A DNA stretch of 56,444 nucleotides from Chloroflexota bacterium (lineage in GTDB: Bacteria > Desulfobacterota > Binatia > UBA9968), in the NCBI GenBank assembly GCA_050257635.1, contig JBLMXG010000117.1, positions 1-56,444 on the forward strand. Direction: 5' to 3'. Below, piece by piece: positions 1 to 56,444 of the stretch. The notes below the pieces were generated by a model. That model did not search any database, was not told the DNA's origin, and saw only the letters and a program-made list of their open reading frames with translations. Position numbers and translations under genes: made by a program. How positions within the stretch are numbered: position 1 is the first letter of the stretch; the number at the start of each line of letters is the position of its first letter.

Positions 1-2
1 CG

Positions 3-263
3 GCCTTGCTTCGTTACGTCGCCTGTCTCGCCAACCAAAGGGGGTGTGGCCGGCTGGAATGGTCGGTGTTGGATTGGAACGCGCCGGCAATCCGCTTTTA
101 TAAAAAACTCGGCGCGAGGCCGATGAGCGAGTGGACAGTTTTCAGAGTGACGGGCAAAGCGCTGAAGAAATTGGGCGGCGGTAGCAGCAAGCGAAATGTC
201 CTTGCCGGAGCAGCGATGCCGATGGGCGGGCATCCGCTCAACTATGTTCGAGGGGGATTGTGA
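3..263 (+). CDS. GNAT-family N-acetyltransferase (5'-partial, SSAT-like)
   Basis: C-terminal GNAT motif GCGRLEWSVLDWNAPAIRFYKKLGA; ORF runs off the window start. Confidence 0.8.
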   Translation, partial: ALLRYVACLANQRGCGRLEWSVLDWNAPAIRFYKKLGARPMSEWTVFRVTGKALKKLGGGSSKRNVLAGAAMPMGGHPLNYVRGGL

Positions 264-900
264 TGCAGATGTCCGTGCCTTTGCCGGGTGCCGTCTTGAT
301 GGTGAGTTGCCCGCCAATTTTTCGAATTCTTTCTTTCATGCCTTTCATGCCATAGTGGCTGCTCCCGCGGATCGACGCGGGATCGAACCCTACGCCATTG
401 TCACGCAGGCTTGCTTGGAGGGCCTGTGGAGTTTGCGTGATCGCAAGATGCAACTCGGTAGCTCGGGAGTGACGCACTGCGTTCAAAATGCCCTCGCGTA
501 GCGAAAAATACAGCTCCCGCTCGATCGCCAGCGGCAAGTTGTGGACGCCGATAGCGCAGCGGAAATCGAGCTTAAAGCCCGTGCGCGAGCAAAAGATTTC
601 CAATTCTTGCTTGAGCCGCCGTTCCAAAGAGCCTGCCTGGAGCTCTATCTCGCTCTGGCTTTCGGTGAGTATGTTGCGGATTTCAGCGATCGCACTGTCG
701 ATGCCTTCCTCTATGGCGCAAAACTCCGTTTCAAGCGCGGCGCGATTATCGATAAGTTGGCGCCGCGCGGTTTCTGCGCGCAACCTTGCGCCGGATAGCA
801 ATTGCAACACCCGATCGTGCAGTTCGCGCGCAATTCGTTGGCGCTCTTCCGCGACGGCGTCGGCGCGCTGTTCGGGAGTTTTTTTCGGGGAATTTCCCAT
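238..900 (-). CDS. Histidine kinase, NarX/DesK-like (HisKA_3 + HATPase), no sensor domain
   Basis: ERQRIARELHD H-box, EGILNAVRHS N-box, DNGVGF G1, GMKGMKER G2, PGKGT. Confidence 0.85.
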   Translation of the reverse strand: MGNSPKKTPEQRADAVAEERQRIARELHDRVLQLLSGARLRAETARRQLIDNRAALETEFCAIEEGIDSAIAEIRNILTESQSEIELQAGSLERRLKQELEIFCSRTGFKLDFRCAIGVHNLPLAIERELYFSLREGILNAVRHSRATELHLAITQTPQALQASLRDNGVGFDPASIRGSSHYGMKGMKERIRKIGGQLTIKTAPGKGTDICITIPLEHS

Positions 901-953
901 ACTCGCGGCAGCCTGAAAGTGCGATTGCAGTTCGGTTTCTGACCCGCAGCGCT

Positions 954-1652
954 CTACGCTACCAGTTCGACGATCGACGCGAGACTCGTCAGTCGCGTAG
1001 GATCGGCTGCGTCAGCCGTCTTGCGTCGATCGACGAGCAGGCCTCGGAGTCCGGCGTCGTTGGCGCCCTTTCGATCGTTGATTTCGCTGTCGCCGACATG
1101 AAGGCTTTCGTCGGGTCTGAGGCGATAACGTTTGAGCGCCGCATGAAAAATTTCCCGTTCCGGTTTTGCATAACCCACGCGGCTCGAAACAAAGATGTCT
1201 CGGAACGATGAGCCGATGCCGAGACCGTTGAGGATCGACACCAGGCGCGAATCGAAGTTGGAGATCACGCCGAGGACTAGTCCGCGCTGGCGGAGTGTCG
1301 CCAGCGTGTCGATCACCTCTGGGTAAAGCGTCCAAGAGCCAGGCCGGGCGAAATAAGCGAACAGCTCGTCGAAAAATTCGTCAAAGCGAGGCATAGGACT
1401 CCATGGCTGGAAAATCTCCGCCACCACGCGCTTCCACCAATCCCTTTCTAATGCGTGGATCACGCGATCGGTGGCGCCGGGGAAGGCGAGCCGAGGCGCG
1501 GCCTCGAAGCAGACGTGAAAACGTTCCGTGATTTCGGCGGGCGAGACACAAATGCCGTGCGTTGCCGCGACGGCAACGTAGCTTTCGCCTACGCCTCGGG
1601 CCGGCTTGATCAGCGTTCCTGCCGCGTCGAAAAAAACCGCTTTGATAGCCAT
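954..1652 (-). CDS. HAD-IA family hydrolase (HDHD3/REG-2-like)
   Basis: FFDAAGTL motif I, ISNFD motif II, KP motif III, HVGDS..ND motif IV. Confidence 0.85.
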   Translation of the reverse strand: MAIKAVFFDAAGTLIKPARGVGESYVAVAATHGICVSPAEITERFHVCFEAAPRLAFPGATDRVIHALERDWWKRVVAEIFQPWSPMPRFDEFFDELFAYFARPGSWTLYPEVIDTLATLRQRGLVLGVISNFDSRLVSILNGLGIGSSFRDIFVSSRVGYAKPEREIFHAALKRYRLRPDESLHVGDSEINDRKGANDAGLRGLLVDRRKTADAADPTRLTSLASIVELVA

Positions 1653-1719
1653 TGAACTTCTCGTCCGTCTCGCACATGCGCGATTGCAAGAAATCTATCA
1701 TCCTTTATAATATTAATCG

Positions 1720-2316
1720 ATGGAAGCAAGCGACGCGCTGGTTATCATCGATGTGCAAAATGATTTCTGCCCCGGGGGGGCGCTGCCGGTCACGGACGGT
1801 GATCGGGTGGTCCCCGTGCTCAACCGATATATAAAAAAATTTACGCGCGAGAAGCGCCAGATCTTCGCCACTCGAGATTGGCACCCTGCAAAGACTAAAC
1901 ACTTCAAAGCATACGGGGGACTCTGGCCGCCCCACTGCATTCAGGGTACCCCGGGCGCTGAATTTCGCACCGATCTAGCGTTGCCGAAAGATGCGGTAAT
2001 CGTTTCGGGAGGCATGGCTCCTGATGAGGAAGGTTATTCGGGGTTTGACGGAAAAGATGAGAAAGGGGTTGGTTTAGCCAGCCTTTTGCACGCGTCCGGT
2101 GTCGAGCGAATTTTTGTTGGCGGTTTGGCAACCGATTATTGCGTCAAACACACCGTTTTGGACGGTGTCAAGCTCGGCTTCAAGGTGGTGCTGCTCGAAG
2201 ACGCAGTGCGCGGCGTAAATCTCAAACCAGACGATTCGGAACGGGCCATCGAGGAAATGGTAAGTGCTGGAGCTCAGAAAGCGACAAGCTCCGACTCGCT
2301 ATCGCTCAACCAGTAG
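1720..2316 (+). CDS. pncA: Nicotinamidase/pyrazinamidase
   Basis: IDVQNDFCPGGAL, TRDWHP, WPPHC, GLATDYCV motifs. Confidence 0.92.
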   Translation: MEASDALVIIDVQNDFCPGGALPVTDGDRVVPVLNRYIKKFTREKRQIFATRDWHPAKTKHFKAYGGLWPPHCIQGTPGAEFRTDLALPKDAVIVSGGMAPDEEGYSGFDGKDEKGVGLASLLHASGVERIFVGGLATDYCVKHTVLDGVKLGFKVVLLEDAVRGVNLKPDDSERAIEEMVSAGAQKATSSDSLSLNQ

Positions 2317-2464
2317 GTCAAAAGCGATCTCCTCCGACATTGATTTAGGCCTGTCTGAAAAAATTCCCGGTCCGGCGCAGGCCGCGAAAACAACAAGCGT
2401 CATAATGAACGTGCTGCTTGTGCCATAACAGAGTCCGTATAACACGAACTAACCAAGGCCCACG

Positions 2465-3271
2465 ATGGGGACAGATTCACACCTCTATAATTATGAATTG
2501 GCGATCGCCGAGGCGGCGGCGCGCGATGCCGGCGAGACAATCATGCGTCTTTTCAAGGGCAAGTTCGACGTGCACGAGAAAAGCAAAAATAATCCGGTTA
2601 CGACCGCCGATCTCGAAGCCAACCGCATCATCCGCGAAAAGATCGGCCAGTGTTTTCCTGGCGATGGCTGGCTGTCCGAAGAAGATCAAGACAACTCGCG
2701 GCGCTTGGCGCTCGCGCGCGTCTGGGTAGTCGATCCGATCGACGGCACCCGAGAGTTCATCGAGGGAGTGCCGCAATTCGCCGTATCCATCGGCTTCGTC
2801 GTCGATGGCCAGCCCAAAGCGGCGGTGGTTTTCAATCCGGCCAATCGGCGATTTTACAAGGCGGCAGCCGGGCAAGGGGCCTATCTTAACGATGCGCCCA
2901 TTCACGTGAACCCGCGCCACGACGTCGCCGGAGCTTTGCTTCTGGTGAGCCGCTCGGAACCACAGAAAAAGTTTCAAGTCTTCGTCAACAGCTGCGATAT
3001 CAAGCCTGTCGGTAGCATCGCTTATCGGCTGGCGAAGGTCGCCGGCGGCGACGGCGATGGCACGATCACTTTTCGCACGATACACGAGTGGGACATTTGC
3101 GCGGGCGTGCTGATCGTGGAAGAGGCCGGCGGCAAGGTAGTCGATGGGACGGGCGAGCGGGTGCTCTTCAACCGTCAGCTACCCAAGCATCGCGGCGTGG
3201 TCGCGGCCAATCCCGCTTTGGCGGTGGGACTGCAAGGATTGTGGGCTCATGCGATGGGCGACAAATCGTAA
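2465..3271 (+). CDS. cysQ: 3'(2'),5'-bisphosphate nucleotidase / inositol monophosphatase family
   Basis: PVTTAD, WLSEE, WVVDPIDGTREF, EWDICAG motifs. Confidence 0.8.
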   Translation: MGTDSHLYNYELAIAEAAARDAGETIMRLFKGKFDVHEKSKNNPVTTADLEANRIIREKIGQCFPGDGWLSEEDQDNSRRLALARVWVVDPIDGTREFIEGVPQFAVSIGFVVDGQPKAAVVFNPANRRFYKAAAGQGAYLNDAPIHVNPRHDVAGALLLVSRSEPQKKFQVFVNSCDIKPVGSIAYRLAKVAGGDGDGTITFRTIHEWDICAGVLIVEEAGGKVVDGTGERVLFNRQLPKHRGVVAANPALAVGLQGLWAHAMGDKS

Positions 3272-3291
3272 CCGGGTGGCCGATAAAGTTT

Positions 3292-3615
3292 ATGCGTAAA
3301 TGTGTTTATTGCGGCGAGCGAGCCGGTTTGTTGGGGCGAGTTTGTGGCGATTGCAAAAAACTGCTCGCGCGTGTCCAGGAACTGCGCGGCAAGGTGAGCT
3401 ACGGGCAGTTCCTCGATGGTCTGGAACAAACCGGTGTTGCTAAGGAAAAGATTTTAGCCTTTATGAGCGCCGATCCGGACGGCGCCGGCAGCATTCAAGA
3501 TCAGGTTACTGCCGAGATGACCACAGAGTTGATGAACGTCATGGGAATCTCTGGACGCCAAACCGCCAAAGAGGTCAAACGCATCCGCGGCATGGTGGAG
3601 AAGGAATCCGAATAG
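3292..3615 (+). CDS. Hypothetical protein with N-terminal CxxC-CxxC zinc finger
   Basis: MRKCVYCGERAGLLGRVCGDC; start taken at ATG 3292, after the cysQ stop. Confidence 0.7.
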   Translation: MRKCVYCGERAGLLGRVCGDCKKLLARVQELRGKVSYGQFLDGLEQTGVAKEKILAFMSADPDGAGSIQDQVTAEMTTELMNVMGISGRQTAKEVKRIRGMVEKESE

Positions 3616-3634
3616 GGGCGGAGCTGACGCGAGC

Positions 3635-4114
3635 ATGGCGGTCACGATTTATCTATCACTAATTTTTTTGGCCCTCTATCTGGTCGGCTTGGCGGTTCAC
3701 CGCTGGCTTTTTTTACGCGATAAGCGGCGCATGGCCGAAGAGAGCCGGGAGGGCAGCCGGGTGATTGCCAAAGTCGGCGATCTCGCGCCCGGCACAGTGA
3801 AAAAATTTTGGCTCATCTGCCAGCGATACCGATTGGATGCCTTTTTGATCAACGACCAGGGAAACTTCCACGCTTACATCAACCGCTGTCGGCACATGCC
3901 GACGCCGCTGGATTTCGTCCGGGACGAATTTGTCAGCGATGACGGCCGGTTCTTGAGATGCTATACCCATGGCGCGCTTTACGAGTTCGCCACCGGCCTG
4001 TGCGTGGACGGGCCGTGCAAGGGAGAATTCCTTTATCGCCTGCCGGTTCGGGTGGACCGAGAGGACGTGCTGGTCGGCTGCCCCGATGGCGATTTGAGAC
4101 AGCTTGCAGATTGA
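3635..4114 (+). CDS. Rieske [2Fe-2S] protein with N-terminal membrane helix
   Basis: CRH...CYTH Rieske ligands, GLCVDGPC; hydrophobic N-terminus. Confidence 0.85.
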   Translation: MAVTIYLSLIFLALYLVGLAVHRWLFLRDKRRMAEESREGSRVIAKVGDLAPGTVKKFWLICQRYRLDAFLINDQGNFHAYINRCRHMPTPLDFVRDEFVSDDGRFLRCYTHGALYEFATGLCVDGPCKGEFLYRLPVRVDREDVLVGCPDGDLRQLAD

Positions 4115-4125
4115 GGAGCGGTGTC

Positions 4126-4503
4126 ATGAGCGAAGCGAAGAAAAGGTCGCCGCGCAAATGGGTCGCCACGCTGGGCGAGATCGAGCATGGTAAAAGCAAG
4201 AAATTTACCCTACGCCGCGGCCAGCGCGATCTGGAGGCTTTGCTGGTCAATTTCCAGGGACAGCACTTCGCTTATGTCAATCGCTGCCCGCACACCGGCA
4301 TCACCCTCGATTGGGTGAACAATCAGTTTTTCAGCTCTGATAACCGCTACCTCATGTGCGCGACCCATGGCGCGGTGTTCGAGCCGCCGACCGGAGAATG
4401 TGTCTGGGGGCCTTGTTTCGGTCTGTCGCTACAGAGCGTGCCGGTGGAAATCGAAGAGGGACGGATCTACGCGCGGTTGCCGGGGGCGCCGGACGAAGAG
4501 TGA
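4126..4503 (+). CDS. Rieske [2Fe-2S] ferredoxin
   Basis: CPH...CATH ligands, GECVWGPC; GAGGAG RBS before ATG 4126. Confidence 0.88.
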   Translation: MSEAKKRSPRKWVATLGEIEHGKSKKFTLRRGQRDLEALLVNFQGQHFAYVNRCPHTGITLDWVNNQFFSSDNRYLMCATHGAVFEPPTGECVWGPCFGLSLQSVPVEIEEGRIYARLPGAPDEE

Positions 4504-4544
4504 TGCTTTTAGCTCACGGCAGCAAATAGACTCAGGAGCGCGCG

Positions 4545-4889
4545 ATGGCAGACTGTCTTTTTTGCGGCATCATCGACGGCAAGATCAAGGCGAATATAGT
4601 CTTTCAAAACGAGCGCGTGGTCGCCTTCAAAGACGTCAATCCCAAAGCGCCGGTCCACATTCTCATCGTCCCGCGCAAGCACCTGGTCGGCGTCCTCGAT
4701 ATCGAGCCATCGGACGGCGCTTTGATCGGCGAGATTTTTCAAGTCGCGGCGCGCCTCGCGCGTGATCACGGTATCGCCGAAAGCGGCTTTCGCATCATCG
4801 TCAATTCCGGCGCTCATGCGGGCCAAAGCGTCTTTCATCTGCACTACCATCTTCTTGGCGGCCGGCAGATGAGCTGGCCGCCCGGTTAG
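4545..4889 (+). CDS. hinT: Histidine triad nucleotide-binding protein
   Basis: DCLFCGI, PKAPVHILIVP, GQSVFHLHYHLLGGR..WPPG. Confidence 0.92.
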   Translation: MADCLFCGIIDGKIKANIVFQNERVVAFKDVNPKAPVHILIVPRKHLVGVLDIEPSDGALIGEIFQVAARLARDHGIAESGFRIIVNSGAHAGQSVFHLHYHLLGGRQMSWPPG

Positions 4890-4944
4890 GCCGGTTGGAA
4901 GCCGCCCGCCCAGCGCATTATCGTCAGTCTTAGGGAGGGGATAG

Positions 4945-6204
4945 ATGGCAGCGGATCAACCATTCAGCGCGGCAAACGAAATGGCCGTCCAGCAATTCAT
5001 CGCAGCGGCCGAAAAGCTAGACATCGATCCGAACGTGGCGGCAAGGCTCCGGCGGGCCGATCGCTCTATGATCGTCAGCGTGCCGACGCGCATGGACGAC
5101 GGCCATGTGCAGGTCTTTACCGGCTACCGGGTTCAACACAACGATGTGCTGGGCCCGTTCAAGGGCGGGGTCCGCTACCACCCCGCGGTCAATCTCGGCG
5201 AAGTCTCAGCGCTGGCGATGTGGATGACTTGGAAATGTTCCCTGGTTGGGCTGCCTCTGGGCGGCGCCAAGGGCGGCATTGCCTGCGATCCGGCCGAGTT
5301 GTCGCGCCATGAATTGCAGTCGATGACCCGGCGTTTCACCGCGGAAATCTTGAACATCATCGGACCCGATGTCGATGTGCCGGCGCCGGATATGGGCACT
5401 AACGAACAGGTCATGGCCTGGATCATGGACACCTACTCCCAACATAAAGGGCATTCCGTGCCCGAGATCGTGACCGGCAAGCCGGTGGCCATCGGCGGCA
5501 CGCTGGGGCGGCGCGACGCGACCGGCCGCGGTGTCGTCTACACGACCATCGAAGCGGCGAAGCAATTAAAAATAGATCTGACCAAATGCACGGCGGTGGT
5601 GCAGGGCTTCGGCAACGTCGGCTCGGTGGCGGCGAAAGAGCTGGCCGCCATCGGCGTAAAGATTATCGGCGTTTCGGACCGCACCGGAGGTTTCGTCGAC
5701 ACCAATGGATTGCCGATCGACAAGCTCCTGGAGGTTGCCGCTAAGAACCATAGCTTTGAGGGCTGTCCCTACGGCGAGAAGATCAGCAATCAGGAACTTT
5801 TGGAGCTGCCCTGTGACGTCCTCGTTCCAGCCGCGCTGGAGATGCAAATCACCGCCGCCAACGCCGGCCGCTTGAAGTGCCGCATCCTTGCCGAAGGAGC
5901 CAACGGCCCGACCACTCCCGAGGCCGACGCAATCCTAAAGGATAAGGGAGTTTTCGTGATTCCCGATATCTTGGCGAACGCCGGCGGCGTGGTGGTCTCT
6001 TATTTCGAGTGGGTGCAGGACTTGCAGAATTTTTTCTGGACTGAAGAGGAGGTCAACAGCAAGCTGCGCAATATCTTGGTCAAGGCCTTCCATCAAGTGC
6101 TGGAGATGAGCCGCAAACACTCGGTCGATATGAGGCTCGCGGCGCTGATGATCGGCATCGACCGCGTCGCTAGGGCGATGCTCTGGCGCGGCCTTTACGC
6201 CTGA
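4945..6204 (+). CDS. gdhA: Glutamate (Glu/Leu/Phe/Val) dehydrogenase
   Basis: GPFKGGVRYHP, GGAKGG, VPAPDMGT, QGFGNVG, EGANGP, ANAGGVVVSYFEW. Confidence 0.93.
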   Translation: MAADQPFSAANEMAVQQFIAAAEKLDIDPNVAARLRRADRSMIVSVPTRMDDGHVQVFTGYRVQHNDVLGPFKGGVRYHPAVNLGEVSALAMWMTWKCSLVGLPLGGAKGGIACDPAELSRHELQSMTRRFTAEILNIIGPDVDVPAPDMGTNEQVMAWIMDTYSQHKGHSVPEIVTGKPVAIGGTLGRRDATGRGVVYTTIEAAKQLKIDLTKCTAVVQGFGNVGSVAAKELAAIGVKIIGVSDRTGGFVDTNGLPIDKLLEVAAKNHSFEGCPYGEKISNQELLELPCDVLVPAALEMQITAANAGRLKCRILAEGANGPTTPEADAILKDKGVFVIPDILANAGGVVVSYFEWVQDLQNFFWTEEEVNSKLRNILVKAFHQVLEMSRKHSVDMRLAALMIGIDRVARAMLWRGLYA

Positions 6205-6305
6205 GATCATTGCTTGCCGCACGGGCGTGAGCTGGCTTCACGTTGAAGCAGTGCCAAGAAACTGCTAACCAAATGGATATGCAAGCCAAGGAAGGATTCT
6301 AGAGA

Positions 6306-6866
6306 ATGGTTCAAGCGACGCAACTCAGACCCGGAATGATCATCGTCCACGAGGGCGACCTCTATCGAGTGACGGCGGTCCATCATCTCACCCCGGGCAA
6401 TAAACGCGGCTTCATGCAGACGAAGATGAAAAACCTCCGGACCGGCATCGGTACGGAATATAAGTTTCGCTCGGAAGACCGCGTCGATCAAGCAATTTTG
6501 GACAACCGGCAGATGCAGTATCTGTATGCCGAAGGGGATCTACATACCTTCATGGATACGGAAAATTACGAGCAGATCACCTTGTCGGCCGAGGATATCG
6601 GCGATCTGCTCTATTATTTAATGCCGAATTCCGTGGTCGGGATCGAGTTCCACGAAGGTAAACCGGTCGGCATCAATCCGCCATCGACGGTGGATCTGCA
6701 AGTGGTTGACACCGAGCCATCCATGAAGGGGGCAACAGCCAGCGCGTCGTACAAGCCGGCAAAGTTAGAGACCGGTGTGACCGTACAAGTTCCGCCGTTT
6801 ATCCAGGTGGGCGATAAGGTGCGCGTCGATCCGACCGACGGTTCGTATCAGGAACGGGTCAAGTAG
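6306..6866 (+). CDS. efp: Elongation factor P
   Basis: LRPGM N-terminus, QYLY..G..FMD.ENYEQ, KPAKLETG, VPPFI..GDKVRVD; loop reads TPGNKRG. Confidence 0.95.
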   Translation: MVQATQLRPGMIIVHEGDLYRVTAVHHLTPGNKRGFMQTKMKNLRTGIGTEYKFRSEDRVDQAILDNRQMQYLYAEGDLHTFMDTENYEQITLSAEDIGDLLYYLMPNSVVGIEFHEGKPVGINPPSTVDLQVVDTEPSMKGATASASYKPAKLETGVTVQVPPFIQVGDKVRVDPTDGSYQERVK

Positions 6867-7455
6867 CTTTGATTTTTTCCAAGATCGCCCGCGCTTGCCG
6901 TTCGAGGTCTTCCAGGTTGCCGTTGTTCTCAATGACGTAGTCGGCCAACCGGCGTTTTTCCGCCAAGCTCATCTGCGCTTCGATATGCTTCTGAGCCGCG
7001 GCGGCATCGATTCGGTCGCGCTCTTGTAAGCGCCGTCGTTGGGTCTCGACATCGCACGCCACCAGAACGACCGGCCGGAGCGAATCCTGCAGGTTGCCTT
7101 CGAACAGCAGCGGAACTTCATACACGATGATTTCGTACCCGGCGGCGGCGTATCGACTAATGCGCTCTTCGGCGAGAGCGCGCACGCGCGGATGAATGAT
7201 CGATTCAAGCTTTTTCCTGGACTCGGGATGGTTGAAGATGATGGTGCGCAGCTTTTGCCGGTCCAGCGTTTGATCGGCTTGCAGAACTTCGGTGCCGAAC
7301 ACTTCGACGATTTCTTTCCAGGCATCGCGGCCCGGCTCGACAACCTCGCGGGACAAAACATCTGCGTTGATGACGGCCGCGCCGAGCCGCTCGAGGATTG
7401 TCGCCACGGTAGATTTTCCCGAGGCGATGCCCCCGGTAAGGCCGATTAATTTCAC
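6859..7455 (-). CDS. coaE: Dephospho-CoA kinase
   Basis: IGLTGGIASGKST P-loop, LDRQKLR, IIHP, VPLLFE, ADYVIEN. Confidence 0.95.
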   Translation of the reverse strand: MKLIGLTGGIASGKSTVATILERLGAAVINADVLSREVVEPGRDAWKEIVEVFGTEVLQADQTLDRQKLRTIIFNHPESRKKLESIIHPRVRALAEERISRYAAAGYEIIVYEVPLLFEGNLQDSLRPVVLVACDVETQRRRLQERDRIDAAAAQKHIEAQMSLAEKRRLADYVIENNGNLEDLERQARAILEKIKAT

Positions 7456-7541
7456 GTCACACTATTGGCAAAATTGATTTCAGCTTTCAACCGGCAGGAT
7501 CGAATGAGGAGCCAGTAAGAACCAGCGGAGGTGAATAGCCG

Positions 7542-7805
7542 ATGGCCAAGGTTGTGATCTACACAACCCGTTATTGTCCTTATTGCACGAGTGCGAAGGC
7601 CTTGTTGCGCTCCAAGAAGGTCGAGTTCGACGAGGTCGACGTGACCGACAACCCGCAGCGCCGCGAGGAGATGGAGAGGCTGTCGCATCGATGGACCGTG
7701 CCGCAGATCTTTATTGATGGAAAACCGATTGGCGGTTACGACGACGCACGTCTCTTGGATGCCAAGGGTGGTCTCGATCGTTTGCTCGGGATCGACGCGG
7801 GGTAG
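7542..7805 (+). CDS. grxC: Glutaredoxin 3
   Basis: CPYC active site, TVPQIFI, IGGYDD. Confidence 0.92.
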   Translation: MAKVVIYTTRYCPYCTSAKALLRSKKVEFDEVDVTDNPQRREEMERLSHRWTVPQIFIDGKPIGGYDDARLLDAKGGLDRLLGIDAG

Positions 7806-7858
7806 CCGGCCGCCCTCGATGCTCAACTTGGTCGAAGGGTGGAAGCGAAGGCGGAGTT

Positions 7859-7934
7859 TGGAGGCGGCGAGCGGATTCGAACCGCTGCATCGAGGTTTTG
7901 CAGACCTCTCCCTTAACCACTTGGGTACGCCGCC
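7859..7934 (-). tRNA. tRNA-Cys (GCA)
   Basis: Reverse complement GGCGGCG...CTGCAAA...TTCGAAT...CGCCGCC-T-CCA folds into a 76-nt cloverleaf with GCA anticodon, U73 discriminator and encoded CCA. Confidence 0.97.
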
Positions 7935-7988
7935 TTGATTGCCTAGCTAACATGAAGTTTTCACGACTTGCAACAACGGTGCAAATTA

Positions 7989-8017
7989 TTGACAACCCAG
8001 AGCGAAACACGTAATTA
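7989..8017 (+). promoter_or_regulatory. Putative sigma-70 promoter of the ferredoxin-fusion gene
   Basis: TTGACA-17 nt-TAATTA, followed by an AGGAG RBS. Confidence 0.55.
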
Positions 8018-8043
8018 AAAAAGTCCGAAGAGGAGCTTTTCTA

Positions 8044-9384
8044 ATGGCAACGATGATCACCAGTGATTGCATTAATTGCGGGGCATGCGAGCCAGAATGC
8101 CCGAACAACGCAATTAGCCAGGGTGATCCGGTTTATGTGATCGATCCGAAGCTGTGCACGGAATGCGTTGGCTTTCACGATTACGAAGCCTGTGCCGCAG
8201 TCTGCCCGGTCGATGTATGCGTGACCGATCCGAACAATATCGAATCCGAGGAGGTTTTGATCGCGCGAGCTCGGTCGCTGCACCCGGAGACTGACTTCGG
8301 CGATAATTTTCAATCTCGTTTTCGAAAAGGAGCGGCTAGCAGCCCGGCTCCGGCAGCTCCAGCCACTGCGCCGCAAGAAAAAGCTGAGTCCCCTGCCGAG
8401 CCCGCGTCAAAACCCGCAGCACCGGTAGCTCAGGCTGCAGCTCCCAAGCCACCACCAGCGCCGCCGGCGCCGGCGGCAGCGAAACCGGGACCGGTCAAAA
8501 AGGAACTGAAGCCACAGAAAACCTTTCCGGGCGAGCTGCCGATCAGTTTCGACGACGCTTTGGATAAATACGTCAGCGGCACGCCCGCGCTGAAAGGTGT
8601 GGTTCGATGGGCGATGATCCTTTTGCAGCCGGCCATTGGGGCTTTGCCGCACGCTACCAAGAAGCGGCTCGAGACAGCGTTGCAGACCCCATTGTTTACT
8701 GCCGCGGGGAGCACGGCGGTCAACATCGCGCATAATGCCGTCCTTTATCCTCTTGCCTGCATGGCGATTGCAGCGGTGGTTCATGGCCCGGCGATTATTT
8801 TCACCCAGGATATCAATAAATATATTCTCATCGGGCTGGTGCTCGCCGCGGCGGAAGGCATCGTTCGTCTAAAGGATGGAATTTTTGGACTAAAGCCAAC
8901 CGAAGAAATGAAATTTCTTCCGTCTTTTTATGGCGCGCCACTGGGAATAATCGCCGATTCGCTGTTGGCAAAATATACCGACTTGGTCCGAGATATTCCG
9001 ATCCCGGTGGACGGTTTTTATTCAAAAGGGTTTGTCGACAAGCTCGAACGCGAACGGCGCTACGGCAATGTCTATACAGTGGAAGACCGCGGCGGCGCTT
9101 ATCTGGTCCGAATGGAATTCCCGCGATGGACGCCGGATATCGGCATTCCGAACCGCCGGCAATTGCCGGATGAAATGCCGGATTACGATTACGAGCTCGC
9201 TTTACCGGACGGGCAGCTGGTTATAAAAGGCAAATGCACGGATGAGAGGGTCCGGAAAATCTCTTCCAGCGTAGGCGCGTTTCCGCCTGAATTTGTCACG
9301 GTTATTCCCTTACGCGAGAAAAGCGTCGGGTTTTCACATCGCTTTGAGAATAAGGTTCTCGAGGTTCTGGTCGCGAAAGGGTGA
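8044..9384 (+). CDS. YfhL-like 2x[4Fe-4S] ferredoxin fused to a Pro/Ala linker, a membrane segment and an Hsp20-like C-terminal domain
   Basis: CINCGACEPECP and CTECVG...CAAVCP; APAAP-rich linker; hydrophobic helices; C-terminus VEDRGGAYLVRMEFP...LVIKGK...F...IPL...FENKVLEVLVAK resembles the alpha-crystallin pattern. Confidence 0.75.
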   Translation: MATMITSDCINCGACEPECPNNAISQGDPVYVIDPKLCTECVGFHDYEACAAVCPVDVCVTDPNNIESEEVLIARARSLHPETDFGDNFQSRFRKGAASSPAPAAPATAPQEKAESPAEPASKPAAPVAQAAAPKPPPAPPAPAAAKPGPVKKELKPQKTFPGELPISFDDALDKYVSGTPALKGVVRWAMILLQPAIGALPHATKKRLETALQTPLFTAAGSTAVNIAHNAVLYPLACMAIAAVVHGPAIIFTQDINKYILIGLVLAAAEGIVRLKDGIFGLKPTEEMKFLPSFYGAPLGIIADSLLAKYTDLVRDIPIPVDGFYSKGFVDKLERERRYGNVYTVEDRGGAYLVRMEFPRWTPDIGIPNRRQLPDEMPDYDYELALPDGQLVIKGKCTDERVRKISSSVGAFPPEFVTVIPLREKSVGFSHRFENKVLEVLVAKG

Positions 9385-9398
9385 TTCTTCCACGGAGA

Positions 9399-9941
9399 AT
9401 GGCGATCGCTCACGACACGAAACCAAGATCGAATCTCACCGAAGAGCCACAGGCGAATGCTATCACCTGTGGCTCTTTCGCTTTCGAGGATGGCTTGCGA
9501 TTTCGGCCGATAACCGTCGCCGACTTAGATGACATCATGGTTATCGAAAGGAACTCGTTCCCCGTGCCCTGGAGTGTCAACTTTTTTCGCCAAGAACTGC
9601 AGGTTGCCTGTGCTCGTTCGGTTCTTGCTGAGTCCGATGGCAAGATCATCGGGTACGTTCTCTTCTGGTTATTGCCGGGGGCTATCGATGTCCACAACAT
9701 CGCGGTGCACGTCGGCTATCGGCGCCGCGGTATTGCACGCATGCTTTTGAGCCGCGTGGTGGGGGAAGCGAGGCGGCGCGCCATATATCGAGTTTTACTT
9801 GAAGTACGCCGTTCTAACTTCCCGGCTCAAAAGCTTTATGAAGCGCTCGGATTTAAGACAACCGGAATTCGCAAGGGTTATTATTCGGATAACGGCGAAG
9901 ATGCCCTAGCGATGACACTTGAGTTAAACAGCGTGAGTTGA
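9399..9941 (+). CDS. rimI: Ribosomal protein S18 alanine N-acetyltransferase
   Basis: IERNSFPVPWS, NIAV...RRRGIA, LEVRRSN..AQKLY..LGF...GIRKGYY...EDA; start uncertain. Confidence 0.88.
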   Translation: MAIAHDTKPRSNLTEEPQANAITCGSFAFEDGLRFRPITVADLDDIMVIERNSFPVPWSVNFFRQELQVACARSVLAESDGKIIGYVLFWLLPGAIDVHNIAVHVGYRRRGIARMLLSRVVGEARRRAIYRVLLEVRRSNFPAQKLYEALGFKTTGIRKGYYSDNGEDALAMTLELNSVS

Positions 9942-10043
9942 GCTTCAAAGCTAAAAAACGTACTAAGCAGGGCTTAATATTTTATGTTTAATCAATTGAA
10001 ACATCTATAGAATCCGTAATTATCTTCCCCTAATCACGTTCCC

Positions 10044-10075
10044 TTGACGGCCTCTGCCCGTCTGTTGTATATATT
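10044..10075 (+). promoter_or_regulatory. Putative sigma-70 promoter upstream of carD
   Basis: TTGACG at 10044, AT-rich TATATATT -10 region at 10068-10075. Confidence 0.5.
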
Positions 10076-10094
10076 AAAAGTTAGTTAAGCGAAT

Positions 10095-10127
10095 TTAGCG
10101 GTCTGCTTTTTGACCGCTAATTTTTTT
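10095..10127 (+). terminator. Intrinsic terminator-like hairpin between rimI and carD
   Basis: TTAGCGGTC / GACCGCTAA perfect 9-bp stem followed by T7. Confidence 0.6.
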
Positions 10128-10323
10128 GAAGGTTTCCAGCATCGGATGAACGAGAGCGGAATGATTGATACGCCCCAAAGCCAGCCGCTGACTAATCTGC
10201 CGTCCATCCGTTCAACCTTCCAACAGCCCTTCTCGTACGACCTTCCACATTTCCTTAATTTCCATCGACAGCCGTTCAGATTTGCTAAAACGGGCGACAG
10301 TTTCGATTTAGGAGGGAATTTCT

Positions 10324-10806
10324 ATGTTTAAAGTCGGCGAGAAGGTAGTTTATCCGGCCCACGGGGTCGGCGAGATTGAAGCGATACGATCCCATGTCAT
10401 CTCTGGCACCGAGAAAAAATTTTATATGCTGCGAATTCTCGAGACCGACATGAAGATCATGATTCCGATCGACAACGTTGAATCCGTGGGATTGCGAAAA
10501 ATTATCGACCGCGCCATGGTGACGAAAGTCTACAAAGTGCTGCGCCAAAAGAAAGTCGAAACGGACCAACAGACATGGAACCGTCGCTATCGGGAATATA
10601 CCGAGAAGATTAAGACCGGTTCCATCCTGGAAATCGCAAAAGTTTTACGGGATCTTTTTGTCCTCAAGGGCGACAAGGAGCTTTCCTTCGGTGAAAGGAA
10701 AATGCTCGACACGGCGCGGAACCTTTTGGTCAAGGAACTTTCCATCGCGCGCTCCCATTCCGAAGAGAAGATCATGGAGGAACTGCGCCATATCTTTACC
10801 CATTGA
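10324..10806 (+). CDS. carD: CarD/CdnL family RNA polymerase-binding transcription factor
   Basis: FKVGEKVVYPAHGVG, QTWNRRYRE, LSFGERKMLD; classic carD-ispD synteny. Confidence 0.93.
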   Translation: MFKVGEKVVYPAHGVGEIEAIRSHVISGTEKKFYMLRILETDMKIMIPIDNVESVGLRKIIDRAMVTKVYKVLRQKKVETDQQTWNRRYREYTEKIKTGSILEIAKVLRDLFVLKGDKELSFGERKMLDTARNLLVKELSIARSHSEEKIMEELRHIFTH

Positions 10807-10831
10807 GATTCGTCCATTGCGCTTGAACGTG

Positions 10832-10869
10832 AAAAAAGCCGGGAGCGTCACTCTCGGCTTTTTTATTTT
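10832..10869 (+). terminator. Intrinsic terminator between carD and ispD (possibly bidirectional)
   Basis: AAAAAAGCCGGGAG-loop-CTCTCGGCTTTTTT. Confidence 0.7.
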
Positions 10870-10878
10870 GAATAACCC

Positions 10879-11577
10879 ATGCGAGTAACCGCTATCATCC
10901 TTGCCGCTGGCAAAGGCCGCCGTATGGGCGGAGAAATTTCCAAAGCCTACCTACCCATCGCCGGTCGGCCACTGGTGTTACGGACTTTGGATCGCATTTT
11001 CTCTGCGCGGACGATCGATAACGTCGTTTTGGTCATTGCCGCTGGTGAGTTTGCCCGCTGTGAGGCTATGCTGCGCGGCGATGTTGAGCTTCGAGACCGG
11101 CGCTGGAGTTTGCAGAGCGGCGGCGCAACCCGCCAGCAGTCGGCAAAGCGCGGTCTCGAACGGGTCGAGTCCGACAGCGATATCGTGGTCATTCATGACG
11201 GCGCCCGTCCCTTCGCTTCCGCTGCGCTGATTGATCGGTGTGTCGAGGCCGCGGCGGAAAAAGGCGCCGTCGTCGCCGGTCTGCCCGTGCGCGATACCAT
11301 CAAGATCGTCTCGGCGAATGGTTTGATTCAAGCTACCCCCGAGCGTAGCGGCTTATGGGAAATACAAACGCCTCAGGCGTTCCGACGAGAATTGATTGTC
11401 GCGGCGCACGAGCGAGCGGAGCGCGAGGGTGCGCAAGCAACCGACGATGCGACGGTCGTGGAGCGCGTTGGAGAACCCGTCTACGTTCTTGAAGGGGAAC
11501 GAAACAACTTTAAAATCACCTTGCCTGAAGATATTTGGCTCGCCGAAACTTTGATCCGCGAAGGTAGAATTTCCTAG
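10879..11577 (+). CDS. ispD: 2-C-methyl-D-erythritol 4-phosphate cytidylyltransferase
   Basis: LAAGKGRRMG, GGATRQQS, IHDGARPF, QTPQAF, TDDA, NFKIT. Confidence 0.95.
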   Translation: MRVTAIILAAGKGRRMGGEISKAYLPIAGRPLVLRTLDRIFSARTIDNVVLVIAAGEFARCEAMLRGDVELRDRRWSLQSGGATRQQSAKRGLERVESDSDIVVIHDGARPFASAALIDRCVEAAAEKGAVVAGLPVRDTIKIVSANGLIQATPERSGLWEIQTPQAFRRELIVAAHERAEREGAQATDDATVVERVGEPVYVLEGERNNFKITLPEDIWLAETLIREGRIS

Positions 11578-12386
11578 ATGGCGGCTTTTTTCAGGCCCTC
11601 GTTCAGGCTGCCGCTGCGAAAGCCCTGCAGATCCACACTGACGTAGCGGAAACCCAGCTCCTTGAATTTTTTCACGATCGCGTCTCTGATGCCTTTCTCG
11701 AAGAGCCGGTCAATCTCGTTGTGAGAGATTTCGATGCGCGCCAGATCGCCATGATAGCGCACGCGGAATTCACGGAAACACAGCTCCTTCAGGAAGACTT
11801 CGCAGCTGCCGATCTGCTGGAGCCGAGCGAAATTAATTGCCGTGCCGTAGGGAAACCGCGAGGACAGGCAGGGGCTTGATGGCTTGTCCCAAGTCGGCAA
11901 ATTGAGCTCTCGACTGTAACGGCGGATGTCGGCTTTGGTCATCTCTGCATCCACCAGGGGATGGCGCACGCGCCATTGGTTTGCCGCTTGCAGTCCCGGC
12001 CGATGATCCTGCAGATCGTCCAAGTTCGTGCCGTCGACCACGGTGGCGATGCCGAGCTTGTCGGCCTCGGCGCGACAAATCCGATACAGCTCATCTTTGC
12101 AAAAAAAGCAGCGATTGGTGGGATTTTGCGAGTACGATGGATTGTCCAGTTCGTGCGAGTCGAGAATGAGATGGCGGCAGCCGAGACTCGCGGCAAACGC
12201 TTTGGCGGCGTCGAGTTCGCCGGGCGGCACGGAGGGCGAAGACGCGGTAAGGGCAATGGCCCTATCGCCGAGCGCCAAATGCGCTGCCTTGAGCAGAAAA
12301 GTTGAATCGACGCCGGCGGAAAAAGCCACCAGCAGCTCGTTATTCTCGCTCAAGCTGCTGGTTAATTGTTCGAACTTTGCGTCCAT
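11574..12386 (-). CDS. larE: ATP-dependent sulfur transferase LarE family
   Basis: [10 protein letters not shown]-loop, [42 protein letters not shown]. Confidence 0.9.
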
Positions 12387-13315
12387 CGCCTGTCGCTAAA
12401 GAGATCGGTGCTCAGGTAGTGCTCGCCTTTGTCGGCAAAAATCGTCACCACTACATGCCCCTTGCCCAGCTTCTTTGCGACTTTTAGGGCGGCGCAGCAC
12501 GCCGCCCCGGAGGAGATTCCCACTAAGAGGCCCTCTTCGGCTGCCAGTCGGCGCGTGTAAGCCGTCGCTTCTTGGTCGCTCACGGTGATTACTTCGTCGA
12601 GAATTTGCCGGTTGAGGACCGCAGGAATGAAACCGGCGCCGATCCCCTGGATTTTGTGGAAGCCCGGTTCGCCTCCCGAAATTACCGGCGACGCGCCGGG
12701 CTCCACAGCGCAGATGCGCACACCTTTCATTTTTTCCTTCAAAAGTTCACCGACGCCGGTAATCGTTCCGCCGGTGCCGACCCCGGCGACGAATGCATCG
12801 ATGCGCTTGAACTGCTTCAACAATTCGACCGCAGTAGTCCTGCGGTGCATTTCCGGATTGGCGGGATTGTTGAACTGTTGTGGCATGAAGTAATCGTCAT
12901 GTTCCTGCAGCAACTCTTCCGCCTTGTGAATCGCGCCGCCCATCCCCTTGGTGTCCGCGGTGAGGATGAGGCGCGCGCCGTAGGCGCTTAACAGGCTGCG
13001 CCGTTCCTCGCTCATCGTGTCAGGCATGGTCAAAACTAGCCGATAGCCTTTGACTGCCGCGATCAGAGCCAAACCGATGCCCGTGTTACCGCTCGTGGGC
13101 TCTACGATCGTCGAGCCAGGTTTTAGCTTGCCTTGGCGCTCCGCGGTTTCGATCATGTTCAGGCAGATTCGGTCCTTGACCGAGCCGCCCGGATTGAAAG
13201 ACTCCATTTTCGCCCAAACTTCGGCGTCGTCTTTTCCAGGGAGTATTCGCAGTTTAATCACTGGGGTGGAGCCGATAAGATCCAGAACGGATCGGGCGCC
13301 ATTCAAGCTTGCCAC
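12362..13315 (-). CDS. cysK: Cysteine synthase A (O-acetylserine sulfhydrylase)
   Basis: [44 protein letters not shown]. Confidence 0.93.
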
Positions 13316-13395
13316 AATTTAGCTCGTCTTTCTTGAAAGGTGTGAAATTCGAATTGATGTCTGTTCGATGCTATATTCTACGCTCGCCAATGTCA

Positions 13396-14427
13396 ATGAA
13401 ATCAAAACCGACTGACACCGCCGCGCGGGAAGACGCGCGCACTTGTGTCCTATTTCCGGGCGCGCTCGGCGATTTTATCTGTTTTCTGCCGGCCTTGCGC
13501 GCGCTCGCGGAACGCGCGTCGCTCGATCTTTTCGCGCAGAGCCAGTTCGCCGATATCGTCCCTGAAGGCGTCGCAGTGCAGTCGCTGGAGCGGCCCGAGA
13601 TCGGCAAATTGTTCACAAGCGAATCAGTGGAAGACGAAAGTTTAAAAAGTTTTTTCGGCGCCTATGACGCGGTTTATTCATGGTTCGGCAGCGGAAACGA
13701 GGGATTCGTTGCGCGCCTGCAAGCGCTCGCCGCCGGTCGGGCGCAGCTCTTTCCGTTTAGTCCAGCGGCACCTCAGGGCCACCAGACGGACTATTACCTC
13801 AGCTGTTTGAATCGCGGTGACGGTTCGCCATGTCAACCGACGATCGCGCTGCGTTGCGACGCGATCCTTTGGCGGGAGGATTTCTGGGCGCGCCATGGGC
13901 TCGACTCGCGACCGGTCTTGGCGATCGCGCCGGGAAGCGGCGCGCGGGAGAAAAATTGGCCCGAGGATTTCTTTCTCAGCGCGGCCCAATGGTGGCGCGC
14001 CGCCACGGGAGGCACGGTGATTTTGTTGGTCGGGCCAGTCGAGCAAGAACGAGGCGGGATCGAACGGCTCCGACGGAGCTGCTTGGTGGCCAAAGAACTG
14101 AGACTGTCCCACGCCGCCGCGCTGCTTTCTCGGTGCACTGTCTATTTGGGCAACGATAGCGGGATGTCCCATCTTGCCGCGGCGCTGGGAGTTCGCACCG
14201 TTGCGATCTTCGGACCCTCGGCCGTTCGCCAGTGGATGCCGCGCGGAGACAAAATCACCATTGCGCGGCGAAATATCGCCTGTTCCCCATGTTCTGAGCC
14301 GACGATGGAAACCTGCCTCCACCGCGCCTGTCTGCGCGAACTCCTGCCCAATGAGGTAACCGGTGTCTTGGCGGCATTGCCAGAGGTGATTACCTTGACA
14401 AGGTCCAGGCCAGGGATTAGAGTTTGA
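13396..14427 (+). CDS. Glycosyltransferase family 9 (heptosyltransferase-like)
   Basis: PGALGDF, APGSG..EKNWP, YLGNDSGMSHLAAALG, IFGPS, CSPC...C...C; start uncertain. Confidence 0.85.
   Translation: MKSKPTDTAAREDARTCVLFPGALGDFICFLPALRALAERASLDLFAQSQFADIVPEGVAVQSLERPEIGKLFTSESVEDESLKSFFGAYDAVYSWFGSGNEGFVARLQALAAGRAQLFPFSPAAPQGHQTDYYLSCLNRGDGSPCQPTIALRCDAILWREDFWARHGLDSRPVLAIAPGSGAREKNWPEDFFLSAAQWWRAATGGTVILLVGPVEQERGGIERLRRSCLVAKELRLSHAAALLSRCTVYLGNDSGMSHLAAALGVRTVAIFGPSAVRQWMPRGDKITIARRNIACSPCSEPTMETCLHRACLRELLPNEVTGVLAALPEVITLTRSRPGIRV
14395..14423 (+). promoter_or_regulatory. Putative sigma-70 promoter at the end of the GT9 gene
   Basis: TTGACA-17 nt-TAGAGT. Confidence 0.6.
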
Positions 14428-14610
14428 TGCGAGAAATTTTGTTGAAATTCAGCCAAAGAGACTGCTTTCAGTCCAGCAGCTACGCAAAGGGTCGCCACGG
14501 GTGGCTTAAAATAGCGTTTGCAACGTACGAATCGATGCCTGGAAATCTGCAGGTGCTTAGCGCCCGACCGGTTTCTGGGCTTTTTTTCTTGTCGGTCTGG
14601 GAAGCGTAAG

Positions 14611-15045
14611 ATGGCTAGCGAAGACGAAAAACAAATCGGCGGCAAGGGGTTTACGGTTCAAGATCGGCGCCGTTTCTCGCCGGAAACAGGCGACGCTCGC
14701 GCTGATGCGCCGGAGGTATCTTCGGCTGGCGCCCAGGCCTCGAAGCCAGGCGGTGAGAAAGCCGAGTCGGCCGGCCAAGCGGAGCACGAGCCATTACCGG
14801 AAATCAACTTTTCGGCATTTGTCATCAGTCTCAGTACGCAGGCCTTAATGCATTTGGGCGAGATTGCCAACCCGACCAGCGAAAAAGTCGAGATCGATGT
14901 GCCGGTAGCTAAACAGATGATCGATATTTTGGCAATGCTTAGAGACAAGACGCGGGGCAATCTCAATGCCAGCGAAGACCGCCTGATGGAAGATATCCTG
15001 TTCGATCTTCGCATGAAGTACGTCGAAGCCGTGCGAAAGCGCTAG
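14611..15045 (+). CDS. DUF1844-family protein
   Basis: GFTVQDRRRF, INFSAFVISL...ALMHLGEI, AKQMIDIL..L.DKTRGNL...E..L...L.DLRMKYV. Confidence 0.8.
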   Translation: MASEDEKQIGGKGFTVQDRRRFSPETGDARADAPEVSSAGAQASKPGGEKAESAGQAEHEPLPEINFSAFVISLSTQALMHLGEIANPTSEKVEIDVPVAKQMIDILAMLRDKTRGNLNASEDRLMEDILFDLRMKYVEAVRKR

Positions 15046-15054
15046 GAGTTGTCG

Positions 15055-16548
15055 ATGGGTTTGAAGAATATCTGGGGTGGCGGTGTCAGTCTGAAGGCGG
15101 TGGCATTGATTGCCTTGACCTCGCTTGTGGTCGGGCTAGGAATCAGCGGTAGCTTGGACTGGTTGGCGCCGAGCCGGGCGGTCAATCTCGTGGGCGACGC
15201 GGGCAATAGCGACAGCCGTCTTTCGAGCGGACTTCCCGATTTCGTGAATCTAGCCAAGAAGATGAAGCCCCTGGTCGTGAATATTTCGACCACGCAGGTG
15301 AGCGAAGGACGCGGGTCGCAAGAATTCGGCAGTCCGTTCGGTGAAGAGGACCCATTCAACGATTTCTGGCGGCGCTTCTTCGGCGGCCCGGTGCCGCGCG
15401 GCCCGCAGCGCCAGCGCAGCCTTGGGTCGGGCTTTATCATCGACAGCGATGGCTCAATCCTCACAAACAACCATGTCGTGGAAAATGCTTCCAAGATCGT
15501 CGTCAAGCTTTCCGACGACGAAGAGTATGAAGCTAAAGTCATCGGCCGGGATTCGAAAACCGACATCGCCGTCATTAAAATCAACGCGAAGACCAGTCTG
15601 CCGGCGGCCAATTTTGGCGACTCCGACCGCCTCGAAGTCGGCGAGTGGGTGGTTGCGATCGGCAACCCTTTCGGTCTCGACAGCACTGTTACGTCCGGCA
15701 TCGTCAGCGCCAAAGGCCGGCATATCGGGCAAGGCCCTTACGATAATTTCATTCAAACCGACGCGTCGATTAACCCCGGCAATTCCGGCGGGCCGTTGAT
15801 CAATTTGCGCGGTGAAGTGATCGGCATCAACACGGCGATTTTCAGCCGCACCGGCGGCAATATCGGCATCGGCTTCGCTATTCCGATCAATTTGGTCAAA
15901 GAAGTGCTGCCGCAACTCCGCGGCAAGGGCAAAGTGGTGCGCGGTTATCTTGGCGTGCTGATCCAAAAGGTCACGCCCGAAATCGCCGACAGTCTCGGCA
16001 TGGAAAGGGGCTACGGCGCCCTCGTGGCCAACGTATCGAAAGACGGACCGGCCGACAAGGCAGGGGTGAAGGTCGGCGACGTAATTGTCGAGTTCGACGG
16101 CAAACAAGTCAAAGACTCGGGCGATCTGCCGATAATCGTCGCGCGCACTGCGGTGGACAAGAAAGTTCGCATGCGGGTGTTGCGCGACAAGAAGGAAATC
16201 GTTCTCAACGTGGCCGTAGGCGAGCTCAAAGATGAAGAGGTTGTCGCCACCGCTCCCGAGAAAGGCGAACTTGGTCTAACCGTCCAGCGGCTCACGCCCC
16301 AAATGGCTGAAAGCCTCGGCGTGGAGAGGGCTGAAGGTGTCGTGGTTACCGCTGTCGAACCGGGAAGCGCCGCCGACGAATCCGGGATTCGCCGGGGCGA
16401 TATTATCGTGGAAGTCGACCGCAAGCCAGTGCGCAACCTCGACGACTACAAAAAAGCCGTGGCCGGAGTGCGAAAAGGCCGAGGCGTGCTCTTTTTGGTG
16501 CGGCGCGGTGAAAGCACGTTGTTCCTCGCTCTCAAGCCCCAGCCCTGA
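15055..16548 (+). CDS. Periplasmic HtrA/Do serine protease (DegP/DegQ) with two PDZ domains
   Basis: [34 protein letters not shown]; AGGAG RBS. Confidence 0.93.
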
Positions 16549-16662
16549 CGATTCTGCCGATCGTCGTTCGCGCAACGAAACGAGGCAGATAGCCCAAGGC
16601 TTCGGCTTCGTTTCGTTGCTTTTACGGCCAATCTGCGCGACACTTAATATACGTTTGAGGCG

Positions 16663-18954
16663 TTGGGTTTGAAGCATTCCAAACTGCGGATTTTTAGCAT
16701 CGTCTTAGTTACCCTTCTTGTCATCACATCGAGCGGCTTGGTCTTTGGCGCGTGGTATTTAAAGCAGCTCGAGGATACGGTCACCGAAAAATTCGAAGGT
16801 CGGAAGTGGGTTTTCCCATCTAAAATTTACTCCGACAGTTACCTACTTTATGTCGGTATCAATCTGCGACTCGACGACCTGACCGAAAAGCTGCGCCGGC
16901 TGGGCTATTACGAAAGCGCGAGCGCGCCCAAAACAAAAGGCGAGTATCGCATCCAAAAATCGCAAGGGTTGGTGGATATTTATCTCCACGATTTCGATTA
17001 TCCGACAGAGCACCGCGAGGGCGTGCCTGTGCGCTTGTCGTTGCAAGGCTCGACCGTGACGCGGATCGAAAATCTCGCCACCGGCAAGGAGGTATTTGAC
17101 CTCGAACTCGAACCGGAACTCGTAACCGGTCTTTACGAGCGGATTTGGAAGGAGCGCAAGGTTGTCAAGCTGGCGGAAGTGCCACCGATTTTAGTCAAAG
17201 CGATCTTGGCGACCGAGGACGAGCGCTTCTTTAGCCACCACGGAGTTGACCCGATCGGCATCCTCCGGGCGATGTGGGTCAACCTGCGCACGATGAGCTT
17301 TCAGCAGGGCGGCAGCACGCTCACCCAGCAGCTGATGAAGAACTTCTTTCTCAGCGATGAGCGAACTCTCAGCCGCAAAATTCCTGAGGCCATTATGGCG
17401 TTGATCGCCGAACGTAAATACTCCAAAGAAACGATTCTGGAAAATTACCTTAATGAAATTTATCTCGGGCAAAGAGGGTCGCAGGGAATTTTCGGTGTTT
17501 GGGAAGCAGCGCAGTTTTATTTCTCAAAGCCGCTGAGCGATTTGACAGTGGGCGAAGCGGCGCTCCTGGCGGGATTGATTCGCGCGCCGAACCGGCTGTC
17601 GCCGTACCGCAGCACGGAGGCGGCGACCAAGCGGCGCGATGTCGTCTTGGGCAAGATGCTGGACGACCGGATCATCACCCGCAGGCAATACGAAACGGCG
17701 CTCGCCGAAAGGTTGCCGCAGCGGGCGCTGGTCAAGGTGACCAACGACGCGCCGTTTTACGTCGATTACTTGCGGCGCGAGCTCGATGAGAACTATTCCA
17801 ACGCGATCCTGACCAAAGACGGCCTGCGGATTTTCAGCAGTCTCGATCTGCAGTTGCAGCGTAAGGCTGAACACGCCCTGGTGGAGGGGTTGAAAAAACT
17901 TGAAGAGACTCACCCAGCCTTGCGCCGCAAGGGCAATGACGACAGTCTGGAAGGTGCGATCATTGTGCTTCGGCCACAGACCGGCGAGATCAAAGCGATG
18001 GTCGGCGGCAGGAATTATCAGAAGTCGCAGTTTAACCGGGTATTTCAAGCACGGCGCCAACCGGGATCGGTTTTTAAACCTTTCGTTTACCTGGCGGCGC
18101 TGATGTTCGGCGGACAGAGCGGTACCCGCTACACCCCGGATACAGTCGTCAACGACAGCCAGTTCACTTGGGACTATGACGGCCAAGAGTGGCAACCGAG
18201 CAATTATAACAACGAATATTTCGGCGCAGTGACATTTCGCCGCGCGCTGGAAAACTCGCTCAATTCGGCGACGGGACGGGTAGCGCAAGATGTCGGTATT
18301 CGGCACGTGCGCGAAGTCGCCCATCGGTTGGGTATCCAGAGCCCGCTTCCGGCGGTGCCTTCGCTTGCCCTAGGCTCCGCCGAGGTCACGCCATTGGAAG
18401 TTGCCGTGGCCTATTCTACCCTCGCCAACGGCGGCGTGCGCACGCGGCCGCTGGCGGTCAAGTTGGTAATGGACCAGAGCGGCAAACCTTTGGAAAAACG
18501 CGACGTGCGCGTCGAGCAGGTGATCAATCCGCAGCTTGCCTACATGATGAATTACCTGTTGAAGGGTGTTCTCGATCGCGGCACCGCTGTGGCCGCGCGG
18601 CGCATGGGCTTCACTCGCCCGGCCGCGGGAAAGACCGGCACGACCAATGATTACAAAGACGCCTGGTTTGTCGGTTACACGCCGGATCTTCTCGCCGTTG
18701 TCTGGGTTGGGTTCGACGGTCAGAGTAAGCTGAACCTATCGGGCGCAGAAGCTGCGCTGCCCATTTGGACCGAGTTCATGAAAAGTGCGACGGCAAGTAT
18801 GCCGGTCACTGACTTCATCAGTCCCGAACTCCCGTCCGATAGCGAAGAGGATGGTGCGGGCAAGTGTCCGCCTGCCGGGCAGGACAGCGAAGTTGGCGGT
18901 GTTCCCTGTCCGCCCGCCGGGACCCCGCCGCGCCAGATCCGTGACGCGCTATGA
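16663..18954 (+). CDS. mrcB: Class A penicillin-binding protein 1B-like (UB2H + glycosyltransferase + transpeptidase)
   Basis: N-terminal TM, EDERFFSHHG, GGSTLTQQ, RKIPE, YLNEIYLGQ, SVFK, SLN, KTGT. Confidence 0.88.
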   Translation: MGLKHSKLRIFSIVLVTLLVITSSGLVFGAWYLKQLEDTVTEKFEGRKWVFPSKIYSDSYLLYVGINLRLDDLTEKLRRLGYYESASAPKTKGEYRIQKSQGLVDIYLHDFDYPTEHREGVPVRLSLQGSTVTRIENLATGKEVFDLELEPELVTGLYERIWKERKVVKLAEVPPILVKAILATEDERFFSHHGVDPIGILRAMWVNLRTMSFQQGGSTLTQQLMKNFFLSDERTLSRKIPEAIMALIAERKYSKETILENYLNEIYLGQRGSQGIFGVWEAAQFYFSKPLSDLTVGEAALLAGLIRAPNRLSPYRSTEAATKRRDVVLGKMLDDRIITRRQYETALAERLPQRALVKVTNDAPFYVDYLRRELDENYSNAILTKDGLRIFSSLDLQLQRKAEHALVEGLKKLEETHPALRRKGNDDSLEGAIIVLRPQTGEIKAMVGGRNYQKSQFNRVFQARRQPGSVFKPFVYLAALMFGGQSGTRYTPDTVVNDSQFTWDYDGQEWQPSNYNNEYFGAVTFRRALENSLNSATGRVAQDVGIRHVREVAHRLGIQSPLPAVPSLALGSAEVTPLEVAVAYSTLANGGVRTRPLAVKLVMDQSGKPLEKRDVRVEQVINPQLAYMMNYLLKGVLDRGTAVAARRMGFTRPAAGKTGTTNDYKDAWFVGYTPDLLAVVWVGFDGQSKLNLSGAEAALPIWTEFMKSATASMPVTDFISPELPSDSEEDGAGKCPPAGQDSEVGGVPCPPAGTPPRQIRDAL

Positions 18955-19739
18955 TGGCGATGAGCCGGTTTTTTCACCGCGATAATTTTTTCGCTCTTCT
19001 CGTTGCTTTGACACTGACTGGGGGCGGTTGTGCGCCGCAGCGGCCGTATCGCCCGGTCTACCCTCGGAACGACGTTCCGCCGGCGTCGCGAATCCCGTCG
19101 CCTGCGCCCGCTCCGGTCTATCCGCCGACCTCGCAAGATCGCGCCAGGGAGCAGCTGCCACAGGACCAGAAAATTCGCGAGCAAGATCTCAAATCCGAAG
19201 CCTCGCCGCCTTACTCAGCGGCAAGGGAGTCAAAGGAGCCGGCACGCCAGGCCCGCGCGGGTGAGGCTCCAGCGGTGCCGGAGCCCAGTTCGCCGCCGCT
19301 GCCGGACGACAGTTCATTGCTCGCCAAAATTACGCCAGGCGTCACGCCCCAGCGCGCCGCTTCTTTACGCCTGACCGACGAAGGCAGCAAACTGCTCGAC
19401 GCCGGCGAGCCGGCCAAGGCGCTGGCTCGTTTGGAACGCACGATTGTGGTCGATTCGACCAATCCTTACGGCTATTATTATTTGGCCAAGGCGCAATTTC
19501 GTCTCGGCCATTACCGGGAGTCACTCAATTTTCTCGATGTCGCTCAGGCGCGGTTGGGCGGCGAACCGTTCTGGCTCGCTGAAGTGCACGCGCTACGCGG
19601 TGAAAATTATCGCGCGCTGGGGCAATCACAGCGCGCCGAGGAAAGTTATTTGCAAGCTTTAAAAATAAATTCCGGCAATCGCACGGCCGCGGACGGCTTG
19701 TCGCGGTTGCAAGGCGAATCTCCCTCGGCTGCCAGGTAA
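18951..19739 (+). CDS. TPR-containing lipoprotein with Pro-rich linker (LpoP-like)
   Basis: Signal ending LTGGGC, Pro-rich region, C-terminal TPRs; ATGA overlap with mrcB. Confidence 0.7.
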   Translation: MMAMSRFFHRDNFFALLVALTLTGGGCAPQRPYRPVYPRNDVPPASRIPSPAPAPVYPPTSQDRAREQLPQDQKIREQDLKSEASPPYSAARESKEPARQARAGEAPAVPEPSSPPLPDDSSLLAKITPGVTPQRAASLRLTDEGSKLLDAGEPAKALARLERTIVVDSTNPYGYYYLAKAQFRLGHYRESLNFLDVAQARLGGEPFWLAEVHALRGENYRALGQSQRAEESYLQALKINSGNRTAADGLSRLQGESPSAAR

Positions 19740-19752
19740 AGAAATTTTTCCC

Positions 19753-20751
19753 ATGTTAGTTCTCGGCGTTGAAACTTCCTGCGACGACACCGCCGCCGCA
19801 GTGCTGCAAGACGGGCGAACGATTCTTGCCAATGTGGTCTCGTCGCAAGATCAAGTGCATGGGCCGTATGGCGGCGTGGTTCCCGAGCTGGCGTCGCGTC
19901 AACATATCCAGAACATCATGCCGATCGTCGACGGCGCGCTGCGTCAGGCGGGAGCGAAACTCGACGACCTCGGCGGCATTGCCGTAACCTACGGTCCTGG
20001 ATTGGTCGGCTCTTTACTGGTCGGTCTTTCCCTGGTCAAGGGCATGTCATTTCGCTCGGGCATTCCCTATGTCGGCGTGAACCATTTGGAGGCTCATCTG
20101 CTGGCCATTCATCTCGAGCATGAGGTACCGTTTCCATATATTGCGTTGTTGGCGTCGGGCGGGCACACGCTGCTCTATTGCGTCAGGGGGGTGGGCGATT
20201 ACGTCCACCTCGGCGGCACCCGCGACGATGCCGCGGGTGAGGCTTTCGATAAGGTCGCCAAGATGATGGGGCTTGGTTATCCTGGCGGGAGGATCATCGA
20301 TCGTCTGGCGCAAAGTGGCGATGCCAAGGCGATTCGTTTCCCGCGCGCCCGGATGAAAGACAGTCCCTATGAGTTCAGCTTTAGCGGGATCAAGACCGCC
20401 GTGTGGCATTTTCTCAAGTCGCTGCCGGAATCGGAAACTCAAGCTCGACAGGCGGACATCGCGGCGAGCTTTCAGGAGGCGGTCACGGAAATGCTGGTGC
20501 GCCCGACGATCAAGGCTGCAAGTGCAAACGGCGTTCAGCGCATCGTGCTTTCCGGCGGCGTTGCTGCCAACAGCCGATTGCGCGCGAAGATGAAGGAGGA
20601 GGCGGATGCGGTGGGAATGGAAGCGTACTTTCCGGCGCCGAAGTTTTGCACGGACAACGGCGCGATGATCGCTCTCACCGGTTATCATTGGCTGATACGG
20701 GGACGGCACGACGATTTTCGCCTCAACGCCGATGCCGACTTGACGCTCTAA
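19753..20751 (+). CDS. tsaD: tRNA N6-threonylcarbamoyladenosine transferase
   Basis: GVETSCDDT, GGVVPELASRQH, HLEAH, SGGHT, DDAAGEAFDK, CTDNGAMI. Confidence 0.96.
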   Translation: MLVLGVETSCDDTAAAVLQDGRTILANVVSSQDQVHGPYGGVVPELASRQHIQNIMPIVDGALRQAGAKLDDLGGIAVTYGPGLVGSLLVGLSLVKGMSFRSGIPYVGVNHLEAHLLAIHLEHEVPFPYIALLASGGHTLLYCVRGVGDYVHLGGTRDDAAGEAFDKVAKMMGLGYPGGRIIDRLAQSGDAKAIRFPRARMKDSPYEFSFSGIKTAVWHFLKSLPESETQARQADIAASFQEAVTEMLVRPTIKAASANGVQRIVLSGGVAANSRLRAKMKEEADAVGMEAYFPAPKFCTDNGAMIALTGYHWLIRGRHDDFRLNADADLTL

Positions 20752-20756
20752 AAAGA

Positions 20757-20786
20757 TTTTCAACGTTCAAGGTTCAAAAGTTCAAG
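20757..20786 (+). repeat. GTTCAA-type short tandem repeat tract
   Basis: TTTTCAACGTTCAAGGTTCAAAAGTTCAAG. Confidence 0.7.
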
Positions 20787-20794
20787 GGCTCGCG

Positions 20795-21655
20795 ATGACC
20801 CTCTATGAAGAGGTTCGCGCAGCGTTGCGCGAGACGGACTTCCGCCCTAAAAAAAGCCTGGGGCAGAATTTCTTGATTCACGAGCGGGTAATCGACACGA
20901 TCCTCCGCCTGCTCGATCTCCGCCAGGACGACGCGGTCGTCGAGATTGGCCCGGGCTTGGGTTTTTTAACCCGCCGTTTGCTCGAACGGGCGGCTCAAGT
21001 TTATGCGGTAGAAGTCGATCGGTCGCTGGTCGAGCGATTGCGACGGAGCGGATGGGCGGCGAATCCGAAGCTTCATTTAATCGAGGCGGATATCCTGGAA
21101 GCGCCGTTGGGGGCAATCCTGCCCAGGAGTAAATTCAAGCTTGCCGCCAATCTGCCCTACAGCATCTCGACGCCGGTGCTGTTCAAGATCTTCGAGTGGC
21201 GCGAGTACTTTTCCACTCTGGTTTTGATGGTGCAAAAGGAAGTGGCGGACCGTATCGCCGGCGCGCCGGGCGGAAAAGACTACGGTGCGCTGTCGATCTG
21301 GTGCCAGATGCATGGGCGCGTCGTCGAGAAGGTTTCGGTGTCGCCCGAGGCCTTCTATCCGCGCCCCAAAGTGCGCTCGACGGTGTTGAAAGTCGAGCTG
21401 TTCGCCGAGCCGCGCGTCGCTGCCGATGAACTGACTGCCTTGCGCGCCCTGGTGCGCGCCGCCTTCGGCCAGCGGCGCAAGACCCTCGGCAACGCTCTGA
21501 GAGGCTGCTTTAAAGGGAAGCGAGGGAAGGGTGAAGATTTTCTGCGCGCCCAAAACATCGACCCGCAGCGGCGCGGCGAAACGCTCAGCGTCGATGAATT
21601 CATTAAGCTCGCGCGTGCCGCGCAAAATCAATCCTTGCTGGCTACTGACGACTGA
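20795..21655 (+). CDS. rsmA: 16S rRNA m6(2)A dimethyltransferase
   Basis: PKKSLGQNFL, EIGPGLG, NLPYSIS, MVQKEVA.R, FGQRRKTL. Confidence 0.95.
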   Translation: MTLYEEVRAALRETDFRPKKSLGQNFLIHERVIDTILRLLDLRQDDAVVEIGPGLGFLTRRLLERAAQVYAVEVDRSLVERLRRSGWAANPKLHLIEADILEAPLGAILPRSKFKLAANLPYSISTPVLFKIFEWREYFSTLVLMVQKEVADRIAGAPGGKDYGALSIWCQMHGRVVEKVSVSPEAFYPRPKVRSTVLKVELFAEPRVAADELTALRALVRAAFGQRRKTLGNALRGCFKGKRGKGEDFLRAQNIDPQRRGETLSVDEFIKLARAAQNQSLLATDD

Positions 21656-21674
21656 TTTTCGGCCATAAAGTCCC

Positions 21675-22496
21675 ATGCCCGAGCTACCCGAGGTCGAAAC
21701 GGTTTGCCGCAGCCTGCGACCGCATCTGCTGGGCCGAACCATCCGGCGCGTCCGGGTGCTGGAACCGCGCCTGCGCGTGCCAGTGGACACGAAACAATTG
21801 ACCGCGCTGGCGGGAAAGCGCATCGATGCGATCACCCGGCGGGCCAAATATATTTTGATCAATCTGTCGGAGGATACGGTTTGGGTATTTCACCTCGGTA
21901 TGTCGGGCAAACTGATCTGTGTCGCGCCGGAGACGGGGCGTCGCAAGCATGATCACATCCTGGTCGATTTCGACAACGGCACGGAGTTGCGCTACCATGA
22001 CCCGCGCCGTTTCGGCTTGTCGCTGGTGGCGCAGAAAAAAGCTTTGTCCGACCTGCCGCAATTCCAGCATGTCGGTTTGGATCCTTTCGACGCTGCTCTC
22101 ACCGGCGAGTACCTGTATCGCTTTACGCGCGCCTCGGTTCGGCGTATCCGCGATTTCCTGCTCGATCAGCAGATCATCGCCGGGCTCGGCAATATTTACG
22201 CCAACGAGATTCTCGCGTTGACCGGCATCAAGCCTACCGTGCGCGCCCATCGTCTGACGCGTAAACAGGTGGACGCGATCGCGCGGACAATTCCGGCGTT
22301 GCTCCGCGACGCGATCCAGTGGTGCGGCACGTCGTTTTCCGATTATCGCGACGCAGACGACAAGACCGGAGAATTTCAGAACCATCTGCGCGTTTACGAT
22401 CGCGACGGGGAGCGCTGCCGGATTTGCCCGAGCGAAGTGAAGCGCGTGACGATCGGCAATCGCAGCGCGTTTTACTGCCCGACGTGTCAAAAATAA
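21675..22496 (+). CDS. mutM: Formamidopyrimidine-DNA glycosylase
   Basis: MPELPEVE, RRAKY, HLGMSG, DPRRFG, GLGNIY, C-terminal CRIC...CPTCQ zinc finger. Confidence 0.96.
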   Translation: MPELPEVETVCRSLRPHLLGRTIRRVRVLEPRLRVPVDTKQLTALAGKRIDAITRRAKYILINLSEDTVWVFHLGMSGKLICVAPETGRRKHDHILVDFDNGTELRYHDPRRFGLSLVAQKKALSDLPQFQHVGLDPFDAALTGEYLYRFTRASVRRIRDFLLDQQIIAGLGNIYANEILALTGIKPTVRAHRLTRKQVDAIARTIPALLRDAIQWCGTSFSDYRDADDKTGEFQNHLRVYDRDGERCRICPSEVKRVTIGNRSAFYCPTCQK

Positions 22497-22512
22497 AATG
22501 ATTCATTCTAGT

Positions 22513-22547
22513 CGTTCAAAAAGTGCAAGCCGTTCAAATCGTTTGAA
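22513..22547 (+). repeat. GTTCAA-type short repeat tract
   Basis: CGTTCAAAAAGTGCAAGCCGTTCAAATCGTTTGAA. Confidence 0.6.
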
Positions 22548-22592
22548 TGGAAGCGATGGAACTCAGGCGATCAAATACCCAGCGCTCCCGTC

Positions 22593-23822
22593 ATGAACCG
22601 AAACCGACTTCTTTCGCCGCTACGCCATCGCGACTTTCGTCTGTTCTGGACAGGATTGCTCCTGTCGAGCGTCGGCAGCCAATTCACTCAAGTTGCGATG
22701 GCCTGGCAGATTTATGAGCTGACCAATTCGCCACTGCAAATCGGTTTGATTGGCCTGGTGCGCGCTGTGCCGCAGATGATCATTCTTGTGTTCGGCGGGC
22801 TCCTTGCCGACGCGATGAACCGGCGCAAGCTGATGATGGTCACCCAGGCGAGCCTGTTTTTTGTTTCCGGGACACTCGCTCTGTTGACCCTCTCCGGGCG
22901 GGTCACCCCCTTCACGCTCTACGGCGTGACCGTGTTTCTCGCGTTGTTTAGCTCTTTGGAATCGCCGTCGCGCCAGGCCATTGTCACTAACCTTGTGCCA
23001 ACCGAGGATTTATCGCGCGCGCTGGCAATTTCGAGCACGCAGCGACAAATCGCAACCATTGCCGGCCCGTCGATCGCCGGCCTGGTGTTGGCATTCGCCG
23101 GCCCCAGTGTTTGCTACACCGTCGACGCGATTTCCTGGCTCATCATGCTCGGCGCGCTGGTGTTCATTCGCACCGAGTTGCCCCAGCGCGGCGGCTGGCG
23201 CACGATCACGCTCGACTCGCTGCGCGCCGGCTTTCATTTCGTCTGGCGCCACGCGGTGATCTTTCCATTCTTGATGATGGACTTCGGCGCTAATATCTTC
23301 GGCACCGTGCGTTCCTTGTTTCCGATCTACGCGCGCGACATCCTGGCCGTAGGGCCGCAGGGTCTTGGTGTCTTATATGCCGCCAGCGCGGTGGGTGCGT
23401 TGCTCGGCGCGGTGGGGTTTAGCCTGTGGGGGCCGATACGGCGGGCGGGGCGCTGGATCCTTTTCGGTGTGGCGATCTACGGCGCCTGTCTGTTGCTGTT
23501 CGCCAATTCGCATATATTCTGGCTGTCCGTGTTGTTGTTGGTCGGTTCCGGCATCGGCGATACCATCAGCGCGATCCTGCGCGCGACCATCAACCAGCTC
23601 AGTACGCCCGACGACTTGCGCGGCCGTATGGCGTCGATCAACAGCATCTTCACCAACAGCGGACCGCAGCTTGGCCAGTTTCAGGCCGGCGCCCTCGCCG
23701 CCGCGATCGGCACTGAATTCGCCGCCAGCGCCGGCGCCTTGGTTATTCTCTTTATCGTTGGATTGCTCGTCTTGCGCTTCCCGCATGTGCGGGAGTATCG
23801 GATCACACAGTCGAGGCTTTAG
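22593..23822 (+). CDS. MFS transporter (EntS/DHA3-like)
   Basis: LRHRDFRLFW, GGLLADAMNRRKLM motif A, PDDLRGR, about 12 TM helices. Confidence 0.88.
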   Translation: MNRNRLLSPLRHRDFRLFWTGLLLSSVGSQFTQVAMAWQIYELTNSPLQIGLIGLVRAVPQMIILVFGGLLADAMNRRKLMMVTQASLFFVSGTLALLTLSGRVTPFTLYGVTVFLALFSSLESPSRQAIVTNLVPTEDLSRALAISSTQRQIATIAGPSIAGLVLAFAGPSVCYTVDAISWLIMLGALVFIRTELPQRGGWRTITLDSLRAGFHFVWRHAVIFPFLMMDFGANIFGTVRSLFPIYARDILAVGPQGLGVLYAASAVGALLGAVGFSLWGPIRRAGRWILFGVAIYGACLLLFANSHIFWLSVLLLVGSGIGDTISAILRATINQLSTPDDLRGRMASINSIFTNSGPQLGQFQAGALAAAIGTEFAASAGALVILFIVGLLVLRFPHVREYRITQSRL

Positions 23823-23879
23823 CTCTCGGCGTCATCCGCCGTTGGAGTGTGCCGGTGCCCCAAGACTCCGCCGCGGCGT

Positions 23880-24821
23880 TTAGCTTTCGGTATGGCCCGC
23901 CGCGCCGCTCCCTTGCTGCTTGATTACGTTCATCGCCAGGGAGATCATCGAGCCGACGTCGCTCAGGGTCGCAGGCAAGATCAACGTGTTGCCCTTTTGC
24001 GCCAGCTTGCCGAATTCTATGAGATAGTTTTCCGCGACGCGTAGCTGCACCGCCTCGAAGCCTCCGGGTTGCTGGATCGCCTCGGCGACCTTGCGGATGC
24101 CGGCGGCCGTGGCATCGGCGATGGCGAGGATCGCCGCGGCTTCGCCTTCGGCTTCGTTGATATGCTGCTGTTTTTTTCCTTCCGAGGCTTTGATCGCCTG
24201 CTGCTTCTCGCCCTCGGCGGTGTTGATCGCCGCGTCCCGCTGGCCCTCGGAAGTCAAAATCAACGCCCGCTTCTCTCGCTCGGCACGCATTTGTTTTTCC
24301 ATGGCGGCGAGAATGTCTTGGGGCGGCGTGATGTTTTTGATCTCGTAGCGCATCACTTTGATGCCCCAGGGTTCCGAAGCCTTGTCCAGTTCGCTTACCA
24401 CCTGGGTGTTGATGTTGGTGCGCTCCTCGAAGGTGCGGTCGAGCTCGATCTTGCCGAGTTCGCTGCGCAGCGTCGTTTGCGCCAGCTGGGTGATGCCGAA
24501 CGTATAATCGCCGATGCCATAGGAGGCGCGCTCGGGATTCATCACCTTCAAGTAAAGCACGCCGTCGACTGCTACCTGGACGTTGTCGCGGGTAATGCAA
24601 ACCTGCGGTGGAATATCGATCGCTTGCTCCTTCAGCGAATGTCGGTAGCGCACCACGTCGAGAAACGGCACGAGAATGTGAAAGCCGGCGCTCAGCGAGC
24701 CGCTGAATTTGCCCAGGCGTTCGACCACGTAAGCGCTCTGCTGCGGCACGACGACGGCCGTCTTGGCGATGATGACGATGACGAGCAAGGCGAGCGCGAT
24801 AACGACGATGAATCCACCCAT
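23880..24821 (-). CDS. SPFH/stomatin-like (paraslipin/QmcA) protein
   Basis: VPQQSAYVVERLGKF, ITRDNV, LAQTTLRSELG, MEKQMRAEREKRA; start MGGFIVV at 24821. Confidence 0.92.
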   Translation of the reverse strand: MGGFIVVIALALLVIVIIAKTAVVVPQQSAYVVERLGKFSGSLSAGFHILVPFLDVVRYRHSLKEQAIDIPPQVCITRDNVQVAVDGVLYLKVMNPERASYGIGDYTFGITQLAQTTLRSELGKIELDRTFEERTNINTQVVSELDKASEPWGIKVMRYEIKNITPPQDILAAMEKQMRAEREKRALILTSEGQRDAAINTAEGEKQQAIKASEGKKQQHINEAEGEAAAILAIADATAAGIRKVAEAIQQPGGFEAVQLRVAENYLIEFGKLAQKGNTLILPATLSDVGSMISLAMNVIKQQGSGAAGHTES

Positions 24822-24834
24822 GATGTTCTCCGTT

Positions 24835-25269
24835 TCAGTTCTGCTCGGCACGCACAAAGATTGTGAGACCTTCGACCCGATCGACCTTGCAGCGCTCGCC
24901 GCGCACCAGCGGCTTAGCGCCGACGTTGCGGGCGTTCCACGATGTGCCGCGCATTTCGGCCTTGCCCATGGCATTGACGCCGATCTCGTCGACGGCCACC
25001 GCGGTTTCGCCGATCAGGCTGTCGACGTCATGGCGCGGCCCGTCCTGGGTCAAGCGCAGCAATTTTTCGCGGAACAGCCAGAGGGATAGCACCGAAAGCG
25101 CTGGAAATAGAACGATTTGAAGCCACGACGGGCCGGCTATGCCCAGGCCGGATAGGATACCCACGATGACGGCGCCGACACCGAAAAAAAGAATATAAAA
25201 ACCTCCTGGCGTGACCACTTCGGCCAAGACCAGCACCAGGCCCAGTAGGATCCAAGTCCACCATTCCAT
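24835..25269 (-). CDS. NfeD-family membrane protein (short YbbJ type)
   Basis: WWTWILLGLVL..AE, C-terminal OB fold G.SWNAR...V..VEGLT; adjacent to SPFH gene. Confidence 0.88.
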   Translation of the reverse strand: MEWWTWILLGLVLVLAEVVTPGGFYILFFGVGAVIVGILSGLGIAGPSWLQIVLFPALSVLSLWLFREKLLRLTQDGPRHDVDSLIGETAVAVDEIGVNAMGKAEMRGTSWNARNVGAKPLVRGERCKVDRVEGLTIFVRAEQN

Positions 25270-25339
25270 AAGCGTTTGCCCCGTTTGCGTCGGCAGAGGG
25301 TAGCCGAGGGCGGTTGGTTTTTCAAGTTGAAATGAGTGC

Positions 25340-26086
25340 TTAGCGCGATGGCAGTTGCAAGAATTTGTTTTTCATGCCGAACAGGCTGATAAATTCCCCG
25401 AATACATGCTCGCTTAACTGCTGCAGGCGGCCGATATATTCCGGCGTTTCGCGGTGAATGTGCTCTGGAGTCGTGGTTCCGCCGAGGGCGGCTATTTCAC
25501 GCCTGTTTTCCGTTACCCGTAGCCAGCGATGGATCATCGCTTCGTCGACTTCGAGATGGAACTGAAAACCATAGACGTTATTGCCGTAACGAAACGCTTG
25601 ATTGGCGCATAAGGAAGAGAAAGCCAAATGGCGCGTACTTCGAGGGATGTCGAAGGTTTCGCCGTGCCACTGAAATATCTTCTCGGTCGCCGCGAAGGCG
25701 GTCAAAAGAGGATCGCTTTGTGCATGGTCCGTCGGCGATACATCGTACCAGCCGATCTCCTTTTCTCTAATTGGATAGACGGCCGCGCCCAGCGTTTTGG
25801 CGATCAATTGCGCGCCCAGGCAAATTCCCAACACGGGGAGATTTTTCTCCAAGGCTTTTTCAATCAACTTCATCTCGATGATGAGATGCGGCAGCCGATC
25901 GGCGTCGTTGACGCTCATCGGCCCGCCCAGGACCACCAAGCCGTCATATCCATCCAGGCCTGGTTGCACGTCGGGATGGCGCGCGAAGTTGACGTAGCGG
26001 ATGCGGAATCCGGACCGCTTTAGGAGGGGGTTAAGAGTTCCCAGCAGCTCGTGGGCGACATGCTGGAGGACGAGAAGCTTTTTCAT
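25340..26086 (-). CDS. Class I glutamine amidotransferase-like protein
   Basis: VLGGPMSV, GICLGAQL, FQWHGE, FQFHLE. Confidence 0.9.
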   Translation of the reverse strand: MKKLLVLQHVAHELLGTLNPLLKRSGFRIRYVNFARHPDVQPGLDGYDGLVVLGGPMSVNDADRLPHLIIEMKLIEKALEKNLPVLGICLGAQLIAKTLGAAVYPIREKEIGWYDVSPTDHAQSDPLLTAFAATEKIFQWHGETFDIPRSTRHLAFSSLCANQAFRYGNNVYGFQFHLEVDEAMIHRWLRVTENRREIAALGGTTTPEHIHRETPEYIGRLQQLSEHVFGEFISLFGMKNKFLQLPSR

Positions 26087-26242
26087 CGTCGTTGAGGCGG
26101 TTCCATGCTAGCAAAGGAATTATAGCGCGGCATGAGCCATTTTTAAAATAGCGCGGCGCCGACCCCGACCGAAGGAACCGGACCCTGTTGCCTGAATTAG
26201 CTGGCGGCGAGCATGCGTACTTGATAAAAGTCGTTAAGAGCT

Positions 26243-27805
26243 ATGAAAAACCGGGAAATCGGTGCCGCGTGGGCTTATCACAACGGCACCAAGCATTCGT
26301 ATGAGAGCGTCCGAAGAAATGCGCATTATCTCGATTGGGAAAACCAGCCCTTGCCGTTCAAGATCTATCCCCAGCTGGAGCCGATCCCGCTGGTTCAACA
26401 TCTCTCGGCTTCGGGCGTGCCCGCGCTGACGGCGATATCGGCCCGGAGCGCGGACACCGGGCAGCCGATTATTCCCACGAGCCAGAGTCTTGCTGAGATA
26501 TTTTTCCTTGCCGCCGGCATCACCAGGCGGCGCAGTTATCCAGGCGGTGAAATCCTTTTTCGCGCCGCGGCCTGCACGGGTGCGCTTTACCACATCGATC
26601 TCTATCTCGTCTGTGGTGATCTTGCTGATCTGGAAGCGGGAGTCTACCAATTCAGCCCGCAAGATTTCGCGCTGCGCCGATTACGCGCCGGCGACTTTCG
26701 TTCATTTCTCGCCAGCGCGAGCGGCGAAGAGCCCGCGATCGTCAATGCGCCCTGCGCAATCCTCAGCGCGTCCACGTTCTGGCGCAATGCCTGGAAATAC
26801 CAGGCGCGCGCTTATCGCCACTGTTATTGGGACAACGGCACGTTACTCGCCAATCTTGTGGCCGCCGCGGCTGCTCGGAAGATCCCGGCGAAGTTAATCC
26901 TGGGTTTCGTCGATGCGGACGTGAATCGGCTTTTGGCCTTGGACACGGAGCGCGAGGCGTCGCTGTCCTTGGTGGCGCTGGGCCAAACATCGGCAAGGAG
27001 GATCGGTCAGTCTCCGGCGCTCGCGCCGCTGGTGTTGGAAACGACACCGCTGTCGAAAGCAGAAGTCGATTACCCGGCGCTGCGAGAAATGCACGAGGCG
27101 TCGTCTTTGGAAAGCGAACAGGAAGTCAAGGCTTGGCGCGAGAGAGCGGGAAAGGCGGAAGCCCGAAGGGTAAAGGATAAGGGAGGAGATGCGCGGGTAT
27201 TTCCATTTCAACTCATGGCTGACGAAGAGCTGCCCCAGGATACGGTTGAAGAGGTTATCGTCCGGCGCGGTTCGACGCGCGAATTTTCCCGCGAAGCGAT
27301 CACTGTGGCGCAGCTCTCGACGATGATCGACCGCGCCACGCGCGGCGTCGAGACAGATTTTCTGAGCCCGACGGAAGCTCCCCTGAACGACATTTATCTG
27401 ATTGTCCACGCGGTCGACGGCCTGCCCCCCGGCGCTTACTTTTACCGGTGCCGGGAGCGCGCCCTGGAATTATTAAAAGCGGGCGCCTTTCGCAGCGAGG
27501 CGGGCCAACTCGGTTTGGGGCAGGAGATCCCGGCGGATTCCAGCGTCAACATTTATTTTCTGGTGGATCTCCATCATGCTCTCGAGCGCTACGGCAATCG
27601 TGGTTACCGCGTCGCCCAACTCGAGGCCGCAATCATGGGCGGCAAACTTTACCTTGGAGCCTACGCCCATCGCCTCGGCGCTTCCGGGCTGACGTTCTTC
27701 GATGACGACGTCAGCGAGTTTTTCTCGCCGCATGCGGTCGGCAAAAGCGTGATGTTTTTGATTGCCCTGGGGAAATCGACGAAGCGGGGTCGCGCGAAAA
27801 CGTAA
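26243..27805 (+). CDS. SagB/ThcOx-family flavoprotein with tandem nitroreductase-like domains
   Basis: YHNGTKHS, WENQPLPFK.Y, RAAACTGALY, WKYQARAYRHCYWD.G, RRGSTR, GYRVAQLEA, GLTFFDD. Confidence 0.85.
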   Translation: MKNREIGAAWAYHNGTKHSYESVRRNAHYLDWENQPLPFKIYPQLEPIPLVQHLSASGVPALTAISARSADTGQPIIPTSQSLAEIFFLAAGITRRRSYPGGEILFRAAACTGALYHIDLYLVCGDLADLEAGVYQFSPQDFALRRLRAGDFRSFLASASGEEPAIVNAPCAILSASTFWRNAWKYQARAYRHCYWDNGTLLANLVAAAAARKIPAKLILGFVDADVNRLLALDTEREASLSLVALGQTSARRIGQSPALAPLVLETTPLSKAEVDYPALREMHEASSLESEQEVKAWRERAGKAEARRVKDKGGDARVFPFQLMADEELPQDTVEEVIVRRGSTREFSREAITVAQLSTMIDRATRGVETDFLSPTEAPLNDIYLIVHAVDGLPPGAYFYRCRERALELLKAGAFRSEAGQLGLGQEIPADSSVNIYFLVDLHHALERYGNRGYRVAQLEAAIMGGKLYLGAYAHRLGASGLTFFDDDVSEFFSPHAVGKSVMFLIALGKSTKRGRAKT

Positions 27806-27839
27806 CCAATCGGCCGCGGCCAACCGCAATCGATAGAAT

Positions 27840-28661
27840 TTATTCCATGACACCGATGCCGTGATGTTGCAGGACGCGGATCTCCAGCGACGCCGGCAGG
27901 CCGTCTTTGCTTACCGCCAGCGTGTCGCCTTTTAAAAACTGTGCTTTCATTCCCGCGGTAAATTGTCTCACCAGGTAGGAGCTGTCGCGGTAATGCATCG
28001 GGATCGCGATCTTTGGTTTGAGCTGCGCTAAGACTTCCCGCGCCAGGTCCGGCCCCATGGTGCGACCACCGCCGATGGGTGTGAGGGCGACGTCGATCTT
28101 GCCAAAGGCTTTGAGCTGTTGCTCGTTGAGCTTCTGGCTTAGGTCGCCGAGATGAGCGATGCACAGGGTGCCCAAGTCGAAGACGAAGGCCGAGCCCTGG
28201 ATCCCTTCGATGAATTCGGCATTTTGATGGATCGGCACGTTATAAATATACGTGTCCTTGAAACTCATGCTCACCGTGTTCCAACCGGCGCCGAAGTCTT
28301 TGAGCCCGCGCAGAATCACGGGATTGCCCCTGACGATCTGCACGGCGTTGTGATTGAACTGCTCTTTTCCCACCGTGACGATGTCGCCGACGATGTTTGG
28401 GGTCGGATACCAACCGGGTCCCAGAGGATCGGTTACAATCCGAGTCCCCTTGCTGGTGGTGATCAGAAAAAAATTGTGACCGAAATATTGAATCGTCGCA
28501 TCAACACTCGCGGCATGAGCGAGGGAGCCAACGCCACGGTGCGCGACATCCGGATCGCGGCAAGCGGCGTGAGCGGTCTCTGCACAGGTGAGCAGCGACC
28601 CGCAGAGAGCTGCCGCGCTAAATATCAAGCTTAGAGTTTTACTCTGACCGAAGCGCTTCAT
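27840..28661 (-). CDS. Secreted metallo-beta-lactamase-fold protein with degenerate metal motif
   Basis: Signal peptide; YFGHNFFLI, TDP, IAHLGDL, PIGG, IAIPMHY; the HxHxDH position reads KEQFNH. Confidence 0.75.
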   Translation of the reverse strand: MKRFGQSKTLSLIFSAAALCGSLLTCAETAHAACRDPDVAHRGVGSLAHAASVDATIQYFGHNFFLITTSKGTRIVTDPLGPGWYPTPNIVGDIVTVGKEQFNHNAVQIVRGNPVILRGLKDFGAGWNTVSMSFKDTYIYNVPIHQNAEFIEGIQGSAFVFDLGTLCIAHLGDLSQKLNEQQLKAFGKIDVALTPIGGGRTMGPDLAREVLAQLKPKIAIPMHYRDSSYLVRQFTAGMKAQFLKGDTLAVSKDGLPASLEIRVLQHHGIGVME

Positions 28662-29065
28662 GGCGCCAACGAGCTTTACTGCGAGCAAGGTATTTCTCAC
28701 AACACGGCGCGTCCATGAATATGAGGCTATTGGAATGAAACGAAAAAGACAATCGCTAACGTTGGTGCGCAAAGAATTTCCACCAACCGAAGGTTTCGCG
28801 CGAGCCGCGAATCCTGTCAGATCGAGCGGTCGCGGTTTTTCGAGTTATTGCCGATTGAGTTTCTGATGGGCTCTGGTTCTTCCCGTTTTCTCCGTAGGCC
28901 CAGGAAAAGCCCGGCCTGGCTCAAGCCGCCGGTCCGATGTGAGCAATTGCCCGTCATTGCCCGGATTATCCTTCGGAGCTGGAGATGGATAGAAGGTTTT
29001 GATATCCGAAGGACAGTGAAAGGAGGCGGTTTGCAGAGCTGATTCAAAAGAAGGCGCCGCGAAGA

Positions 29066-30184
29066 TCAAGATTTCTTTATTATCTTTCCGTAAATTTGTC
29101 TGGCGTCGGCGAGGTTCTGATAAACTACTTCGCCTTTTTGAGTCGCCTCGTTTTTGCGAACAGCTTTCACAACCGACCAGAGCGCAATTGGCAGCAACAT
29201 CAGCAACAGGAAGAGGAGCGAGAGCCAGATCCCGAGTTGAAAAATTCCTCCTCGAATCGAGGAGCTGCCGTCCGAACCGGCGTTACTGGTATTTCCATTT
29301 GTCGGTTCAGCTCGAAGAGAGACGCTGCCGCCTGCGCTACTGTCCGAGCGGACACCGGCGGATACGTTGCCGGAATGATCCATCGATCCGCGATTCGAAC
29401 CGCCGTTTGGGACCCCATCTGAGCTTCCACCCGACCCATCAGCAGATCCTCCAGCGGAGCCGTTGCCACCTCCCGTCCCGCCACTGGATCCAGCGCCTGA
29501 CCCGCTGCCGCTACCACTACCACCTGAGCGGCCGCCGGTGCCGCCAGCGGAACCACCGCTTGAACTGCCGACAAAACCACCACCCGAACCGCCGCCTGAA
29601 GAACTACCGACTGAAGCGTTAGGCGAATTACCGCTGCTACCGCCACCTGAGCCCCCTCCCGCCCCGCCATTGGACCCAACGCCGGAGCTGCTGCTACCGC
29701 TACCAGCGGTGCCGCCGCCAGAGCCGCCACTGGAACCACCGCTCGAGCCACCGACAAAACCACCACCCGAACCGCCGCCGGACCCCCCAGTGGACCCGCC
29801 AAAGGAACCCCCGCCACTGCTTCCGCCCGACCCACCTGCCGAGCCGCCAGTCGAGCCACCTGAGCCGCCACCAGTGCCGCCGCCACCGCCGCTATTTCCC
29901 CCTGTGCCACCGCCCGAACCGCCACCTGTGCTGCCAGCGGAGCCAGTTCCTATACCCGAGCCACCGGAGTCCTGACCTGATCCTGAGCCAGACCCACCGC
30001 TCGTCGTTGAAATGGAGTTGCCGATGTCGTTCCAAGCGGTTTGTAAAGCTAGCCGGAAATTTGTATCGCGGATGCCTAACCAAAACACGAGAGCGACTAA
30101 AAGCACGAGAATCGAGTATTCAACTAACCCCTGGCCTCTCTGGTTCAAAGCGACTTGATTACTTGTGCGAGCAAGGATGTGCAT
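29066..30184 (-). CDS. Flp/type IVc pilin-like protein fused to a Gly/Ser-rich linker and a C-terminal transmembrane anchor
   Basis: NQRG|QGLVEY prepilin motif with E+5/Y+6, hydrophobic helix, about 250 aa GS-rich tract, TM IFQLGIWLSLLFLLLMLLPIALWSVV then basic tail; start 30184 (or 30196). Confidence 0.75.
   Translation of the reverse strand: MHILARTSNQVALNQRGQGLVEYSILVLLVALVFWLGIRDTNFRLALQTAWNDIGNSISTTSGGSGSGSGQDSGGSGIGTGSAGSTGGGSGGGTGGNSGGGGGTGGGSGGSTGGSAGGSGGSSGGGSFGGSTGGSGGGSGGGFVGGSSGGSSGGSGGGTAGSGSSSSGVGSNGGAGGGSGGGSSGNSPNASVGSSSGGGSGGGFVGSSSGGSAGGTGGRSGGSGSGSGSGAGSSGGTGGGNGSAGGSADGSGGSSDGVPNGGSNRGSMDHSGNVSAGVRSDSSAGGSVSLRAEPTNGNTSNAGSDGSSSIRGGIFQLGIWLSLLFLLLMLLPIALWSVVKAVRKNEATQKGEVVYQNLADARQIYGKIIKKS
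29568..29779. repeat. Identical 29-bp direct repeat within the Gly/Ser tract
   Basis: CCGACAAAACCACCACCCGAACCGCCGCC at 29568-29596 and 29751-29779, 183 bp (61 codons) apart. Confidence 0.9.
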
Positions 30185-30212
30185 AGAAGTGTCCATTCGG
30201 CACCGATGAGTG

Positions 30213-30228
30213 AGCAACTTACAGGCCA
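30213..30228 (-). promoter_or_regulatory. Putative sigma-54 (-24/-12) promoter for the pilin-fusion gene
   Basis: Minus strand TGGCCTGTAAGTTGCT, GG-N10-GC spacing, about 30 nt upstream of ATG 30184. Confidence 0.65.
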
Positions 30229-30644
30229 AATCACATGTTCCCCCGTGGGATAAAATGGGCATTTCTTTCGCGGGATAAAAGGAATATCTGCGGAAAGAAG
30301 ACCTGATCCATGTGGTTCCGGGCGTTGGCGCCACAATCTCCCGGTTGACATATAGTGACAACGATGACACAGGCAAAATTCTTGGCGCGAATGCTCTATG
30401 ATTCCTTTTTTCGATCTGTGTTTGGCACAGCTCCCACCAACGTGCGCGATTGAGGCTGCACTCTCAAAAGTTTATCCGGTAATTCTTTTGCCGCCAGCTT
30501 CAGGGTGCTCCGCAAAATGGCTGGTAGCCAATCAACCGCGAAACAGCCCTACTACGCGATTTTTGACCCCTTAGGAAGAGTTATGCTGGGTGAGCACACG
30601 ACGTCACCGTCGACGGCTTGAGCGGCATGGAGCTGAGATAGCGC

Positions 30645-31034
30645 TTAAATTCCGCCGATGCCTGCTGCGAGCGAATCGGTAATGTCTGAGTCGTCGGTGA
30701 AAAGGCGCTCGGTGCCGCCCAAGAACGGACGCGAGCAGCCCGAGTTGCAATAGCCGGAAACCGCGGTCCTTATCTGTTGAGCGCGAATCATATCGCCGAT
30801 GGCGGAGGCGATGCGCGCATTCTCGCCCGGTGAGTCTGGCGGAGTTACTGTTCGGATGGTTGAATGCTCCGCCAGCGTATTCTGCACTTTCACTTCAAAA
30901 CCAACTTCAATCGGACCGTTTATAAGCAACTGCTCCCGTACGGGTTTTAAACGGATGGCCCAGGACCAGGACGACAAAGCGCATACGCTCACCCAGGTAA
31001 AAATAGACGTCAAGATATAAAACCAACGGATCAT
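30645..31034 (-). pseudogene. Short or degenerate ClpP/crotonase-like periplasmic protein (COG3904-like)
   Basis: DSPGE...AIGDMIR...T.VSGYCNSGCSRPFLGG.ER resembles NSPGG...CASAC..F.GG..R but is degenerate and ends early. Confidence 0.45.
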
Positions 31035-31167
31035 TTGATATCTGTAAATCCCAATTGATTGGACTCCGAGCCCATCTCCATGGAACGGCGGCTACTATTC
31101 GAGAAATTCCTTCGGAGAATTAAATGAGACAACATGGATAAATTGTTTTGCGTGGTCTGTTAACTGC

Positions 31168-31287
31168 TCACGCTGGAACCGAATCGTCATGCGTCTGCAA
31201 AAAGGTTTTCCACGCCGAGCGCGATGGCGCGGCGTTGAGCGCCATCAACACCGTGTCGAAATCGTGACGGCGCAGTGCTTCGGCCAT
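31168..31287 (-). pseudogene. Aldo/keto reductase-like fragment
   Basis: 39-codon ORF MAEALRRHDFDTVLMALNAA... resembles an internal AKR segment; no full-length gene. Confidence 0.35.
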
Positions 31288-31439
31288 GGCGGCTCCTTTC
31301 TAACTAAACGCAGCGATTTGTCACAGGGTTCATAATCCAAAACATGGGCGCATCGTCGATTTTTCTTTGCTCTGATTCGCTGGCTTTATAATCTGTCTCT
31401 GCAAAGGAGACATATCGACTTGTTCGGATCGAATTGCAA

Positions 31440-32486
31440 TTACGCCGCGCCGCCTCCACCGCGCCGCAGTGCTACGTCGGTGATCCAGGCGAGTATGAGC
31501 ATTGCCGCGATCAGGCTCACGAGAAATAGCATGAGGCTTCCCCATTCGCCGCGCACGGGAATTTTGGACGGATCGAACCATTTGAGAAGTTCGGTAAATT
31601 GGACCCACTGGCGGGCGATAGCGTTGGCAGCGAGCACGACGAGCTGTATGACCACGAGCGCGACGCCCTTGGCGCGGGTAGGATTGCGCCAGTAAGCCAA
31701 GGCGAGAAGCGCACCGGCAATCATGGCGCTGCCGGTGGCACCGAGCCACAGGTCCGGTAGTTTTTGCATGACCGAGGCGGCATACATGGCGCCGGCCGCA
31801 CCATAAATGAGCGTGCCGAGAAGATAGAGCAGCAACAAGCTGCGCGCGGCGTTTTTATAAAGCGCTTGTGTGCTGAAGCATTCGGCGTCGAGGACGAGGT
31901 ATGCGGCCAGCGTGCCGAAGGCCATGCCGACAACCATGGAAAAACGCAGGAACACTTCGAGATCGAGATGGAGATGAAGCCCGTAGGTCGCGCCGCCTCG
32001 ATTGGAGCCCAGAAAAATACTCGTCCAATCCTGGGGATTGGCCGTGAGTGTCATGGCGGAAGAGAACATGAGTCCGATCAGAAATAATAGAATCGTTGCA
32101 GTGAGCGCACCGGCGATGCGGAACTTGCCGAAGCTCGCCAGGTAAACGGCGTAGTACGCGACGAGTAATAACGGGATGATGAAGAACCAGAACCAGGCTT
32201 GGAGAATTGTTGCCGGATAGAAAAACTGCGGATAGATCGTCTGCAAAAATAAAAGCGGCACAATGCCGGCGTTGATTCCGAAGGCGAGGAAAAAGGGCAG
32301 GGCGTGAAAGAGCCGTTCGGCCACCGCGGGTTTGGAGCGCAGCAGATACAGGGCGGTGGGCAGGCCGGCCACCCAGAGATTCATGAAGATCAGGTGCAGG
32401 AAAAATCCGAAGACCTTGAGCGCGAGCAAGATCCACAGAGGCACCGGCAGTCCCAACGGATCAGGTGGGGGAATCAGCGGTATCAT
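31440..32486 (-). CDS. Multi-pass membrane protein, divergent CydA-like partner subunit
   Basis: FFLHLIFMN (helix-1 His), GINAGIVPLLFLQ, about 9 TMs; 4-bp overlap with upstream cydA-like gene. Confidence 0.65.
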   Translation of the reverse strand: MIPLIPPPDPLGLPVPLWILLALKVFGFFLHLIFMNLWVAGLPTALYLLRSKPAVAERLFHALPFFLAFGINAGIVPLLFLQTIYPQFFYPATILQAWFWFFIIPLLLVAYYAVYLASFGKFRIAGALTATILLFLIGLMFSSAMTLTANPQDWTSIFLGSNRGGATYGLHLHLDLEVFLRFSMVVGMAFGTLAAYLVLDAECFSTQALYKNAARSLLLLYLLGTLIYGAAGAMYAASVMQKLPDLWLGATGSAMIAGALLALAYWRNPTRAKGVALVVIQLVVLAANAIARQWVQFTELLKWFDPSKIPVRGEWGSLMLFLVSLIAAMLILAWITDVALRRGGGGAA

Positions 32487-33808
32487 TGCGCGTGCGCCTC
32501 ATGGTTGAGCTCCACCAGATAGGCCGAGAGCGCAGCGCGCTCGGCGTCGTTCCCAAGCCAGGGCGGCATGGCGGGATTGGTGCGATGGAGGTGGCGAACC
32601 GCATCGTCGATCAATTCCGGCGTCCATGGATAAATTATCGGCGTGATGCCGTTATAGCCGTAAAAGGCATGGCAGGAGCCGCAGTGATACTGGAAAATCC
32701 CTGCGCCGCTGGCGACCAAACTGGTAGGTTCGATCGCCGTGCCGTCAGTTTTCTTGGCCTCGTGTTCAAGATGAGATTTTAGCCAGCGGCTGTGGGCGAT
32801 GAAGCCATCGCGCTGTAGCGTTGTGATTCGTTCGACTAAAACCCCGGGAGCGATCAAATAGTTTTCGATTCGATAAGGTTTGCGCGCGCCTTCGCGGACG
32901 AATTCACCGGTCGTGGTGGCAACCGCGCCGGCGAGGAGGAGCAGCAGGGCGCTCGGCGGCGTGATCCAGCGCGCGCCGGAGATCATGCCCCAGGCCAGCG
33001 CAGCGATCACCACGAGGGAGACGGAAAAATTGAGCGCGGTCATCAGCAGGAGAATCGGCGCGCGCATCATGTTGAGCCTGGCGTTTGCGGGCGTGACAAT
33101 CATGTACCACACGGCGCCCAGGGCGATGAGCGCCATTCCGGCGAGCGCCCACTGGGACACGGCGCGAATGACATGGTCTTTTACTCTTGTGCGGTCCGAC
33201 TGAAACGAGGCGTGAAAGGCGAAGCCAAGAGCAGCGATGACGATGGAGCCGCCGGTGCGCAGCAGCGTTTGCGGCAAGAACGATGGATTGAAAAACGCCG
33301 CGAAGAAATTCTGCTCTTTGGTCCAGCCACCCGCGGTGAGCATGAACGCGGTGATGCCGGTGATCAGCACCAGGCTGACCCAAGCCGCGCCGGCGTAAAT
33401 CCAACCCAGGATAACATGCTCGCGCGGCGTTGCCCGGTCCCAGAGATAGTAAAAGGCGAAGGCCGCGGCGATTTCGACGACAAAGGCGGTCCATTCCGTC
33501 GCCCAGCCAAAGACAAAAATGTGAATCAGCGCGCTGGTCGTCTCCGGACTGGCGAGACCGATGGTCCACCAAATGCCGATGCCGGTGACGGCGCCGAAGA
33601 CGACGGTGATAAGGATGAAGAAGCGCGCCAGTCCGCGGAGATAGGCGAGGGTTTCGGCGTTGCGATCGCGGTGGGCGCGGCGGACCAGATCGGCGAGCAG
33701 GATGCCGGCGCCGACGGCGAATTGGGCGACGATGACATGGGGCACCGCGATCAGCGGAATCAGCATCGGCGCAGTCAAGAATGGAACGTACCAGAAGGGG
33801 AATTCCAT
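32483..33808 (-). CDS. Cytochrome bd oxidase subunit I-like protein fused to a C-terminal c-type cytochrome
   Basis: PHVIVAQFAVG, GAVTG, EWTAFVVE, FFNPS, EFVREGARKPY; C-terminal CGSCH and PAMPP. Confidence 0.82.
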   Translation of the reverse strand: MEFPFWYVPFLTAPMLIPLIAVPHVIVAQFAVGAGILLADLVRRAHRDRNAETLAYLRGLARFFILITVVFGAVTGIGIWWTIGLASPETTSALIHIFVFGWATEWTAFVVEIAAAFAFYYLWDRATPREHVILGWIYAGAAWVSLVLITGITAFMLTAGGWTKEQNFFAAFFNPSFLPQTLLRTGGSIVIAALGFAFHASFQSDRTRVKDHVIRAVSQWALAGMALIALGAVWYMIVTPANARLNMMRAPILLLMTALNFSVSLVVIAALAWGMISGARWITPPSALLLLLAGAVATTTGEFVREGARKPYRIENYLIAPGVLVERITTLQRDGFIAHSRWLKSHLEHEAKKTDGTAIEPTSLVASGAGIFQYHCGSCHAFYGYNGITPIIYPWTPELIDDAVRHLHRTNPAMPPWLGNDAERAALSAYLVELNHEAHAQ

Positions 33809-33999
33809 AACGCTCCCGGGATCAAACTAGTCAATTGCATGGCGAATGACAACGCGAGGCGCCGTGGAACTTTTGCTGAGCGGGCGCGGATGGCGCCGGC
33901 GCGAAATTGACGCACCGCTCGCTGACAGACCCCTTGAGCCAACCGCCGGTATTCTGTATTTAAAAGGCTTACATGATAACCAGTCCAAGCGAGGGACCC

Positions 34000-35712
34000 A
34001 TGGCAATTTCAAGCGGCAGCGAAGGCAATGCGACCGGCCCGGTGATCTCCGGCGGTCACCTGGTCGCCAAGGCGCTCAAAAACGAAGGCGTCGACGTGAT
34101 CTGGACGCTTTGCGGCGGCCATATCGTCGATATCTATGACGGCTGCATCGACGAAGGGATCAAGATTATCGACGTGCGCCATGAGCAGGTCGCGGCGCAC
34201 GCCGCCGACGGCTACTCGCGCCAGAGCGGCAAGATCGGCTGCGTGGTGACGACCGCGGGGCCGGGCACGACCAACGCGATGACCGGCATCGCCAACGCCT
34301 TTCGCGCCGAGAGCCCGCTGCTCATGATCGGCGGACAGGGCGCATTGTCGCAGCACAAGATGGGCTCGCTGCAGGACTTGCCCCACGTCGACATCATGTC
34401 GCCGATCACCAAATTCGCCGCTACTGTGCCGCACACCGAGCGCATCGCCGACATGGTCTCGATGGCGTTTCGCGAATCCGTCAACGGCGCGCCCGGGCCG
34501 GCATACTTGGAAATTCCGCGCGACGTGCTCGACGCCAAAGTGCCGTTGGAACGGGCGCGCGTCCCCAAACCCGGCGCCTACCGCGCGTCGACCAAATCGG
34601 TCGGCGATCCCGCCGAAATTGAAAAGCTCGCCGACGTTCTCGTCAACGCCCAAAAACCTGCGGCGCTGTTCGGTACGCAGGTGTGGACATGCCGCGGTCA
34701 TGACGCGGCGGTGGAGTTCTGCCGCGCGCTCAACATCCCCGGTTACATGAACGGCTCGGGGCGCGGCATCTTTGCGCCCGGCGATCCGCACGGCTTCAAC
34801 CGCACGCGCAGCTACGCCTTCGACAAGGCCGACGTGATTCTGATCGTCGGCTGTCCGTTCGATTTTCGCCTCGGTTACGGCCGGCGATTGCGCTCCGATG
34901 CGACCGTGGTGCAGATCGATCTGGATTATCGCAATGTCGGCAAGAACCGCGACATCTCACTCGGCTTGGTGGGCGACTGCGGCGCGATTCTCCAGGCCGT
35001 CGCGCAGGCCGCCACCGGGCGTGCGTCGAAGGGCAACGCGGCGCGTGCCGAGTGGATGAAGGAGCTACGCGCCGCAGAAGCGAAAGCGTACGAAAAACTC
35101 TTGCCGTCGTTCAAATCGGAATCGACGCCAATCAATCCATACCGTGTCGCTTACGAGATCAATGAGTTCTTGACTGACAACACGGTTTACATCGGCGATG
35201 GCGGCGACGTGGTGACGATCACCGCGACGGCGGTGGAGCCGCGCAAAGCCGGCAATTGGATGGACCCCGGGCCGCTCGGCACGCTCGGTGTCGGCACAGC
35301 GTTCGCGATGGCGACCAAGTTCGTTCATCCACAAAAAGAAGTGTTGTGCTATTACGGCGACGGCTCCTTCGGCATGACATCCTGGGATATGGAAACCGCC
35401 CAGCGCTTCAAGCTGCCGTATCTGGCGGTGATCGGTAACAACTCGGCGATGAACCAGATCCGCTGCGGCCAGATCGGCAAATACGGTCCGGAGCGCGGTT
35501 CGGTGGGCAATAAGCTGGGCGATGTCGACTTTGAAAAATTCGCCGAATGCTTTGGCGGATGGGGCATCGCGGTGCGCGAGCCGGGCCAGATTCGCCCGGC
35601 TTTGGAAAAAGCGCGCGAGCGCGTCGCCGGCGGCCAGTGTGTGATCGTCAACATCTGGGTCGACATCAATGAATACGCGCCCGGTACCAAGGCGCAGACG
35701 ATGTATAAGTAG
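34000..35712 (+). CDS. ThDP-dependent enzyme, probable oxalyl-CoA decarboxylase / 2-hydroxyacyl-CoA lyase family
   Basis: VRHEQ..AHAADG, TAGPG, DPGPLGTLGVG, GDGSFG...NNS; directly upstream of frc. Confidence 0.8.
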   Translation: MAISSGSEGNATGPVISGGHLVAKALKNEGVDVIWTLCGGHIVDIYDGCIDEGIKIIDVRHEQVAAHAADGYSRQSGKIGCVVTTAGPGTTNAMTGIANAFRAESPLLMIGGQGALSQHKMGSLQDLPHVDIMSPITKFAATVPHTERIADMVSMAFRESVNGAPGPAYLEIPRDVLDAKVPLERARVPKPGAYRASTKSVGDPAEIEKLADVLVNAQKPAALFGTQVWTCRGHDAAVEFCRALNIPGYMNGSGRGIFAPGDPHGFNRTRSYAFDKADVILIVGCPFDFRLGYGRRLRSDATVVQIDLDYRNVGKNRDISLGLVGDCGAILQAVAQAATGRASKGNAARAEWMKELRAAEAKAYEKLLPSFKSESTPINPYRVAYEINEFLTDNTVYIGDGGDVVTITATAVEPRKAGNWMDPGPLGTLGVGTAFAMATKFVHPQKEVLCYYGDGSFGMTSWDMETAQRFKLPYLAVIGNNSAMNQIRCGQIGKYGPERGSVGNKLGDVDFEKFAECFGGWGIAVREPGQIRPALEKARERVAGGQCVIVNIWVDINEYAPGTKAQTMYK

Positions 35713-35738
35713 GAATTCGCCCCAAAATTTGCCGAAAA

Positions 35739-35791
35739 GGCGCCAAGGCGCAAAGGTAAAACGCGGATTCCGAACTTGGCGTCGTTGCGCC
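35739..35791. repeat. Imperfect inverted repeat, CGCAAAG/CTTGGCG REP-like family
   Basis: GGCGCCAAGGCGCAAAG ... CTTGGCGTCGTTGCGCC; related units near 48990 and 52980. Confidence 0.55.
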
Positions 35792-35835
35792 ATTGCTGGA
35801 GAAAATTTCGAATCTTCTAAGGAGATATTGGTTCG

Positions 35836-37077
35836 ATGGGTAAAGCTTTAGACGGCATTCGTATATTAGATATGACTCACGTGCAGTCGGGGCCGACCTG
35901 CACGCAGATCTTGGCCTGGTTCGGCGCCGACGTGATCAAAGTGGAGCTGCCCGGCCGCGGCGACATCACGCGCGGCCAGCTGCGCGATAAGCCGGGCGTG
36001 GACAGTCTTTATTTCACCATGCTCAACTGCAACAAGCGCAGCATCACGATCAACACCAAAAATGGGAAAGGCAAAGAAATCTTTACCAAGCTCATCCAGG
36101 CTTGCGACGTAATGGTGGAGAACTTTGCGCCCGGCGCGCTGGATCGCCAGGGCTTCACCTGGGAAGCGATCCACGAGCTCAATCCGCGCTTGATTTATGC
36201 CTCGGTCAAAGGTTTCGGCCCCGGTCCCTACGAAGACTGCAAAGTTTATGAAAACATCGCCCAGTGCACCGGCGGCGCGGCGAGCACGACAGGATTCGAC
36301 GATGGGCCGCCGCTAGTGACCGGCGCGCAAATCGGCGACTCAGGCACCGGCATTCATCTGGTCGCGGGAATTCTCGCGGCGCTTTTTCAGCGCGAGAGAA
36401 CCGGCCAGGGCCAGCGCGTCATCTGCGCCATGCAGGACACGGTGCTCAATCTCTGCCGCGTCAAGCTGCGCGACCAACAGAGGTTGGCCGCCGGACCGCT
36501 GATGGAATATCCGCAATATCCCAACGGCGTGTTCGGCGACGCGGTGCCGCGCGCGGGCAACGCCTCGGGCGGCGGACAGCCGGGCTGGGCGGTGCGCACC
36601 AAGGGCGGCGGTCCGAACGATTACATTTATGTCATCATCCAGCCGCCCGGCTGGGAGCCGCTGATGAAACTCTGCGGCCGGCCGGAACTGATCACTGATC
36701 CCGAATGGGCGACACCCGAAAAGCGCTTGCCAAAGCTCGACAAATGCTTCGAGATTATCGAGCAGTGGGCGATGAAACTCGACAAGCTGGAAGTGATGCG
36801 CCAGTTTAACAAGTTCGATATTCCCTGCGGGCCGATCCTCGATTTGCGCGAGATCGCCGCCGAGCAGGCGCTGCGCGACACCGGTACCGTGGTCGAGGTT
36901 GATCATCCGAAACGCGGCAAGTTTCTCACCGTCGGCAATCCGATCAAATTGTCCGACTCGCCTACAGAGGTAAAACCTTCGCCGCTGCTCGGCGAACACA
37001 CCGACGAGATTTTGAAATCCATCGTCGGTTGGAGCGACGCGGAGATCGCTGCGGCGCGCAAGGAAGGCGCGGTCTGA
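35836..37077 (+). CDS. frc: Formyl-CoA:oxalate CoA-transferase
   Basis: [52 protein letters not shown] tetraglycine-type loop. Confidence 0.92.
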
Positions 37078-37141
37078 TACGACACCGGGAGGCGACAACG
37101 CTGCTCATCCGCCGGCCGTTTGCCATCGATAAGCATCGAGA

Positions 37142-37169
37142 AAGATCCCTCACGTTCGTTCGGGATGAC
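37142..37169. repeat. REP-like extragenic element half
   Basis: AAGATCCCTCACGTTCGTTCGGGATGAC, similar to AGATTTCTCCGTTTCGTCGAAATGAC at about 49062. Confidence 0.45.
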
Positions 37170-37340
37170 GCCCGCGGTACTGCATCTGTCGTTTCGAGCC
37201 CTTCGCAGATACCCCGGGCAAACCCCACGAGTAATCTTCCTCGAATCGCGCTATTTCTGGATCGATCGAACCGCTTACACAGCGTCGATCATTCCTACTT
37301 AATCATTCATCACTGACGTCCCGAACCTCCGGAGGTGTTG

Positions 37341-39461
37341 ATGAACAAGAAGACCTTGCGCGCATTGATCGACAACGCTCGCGTCGCCCGACGCGCCGCT
37401 CTTACTGCGCCCGAGGCGCAGCTCCTTTGCGATGCCTACGGCATTCCCACGCCCAAGCAGGGCTTGGCCAAAACCGCCGCCGAAGCGGTTAGGCTAGGTG
37501 CGCGGCTGCGATATCCTGTCGCGATGAAGATCGTCTCGGACGACCTCCTGCACAAGACCGAAGCGGGGGGAGTCGTTGTCGGCGTCCAATCGGCTACCGA
37601 GATCCGTCGCGCCTTCGACCGGCTGATCAAGAGCGCCAAGGCATACAAGTCGTCTGCCACGATCCAAGGTGTCCAGGTGCAGCAGATGGTCGCGGGCGGG
37701 CAGGAGGTGATGGTCGGCGCGGTCACCGACCCGAGCTTCGGCAAGATGGTAGCCTTCGGCCTAGGCGGCGTTTTGGTCGAGGTAATGAAAGACATCACTT
37801 TCCGCCTGGCGCCGGTGACCAAAAAAGATGCGCTGTCGATGCTCGATTCGGTCAGCGCGGCCGAAGTGCTGCGCGGCGTGCGCGGTGGAAAAAGCATCGA
37901 CCGCGCGGTCCTGGCCGGCATCATCTGCAGGGTATCCAAGCTGGTGCACGACTTTCCGGAGATTCGAGAAGTCGATCTGAATCCGATCTTCGCTACGAAC
38001 AAAGGCGCCAAGGCCGTCGATGTGCGCGTCGTTCTCGGCGATAAATTTACGGCGAGAGAGCACTTCGGTCAAAGCGAGATTCTCGGCGCGATGCAGCGGA
38101 TCATGAATCCGCGCTCAGTCGCCGTGATCGGCGCTTCCGCCGAAGACGGCAAGATCGGCAACTCGGTGATGAAAAACCTCATCAACGGCGGCTATCAAGG
38201 CGCGATCTATCCGATCCATCCGAAGGCGGCGGAGATCCTTGATCGGAAAGCGTACCGGAGCGTCCTCGACGTCGCCGAAGAAATCGACGTGGCGGTATTC
38301 GCGATCCCGGCGAAATTTTGCGCCGCGGCGATGGACGAAGTTGGGCGGAAAAAGATCCCCGGCGCGGTGATGATTCCCTCGGGCTTTGCCGAGGTCGGCG
38401 AGCAAGCGCTGCAGGATGAGCTGCTCGGCGTCGCGCGCAAGTACAACGTGCGCGTGATGGGGCCGAATATCTACGGTTTCTATTATACGCCGCGAAATCT
38501 CTGCGCGACCTTCTGCACGCCCTACGACGTCAAGGGCAAGGTCGCACTCAGCTCGCAATCCGGCGGCGTCGGCATGTCGATCATCGGCTTCTCGCGCACT
38601 ACGCGCATGGGCGTATCCGCGATCGTAGGCCTCGGCAACAAGTCGGACCTCGACGAAGATGATCTCTTGACCTATTTCGAGCAGGACGACAACACTCAAG
38701 TGATTGCCATGCACTGCGAAGACTTGAAAGACGGCCGCGCCTTCGCCGATGTGGCGAGCCGGGTTTCAAAGAAGAAGCCGATCGTCATGCTCAAGGCGGG
38801 ACGGACGGCGCTCGGGGCGCGGGCGGCCGCTTCGCATACCGGCGCACTGGCCGGTGACGACAAGATCTACGACGATGTGCTGCGCCAGTGCGGCGTGATT
38901 CGCGCCAAGAGCTTGAACGACTTGCTGCAATTCGCTCGCGGCCTGCAAGTGCTGCCCAATCCACAAGGAGAAAACGTCGTCATCATTACCGGCGCGGGCG
39001 GGTCGGGGGTTTTGCTCTCGGACGCCTGCGTTGACAACGGCCTCTCGCTGATGAAGATGCCGCCGGATATGGACGCTGCTTTCCGCAAATTCATCCCGCC
39101 CTTCGGCGCGTCAGGCAATCCCATCGATATCACGGGCGGCGAACCGCCGACGACTTATGCCAACACCATTCGCTACGCCCTCGGCGAGCCGCGTATTCAT
39201 GCGCTGATTCTCGGCTACTGGCACACGATCATCACGCCGCCAATGGTCTTCGCCAAACTCTGCGCCGAAGTTGTCGAGGAGGCGCGAGCCAAGGGCGTCG
39301 ACAAGCCCGTAGTCGCATCGCTGGTCGGCGACGTGCAGGTGGAAGAGGCGAGCGAGTATCTCTACGAGCGCGGCATCGTCGCGTATCCCTACACGACCGA
39401 GCTGCCGGTCGCGGTGCTTGGCGCCAAATATCGATGGGCGAGGGGAGCGGGAGTGATTTGA
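37341..39461 (+). CDS. ADP-forming acyl-CoA synthetase (acetate-CoA ligase family), ATP-grasp domain first, CoA-binding/ligase domains after
   Basis: YPVAMKIVS..LLHKTEAGGV, DPSFG, DLNP; SVAVIGAS, SGFAE, MGPN, SQSGG, GNKSDL, AASHTGALAG phospho-His; GGAGG RBS. Confidence 0.88.
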   Translation: MNKKTLRALIDNARVARRAALTAPEAQLLCDAYGIPTPKQGLAKTAAEAVRLGARLRYPVAMKIVSDDLLHKTEAGGVVVGVQSATEIRRAFDRLIKSAKAYKSSATIQGVQVQQMVAGGQEVMVGAVTDPSFGKMVAFGLGGVLVEVMKDITFRLAPVTKKDALSMLDSVSAAEVLRGVRGGKSIDRAVLAGIICRVSKLVHDFPEIREVDLNPIFATNKGAKAVDVRVVLGDKFTAREHFGQSEILGAMQRIMNPRSVAVIGASAEDGKIGNSVMKNLINGGYQGAIYPIHPKAAEILDRKAYRSVLDVAEEIDVAVFAIPAKFCAAAMDEVGRKKIPGAVMIPSGFAEVGEQALQDELLGVARKYNVRVMGPNIYGFYYTPRNLCATFCTPYDVKGKVALSSQSGGVGMSIIGFSRTTRMGVSAIVGLGNKSDLDEDDLLTYFEQDDNTQVIAMHCEDLKDGRAFADVASRVSKKKPIVMLKAGRTALGARAAASHTGALAGDDKIYDDVLRQCGVIRAKSLNDLLQFARGLQVLPNPQGENVVIITGAGGSGVLLSDACVDNGLSLMKMPPDMDAAFRKFIPPFGASGNPIDITGGEPPTTYANTIRYALGEPRIHALILGYWHTIITPPMVFAKLCAEVVEEARAKGVDKPVVASLVGDVQVEEASEYLYERGIVAYPYTTELPVAVLGAKYRWARGAGVI

Positions 39462-39667
39462 GGATCAGTTTCGCTCGACCTCAAAAACGCGAGTTCCTGC
39501 GGTGGCATGGTTTTGGGGTTTCGCAATGATTTTTTGCCCGCGGGTATGAGCATGGTTGCCTCTCGCTTTGCTGAAGAGACCCAAAGTGAGAAGGATTAAG
39601 ATTTCGAGCACCCTGACTTCTGTCCTCTCCCGCCAAGCGGGCTAAAAATTCGACATCCTCGAATTTC

Positions 39668-40816
39668 TTACCGATACGCCTCCTCCGGCATGTTGAAATC
39701 CGCGCCTTCTTTGGCCAACTGATCCTGGAACATCGTGCAAATATAGGGGTCTTCATCGCGGTATTCGATGGTGTGGCCGCCTTCTTTTATGTCGAGGTTC
39801 AAACCCCACCAATCTTTTCCAGGAACGCCCTTGACCCGCTTGGGATAGCCGCCGAGGAAGGCGAGCACGCGCAACGGTTCCTTGGATGCGCCGAAGTGGC
39901 CATGGAACCAGCCGGCGTCGCCTGGCGCCGCGCTCACGATACCGCCGGGCTTGTAGTCCTGGCGCTGGACCAATTCGCCCTTACCGTCCTTCCACGGCGT
40001 CGTCCCCGCCTCGCCGGGCCACGTGATCGTGTAGCCCTTGCCGCCTAGACAGAGCAGCACCGGGCCGGCTTCATGGGCGTGACAACGCGAGTAGCGGCCG
40101 GGCGCGTACTGCGCGATGAACCCGTTAAAACTATTTCCGGATAAACTCCAGAAGAAAGTCCGGTGGCCCACGCCACGCTGGCCATCGACCGGAAGCTCCA
40201 CGCGGTCCGCGTCCGGGATGATGTTGCCATAGTTGCGCGCGCGGCCGTGGCGCGGATCTTTGCCGAGCTCGGTATGCGCTTTGAAATAGTCCCCGCGGCC
40301 GTCGTAGCGATCTTTGAACTCGTATGGATTGTTGAACAGCGCGTCCTGACTCCGGTAGAGGTGGAAGACCGGCGGCGCGTTGGTTACACCCAGCAGCAGG
40401 GCAGGGCTGGAAGTCGCGTTGACGATGCGGTGCCAGGTGTTGAGTGGCGGAGAGAAGAGGCTACCCGGCTGCCACTCGAAGGTCTGCTTCTTGTTGGCAT
40501 CGTCGCCGCTCCAGATCTCCGTCGTGCCGCGCCCCTCGAGCACGTAGAAGATCTCTTCGTACATGTGCTTTTCGGAAGTTATGGCGCCAGCGCCGGACAC
40601 CTCGATCGCGTAAATTCCCTGAAGCCCGCCGCAGCCGTTAAGCTCGATGAACGCGCCCTGCGCGCCCATCCGCGGCCAGCTTCCCAGCGTCAGATCCCGA
40701 ATGTCGTAGAACCCGATCACGCCGCGATGGATCGGCAGCTTTTGCTCCTCCATGTAAATCTCATACGGCGTCGCTTGCCGTACCCAGCGTTTGGTGCCAA
40801 CGAAGTCTTCCGCCAT
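39668..40816 (-). CDS. Bicupin protein (gentisate dioxygenase-like fold)
   Basis: KHMYEE.FYVL.G.G, PPLNTWH, CHAH, WFHGHF. Confidence 0.75.
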   Translation of the reverse strand: MAEDFVGTKRWVRQATPYEIYMEEQKLPIHRGVIGFYDIRDLTLGSWPRMGAQGAFIELNGCGGLQGIYAIEVSGAGAITSEKHMYEEIFYVLEGRGTTEIWSGDDANKKQTFEWQPGSLFSPPLNTWHRIVNATSSPALLLGVTNAPPVFHLYRSQDALFNNPYEFKDRYDGRGDYFKAHTELGKDPRHGRARNYGNIIPDADRVELPVDGQRGVGHRTFFWSLSGNSFNGFIAQYAPGRYSRCHAHEAGPVLLCLGGKGYTITWPGEAGTTPWKDGKGELVQRQDYKPGGIVSAAPGDAGWFHGHFGASKEPLRVLAFLGGYPKRVKGVPGKDWWGLNLDIKEGGHTIEYRDEDPYICTMFQDQLAKEGADFNMPEEAYR

Positions 40817-41279
40817 ACCCGGTTGCCTCCTTCGACTCTCCAGTTTGTCGCATTGGCAGCGGGGTCAATGCAAGCGTTCTTATCCTGCCTGGTTCGCCGG
40901 CGTACACTCGGACTATCGAACGTTCATTTAAAACTCGCGAGTCCGCGCTCTCGTTGCGACTTAAACGCGTCAGCGATAAAGCCCGCCTGCCTTATGCCGT
41001 ACCGGTTGAGCTCGCGCTTTACTTGTCGACCGCGGCAATTGAGGTGCATTTTGTGGCGGTAGTGTCGGCGCTGAACGGCCGGGCGGTCAACCTTGAGTTG
41101 GCGGTTGTAGTGGCGTATCCGACCATCGTGATCGTCCAGCGCACCATGCGGGATAAACCGACCTGCGCCGTCTGAGTTTTCCCTACGACTGAAAAAGCCA
41201 AATCAGGTTTTTTTTCACATGCGACAAATCTCGGATTTGTTTGCCGTTGAATTTAAAGACATTTCTTTCTTCGTGGTCG

Positions 41280-41295
41280 TGGTACGCAGTTTGCG
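41280..41295 (+). promoter_or_regulatory. Putative sigma-54 promoter
   Basis: TGGTACGCAGTTTGCG, GG-N10-GC spacing, close to consensus TGGCACG-N4-TTGC. Confidence 0.6.
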
Positions 41296-41307
41296 TTTTC
41301 AGGGTGC

Positions 41308-41463
41308 ATGATTACAAAGTACCAGAAGATCCGCCGCCGAATCATCGTGGCGGCGGGTATTACTGCTGCTTTGTGGGCTACAGGCGCTCTGAGCGTACTC
41401 GCGCTAAGGCTGACGGGAACTGGCGAGGATCTGTTCTTTGTTTTGGCATCAGCACCGTTTTGA
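41308..41463 (+). CDS. Small membrane protein (51 aa), possibly frameshifted
   Basis: MITKYQKIRRRIIVAAGITAALWATGALSVLAL...: basic N-terminus plus hydrophobic helix, directly after the sigma-54 motif; below the ORF-track cutoff. Confidence 0.4.
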   Translation: MITKYQKIRRRIIVAAGITAALWATGALSVLALRLTGTGEDLFFVLASAPF

Positions 41464-41615
41464 CGGGCGCGAGGCTGGCAGCGTTTTTTGGCGTTTGCCT
41501 TTGATCCATGAAGTAGAAGGAAATGTCATACAGCCGCGGTGGTGGAAGACCACCACCGCCCGATGAAGCGCTGATGGCCACCTGCGCAGTCTTTGGCCAC
41601 GAGAAAGGGGGCTAT

Positions 41616-42185
41616 ATGAATAGAACTCTTTTTCTTCTTTTTATTTTCTGTTCTCTCTTTCTTATTTCAGCTATGCCAGCCGCGGCTGAGAATCAAACCT
41701 GGACGGTGCGACCCGGCGATAGTCTTGACATCATTGCAACGACTCTCGAAATTCCCAAAGAAGAAATTAAAAATCAGAATCCCCGGGTTTTGGAGACTAA
41801 TATCCAAATCGGCCAGAAGCTGAAACTGCCGCTTCGCTCATACGCAGAGAGTAAAGCGCTGGAAAAAGAACTGAGTAAAAAAGATGCGCGGATTGGACAG
41901 CTCGAAAGAACCAGCAGTGATTCCGAGGCAAAACTCGCTAGCGCAGAATCGCAGTTGCGCTGGCAGCCCATCTGGTTTTGGGGATTCTGGTTGTTTTTCG
42001 GCGTTATCGCATTCATAGTTTCCGGTGCCTGTTGGATTTTTCGCCAAACGCATCCGCGGGTTTTTGAGGAGCCGCATGAACGGTCCATCGGAGACTTAAG
42101 AGAAAGCCAGATACGAGTGTGGTCATCATTTCCGCACGAAGAAGATTTGCAAGTAGCCACGGAGGCGCACGGCAGTCGTTACTGA
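41616..42185 (+). CDS. LysM-domain protein with signal peptide, coiled coil and C-terminal TM
   Basis: Signal AMPAAA, WTVRPGDSLDIIA...N...IQIGQKLKLP, heptad segment, WFWGFWLFFGVIAFIV. Confidence 0.8.
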   Translation: MNRTLFLLFIFCSLFLISAMPAAAENQTWTVRPGDSLDIIATTLEIPKEEIKNQNPRVLETNIQIGQKLKLPLRSYAESKALEKELSKKDARIGQLERTSSDSEAKLASAESQLRWQPIWFWGFWLFFGVIAFIVSGACWIFRQTHPRVFEEPHERSIGDLRESQIRVWSSFPHEEDLQVATEAHGSRY

Positions 42186-42490
42186 AGTGCTTCATAGAGG
42201 TTAAACAAAATCGACCTACTGCGGCAATGTCCCCGAATGTGCTGGCGCGGGCGAGCGGAGCGAGCAAGTCGCTTTGCCTGTCCCGCACTCCCACTTTCCC
42301 GAGATTTTGACCGCCGCCTTCCTTCGCCGCTTAAATGTTAACAGTCGCTTCCGCCCAAGCCGTCGGTGGCCGGTGCTCTTAAAAAGATCCCTTGACAGTC
42401 GGCCCTCCTCGGGCATAAACCACCAGGCAAGAAAGTTACAGGCTGAGCTAGGTCTGTAGATCCGGTTACCTCTTTGAATCGTTTTACATT

Positions 42491-42524
42491 AGCCCGGACT
42501 GGAGTTATCCAGCCGGGCTTTTTG
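42491..42524 (+). terminator. Intrinsic terminator-like hairpin
   Basis: AGCCCGG(A)CTGGA-GTTA-TCCAGCCGGGCT followed by TTTT. Confidence 0.65.
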
Positions 42525-42664
42525 TTTGCAGAGTCGAGGCCGCAAGCGAAAATTGCGAGCTCTAGCGTTTAGGCGGCTGATATAGGCTTACTCAAAAAAA
42601 CGCAACGGTAGTTGATGAGCAGGTAGCGATTAGGCGATCGAATGCAATGGGACGGAGGGGTCTT

Positions 42665-43702
42665 ATGATGAACTCTGATGATTGCTCGAAAATATCGCTC
42701 GAAGCGCGACATCGTAGGCCTGCTTTCCGTAATTGTCTTGCGGCGGCTGTGATGGTAGTGCTGTTGGGTTTTGGCGTAAAGGCATTCGCTCAATCTATCA
42801 AGGTCGGTTACGCCGCTCTGGTCGCGGGGCAGGTCGCCGTTTGGATTGCTAAAGACGGCGGCTACCTCGCAAATCACGGCATCGACGCGGAGCTTATCTA
42901 TATTCCCGCGACCACGGCGACGCAGGCACTGATTGCCGGCGAAATTCAGTTGGCTCAAGTCACCGGGGTCTCCACCGCCGGCGCGATCTTGTCAGGGGCG
43001 GATGTGAGAATTATCGCCAGCGTGCAAAACAAGCTCGCCGGCTCGATTTACGTCCGTCCGGAAATCAAGAGTCCGGAGCAGCTCAAAGGGAAAAGACTCG
43101 GAATATCCCGGTTCGGCGCTTTGAGCGACACGGCAGCGGGAATTTTTCTTGAACGCTTCGGCCTGAAGCGCGGCACGGATGTGGCCGTTATTCAGATGGG
43201 TGGTTTGCCGGAGGTTATCACCGCAATGGACAAAGGGGCGATCCAGGCGGGTTTCGCCAATCCACCGCAAACCATTCGGGCCAGACACCTCGGCATGAAA
43301 GAGCTTTTTGATTTGAACAGCCTCGGCATCGAGCTGCAACAAACTTGCCTCACGGTGACGACCAAGTATCTGCGCGAGCATCGGCCCGTTGTAAAGTCTT
43401 TCGTCGAGGCTTACGCGGAGGGTCTGCATCGCTTCATGACGGACCGGGACTTTTCCATTCAAGTGATGAAAAAGTATTTGCGCCTAAACGACAAGGAGCT
43501 ACTGGACGATGCCTATGCCTTTTATTCCGAAAGGCTCGAAAAAATCCCTTATCCCACGATCAAGGGTATAAAGTTTATTTTAAATGATATGGCTGAAACA
43601 CATCCGCAGGCGAAAAAAACATCGCCCGAGAGTTTTGTCGATCTTTCGGTGCTGCAAGAATTGGAACAGAGCGGATTTTTTAAACAGCTCTGGAAAAACT
43701 AG
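42665..43702 (+). CDS. ABC transporter substrate-binding protein (NMT1/SsuA-like)
   Basis: Signal peptide, WIAKDGGY...GID.EL, QAL.AGEI, LKGKRLGISRFG; start uncertain. Confidence 0.85.
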   Translation: MMNSDDCSKISLEARHRRPAFRNCLAAAVMVVLLGFGVKAFAQSIKVGYAALVAGQVAVWIAKDGGYLANHGIDAELIYIPATTATQALIAGEIQLAQVTGVSTAGAILSGADVRIIASVQNKLAGSIYVRPEIKSPEQLKGKRLGISRFGALSDTAAGIFLERFGLKRGTDVAVIQMGGLPEVITAMDKGAIQAGFANPPQTIRARHLGMKELFDLNSLGIELQQTCLTVTTKYLREHRPVVKSFVEAYAEGLHRFMTDRDFSIQVMKKYLRLNDKELLDDAYAFYSERLEKIPYPTIKGIKFILNDMAETHPQAKKTSPESFVDLSVLQELEQSGFFKQLWKN

Positions 43703-44113
43703 CCGCCGCCCATCGACTCTGTTGTTTTTGACAATTGGCGGCGCGCCCTGGTTTGTAGGTGCCAGCGCCGGTGCACAGCAAAATTTCCTTACATTGCAAA
43801 GGATTTTCAGCCGGCGAGTAGTCCAGCCGGCGCGAACCATCGATAGTAAACAGTAAAAGTAAACGCGTGACGCTGACTCGCCGTGGACTCACAGCGGTAT
43901 CACGAGATTTAAAAATCGCCAATAACCGTGCAGTGATTGATTTGAAAGGATCAGTCGCGGTATGTAGCAAGGGGCAGATTTTGACAAGCTCAGCGCCAGT
44001 GGGCGGAGAACGCGCTTCAGGGCGATCTTGCCGTGCGCGACGCTCGCTGGTCGGAAGCAATTTCAGTTGGAGCAAGCTAGGGAACCGGCGAAATGCACTG
44101 GAAAGGAAGACGT

Positions 44114-45148
44114 ATGTACCGCAAGCCGAAATTTCTAATGGCCAGCTTGATTCTAAGTTACTTCATCACTGGAGTGGCCTTGGCGGCCAGCGACGAAGGA
44201 TTCTATAAAGGGAAGACGCTTCGTTTGCTTGTGGCCTTTGCCCCTGGCGGGGGTTTTGACACCTACAGTCGGGCCATTGGCCGCCACTTGGGCAAAAACA
44301 TTCCGGGCAATCCTTCGGTTGTCGTTGATAACATGACCGGCGCCGGCGGTTTCATTCATGCCAATTACATGTACCGGCAGGCCAAGCCCGACGGTCTCAC
44401 TCTCGGCAACAACATCGGCGGCTTGATCCTGCAGCAGATTATGGGGGCAAAGGGAGCCAACTTCGACGGCAAAGGATTCGAGTTTATCGGGGCGCCTTCC
44501 GTCGACCATCCGGTTTGCGTGTTGACCAAGGCCAGCGGCATCACCAACATGGATCAATGGTTCGCGGCGAAGCGGCCCGTAAAATTGGGCGGTGTTGGCG
44601 CGGGTGGCTCGGCTTCCGATGTCGCTAGGGCCGTCCAAGCGGCATTGAAACTGCCGATCCGAGTCGTCGAACCCTATAAAGGCACCGCCGAGATAAAATT
44701 GGCCGCCGAAGGCGGGGAGCTGGACGGAGGTTGTTGGGCTTGGGAGTCAATGAAGACAATGTGGCCAAGGGCGCTGGAAACCGGGGACGTGAAGGTTATC
44801 GTCTTGGTGATGCCGAAAAAACTTCCCGACCTCCCTAATGTTCCCCTGGCTATCGATTACGCCAAAACTGACGATGCGCGCCGAGTTTTGAAGTACGCCG
44901 TTCATGACATCGCCACGCTGACGCGTATCTATTTCGTGCCGCCCGGAACGCCAAAAAACCGCGTACAAACTTTGCGCAAAGCTTTTGCCGACACGCTCAA
45001 GGATCCAGAGTTCCTCGCTGACGCGAAGAAGTCGAAATTGGACATCGAGCCCGTAGCCGGCGAAGAGCTGCAAAAGCTCGTGCAGAATATCTATAAAATC
45101 GACCCGTCCACGCTCGCGCGGCTTAAAGAAGTGCTATTGCCGAAGTGA
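44114..45148 (+). CDS. Tripartite tricarboxylate transporter (TctC/Bug-like) substrate-binding protein
   Basis: FYKGKTL, FAPGGGFD..SR, NMTGAGG, PDGLT, PPGTP..RV..LRKAF...KDPEF. Confidence 0.85.
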   Translation: MYRKPKFLMASLILSYFITGVALAASDEGFYKGKTLRLLVAFAPGGGFDTYSRAIGRHLGKNIPGNPSVVVDNMTGAGGFIHANYMYRQAKPDGLTLGNNIGGLILQQIMGAKGANFDGKGFEFIGAPSVDHPVCVLTKASGITNMDQWFAAKRPVKLGGVGAGGSASDVARAVQAALKLPIRVVEPYKGTAEIKLAAEGGELDGGCWAWESMKTMWPRALETGDVKVIVLVMPKKLPDLPNVPLAIDYAKTDDARRVLKYAVHDIATLTRIYFVPPGTPKNRVQTLRKAFADTLKDPEFLADAKKSKLDIEPVAGEELQKLVQNIYKIDPSTLARLKEVLLPK

Positions 45149-45322
45149 CGAAAGAAGCTAGAAAAGGGGACAATCAATTTTTTGCGCTGCCAATACAAAA
45201 TCGAGGATCAAGCAGGCAAAAAGATCAGGTCTAGCAACGAAGCGCGCGGCCGACCGCTTTTGTTGTCAACACAGCTTGCGGTGAACAGGCCCAACCCGAT
45301 TGGAACACAAAGTTACGGCTAG

Positions 45323-45637
45323 TCAGTCGAGGTCCAAAGCAAATCGGATTGCCTCATCGACCCGCCGGATCTTTTCCTCGGAGAGGGCCGTGATTCGCTG
45401 CTTGATAAAAACTTTCGGTAGAGTCGTGATGTCGTCAAGATTGACCACCCAACGAGCCGGCATACCGTCGCTGCGGTCCAAGATCACTTCAACGGGCATA
45501 TTTCGAATCGTGCGAGTGATCGGCGCGACGGTAATGGCGGTGCGTACGCGATGCGCTGCATCGCGGCTCAAGAGCAGTGCGGAACGCCGCCCGGCAGGCG
45601 GCGGCATGTCAACCCACCAAACCTCGCTGCGCTTCAT
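45323..45637 (-). CDS. MazF/PemK-family mRNA interferase toxin
   Basis: MKRSEVWWVD, RR.ALLLSRD, VAPIT, EV.L...DGM, VVNLD.I.TL. Confidence 0.85.
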   Translation of the reverse strand: MKRSEVWWVDMPPPAGRRSALLLSRDAAHRVRTAITVAPITRTIRNMPVEVILDRSDGMPARWVVNLDDITTLPKVFIKQRITALSEEKIRRVDEAIRFALDLD

Positions 45638-45894
45638 TACCACTTCTCTTTAGGCAGCCGTTTGGAAAGCAATTTAGCGGAGCTCTCAGCCCAGTCGAGA
45701 CTTTCCGGATGGCTTTGGTGCCCTTCGATATACAATCGATCGAGCTCTTTGGCATGCAGGCTTTTCAAGCGCTGCTGGCAGGCTTCACGGATGAACGCTG
45801 AGCGGATCTCCGCCACAACACCTGCGGTTGCGTCAATCCGTTTTAATAACTCCTCGTCCATGGGCACTGGGATGATCTTGGTGCTCTTCGCCAT
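45637..45894 (-). CDS. Ribbon-helix-helix (CopG-like) antitoxin
   Basis: IIPVPMDEELLKRID...RSAFIREA; TAATG overlap with toxin. Confidence 0.8.
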   Translation of the reverse strand: MAKSTKIIPVPMDEELLKRIDATAGVVAEIRSAFIREACQQRLKSLHAKELDRLYIEGHQSHPESLDWAESSAKLLSKRLPKEKW

Positions 45895-46093
45895 AATTTT
45901 ACCCTACTTCACTACGTAGTCTTTTCCACAAAAATCCACATAACGATTAGCACTTTGACAAGTCGAGGCGACGGTAGCCCTTAGCCGCTAAAATTCCGCA
46001 ACACTCGTACGATTGTTTACGATTGACGGCTCGGTGGCTTAGCGATAACAGAGGAAATGGATTACCTGAAACTTACCCCGGAAGAGGAAAGCC

Positions 46094-47194
46094 ATGACGC
46101 AATCCAATCCGTTACGCGTAGGTCTGATCGGAGCAGGAGGTAGATGGGGACCGCGGGCGCATGTGCCGGCGCTGAAGGGGATCGCCGAAACCGAGCTCTT
46201 TGCCGTGTGCACGGCGCATGCGGAGACGGCGCAGGCAGCGGCTGAAAAGTTCGGAGTCGATTGCGCGTACGACAGCCACAAGGCGATGAACGCCAACCCG
46301 CAGGTCGAAACGGTGGCGGTCGCGGTGCGCGTGCCGGCGCACTACGAGCTCACGAAAAATGCCATTGAGGCGGGAAAGCACGTCTTCTGCGAATGGCCTC
46401 TCGGCGCCAATACCAAAGAAGCCGAAGAACTGGCGACGCTGGCGCGCCAGAAGAATGTGCGCACCCTGGTTGGCTTGCAACGGCGCGCGTCGCCCGCCTA
46501 TCTCTACATGCGCGAGCTGATCCAACAAGGCTACGTCGGGCAGGTGCTGGCGGTAAACATGATGCTAATGAACAGCGGGGTGTTGACCCGTCCGTCGGAT
46601 CGCACCTGGCAGCGCGATGCGACGCTAGGCGCGAATACGCTGACGATTACCTTTGCGCACGTGTTCGACGCCATGTGTATGGTGGTCGGTGAGGTGACCG
46701 AACTGTCCGCGATCGTCTCGACGCAGGTGCCGCAGTGGTTCGAGACCGATACGAAAAAATACGTTGACGTCACCTCGCCCGACAACATCGTAATTCAGGG
46801 CCGCCTCGAAAACGGCGCCATCGTCAACGCCTACTGTGGCGTACATCCGTACCACGGCAGCGGCCATCGGTTCGAGATTTACGGCAATGAGGGCACGTTG
46901 GCGATGATCGGCGGCGGTGAGGGAGGGCAGGAGCTTCGGCGCAAGGTTTTGGGCGGACACAAAGACGACAAGGCGCTGCAGGAGTTGGCGGTGCCGGAGC
47001 GATTCAAGTGGGTGCCAGAAGCCCTGCGCAACGGACCCGAATACGACGTGGGCCAAATGTGGGTGAAGTTTGCCGAAGGGATACGGACCGGCTCGAAAAT
47101 CGAGCCCGACTTCGATCACGCGGTGTGCCGCCACCGAACCTTGGATGCGATCGTGCGCGCATCGCAAACGGGACAGCGGCAGAAATTCGCCTAG
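46094..47194 (+). CDS. Gfo/Idh/MocA-family oxidoreductase
   Basis: VGLIGAG, AHVPAL, GKHVFCEWP, VGLQRR. Confidence 0.9.
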   Translation: MTQSNPLRVGLIGAGGRWGPRAHVPALKGIAETELFAVCTAHAETAQAAAEKFGVDCAYDSHKAMNANPQVETVAVAVRVPAHYELTKNAIEAGKHVFCEWPLGANTKEAEELATLARQKNVRTLVGLQRRASPAYLYMRELIQQGYVGQVLAVNMMLMNSGVLTRPSDRTWQRDATLGANTLTITFAHVFDAMCMVVGEVTELSAIVSTQVPQWFETDTKKYVDVTSPDNIVIQGRLENGAIVNAYCGVHPYHGSGHRFEIYGNEGTLAMIGGGEGGQELRRKVLGGHKDDKALQELAVPERFKWVPEALRNGPEYDVGQMWVKFAEGIRTGSKIEPDFDHAVCRHRTLDAIVRASQTGQRQKFA

Positions 47195-47213
47195 CGTGGA
47201 ACCACTGACGGCG

Positions 47214-47420
47214 GTTCAAACGTTCAACGTTCAAAAGTTCAAAGTCAGTCAAACAGGCACTAGGCAAGAGTCGGAAGGGGGTTGTTTCAGTCGTTCAAGC
47301 CGTTCAATCGCTTCTCTCCGTTCAAATCGTTCGGCCTCTGTTCGGATGCCGGCGAAGTCCGTTGCCGATGTTCCATGGGTTCCAATCGTTTCAGGCGTTC
47401 TATTATCCGCGAGCCGTTCG
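47214..47420 (+). repeat. Extended GTTCAA/GTTCC short-repeat region
   Basis: GTTCAAACGTTCAACGTTCAAAAGTTCAAAG; GTTCAAGCCGTTCAATCG...GTTCAAATCGTTC; GTTCCATGGGTTCCAATCGTTTC. Confidence 0.7.
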
Positions 47421-47512
47421 TAAATCTTTATCAACCACTCGTTGGATCGATTGCGATTGACGCCTCGTGGGCATAGCGATAATTCTAGCGCCAGTTTTGC
47501 GAGAGAGGAGCG

Positions 47513-48964
47513 ATGGCCATGAAACATCGAGCGGCGGAGATACACGATGGGCTGAAGCATCCGGTGATCGACGGCGACGGACACTGGCTGGAGCCGATTC
47601 CAATTTTCCTCGAGTACCTGAGCGAAGTGGGCGGTACGAAATCAGTCGATCAAATCCGGACGCTATGGCGCGGCAGGGACGCCTGGTACCGGGCTACGCC
47701 GCAGGAGCGTCAGCGCAGCCGCCTGCGCCGCGCCATCTGGTGGGGCGTGACAAGCAACACCTACGACAAGGCCACGGCGCTGCTGCCGGCTTTATTGAAC
47801 GAGCGGTTGCCGGAATTGGGCATCGACTTCGCGTTGATCTATCCGAGCTTCGGCCTCAGCATCAACGGCATGGGCCAGGGCGATCTGCACCTGGCGGCGG
47901 TGCGCGCTTACAATATGATGACGGCCGACATGTTCGCGCCCTATCACGACAGATTTGCGCCGGTAGCGATCATCCCAACCCATACGCCGGACGACGCTCT
48001 CCAGGAGCTGGAGTACGCGGTCGTGCAGCGCGGTTACAGAGCGATCATGCTGCGGGGAAACCAGGAGCGGGCGATCCCGAGCGCCGCCGAAGAAACCGAA
48101 GACCGGCAGAAGGCCGCCTGGTACGTCGATACCATCGCCCTCGACAGTCCCCATGACTACGAGCCGCTGTGGAAACGGTGCGTCGAGCTCGGCGTGGCCG
48201 TTACGCAACACTCGGGCAGCGGCCGTTGGCAAGATCGCGCGTCGATCAGCAACTTCACCTACAACCACGTCGGTCACTTCGCCGAATCGAACCACGCCTT
48301 TGCGCGCGGCGTGTTCCTCGGTGGCCTGGTGCGCCGCTACCCAAGCCTCAATTTTGGCTTCATGGAGGGCGGAGTGAGCTGGGCCTGTCAGATGTGCCTC
48401 GACCTGATCGAGCACTGGGAGAAACGCCGCCGCGCCGGGTTGCAATATCCAAGCGAAACCGATGTCGCCGAGCTGCATCGGCTGATTGATCGGTACGGCG
48501 ATCAAAAACTAAAGGCCAACGCCGACGCGCTCATGAACAGCCTCGACGCCTTCCGCCCGGAGTGTAGTCTTGAAGATCTCAGTCGGCCTGAGCATGTCGT
48601 TGACGATTTCGAGGCGTCGGGAATCAATTCTAAAGACGATGTCCGAGCGGTCTTCTCAGGCAACTTTTACTTCGGCTGCGAGGCTGACGACCGTGCGACG
48701 ATGTGGGCGTTCGATCCGCGCATGGGCGTGCGGCTCCGGCCGGTTTTTAGCTCCGACTTCACCCATTTCGATGTGCCTGATTTCAAAGAGGTGATTCCCG
48801 AGGCATTCGAACTGGTGGAAAAGGGCTTCATCACCGAGCAGGATTTTCGCGAGTTCACGTTCATCAACACCGTGCGCCTGCATACGCGCAACAACCCGAA
48901 CTTCTTCAAAGGCACCGTTGTCGAACAAGCGGTAGTCGATGAGCTGGGATTGAAGAAAGCCTAA
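47513..48964 (+). CDS. Amidohydrolase family 2 protein
   Basis: PVIDGDGH, LIYPS, VRAYN, YEPLW, FMEGG, FSSDFTHFD. Confidence 0.85.
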   Translation: MAMKHRAAEIHDGLKHPVIDGDGHWLEPIPIFLEYLSEVGGTKSVDQIRTLWRGRDAWYRATPQERQRSRLRRAIWWGVTSNTYDKATALLPALLNERLPELGIDFALIYPSFGLSINGMGQGDLHLAAVRAYNMMTADMFAPYHDRFAPVAIIPTHTPDDALQELEYAVVQRGYRAIMLRGNQERAIPSAAEETEDRQKAAWYVDTIALDSPHDYEPLWKRCVELGVAVTQHSGSGRWQDRASISNFTYNHVGHFAESNHAFARGVFLGGLVRRYPSLNFGFMEGGVSWACQMCLDLIEHWEKRRRAGLQYPSETDVAELHRLIDRYGDQKLKANADALMNSLDAFRPECSLEDLSRPEHVVDDFEASGINSKDDVRAVFSGNFYFGCEADDRATMWAFDPRMGVRLRPVFSSDFTHFDVPDFKEVIPEAFELVEKGFITEQDFREFTFINTVRLHTRNNPNFFKGTVVEQAVVDELGLKKA

Positions 48965-48988
48965 GCGGAAATATTTTGAATTTTACCT

Positions 48989-49150
48989 ACCGCAAAGGCG
49001 CAAAGACGCGACGCGACGTGCCGAGGCCCGTTATCCCGAGCGTATGCGAGGGAGTTAAAAGAGATTTCTCCGTTTCGTCGAAATGACAGAGGGCGTTTCA
49101 TCGTGCGCTTGGCGTCCCTTCGGCACGGCTCAGGGCATGCTTGGCAGGAG
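48989..49150. repeat. Nested REP-like extragenic elements
   Basis: CGCAAAGGCGCAAAGACGC, GTTATCCCGAGCG...GAAATGAC, CTTGGCGTCCCTTCGGC...CTTGGC. Confidence 0.5.
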
Positions 49151-49284
49151 ACAATATGATGAACTCATTCTCTCAAGCATCTCAGACTGAGGAATCTAAG
49201 CGGTACGCGTCGTCCTCAGCCCGAGCTCCGGACAGGGGGTAGTGAATTTGCAGTCATCGGCACGAGGATGCCGAGAATGAAACA

Positions 49285-49911
49285 CTATCCAGCAATGGCC
49301 TGCTCGCTCTCGACACTTTTCTTGACCGTCGGTCGATTCATCATGCGCTCTTGCCAGGCGGTGTAGGCGCTGAGTTCCTTCATGGGAAATCCGCTGCGCG
49401 TGCCCCAGCCGTAGAAAACCAAGGCATAGCCATCGACAGCGGTAAACTCGCGGCCCATCACCCAGTCGTTCCCCTGAATCATGGAATCGATCTCCTGGAG
49501 ATTGGCCATGAACGATTTTCGTCCGTTTTCCTTGATCGCGGCATGCGCTGTTTCGCCGTCGGCAAAACGCTCGGGGCGATGGAAGCGCTGGTAGGAGGGA
49601 TGCACGATGCTCGAGAACCAGCACATGGTGCCGATGCAGCGCGCCTCCTCGGCCGGATCGGCGGGCAGTAGCTTTTTGTCCGGAAATCGTCTTGCGAGGT
49701 AGGTGAGGATCGCCGTGTTCTCGACCAAAACTTTTCCGTCGATGCTGAGCGCGGGGACTTTGCCGCGCGGGTTGATCTTCAGATAGGTATCGGTCTTCTG
49801 CTGCCCCTTGGCTAGCAGGATCGGCTTCAGCTCATAAGGAACGCCGGTTTCTTCGAGACCGATGTGCGAAGCCAGCGAACAGGCACCGGGACTGAAATAA
49901 AGCGTCATCAT
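49285..49911 (-). CDS. Glutathione S-transferase (beta class-like)
   Basis: YFSPGACSLASHI, INPRGKVP, EN.AIL.YLA, FTAVDGY. Confidence 0.92.
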   Translation of the reverse strand: MMTLYFSPGACSLASHIGLEETGVPYELKPILLAKGQQKTDTYLKINPRGKVPALSIDGKVLVENTAILTYLARRFPDKKLLPADPAEEARCIGTMCWFSSIVHPSYQRFHRPERFADGETAHAAIKENGRKSFMANLQEIDSMIQGNDWVMGREFTAVDGYALVFYGWGTRSGFPMKELSAYTAWQERMMNRPTVKKSVESEQAIAG

Positions 49912-49989
49912 GAGAACACCTCCTCAATTATAATTTCACTCGAAGCGCATGGTCGGTAATTTCCGGCACAGGGCAGCAGTGGCGCTGCT

Positions 49990-50365
49990 CGCAATTCGTC
50001 TGGAGAGTAAGCGCCAACGCGCCGACATGTCAATCGTTGCTTTTCAGCGCAAATGACCCGGCGGCTGGACGAATTGCGTTCAAAGCGAATCAATTTCTCT
50101 CCGTTCTGGCGCAAACTCGCAAAAGTCAGTGATAGCTCACGCGGTCACACAATTGACAGTGGCCCGTCGCGTTGCTGTTGTGCACTAAGACTATAGATGT
50201 ACAAAGCGCCTTGCGTATAGATAGTTTTCTGTTATAGGTCGCTTTGGGCAAGACTTTAGTCTTAGCGGAGCGCAAGGAGTCAGAGGCTGGACGGTGAGCT
50301 TTAGCTGCGCGCGGTCTTCAGCCTCTCGCTTCTTCCAATAGCCGCAGGCTCTAAACCGCCTGCAT
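49990..50365 (+). ncRNA. Candidate structured RNA / leader with four consecutive hairpins
   Basis: Stems 49990-50000/50068-50078, 50185-50193/50257-50265 (inner CAAAGCG/CGCTTTG), 50282-50289/50319-50326, 50344-50349/50358-50363. Confidence 0.4.
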
Positions 50366-50377
50366 AAGGAGAAAGGG

Positions 50378-50911
50378 ATGAATCCTTTATTGGTCGCTGC
50401 CATACCTCTGGTGCTGATTATTTTGGGCATGATACTGAATAGCTTGGATCTCAAGATCACTCAGCCGCCAAGCTCGTCGGAACAAGATCCAGCGAAGCGA
50501 CTTGCCGCTGAAAGGCAATCTTTCCGAGAGTTCTTCGATCTCCAGCGTGGTCGAGCGCTGAAACGGCAGAACCGTGTCAATCAGTACGCCTGGCTGCTCC
50601 TGATCGCTACGGTCGGCTCTTTCATTTGGCTTTATGTCGACACTGTGAACAAAACGACTCTTGCGAGCCGGATCGCTATGTTACAAACGTTGGGAACGGA
50701 AGAGGGCAAACAAACGGTGCTCTCGGTGACGCAGCTGGACGGCGATAATGTCAAATACCTGCTCAAGCCGGACAAAACCGTGGACACTGCGGCGGCAGAA
50801 GCGGTTAAAGAAAAGGTGCCAAGCTACGAGGTGCAGGACTTGGGCACGGCTTTGTTCGAAGGCGATGGTTCGTTGCCGAGCGGTATCTCGGTAAAAATTT
50901 CTAATAAGTAG
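50378..50911 (+). CDS. Hypothetical membrane protein (two TMs plus C-terminal soluble domain)
   Basis: AAGGAG RBS; helices LLVAAIPLVLIILGMIL and YAWLLLIATVGSFIWLY; no recognised family. Confidence 0.7.
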   Translation: MNPLLVAAIPLVLIILGMILNSLDLKITQPPSSSEQDPAKRLAAERQSFREFFDLQRGRALKRQNRVNQYAWLLLIATVGSFIWLYVDTVNKTTLASRIAMLQTLGTEEGKQTVLSVTQLDGDNVKYLLKPDKTVDTAAAEAVKEKVPSYEVQDLGTALFEGDGSLPSGISVKISNK

Positions 50912-50972
50912 GTAAGTATTGTGTAGTGTGATGTCTCAGGAGTTCGTTGAAAAAGTCGTGGACTATTTTTAA

Positions 50973-51060
50973 TTCATGCCGGCGAAAGCCGGTATCCGGA
51001 AGTGTTTGAAATTCGTGCATTCCGGGTCGCCTCCGGCCCTCGCCTGATTTGGCCGGATTG
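50973..51060. repeat. REP-like palindromic element
   Basis: TCATGCCGGCGAAAGCCGGTATCC hairpin with GAAA loop plus TCCGGCC...GGCCGGA. Confidence 0.5.
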
Positions 51061-51097
51061 ACCCTCGAAGCAAGTTGCGAACTGCGGTTCCAGGGCT

Positions 51098-51595
51098 CTA
51101 GAAAAAGAGCAGATAGATCTGCTGGCCAACCATGCCGACGAGGAGCGGCACGAGAAAAGAAACGACACACCTGACGACCAAGAACTCTCCTCCCAAAAGT
51201 GGGTACTCCCACGCAATGAGCCGCACCGGTCCGAAGAGCTCTTTGGCGGTGACCAGGCTCAGCAGGCTGCCGATGCTCGCCCCAGAGAGCCTCAAACCGG
51301 CGATGAGCGGATATATGACATACGGGCCGCCGGGAAGGACCATGCCGATCAGCGAGCCGATCATCATTCCCTTGACACCGGCGTCGTGGCCAAGCCACTT
51401 TTGCATCGCTTGCTCGGGGACCGCCTGTTGAATTAATCCCGCCAAGGCGAAACCCACCAACAGGCGCGGCAAGAGCGCGAGAAACAGATTGCCTCCGCGC
51501 AGAAGCCCATTAATCGGCAAATGTCCCGTATTCAAGGTGAGATAACCGATAACCAACGAAAGCAAACCGACTAAAATAGCAAACGAAATATCCAT
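51098..51595 (-). CDS. Small predicted permease (DUF318-like)
   Basis: LPRLLVGFALAGLI, KWLG..AG.KG, LPGGPYVIYPL. Confidence 0.7.
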   Translation of the reverse strand: MDISFAILVGLLSLVIGYLTLNTGHLPINGLLRGGNLFLALLPRLLVGFALAGLIQQAVPEQAMQKWLGHDAGVKGMMIGSLIGMVLPGGPYVIYPLIAGLRLSGASIGSLLSLVTAKELFGPVRLIAWEYPLLGGEFLVVRCVVSFLVPLLVGMVGQQIYLLFF

Positions 51596-51860
51596 CGCAG
51601 TCGACAACTCCTTTCAGCTGCCCTGACGTGCAGCCATACTTGATCCGGCCGGAAAAAAGGCAAAGTCCCGTTTTGGCGTCGAGGGACAAGAAACGGCAGT
51701 CTCGGTTCTTCCGGGCCGGTGCTTACTGCAAGTACCATAGCACGGGACCGAATGTATTCTACTTCTTTACGCGGCGGTGATATTGCTTCAGCTCACCGGC
51801 TCGGATGCAGCCGGGGGGCGGCCGAGCGCGCCGAGATATGCGGTTTGTTTACCTGGCCGG

Positions 51861-52865
51861 TTACGTGTCGATTCCAAACGTATTCGCCAAAAGCTCGTAG
51901 GAGCGATGGCGTGGCGCCGAATCGTAAGTCCATGTGACCACGACCAACTCGTCGAGTTCCAAACTTTTCGCGAGTTCTTTGAGCCGCGCGGCCACTTGCT
52001 CGGCAGACCCTACAATCGCCTTGCGGCGGAGCTTCGCGGCGGTCGCAATCTCTGCGGGCGAGTAGGGGCGTTCGGCTTCCTCGGGCGGCATGAGCGGCAT
52101 GCGGATGCCTTGGCGGCGATCGATGATGGCGCGCTCGCGGCTTTTGAACTGGCGTAGCGCTTCTTCTTCCGAGTCGGCGGCTAGTGCCCAGACGCAGATT
52201 GTCGCCATGGGCTTGGGATTGTTTTCGCTGGGGCGATAGTTCGCGCGGTACAATTCGAGTGCTTGCTCTGCACCGGTGCCTTCACTGAAAAAGTAGGCGA
52301 ATGCGTAGGGCAAGCCAAAATAGGCGGCGAGTTGAGCGCCGTAGCCTGAGCTGCCGAGGATCCATAATTCCGGCGTGGTCGGTCCCGTCGGCTGGGCAGC
52401 AATCTTATGGAATGGGTGTCCTTCCGGCAGCGGAGTGCCTGAAACCCAGTGTTGCAGCTCCTGTACTTGCCGCGGAAAATAGTCGAGGACGTTCTGCGGG
52501 TTTGGATTGAGCGCATAGGCCGTCAGCTGGTCCGAGCCGGGGGCGCGTCCTATTCCGAGGTCGATGCGGCCGGGAGCGATGGCCTCCAGGACGCGGAACT
52601 GCTCGGCGACTTTCAAAGCCGAATAGTGCGGCAGCATGATGCCGGCGCTGCCAACCCGGATGCGCGGCGTGGTCGCCGCAATCGCGGCCATAAGTATCTC
52701 GGGTGCGGTGCCGACGATGCTACCGGAATTGTGATGCTCTGAGAGCCAATAGCGATGATAACCGAGCGCGTCGCAATGGCGGGCGAGTTCGAGGGTTTCG
52801 CGGATCGCCGTATCCTGAGATTTGCCGCTGGACGCCGTCGATTGATCAAGGACTGACAATCTCAT
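51861..52865 (-). CDS. Luciferase-like (LLM class) flavin-dependent oxidoreductase
   Basis: LSVLDQS, GYHRYWLSEHH, GIMLPHYS, RIDLGIGRAPG, WILGSS. Confidence 0.92.
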   Translation of the reverse strand: MRLSVLDQSTASSGKSQDTAIRETLELARHCDALGYHRYWLSEHHNSGSIVGTAPEILMAAIAATTPRIRVGSAGIMLPHYSALKVAEQFRVLEAIAPGRIDLGIGRAPGSDQLTAYALNPNPQNVLDYFPRQVQELQHWVSGTPLPEGHPFHKIAAQPTGPTTPELWILGSSGYGAQLAAYFGLPYAFAYFFSEGTGAEQALELYRANYRPSENNPKPMATICVWALAADSEEEALRQFKSRERAIIDRRQGIRMPLMPPEEAERPYSPAEIATAAKLRRKAIVGSAEQVAARLKELAKSLELDELVVVTWTYDSAPRHRSYELLANTFGIDT

Positions 52866-53085
52866 GAATCGATGCTTTCAGCGCGTCTTTTGCGCCGGTG
52901 TTCCGCGACTGCTCGCGAATAGTATTCGCCGCGAAAGATCCCGCGTGACAGAGCCGCAACCAAACAATCGTAATATCTCGCGCAAAGCTCGCAAAGACCG
53001 CCAAGTTAAGGAATCAAATTTCCTTTTCGCCTCGGGTGGGGAGGCCTTTGTGCGCTGAGCGTGCTTGACCCGAGAAACTCCCCTC

Positions 53086-54000
53086 TCAACCAAGCCGGTC
53101 ACCGACCTTCAAATCGGCCTGTTTGGCGAATTCTGTCGCCGCGATCTTCCCGCCTTCGCCGCGCATTTTTTTGACGATCAATGTGCCGCCGGCCAAGGCG
53201 ACGCTGATTTCCTCTGTGCCCATTTGGGTTACCGCGCCAGGGGCGGCCGAATCATTTCCCAGCTGAAGCCGCGTGTCGAAGAGGCGCACCGTTTTGCCGT
53301 TGTGGCTTGTGTGGGCGCCGGGCTGGGGGTCGCAGCCGCGGATGAGATTGTAAACTTGCTGCGCCGGTTGCGACCAATCAATTTTTGCGTGCTGGTCGCG
53401 GCAGGGCGGGTCGTAGGTCGCCTTCGATTCGTCCTGCGCGATGCGCGGCGGGTTGCCGGCTTTGATCAAGTCGACCGCTTCGCCGATCGCCTCGATTCCC
53501 AAGGGAAAAATCTTGTTAAAATAAAGCGAGCCGGTGGTGTCGTCCGGGTCGACTTTCACTTCTTTCTGTAGCAACACCGGTCCCGTGTCGATGCCCGGAT
53601 CGACCCAGAAGAGCGAGAGCCCGGTAACCGATTCGCCATTGATCAGAGCCCAGTTGATCGCGCTCGCGCCGCGGTATTTAGGCAAAAGCGAGGGATGAAA
53701 ACAGATGCTGCCCAGCTTGGGCACGCTGAAAACTTCTTGTGGAACGATCTGGGTGACGAAGGCGAGGATCGCCAGGTCGGCGTTGAGCGACAAAAATTCT
53801 TCTCGGACTAGGGGCGCTTTCAAAGACTTGTGCTGGCGCACCGGGATACTCAACTGGAGCGCTCGCTGCTTGACCGGATCGAATTTTCCGCTCGGCGGGT
53901 CGAGGGGGCAATAGACGGCGGCGATGTCTTCGCCTTTGTCGATGAGCTTGTCGAGAGTTTTTTCCGCGAACGCCGCTTGGCCGATGAGAATAATCCGCAT
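53086..54000 (-). CDS. Formyltransferase-family protein (Fmt-like; resembles the 10-formyl-THF hydrolase domain of ALDH1L1)
   Basis: MRIILIGQAAF, ICFHPSLLPKYRGASAINWAL, FWVD.GIDTGP, IRGCDPQPGA; start ATG 54000. Confidence 0.85.
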   Translation of the reverse strand: MRIILIGQAAFAEKTLDKLIDKGEDIAAVYCPLDPPSGKFDPVKQRALQLSIPVRQHKSLKAPLVREEFLSLNADLAILAFVTQIVPQEVFSVPKLGSICFHPSLLPKYRGASAINWALINGESVTGLSLFWVDPGIDTGPVLLQKEVKVDPDDTTGSLYFNKIFPLGIEAIGEAVDLIKAGNPPRIAQDESKATYDPPCRDQHAKIDWSQPAQQVYNLIRGCDPQPGAHTSHNGKTVRLFDTRLQLGNDSAAPGAVTQMGTEEISVALAGGTLIVKKMRGEGGKIAATEFAKQADLKVGDRLG

Positions 54001-54080
54001 GCTATCTCGCTCCGATTTGAATGACTGTCTTCTTAAGCTTCTCGATCGCGAGGCGCGACCACGATCACGCCACTTTTTCC

Positions 54081-54608
54081 TCAACCGATGACTTTGTAGT
54101 CGCCGCCCTTGTAGCTCTTGCAAAGATTGACGTAGGTCGACGAGCCCATCTTGATCCAATGCAAGGCCTCGCCCGCAAGCTCTTTTTTCACTTTCGCCGG
54201 CGCGCCGGCGGCGAGAACTCGCGGCGGAATTTTCGTGTGCGGCACAACCACGCTGCCGGCGGCGATCAGCGCTTCTTCGCCGATCTCGACATTCTCCAAC
54301 AGCGTCACGTTCATGCCGATGATCGCGGCGCGCTTGATCAGCGGACCTTCCATGATCGCGCCATGGCCGATGGTGCAGTCGTCTTCGATGATCGTCGGCG
54401 CCTCGCCTGAGTGAAGCACGCAGTTGTCTTGGATGCTGGTGCGCGCGCCTACGACGATCGGATTTTGATTCTGATCGGAGCGGATGACCGCGCCCCACCA
54501 GATGCTCGCTTCGTCGCCAATTGTAACGTCGCCGATAATCACCGCGGTGGGCGCGATAAACGCGCTCGGTGAAATCTTCGGCACCTTGCCCTTGTATTCG
54601 ATGATCAT
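54081..54608 (-). CDS. Gamma carbonic anhydrase-like left-handed beta-helix protein
   Basis: AFIAPTAVIIGDV, IRSDQ, IQDNCVLH, TIGHGA, G.PAK. Confidence 0.88.
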   Translation of the reverse strand: MIIEYKGKVPKISPSAFIAPTAVIIGDVTIGDEASIWWGAVIRSDQNQNPIVVGARTSIQDNCVLHSGEAPTIIEDDCTIGHGAIMEGPLIKRAAIIGMNVTLLENVEIGEEALIAAGSVVVPHTKIPPRVLAAGAPAKVKKELAGEALHWIKMGSSTYVNLCKSYKGGDYKVIG

Positions 54609-54802
54609 GCGGAATTTTCCTCCGTGGATTGCTGGCCACGATATTTGACGACCGTTTAGAAATCAAGTTTGTGATGGAGCGACATCGAGTGCAGATTAGT
54701 TGACAGCGGTGGCAAAAGCCGCTACTTGGATGCGCAGCTATTTCAAAAAATTCCCCCGTTCCTGTTCGGTCAGCGGGCCAGAGATGAGAATTGGAGCGCC
54801 TT

Positions 54803-55870
54803 ATGAAAATGTTGCTACTGCTTGTAACTCTGATCGTGTCCTTAGCAACTCCTTCTTCCCCGTCGCTGGCGCAAAGCCGTGAAGCGGCGCTCGCGGCGCT
54901 CATGAAACTCCCGGCTGCGGAGCGGCAGGCGCGGCTATTGGAAGGAGCGAAAAAGGAAACCGGTCTGGTCTGGTATTCGAGCACCACGGCCGAAGACGCG
55001 CTGGCGCTGATAAAAAAATTTCATGAGCGCCATTCGTCGATCCAGATCCAGCACTTCCGGTCCTCGAGCGAGAAACTGCTCGAACGCATCCTCGCCGAGT
55101 CGCGTGCCAACGCCTTCAAGGCCGATATCGTCGCGCTGCCGGAGCTCGAGCTCTCGATCATGATCAAGCGCAAGCTGCTGGTGCGCTACGAAGGCCTGGA
55201 AGGCTCGCTCTATCCGCCGGAAACCAAAGACCCGCATGGCTATTGGACCGGCCTTTATACTTCGGCGTGGGTGGCGGCTTACAACACTCAAATGGTGAAA
55301 AAAGGCGACGCGCCGAAGTCATACAGGGATCTGCTCAACCCCAAATGGAAGGATGCCATCGCCATGGACAACGAGCCATACAACTGGTTCGTCGTGTCGC
55401 TGCGCTATCTCGAGCGGCGCGACGGTAAGGAAGCGGCCTTGGATTACATGCGCAAGCTCGCGGCGCAGCAAATTCAGTGGCGCAAAGGCCATTCGCTGAT
55501 CGGCCAACTCATGTCGGCAGGCGAATTTCCCCTGGCTGCAGAGCTGCAAGTGCACACCGTTGAACGCACCAAGGCGCAGGGCGCTCCCGTGGAGTGGGCG
55601 GTGCTGGACGGGGTGATTCCGATCTCGAAAGTCGCCGCGGGCATTACCAGCACCGGCGCCAACGCTTACACCTCGGCGCTGTTCTACGATTTCCTCTTGT
55701 CCCGGCCGGGTATGGAAACGATCCGCGCCAGCCGGCGCATTCCGACGCGGCCCGATGTCACCGCGCCCTATTTAAAGCCGTACAAACTCCTGCCGTTCGA
55801 GCAATCCGTGATGGATGATTTCGACAAGTATGTGGCGCTGTTCCGTGAGACCTTCAAGCCGGGGCAGTAG
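54803..55870 (+). CDS. ABC transporter substrate-binding protein (AfuA/Fe3+-thiamine-like cluster)
   Basis: Signal peptide, GAKKE..LVWYSS, AYNT, PKSY.DLLNPKWK, A.LF.DFLLS. Confidence 0.85.
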   Translation: MKMLLLLVTLIVSLATPSSPSLAQSREAALAALMKLPAAERQARLLEGAKKETGLVWYSSTTAEDALALIKKFHERHSSIQIQHFRSSSEKLLERILAESRANAFKADIVALPELELSIMIKRKLLVRYEGLEGSLYPPETKDPHGYWTGLYTSAWVAAYNTQMVKKGDAPKSYRDLLNPKWKDAIAMDNEPYNWFVVSLRYLERRDGKEAALDYMRKLAAQQIQWRKGHSLIGQLMSAGEFPLAAELQVHTVERTKAQGAPVEWAVLDGVIPISKVAAGITSTGANAYTSALFYDFLLSRPGMETIRASRRIPTRPDVTAPYLKPYKLLPFEQSVMDDFDKYVALFRETFKPGQ

Positions 55871-55920
55871 AAGAAAATGTAGTGGCGCAGCGTGCTGTGC
55901 CCGGGGATTTGCACGTCGAA

Positions 55921-56444
55921 TTAACTTCCAAGGTCAAAATTCTTTTCCGCCATCTCGCAGATTTGCCGGCCAATGGCGAGGGATGCGGTGGCGCCGGGCG
56001 ACGGCGCGTTGAGCACGTGAATGGCATTTCGGCTTTGCTTGATGACAAAGTCGTCGACCAGCGCGCCGCTAGATGAGACCGCTTGAGCGCGCACTCCGGA
56101 GCCGCCGGGCACAAGATCGTTAGCGCGAATTTCCGGCATGAGCTTTTGCAGCGCGCGCACAAACGCGGCTTTGCTGAGCGAGCGGTAGAGCTCGCCGAAG
56201 CCAGTCCGCCAATATTTTCCGGTGATCGCCCAAAATCCCTTGAACGAGATCGTGCGCCAGAGATCGCTTAAATTGACATCCGTATGACGGTAGCCTTCGC
56301 GCGCGTAGGCGAATACCGCATTCGGACCGGCTTCGACTCCGCCCCGCGCCATACGCGTGAAGTGCACACCCAAAAACGGAAAAGTCGGATCCGGCACCGG
56401 GTAAATCAAGTTTCGCACCAGGAATTCCCGCTCGGGCGCGAGCT
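55921..56444 (-). CDS. lhgO: L-2-hydroxyglutarate oxidase (5'-partial)
   Basis: [45 protein letters not shown]. Confidence 0.9.

Follow-up and report, generated by a model that had tools for sequence, protein, structure and literature searches.

A 446-residue protein (P0001), encoded at 8044..9384 (+, stop included) of the window (the whole 56,444-nucleotide stretch of DNA analysed here), joins a YfhL-type ferredoxin, a Pro/Ala arm, a predicted membrane hairpin and a C-terminal domain with a predicted alpha-crystallin (HSP20) fold. In most genomes of the class Binatia the gene is present, in single copy and with its domains in this order; relatives swap the ferredoxin for other kinds, and the protein is lost together with a second, unlinked ferredoxin fusion. 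At roughly even odds (probability about 0.5), we read it as an electron-transfer adaptor that is anchored in the membrane and whose ferredoxin swings on its arm.

The open frame, which has no internal stop, is a real gene and no assembly artefact, because hundreds of independent homologues exist and four studies show neither a joint nor an indel. Residues 160–446 matched 898 proteins; among the best 120 of these, the named ones belong to Candidatus Binatia and most are 440–466 residues long and carry a Fer4 domain. Sequencing contigs from four runs in four studies contain zero indels or joints inside the gene, with the ferredoxin-to-middle and middle-to-next-gene junctions bridged by pieces at 7900–8541 and 8534–9600, respectively. 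No single piece covers the entire gene, which is the point in favour of the possibility, raised with the original prediction, that assembly or read-through joined separate genes; with the identical fusion in hundreds of independent proteins and also in single-contig genomes, we give this reading almost no weight. A weak search for longer forms of the protein returned 0 among 7,995 candidates, and Atlas matches for residues 155–446, all under 0.9, serve as a lead only. The phage search gave zero matches to the protein and the plasmid search matched the ferredoxin part only; no RNA sequencing run containing the stretch is listed, and promoter and terminator scans at the gene stayed at chance level.

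Residues 1–95 (8044..8328, +) form a YfhL/Alvin-type 2[4Fe-4S] ferredoxin. NCBIfam NF033683 (YfhL) matches residues 1–77 with 104.3 bits against a cut-off of 86, and Pfam recognised only Fer4 families in the 446-residue protein, with no PF00011 match. Its likeness to the P. aeruginosa Fdx (2fgo) and the A. vinosum ferredoxin (3eun) comprises 56% identity, the eight cluster ligands (Cys 9, 12, 15, 19, 38, 41, 50 and 54, beside an extra Cys59), the eight-residue stretch of Cys41-x8-Cys50 and the C-terminal extension helix after the last ligand (residues 69–79 in the full-length model). An insertion that separates two Cys ligands in the second cluster is a feature of the Alvin type (PMC2984482). 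Members described so far stand alone and have at most 100 residues, as the available part of that paper has it; by this definition the domain qualifies and the fusion protein does not, the ferredoxin here being the head of a predicted membrane protein in a genome that has a second fused YfhL copy as well. According to the same portion, YfhL-type ferredoxins have potentials under -450 mV and a single known role, in transfer from 2-oxoglutarate oxidoreductase to benzoyl-CoA reductase; the P. aeruginosa representative is essential, and partners are there known solely for anaerobic aromatic degradation (PMC2984482).

The ferredoxin part carries a net charge of -10. In the full-length model (pTM 0.58) it was built without clusters at a pLDDT of about 50, which is uninformative on docking. 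It is followed by a Pro/Ala tether (residues 96–157; 8329..8514, +) of low pLDDT that contains 18 Pro and 21 Ala in 62 residues and varies in length and sequence among homologues. The N-terminal YfhL-type ferredoxin of ~90 residues and the Pro/Ala linker of ~60 residues expected from the sequence alone are thus recovered as residues 1–95 and the 62-residue arm.

The middle region (residues 158–318; 8515..8997, +) combines a conserved FPGELP motif, amphipathic helices and a predicted membrane hairpin, with high-confidence helices modelled at 186–198, 203–213, 220–247, 257–275 and 297–308. Averaged over 25 diverse rows, hydropathy reaches its maximum of 2.03 across residues 228–246 and is about 1.3 across 252–274. 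One transmembrane helix is predicted at about residues 226–247 (8719..8784, +), within modelled helix 220–247; the other, of moderate hydrophobicity only, is predicted from the model and the alignment at about residues 257–275 (8812..8868, +) and ends in conserved E271/R275. P196, G199, F218, N227, Y235, P236, Y296 and G297 are conserved as well. An N-in/C-in hairpin is predicted because Lys/Arg residues flank the helix pair (typically 3–4 per flank in the same 25 rows) and are scarce in the connecting loop (0–2); both the ferredoxin and the HSP20-fold domain would then be cytoplasmic. Hydropathy and the model turn the hydrophobic-helix region of the original prediction into a predicted two-helix hairpin. 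No known family was found for the middle region, for which Atlas gave no usable match and full-model structure searches were swamped by the C-terminal domain.

Residues 319–446 (8998..9381, +) are predicted to adopt a divergent HSP20/alpha-crystallin fold. AlphaFold2 with 40 aligned domains produced a helix and a seven-strand sandwich (pLDDT 85.4, pTM 0.79), with an insertion after beta-3, the second strand of the model; in this monomer model the beta-5/7 loop, the site of beta-6 and of its strand-exchange dimer in small heat-shock proteins, holds a helix followed by FPP. Small heat-shock proteins lead the Foldseek matches (best E 4.6e-5, TM about 0.52) and fill all top 12 places in the VIA structural search (Z 8.0–8.9), led by 4rzk_B (Z 8.9, rmsd 2.4, 78 aligned). 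CS domains follow at Z 7.0–7.9 (Sgt1 7.9, Ncb5or 7.5) and a Get3d-type domain at 6.3; these Z values are middling, though the rows agree, and the best CS value (7.9) lies within or near the tie range of the best small heat-shock protein (8.9). Profile comparison by hhalign with 22 Binatia HSP20s gave 93% (E 2.7e-7, 87 columns, a 16-residue insertion) and a beta-5/7 loop of sHSP-like length, and a distant subgroup of the domain family also reached 93% against the HSP20 profile. Model, Foldseek, VIA and hhalign together bear out the alpha-crystallin-like C-terminus that had been proposed, and the sandwich is there in the model. The size of ~105 residues proposed for it falls short: the domain spans about 128, because a conserved helix and the RRYG motif stand before the first strand.

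The domain is predicted to share the HSP20 fold, yet we do not class it as a small heat-shock protein, because the Pfam match and the IXI motif are missing and the beta-7 arginine is mostly replaced. Pfam HSP20 (PF00011) matched 0 of 40 domain members at E up to 10, and a PDB sequence search with the domain returned no match below E 0.45. The IXI tail and the beta-7 arginine are both named as sHSP hallmarks in the available part of PMC4823740; the C-terminal IXI/V motif occurs in 0/40 domain tails vs 21/22 control HSP20s, and at position 419, the beta-7 arginine site in the register of the profile alignment, the 40 members have Thr (34), Lys (5) or Arg (1). Some members of a second distant group have Arg at or near this position. 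The domain has its own motifs, RRYG and MPDY, the former lying in the family signature K-x-E-R-x-R-R-Y-G (residues 333–341; 9040..9066, +), whose RYG is invariant across the distant family; no conserved Cys or His cluster-binding set was found in it. It therefore resembles small heat-shock proteins (PF00011; Sulfolobus Hsp20.1 4rzk and Hsp14.1 4yl9, Xanthomonas HspA 3gt6) in sandwich and profile homology, and differs from them in the missing hallmarks, the insertion after beta-3, the helix and FPP at the beta-6 site, its private motifs and its fusion to ferredoxins. The host genome separately encodes ordinary HSP20s (five intact matches and one broken by a stop).

Two described proteins come close in design. 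In Ncb5or (CYB5R4; cytochrome b5 - CS - b5 reductase), an HSP20-like CS domain sits inside an electron-transfer protein and connects two redox domains (PMC9706631, available part); it aligns with our domain at Z 7.5 (6mv2_A, rmsd 2.1, 77 aligned). Ncb5or, however, is an animal flavohaemoprotein without iron-sulfur clusters, and at about 10% identity the likeness is an analogy only. Get3d (All4481; 3igf_A) carries a bacterial C-terminal alpha-crystallin domain without the usual oligomer features, and the accessible portion of PMC10248533 shows no dimers for that domain; there it is fused to an ATPase handling tail-anchored proteins, with neither a ferredoxin nor a membrane hairpin.

Within the class, the C-terminal domain matched in 227/301 genomes, nearly always once; the domain profile found it in 118 of the 151 genomes at least 90% complete, always exactly once. 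A single-protein query of about 243 genomes from other classes of the phylum did not find it. The ferredoxin is absent and the domain kept in family f96 and in several genomes of f6, and other copies lack the membrane part or both. Among nine genomes with a ferredoxin-less copy that were tested, seven hold a YfhL elsewhere; in G362, both partner domains are kept and no YfhL was found. The four-part anatomy originally described thus holds in its order and proves more modular than was supposed. One locus (L045; G289:C61) has only the HSP20-fold part, as a 114-residue frame before a fabH pair, possibly a truncated copy. Family f6 we take to be Binataceae.

A divergent tRNA-Cys gene (7859..7934, -) lies directly upstream of the cysteine-rich fusion gene. 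Downstream, a GNAT acetyltransferase (9381..9941, +), the usual neighbour, overlaps the fusion stop by 4 nt, and CarD (10324..10806, +) is conserved further on. Most loci have the GNAT or CarD gene downstream, often after two FabH-like genes; a tandem FabH-like pair follows the fusion in many families (L003, L006, L038, L040, L041, L043–L046, L049, L050, L052, L057). In three genomes that lack the fusion gene, the genes of the fabH-fabH-GNAT run still follow one another unbroken, and this reads as clean loss. At the loci inspected, neither neighbours pointing to a redox pathway nor a chaperone gene beside the fusion were found. The names rimI (for the GNAT gene), coaD, rsmD, polA and dinB are labels that we assume. 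Elsewhere in the window, two adjacent small frames with CxH...CxxH motifs (3635–4503, +) resemble Rieske proteins.

Beyond Binatia, a domain profile search matched 151 proteins among 1.84 billion representatives. Going by record titles, these relatives come from Deltaproteobacteria-type MAGs, Myxococcota, Bdellovibrionota, Chitinivibrionia and Latescibacterota. In a 74-row tree (matches covering at least 85 profile positions, three rows dropped; 17 close Binatia matches kept from those above 115 bits; 9 loci and 8 HSP20s added) the family forms one clade apart from the 8 HSP20s (100/99), with an unresolved base. A ferredoxin or fragment occurs in 23/36 non-Binatia representatives of the tree, as counted by hand from motif labels and Pfam-checked for most. 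The types are an FdxA-like dicluster, a mono-cluster Fer4_13 and a four-cluster polyferredoxin, so that with YfhL the family is fused to four ferredoxin types; the number of independent fusions is not readable from the domain tree. The polyferredoxin is C-terminal to the domain, often with Fer4_13 in front, and ferredoxins thus stand on either side of it. The same membrane middle occurs with other ferredoxins, of FdxA type (P0313, P0354) or mono-cluster (P0343).

Among the 36 distant representatives, 13 have no ferredoxin, some of them probably truncated; those of Bdellovibrionota and of the Chitinivibrionia type genuinely stand alone, and no adjacent ferredoxin gene was seen. In metagenomes, the domain occurs with the polyferredoxin in 24/80 loci, and of 27 others read, the in-frame ones encode the polyferredoxin alone. 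Metagenomes commonly encode this C-terminal part of the three-part fusions in free form, as a stand-alone four-cluster polyferredoxin of ~157 residues (L193–L245). No operon emerged from the loci read outside Binatia, 18 in genomes and, by eye, 19 of the 80 in metagenomes; the neighbours are an aminotransferase and TatD in one group and polA and dinB in another.

The genome encodes a second YfhL, 86% identical to the first and likewise fused through a Pro/Ala arm, here to a CxxC...CPxC zinc ribbon followed by a long helix and a basic-aromatic tail. Its gene is split across contigs (G000:C143:14057-14665, +; G000:C250:5097-5294, -), and related loci (L141–L151, L154–L156) show a K/R-rich tail ending in F-G, which may be akin to a MinD-type membrane-targeting helix. 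This fusion is present in 115/151 class genomes and unlinked to the first. Over these 151 genomes the HSP20-fold and zinc-ribbon parts are both present in 112 and both absent in 30, with nine discordant (HSP20-fold only in 6; zinc ribbon only in 3, one of them a weak partial match), a table that overstates co-loss, since kin are not independent. For that reason the case rests, in place of a Fisher value, on six families (f2, f4, f5, f6, f100 and f101) in which some genomes have lost both and other members keep both; double losses occur also in f97, f98 and f103. The adjacent fabH-like gene, IspG and PF06050, used as controls, do not follow the pattern. In 18 domain-carrying genomes outside Binatia the zinc-ribbon part was not found (one weak 37-residue match), so the coupling may be specific to Binatia.

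YfhL itself is kept in 19 genomes without the domain, as a stand-alone protein where inspected. A third, stand-alone YfhL of 110–111 residues (L158, L160–L167) was not found in the window's own genome; it follows an ApbC/Mrp-like gene in L161 and L166 and in most loci precedes inositol-3-phosphate synthase, PIP synthase and coaBC. The window's genome also encodes a 220-residue fusion of an FdxA-like ferredoxin with an HbpS-like haem-binding domain (PF03928; L008:592-1254, -; G000:C92), downstream of a 438-residue Fe-S protein.

Eight candidate partners were compared with the presence and loss of the fusion, and none followed it. PF06050 (2-hydroxyacyl-CoA dehydratase/benzoyl-CoA reductase) looked promising in a five-genome screen and proved present in only 16/151, including the double-negative genomes G253, G307 and G391. 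IspG occurs in 115/151, with 0/16 in f99 and 1/18 in f5, families that keep the fusion gene, and the fabH-like pair (65/151) shows an unrelated pattern and is not lost with the fusion. In the five-genome screen, nitrogenase-like/DPOR and HscB each scored 0/5 and 2-oxoacid:ferredoxin oxidoreductase 5/5; aldehyde:ferredoxin oxidoreductase was present in the own genome and in double-negative G260, and the sole RnfD match was weak and in a double-negative. As side observations, the own genome has two HGD-D (PF06050) domains in one 848-codon frame (G000:C124:11323-13620, -; L248), PF06050 is present in 8/10 other f1 genomes, and IspG falls class-wide into two score classes, about 1e-150 and 1e-100.

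Because the HSP20-fold domain is fused to other ferredoxin kinds in other bacteria, it is likely a dedicated protein-docking platform and not a general stress chaperone or holdase. The likely binding face would be the conserved basic RRYG patch together with the FP loop, and the acidic ferredoxin, swinging on its arm, would move between a membrane-held donor and acceptor, possibly serving a pathway shared with the unlinked fusion of ferredoxin, zinc ribbon and helix. The co-loss with that second fusion, the missing oligomer features of holdases, the YfhL kept elsewhere in seven of the nine ferredoxin-less genomes and the non-chaperone precedents of CS and Get3d domains support such an adaptor; the ferredoxin-less representatives (13/36), the f96 and f6 copies, G362, the lack of a redox neighbour and the eight failed partners count against it. 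The scaffold with a swinging ferredoxin arm suggested in the original prediction fits, whereas its redox-linked chaperone or oligomeric scaffold is weakened by the IXI and beta-7 counts and by the ordinary HSP20s of the genome. On the latter line, a membrane-bound general holdase gated by the ferredoxin's redox state would draw on nearest folds that are true small heat-shock proteins, on the loop length and on the arginines of the second distant group; with IXI missing in 40/40 tails, the beta-7 arginine replaced in 39/40, the insertion after beta-3, HSP20s already available to the host and no adjoining chaperone gene in any locus inspected, we consider it very unlikely.

The repeated fusion to unrelated ferredoxin types would also fit the ferredoxin as a client. 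The domain would then be a private chaperone that holds the apo or oxygen-damaged form until cluster reinsertion, in cis where fused and in trans where split, and the Binatia stand-alone YfhL behind the ApbC/Mrp-like cluster carrier agrees with this. Such a chaperone could, however, do without the 62-residue arm and without anchoring in the membrane; stand-alone YfhL persists in the 19 genomes without the domain, the co-loss with the zinc ribbon is left unexplained and the domain offers no Cys or His set for a cluster, which makes this account unlikely. That the domain is constant at the locus while ferredoxin and hairpin vary, and that stand-alone forms exist, could alternatively mean that the HSP20-fold domain performs a membrane-associated function of its own, with the ferredoxin acting as a redox or oxygen sensor or with neighbouring genes loosely joined in the fusion. 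Upstream of the fusion, L044 and L057 have a coaD-like gene, and the vicinity of coaD is a known position of fdx genes (PMC2984482, available part), an adjacency that could lead to fusion. Chance adjacency cannot account for four ferredoxin types on either side of the domain, nor does this account explain the co-loss with a second ferredoxin fusion, and we judge it quite unlikely.

An extension of the electron-transfer adaptor is more tentative: an undescribed HSP20-fold branch would act as a ferredoxin-docking domain across several phyla, and Binatia would add a two-protein membrane wiring system, in which two YfhL ferredoxins of very low potential, each on a Pro/Ala arm and anchored in one case by the helix hairpin beside the domain and in the other by the zinc ribbon, long helix and basic-aromatic tail, feed one shared membrane process. 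We found no published description of the fusion or the domain in the titles and abstract openings of freely accessible papers; the available main text of the Binatota survey (10.1101/2020.09.14.296780) has 'ferredoxin' twice and 'heat shock' never. The domain family is one that Pfam, NCBIfam and PDB sequence searches miss. Its repeated fusion to ferredoxins makes it a handle whose pull-down should name the acceptor, and the co-lost second fusion delimits a small system open to tests, in a soil lineage that is abundant and uncultured. If the proposal is true, this would be a bacterial alpha-crystallin fold serving electron transfer instead of stress protection.

Follow-up and report, generated by a model that had tools for sequence, protein, structure and literature searches.

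What can a cell do with a pilin that does not end where pilins end? Tad/Flp pilins are minimal pilins of 40–60 mature residues with no C-terminal domain, according to PMC10710030. In the window analyzed here (the whole stretch of 56,444 nucleotides), one gene on the minus strand begins as such a pilin and stays open far beyond it. A sequence-only reading had described it as a complete Flp-type prepilin that is followed by a long Gly/Ser/Thr/Ala stretch, a transmembrane (TM) helix and a tail with basic residues, and had proposed a doubly anchored pilin that leashes, measures or terminates a Tad filament or, alternatively, is released at a Gly-Gly site. The gene carries four parts in one 372-aa protein: a Flp-type prepilin, a disordered linker, a second TM helix, and a 33-aa tail. 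The features of the locus, in the direction of the gene, are as follows.

30213 to 30228, minus strand: sigma-54-type −24/−12 element, TGGCCTGTAAGTTGCT (GG at 30227–30226, GC at 30215–30214), ending about 29 nt upstream of the conserved ATG
30192 to 30194, minus strand: Shine-Dalgarno-like GGA, 7 nt before the ATG at 30184, invariant in an alignment of five orthologs
29066 to 30184, minus strand: coding sequence for the 372 aa of the tethered Flp-like pilin, with its stop at 29066–29068, from the ORF and the ortholog-aligned start
30134 to 30184, minus strand: prepilin leader, residues 1–17 (MHILARTSNQVALNQRG), ending in an invariant Gly
29999 to 30133, minus strand: mature Flp-like module, residues 18–62, with QGLVEY, the hydrophobic helix TM1, and the amphipathic helix LQTAWNDIGNSIS
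29246 to 29998, minus strand: disordered Gly/Ser linker, residues 63–313, from composition, AF2 and repeats
29168 to 29245, minus strand: second TM helix, residues 314–339 (IFQLGIWLSLLFLLLMLLPIALWSVV), from hydropathy and lying within AF2 helix 311–371
29069 to 29167, minus strand: predicted cytoplasmic tail, residues 340–372 (KAVRKNEATQKGEVVYQNLADARQIYGKIIKKS), 33 aa, conserved
28902 to 28928, minus strand: terminator-like hairpin with T-run, about 140 nt past the stop, from a consensus scan only

The ORF list gives a frame from 29066 to 30376 (minus strand) that is open over 436 aa from a TTG. The start kept among the five aligned orthologs is the ATG at 30184, from which the protein opens with the leader and continues with QGLVEY; the ATG at 30196 (P0001, 376 aa) is an alternative start found in this window alone. 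The downstream hairpin is weak evidence for a terminator; the scan found six such hairpins in the region against 2.6 expected.

A long frame of this kind could also arise from a short Flp gene followed by a GC-rich repeat that is open by chance, or from a misassembled repeat. Across the repeat, the opposite strand and the other frames are open as well, the linker is a frequent contig break point, and two of the nine best database matches are out of frame within it. Against this stand contigs from four sequencing runs of four studies, which covered positions 28900–30400 (27 of 30 bins in one run, all 30 in the other three) and differed from the ORF by 12 substitutions, with no insertion or deletion and no new stop. 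The source sample itself may be among these four runs; the sequence-bearing runs are labelled soil metagenome or metagenome, and among the 21 sequencing runs listed, none with the sequence was an RNA run. Furthermore, the C-terminal module is in frame in 15 complete homologs despite very different lengths and sequences of the linker, and its dN/dS was 0.15 in comparison with the syntenic ortholog of a close relative (G014). The in-frame conservation, the dN/dS and the independent contigs already contradict an artefact, to which we assign a negligible probability. Therefore, we concluded that the tethered-pilin gene is real and not a misassembly.

The 15 complete homologs, all with the pilin, low-complexity and C-terminal TM architecture, come from at least two lineages. 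Full-length orthologs have 447 aa in G014 and 415 aa in a second genome of the genus (G013). The family is rare. By its long N-terminal frame, it was detected in five of 31 genomes in the genus. None of 400 other genomes sampled from the phylum had the C-terminal module, which was present in two of the 61 genomes around the second lineage; a further genome, G091, gave a weak C-terminal match (E = 8.5e-4) with an internal TGA. Word-indexed protein searches at near lengths (N-terminal 70 aa, C-terminal 65 aa) returned no matches, and the relatives were recovered by exhaustive and longer-length protein searches. No Pfam or NCBIfam model covers the tethered-pilin family, and our literature search, with most subscription journals outside its coverage, yielded no type IV pilin described with such an architecture. 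As for the surroundings of the gene, synteny with G014 was the only conservation of neighboring genes.

The N-terminus reads NQRG and then QGLVEYSILVLLVALVFWLG, thus containing the Gly-ended leader, the xxxxEY motif and the hydrophobic helix of about 20 residues by which Flp/Fap pilins are recognized. G-1 (G17), Q+1 (Q18), E+5, Y+6 and the Trp of the amphipathic helix were invariant in the alignment of all 22 relatives, and the Flp/class III motif predicts cleavage of the leader after G17. Helices at residues 3–39 and 41–57 were predicted by AF2. The best single Pfam score was that of Class_IIIsignal (PF04021; 19.8 bits, below the cut-off of 23.7), and Flp_Fap (PF04964) scored 14.5 bits, below its gathering cut-off of 32.2. 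TadE/TadF (PF07811) matched neither the protein at E ≤ 10 nor the genome at E ≤ 0.1. Among the 22 relatives, 13 matched Flp_Fap at E ≤ 1 (best, 3.7e-5), and a profile of the subfamily detected two solved Tad pilins of Caulobacter, 8u1k (E = 1.1e-4) and 8u2b (E = 1e-3). The complete prepilin noticed in the sequence-only reading is thus borne out by the invariant motif and the subfamily profile, whereas neither Flp_Fap nor TadE is reached by the protein itself. Separately, a Flp_Fap match elsewhere in the genome (contig C24) fell in a SulP-type transporter and was discarded as spurious.

The pilin module is a paralog of short Flp pilins of 57–64 aa, and it shares with the Flp/Fap family (Caulobacter PilA, 8U1K and 8U2B) the succession of a Gly-ended leader, G and xxxxEY, a hydrophobic helix and an amphipathic helix, besides the profile match, a paralog that heads tad loci and sigma-54-type promoters. 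It differs in size, as the mature subunit of Flp/Fap has 40–60 residues (PMC10710030) and that of the tethered pilin 355, in HMM scores below the cut-off, and in the position of its gene, which is unlinked to tad genes. In addition, the short paralogs have a C-terminal loop with two Cys, where the tethered pilin instead has the linker, the second TM helix and the cytoplasmic tail. The dN/dS of the pilin module was 0.21 in comparison with G014. That all positions invariant in the short paralogs are kept and the dN/dS is this low argues for continued use of the module as a pilin and not merely as an anchor.

When 44 mature residues were compared, the long-form pilin modules showed 45% likeness to the resident short Flp, as compared with 27–39% to the long forms of the other lineage. 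This closer likeness favors a pilin, although it is suggestive only. In a tree of the N-domain (47 columns), the clade-A long forms grouped within the class-2 short pilins, apart from the remaining long forms. The AU test did not reject a grouping of all long forms in one clade (p = 0.21), which allows no conclusion on one fusion event or several.

Archaeal class III signal peptides on non-pilin domains (PF04021) are a further case of a [KR]G-Q...EY N-terminus that bears other parts. The sugar-binding proteins of Sulfolobus are an example. These proteins carry a folded domain, whereas the tethered pilin carries a disordered tether and a second membrane anchor; moreover, its host is a bacterium with TadB/TadC and a PilD-like peptidase. 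The available part of a review of archaeal secretion (PMC3387779) describes no protein that has both a pilin signal and a C-terminal anchor.

The linker of about 250 aa consists of Gly and Ser to 72%; in a 256-aa stretch we counted 115 Gly, 70 Ser, 13 Ala and 12 Thr, in line with the composition described earlier. The internal duplication of exactly 29 bp reported for it was found at 29568–29596 and 29751–29779, within a 96-nt repeat that is 84% identical. Residues 58–309 were modeled by AF2 with pLDDT below 50 and without secondary structure. Among the homologs, the linker varies about four-fold in length (86–338 aa) and also in sequence, and those of clade B contain just 34–44% Gly+Ser. Such a range argues against a precise ruler and weakens the proposal that the linker measures a filament.

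At the C-terminus, SSIRGG is followed by the hydrophobic segment 314–339 and then by KAVRKNE...KIIKKS, that is, by the TM helix and basic-containing tail seen in the first description. G318, W320 and P332 of the helix are invariant in clade A. K340, E352, L358, Q363, I364 and I368 of the tail do not vary among 12 sequences of two clades, and the homologs share the motif E-V-x-Y/F-Q-x-L...Q-I-x-x-K-I in tails of 21–33 aa. By the positive-inside rule, the tail is expected to lie in the cytoplasm. Neither Pfam nor NCBIfam contains a family for the tail or the C-terminal module, and the ESM Atlas gave no usable match for this module or the whole protein. The AF2 models were of low confidence (pLDDT 44 and 49, pTM 0.18–0.19) and defined no packing. 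Taken together, the dN/dS values of 0.15–0.21 indicate purifying selection on both the pilin module and the C-terminal module.

The same C-terminus could be a sorting signal. As in GlyGly-CTERM/rhombosortase systems, a Gly-Gly precedes the C-terminal helix and basic residues follow it in this window; after cleavage, a pilin with a silk-like Gly/Ser chain would decorate the fiber. SSIRGG stands directly before the helix here and in several clade-A members, and the genome has three generic rhomboid-family genes, although matches of the same kind were present in all 14 control genomes. However, the syntenic ortholog of G014 has K-E in place of the Gly-Gly, and the other clades have W-N/W-Y, S-E or A-T. 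The tail is a motif-bearing segment of 21–33 aa and not a few basic residues, no NCBIfam sorting-signal model matched, and the best rhombosortase score (TIGR03902) was 55 bits against a cut-off of 84. The release at the Gly-Gly site that had been considered for this protein is hence very improbable.

The promoter was examined as a GG-N10-GC element (consensus TGGCAC-N5-TTGCW) lying just upstream of the gene and conserved among orthologs. A lone consensus match is not above chance, as the window contains 14 sites with up to two mismatches against 26.7 expected. In all five clade-A upstream regions, however, GG-N10-GC with TTGCTC is invariant while the remaining intergenic DNA diverges. A −24/−12 element precedes 12 of 12 long-form genes with upstream DNA, in near-canonical form (TGGCAC-N5-TTGC) in two, and a GG-N10-GC element also precedes each of 16 short Flp paralogs examined; the loose pattern occurs in 5% of random 120-nt windows of the genome. 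By this comparison, the conservation of the promoter is far above chance, which substantiates the element first noticed upstream of the gene. The genome encodes rpoN (212 bits). A candidate upstream palindrome, CCCGAT-N8-ATCGGG, was found in three of the five clade-A genes and differs from the palindrome of the short paralogs. It was also observed that all three Flp classes of the lineage have sigma-54-type promoters.

If the protein is a pilin, with which machinery does it work? In agreement with the sequence-only reading, a Pfam scan covering 51 of the 52 ORFs predicted in the window revealed no gene for Tad, T4P or a prepilin peptidase, and all PF00482 and PF01478 matches of the genome lie on other contigs. 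TadB and TadC, with three upstream ORFs, are located on another contig of the same genome (C421), and a PilD-like prepilin peptidase is present; the assembly of this genome (G000) is devoid of tad-linked peptidase, flp and TadE genes. In G014, the order of the tad locus is flp, A24 peptidase, RcpC/CpaB, three ORFs, TadB, TadC, DUF192 and two TadE genes (44 and 38 bits), where the three middle ORFs are likened to secretin, TadZ and ATPase by size and position alone. In another genome, G513, the A24 peptidase and TadB/C are directly preceded by a short flp, and one class of short Flp paralogs heads complete tad loci in relatives. At none of the loci examined was the tethered-pilin gene adjacent to tad or other pilus genes.

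TadB/C were detected in two of the five carriers of the genus (G000 and G014), as well as in G513. No TadB/C turned up in G013 (99% complete), which has only an orphan CpaF-like ATPase, or in G010 (88%) or G028 (84%). With TadB/C in only two of five carriers, dependence on Tad is unproven and the function is possibly independent of pili. Of the doubly anchored pilin proposed to leash a Tad filament, the fusion of prepilin module, linker and second anchor therefore stands and is shared by homologs, whereas the connection to Tad is called into question by a gene that is never tad-linked and by the carriers in which TadB/C were not found.

These gene contexts would suit an envelope polymer unrelated to pili, in which the Flp-like segment serves as a signal-anchor and the doubly anchored Gly/Ser chain as a periplasmic spacer, cushion or glycosylated brush. 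About two thirds of the protein is linker, whose composition is kept but not its sequence. A plain anchor, however, needs no invariant G-Q...EY, no conserved amphipathic helix and no dN/dS of 0.21; moreover, the promoter type is common to the Flp paralogs and the low Gly+Ser content of the clade-B linkers does not fit a Gly/Ser polymer. We consider this role improbable.

The persistence of the gene in genomes without detected TadB/C is also consistent with a membrane-resident regulator or sensor that is never extracted. Its helix would mix with the Flp pool or dock on the peptidase or platform and its tail would report or recruit, so that the protein either senses the pilin pool or titrates the machine as a decoy. 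In PMC7196804, the membrane pool of the Flp-type pilin PilA of Caulobacter is reported as a signal, which provides a model of a pilin acting from the inner membrane, although PilA is an ordinary short subunit without tether, second helix or tail. No part of the tethered pilin is more constrained or more family-specific than the cytoplasmic tail, and the gene has its own sigma-54 promoter, with a clade-A candidate palindrome unlike that of the short paralogs. On the other hand, a regulator of this kind gives no role to a disordered periplasmic linker of 86–338 aa that is kept in every member. The tail has no recognizable signaling domain or family, and both tail Tyr are replaced, by Phe and Val, in most clade-B members, leaving no conserved phospho-site. 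We regard a membrane-resident regulator as unlikely, though it is the main rival to a pilin that enters filaments.

Our best explanation, which we hold tentatively, is that the pilin, once processed, becomes part of a type IV filament without losing its covalent tie to the inner membrane and acts there as a terminator, anchor or brake. With similar reserve, we propose that the protein is a sigma-54-controlled paralog of the organism's Flp (Tad, type IVc) pilins in which the prepilin module was fused whole. On insertion, the protein would form a hairpin whose leader and tail face the cytoplasm and whose linker lies in the periplasm, and a prepilin peptidase would cut the 17-residue leader after the invariant Gly. 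A growing type IV filament could then incorporate the pilin helix at its base, in the way of an ordinary Flp subunit. The Caulobacter Tad pilus exposes the polar C-terminal part of its subunits as the filament surface (PMC10710030), so a C-terminal extension is sterically conceivable. With the C-terminus on the fiber surface, the extension could trail from the subunit and keep its inner-membrane tie, and the fiber would rise until the tether is taut (contour length of about 90 nm here and about 30–120 nm across the family). Incorporation would therefore stall or terminate extension and anchor the fiber to the membrane, and load on the fiber would pass to the conserved cytoplasmic tail. Topology, cleavage, uptake, the identity of the filament and the terminator or anchor effect are all inferred.

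The proposed logic is that of FimI and PapH of chaperone-usher pili and SpaB of sortase pili, in which a minor paralog enters last, stops polymerization and fixes the fiber (PMC12122975, PMC10673952 and bioRxiv 10.1101/2023.02.23.529612). There is no sequence or structural relationship, and the role is inferred for the tethered pilin. Furthermore, FimI, PapH and SpaB anchor to the usher or the cell wall, whereas the tethered pilin would use a built-in TM helix on a flexible tether. Our literature search found no terminator subunit of the FimI/PapH/SpaB kind for type IV filaments, nor any subunit dedicated to termination, envelope retention or length limitation of type IV fibers. That type IV filaments possess a built-in terminator and anchor, namely a leashed pilin paralog that sets length by stochastic chain termination and passes load to its tail, is a more doubtful proposition.

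A complete Flp module is thus kept under selection, to judge from the substitution rates, while permanently tied to a second membrane anchor, and the C-terminal helix and tail constitute an undescribed family with a clear signature, whichever explanation holds. A protein that stays in the membrane would represent a novel type of regulator based on a pilin. If the tethered module enters fibers, termination, anchoring or force transmission could work by a simple physical mechanism. On the more doubtful proposition of a built-in terminator and anchor, it would mechanically connect the pilus with the inside of the cell and be the counterpart in role, so far missing for type IV pili, of FimI/PapH and SpaB, built on a wholly different principle.

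The open frame of the gene (29066..30376, − strand, 436 aa) begins at a TTG. Alignment of five orthologous upstream regions placed the conserved start at ATG 30184 (MHILARTSNQVALNQRG followed by QGLVEY), with GGA invariant 8–10 nt 5′ of this codon; an alternative ATG at 30196 (protein P0001) was found in the window only and not in the orthologues. The 372-aa product of 29066–30184 (−) contains the following features.

First 17 residues (−): leader, with Gly at its end
45 residues after the leader (−): Flp-like module with the QGLVEY motif, a hydrophobic helix and the amphipathic helix LQTAWNDIGNSIS
About 250 residues after the Flp-like module (−): Gly/Ser linker (G=115, S=70, A=13, T=12 in a 256-aa sample)
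Residues 314–339 (−): second hydrophobic helix, 3′ of the linker
After residue 339 (−): tail KAVRKNEATQKGEVVYQNLADARQIYGKIIKKS, the C-terminal end of the product

The exact 29-bp duplication noticed in the linker was confirmed, with copies at 29568–29596 and 29751–29779, and sits within a longer repeat (96 nt, 84% identity). The AlphaFold2 model, built on an alignment of four orthologues, was of low confidence (pLDDT 43.8, pTM 0.18); it predicted helices at 3–39, 41–57 and 311–371 and no structure for residues 58–309 (pLDDT <50). A similar layout was predicted for a shorter homologue (helices 10–33, 36–48, 140–176 and 180–195; pLDDT 49.3).

Contigs from four sequencing runs, each of a different study and annotated as soil metagenome or metagenome, covered region 28900–30400 (30/30 bins in three runs and 27/30 in one); the source sample may be among these runs. 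The region did not lie within any one contig and was spanned by overlapping pieces in run X5. The uninterrupted frame claimed by the sequence-only reading was intact in the contigs of all four runs, with no insertions, deletions or joints; of 12 substitutions within the ORF, none led to a stop. Against the syntenic orthologue of the related genome G014, the pilin module had a dN/dS of 0.21 and the C-terminal module one of 0.15. The gene is genuine; the strongest argument is that the C-terminal helix and tail are kept in frame behind linkers differing in both length and sequence.

The N-terminal 66 aa matched sequences in 27 of 61 related genomes (26/36 in the same family and 0/24 in the order's two other families), mostly frames of 60–97 aa. 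The long form, comprising Flp module, linker, second helix and tail, was present in 5 of the 31 genomes of the genus searched, counting the genome holding the window (G000): G000, G014 (447 aa, at a locus syntenic with the window), G013 (415 aa), and G010 and G028, where contig ends truncate the gene within or shortly past the linker. Across 90 genomes of the family, the C-terminal 65 aa recovered G000, G014 and G013; a weak match in G091 contained an internal stop. An exhaustive profile search with the long-form N-terminus against 1.84 billion representatives yielded 197 proteins at E ≤ 0.001, including a complete but distant 201-aa member (P0145). The best nine of the 197 were fragments running on into Gly/Ser sequence. 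Two of these metagenomic fragments, P0008 and P0009, leave the Gly/Ser frame within the linker for an Ala/Val/Arg-rich alternative frame, likely through frameshift errors in the repeat or real slippage.

A profile of the C-terminal module identified 13 proteins among longer sequences, which formed two groups: the window-like clade A (e.g. P0158, 314 aa), and clade B (called lengths 194–254 aa), whose linker is shorter and more polar and whose tail reads SEISFQGLQADQIVAKIKETA. A gene of clade B (L052) was located on a 604-kb contig of a second-lineage genome, G513, which has a second member of 448 aa; its relative G515 has one of 324 aa, and these were the 2 genomes with members among the 61 searched around G513. 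Nine more loci came from scanning metagenome contigs: four complete (252–414 aa), one 5′-open but retaining the pilin motif, and four lacking the 5′ end. The predicted architecture of pilin, low-complexity linker and C-terminal transmembrane helix was thus found in 15 complete members of 194–448 aa, among which conspecific duplicates are possible, with linkers of 86–338 aa and 34–82% Gly+Ser. L, K, E, L, Q, I and I (window residues 323, 340, 352, 358, 363, 364 and 368) were invariant in 12 C-terminal modules, giving the signature E-[VI]-x-[YF]-Q-x-L...Q-I-x-x-K-I. An even phylum-wide sample of 400 other genomes yielded no copy of the module. The alternative that this end is a cleaved sorting signal permitting GlyGly-CTERM-like release failed three sorting-signal membership tests.

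The proposed Flp identity of the N-terminal module held through its short relatives and its profile, whereas the direct match to Pfam Flp_Fap fell below the cut-off (14.5 versus 32.2 bits), as did Class_IIIsignal (19.8 versus 23.7 bits); NCBIfam gave no match for the protein. At 57–64 aa, the short relatives have the typical make-up of Flp-type prepilins; 13 of 22 aligned relatives matched Flp_Fap at E ≤ 1 (best 3.7e-5), and through positions 17–58 the alignment profile hit two Caulobacter Tad pilins of known structure, 8u1k (E 1.1e-4) and 8u2b (E 1e-3). In G014, a 64-aa short paralogue stands first in a complete tad locus, ordered flp, 188-aa A24 peptidase, RcpC/CpaB, three ORFs (by size and position, putatively secretin, TadZ and ATPase), TadB, TadC, DUF192 and two TadE genes. 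Eight further genomes have a short match about 6–7 kb from a TadB orthologue, and the sole short Flp of G513 lies immediately upstream of a tad-linked peptidase and TadB/C. Judged from these similarities, the module is a Flp pilin by descent.

Two short Flp classes occur in the genus (G000:C210:5435–5623 (−), loci L020–L044): tad-linked, 64 aa, and orphan, 62 aa with a C-terminal Cys pair (class 2). The latter, represented in G000 by the C210 gene, are nearest to clade-A long forms (44–56% identity in the N-terminal 66-aa search). Short Flp-like genes were also present in genomes where TadB/C was not found, namely G003 and G004 (64-aa kind) and G013 (both kinds); therefore, Flp pilins can be orphans in genomes with no recognisable Tad machine. 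Over 44 mature residues, the pilin modules of long forms were closer to the resident short Flp (45%) than to other-lineage long forms (27–39%), and the tree likewise placed long-form modules nearer the resident short Flp. This resemblance is used only as a hint, because a tree uniting all long forms in one clade was not rejected by the AU test (p 0.21). The unpublished genome G005 contributed two of the ten class-2 sequences in alignment A9 (L022 and L043), both also used for the sigma-54 count, the tree and alignment A1, and is itself among the 11 TadB-positive genomes; unpublished G035 contributed one row (L040) to A1 and the tree. The conclusions rest on neither genome alone.

The GG-N10-GC promoter TGGCCTGTAAGTTGCT at 30213–30228 was insignificant as a lone match (14 window sites with ≤2 mismatches to the sigma-54 consensus versus 26.7 expected) but proved conserved in clade A: GG-N10-GC and TTGCTC were invariant in 5/5 upstream regions, while the surrounding DNA had diverged. 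Three other-lineage members carry TGGCACGCGAGTTGCG, TGGCACACCCCTTGCT and TGGTACGCAAGTTGCT at −47 to −69, and four metagenome genes having upstream DNA carry the element at −44 to −47, so that a −24/−12-type element precedes 12/12 long forms with upstream DNA. A looser pattern preceded 10/10 class-2 and 6/6 tad-linked short genes; windows drawn at random from the genome have it at rates of 14% (333 nt) and 5% (120 nt), and related genes are non-independent trials. No sigma-70-like promoter was found in 28700–30700. The genome contains rpoN and 12 exact canonical TGGCAC-N5-TTGCW sites, which putatively make up a sigma-54 regulon small enough to read; several precede a ribosome-binding site and ATG by a few tens of bases. 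Across 24 Flp-type upstream regions (L003, L015–L057), the elements read TGGCAT-N5-CTGC in tad-linked, CGGCAC/T-N5-TTGCT in orphan and GGCCT-N5-TTGCTC in clade-A long genes, all three classes having the sigma-54 type. In 3/5 clade-A genes, CCCGR-N-YCGGG occurs as a palindrome about 95 nt 5′ of the −24 element (degenerate in the window), and class-2 genes have GTGACA-N-TGTCAC instead (4/10). These are candidate activator sites, nothing more; since they differ among classes, separate activators are suggested.

The sequence-only reading saw no tad genes in the window, and the window contains no pilus gene (Pfam on 51 of 52 predicted ORFs). Elsewhere in G000, pilus machinery was found in part. TadB and TadC lie on contig C421 (L013, 6567 bases), truncated at both ends, one of which falls in a secretin-sized ORF and the other at DUF192; the ORFs upstream of TadB and TadC correspond to secretin, TadZ and ATPase by size and position. 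The sole A24 peptidase found (260 aa, CxxC...CxxC), which we take to be PilD-like, has a type IVa-like pilin gene next to it. The 434-contig G000 assembly, rated 99.6% complete, lacks the flp, tad-linked peptidase, CpaB and TadE genes that G014 has. TadB orthologues occurred in 11 of the 31 genomes, and among the five carriers in G000 and G014 only. In G013 (99% complete, about 30 contigs) no single-domain T2SSF protein was found and the sole A24 peptidase is PilD-like by size; TadB was not found in G010 (88% complete) or G028 (84%), and no A24 peptidase was seen in G028. With this distribution, and no conserved neighbours of the long-form gene beyond the synteny with G014, support for a Tad machine as the partner is mixed.

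Several further observations were made. One of the 11 TadB orthologues, that of G017 (C4:113160–114113), has six internal stops (five TGA, one TAA); its tad locus appears to be decaying, or the assembly faulty. G013 encodes a CpaF/TadA-like ATPase (L053, C3:438000–456000, ORF 9671–11077 (+)) 71% identical to the G000 tad ATPase, in a metabolic-gene setting that includes neither TadB/C nor a secretin or pilin. In the window, a 129-aa ORF with an N-terminal hydrophobic segment (30645–31034, −), without a Pfam or NCBIfam family, lies immediately upstream of the pilin gene; the syntenic G014 locus lacks it and has another ORF, of 215 aa, in its place. A cytochrome bd subunit-I-like protein fused to a c-type cytochrome domain (32483–33808, −; Cyt_bd_oxida_I + Cytochrome_CBB3) shares 4 bases with the gene of a multi-helix membrane protein of 348 aa without a Pfam family (31440–32486, −), and the pair is kept in G014.

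No description of a pilin with a second membrane anchor was found among Pfam and NCBIfam models, Atlas clusters or papers, in a literature search that left most subscription journals outside. The long-form module keeps the invariant positions of working paralogues, is under constraint and has their promoter type in common, which we take to mean that it would still do what pilins do. Because uptake into a fibre is deduced from these features and Tad was not found in three carriers, substantial weight stays with three rivals: a membrane-resident sensor or decoy, an envelope polymer independent of pili, and, despite the negative tests, the cleaved sorting signal. As for the tethered pilin, the surface of the solved Tad pilus is, according to PMC10710030, the polar C-terminal part of the subunit, and therefore a flexible chain could exit the fibre there. 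The linker would leave the fibre surface from the C-terminal side of the pilin module, and the membrane helix at its far end would limit subunit travel to the reach of the tether (at 0.36 nm per residue, ~90 nm here and ~30–120 nm across the family). Such a subunit may act as a terminator, anchor or brake, for which FimI/PapH and SpaB of other pilus classes would be counterparts in logic.
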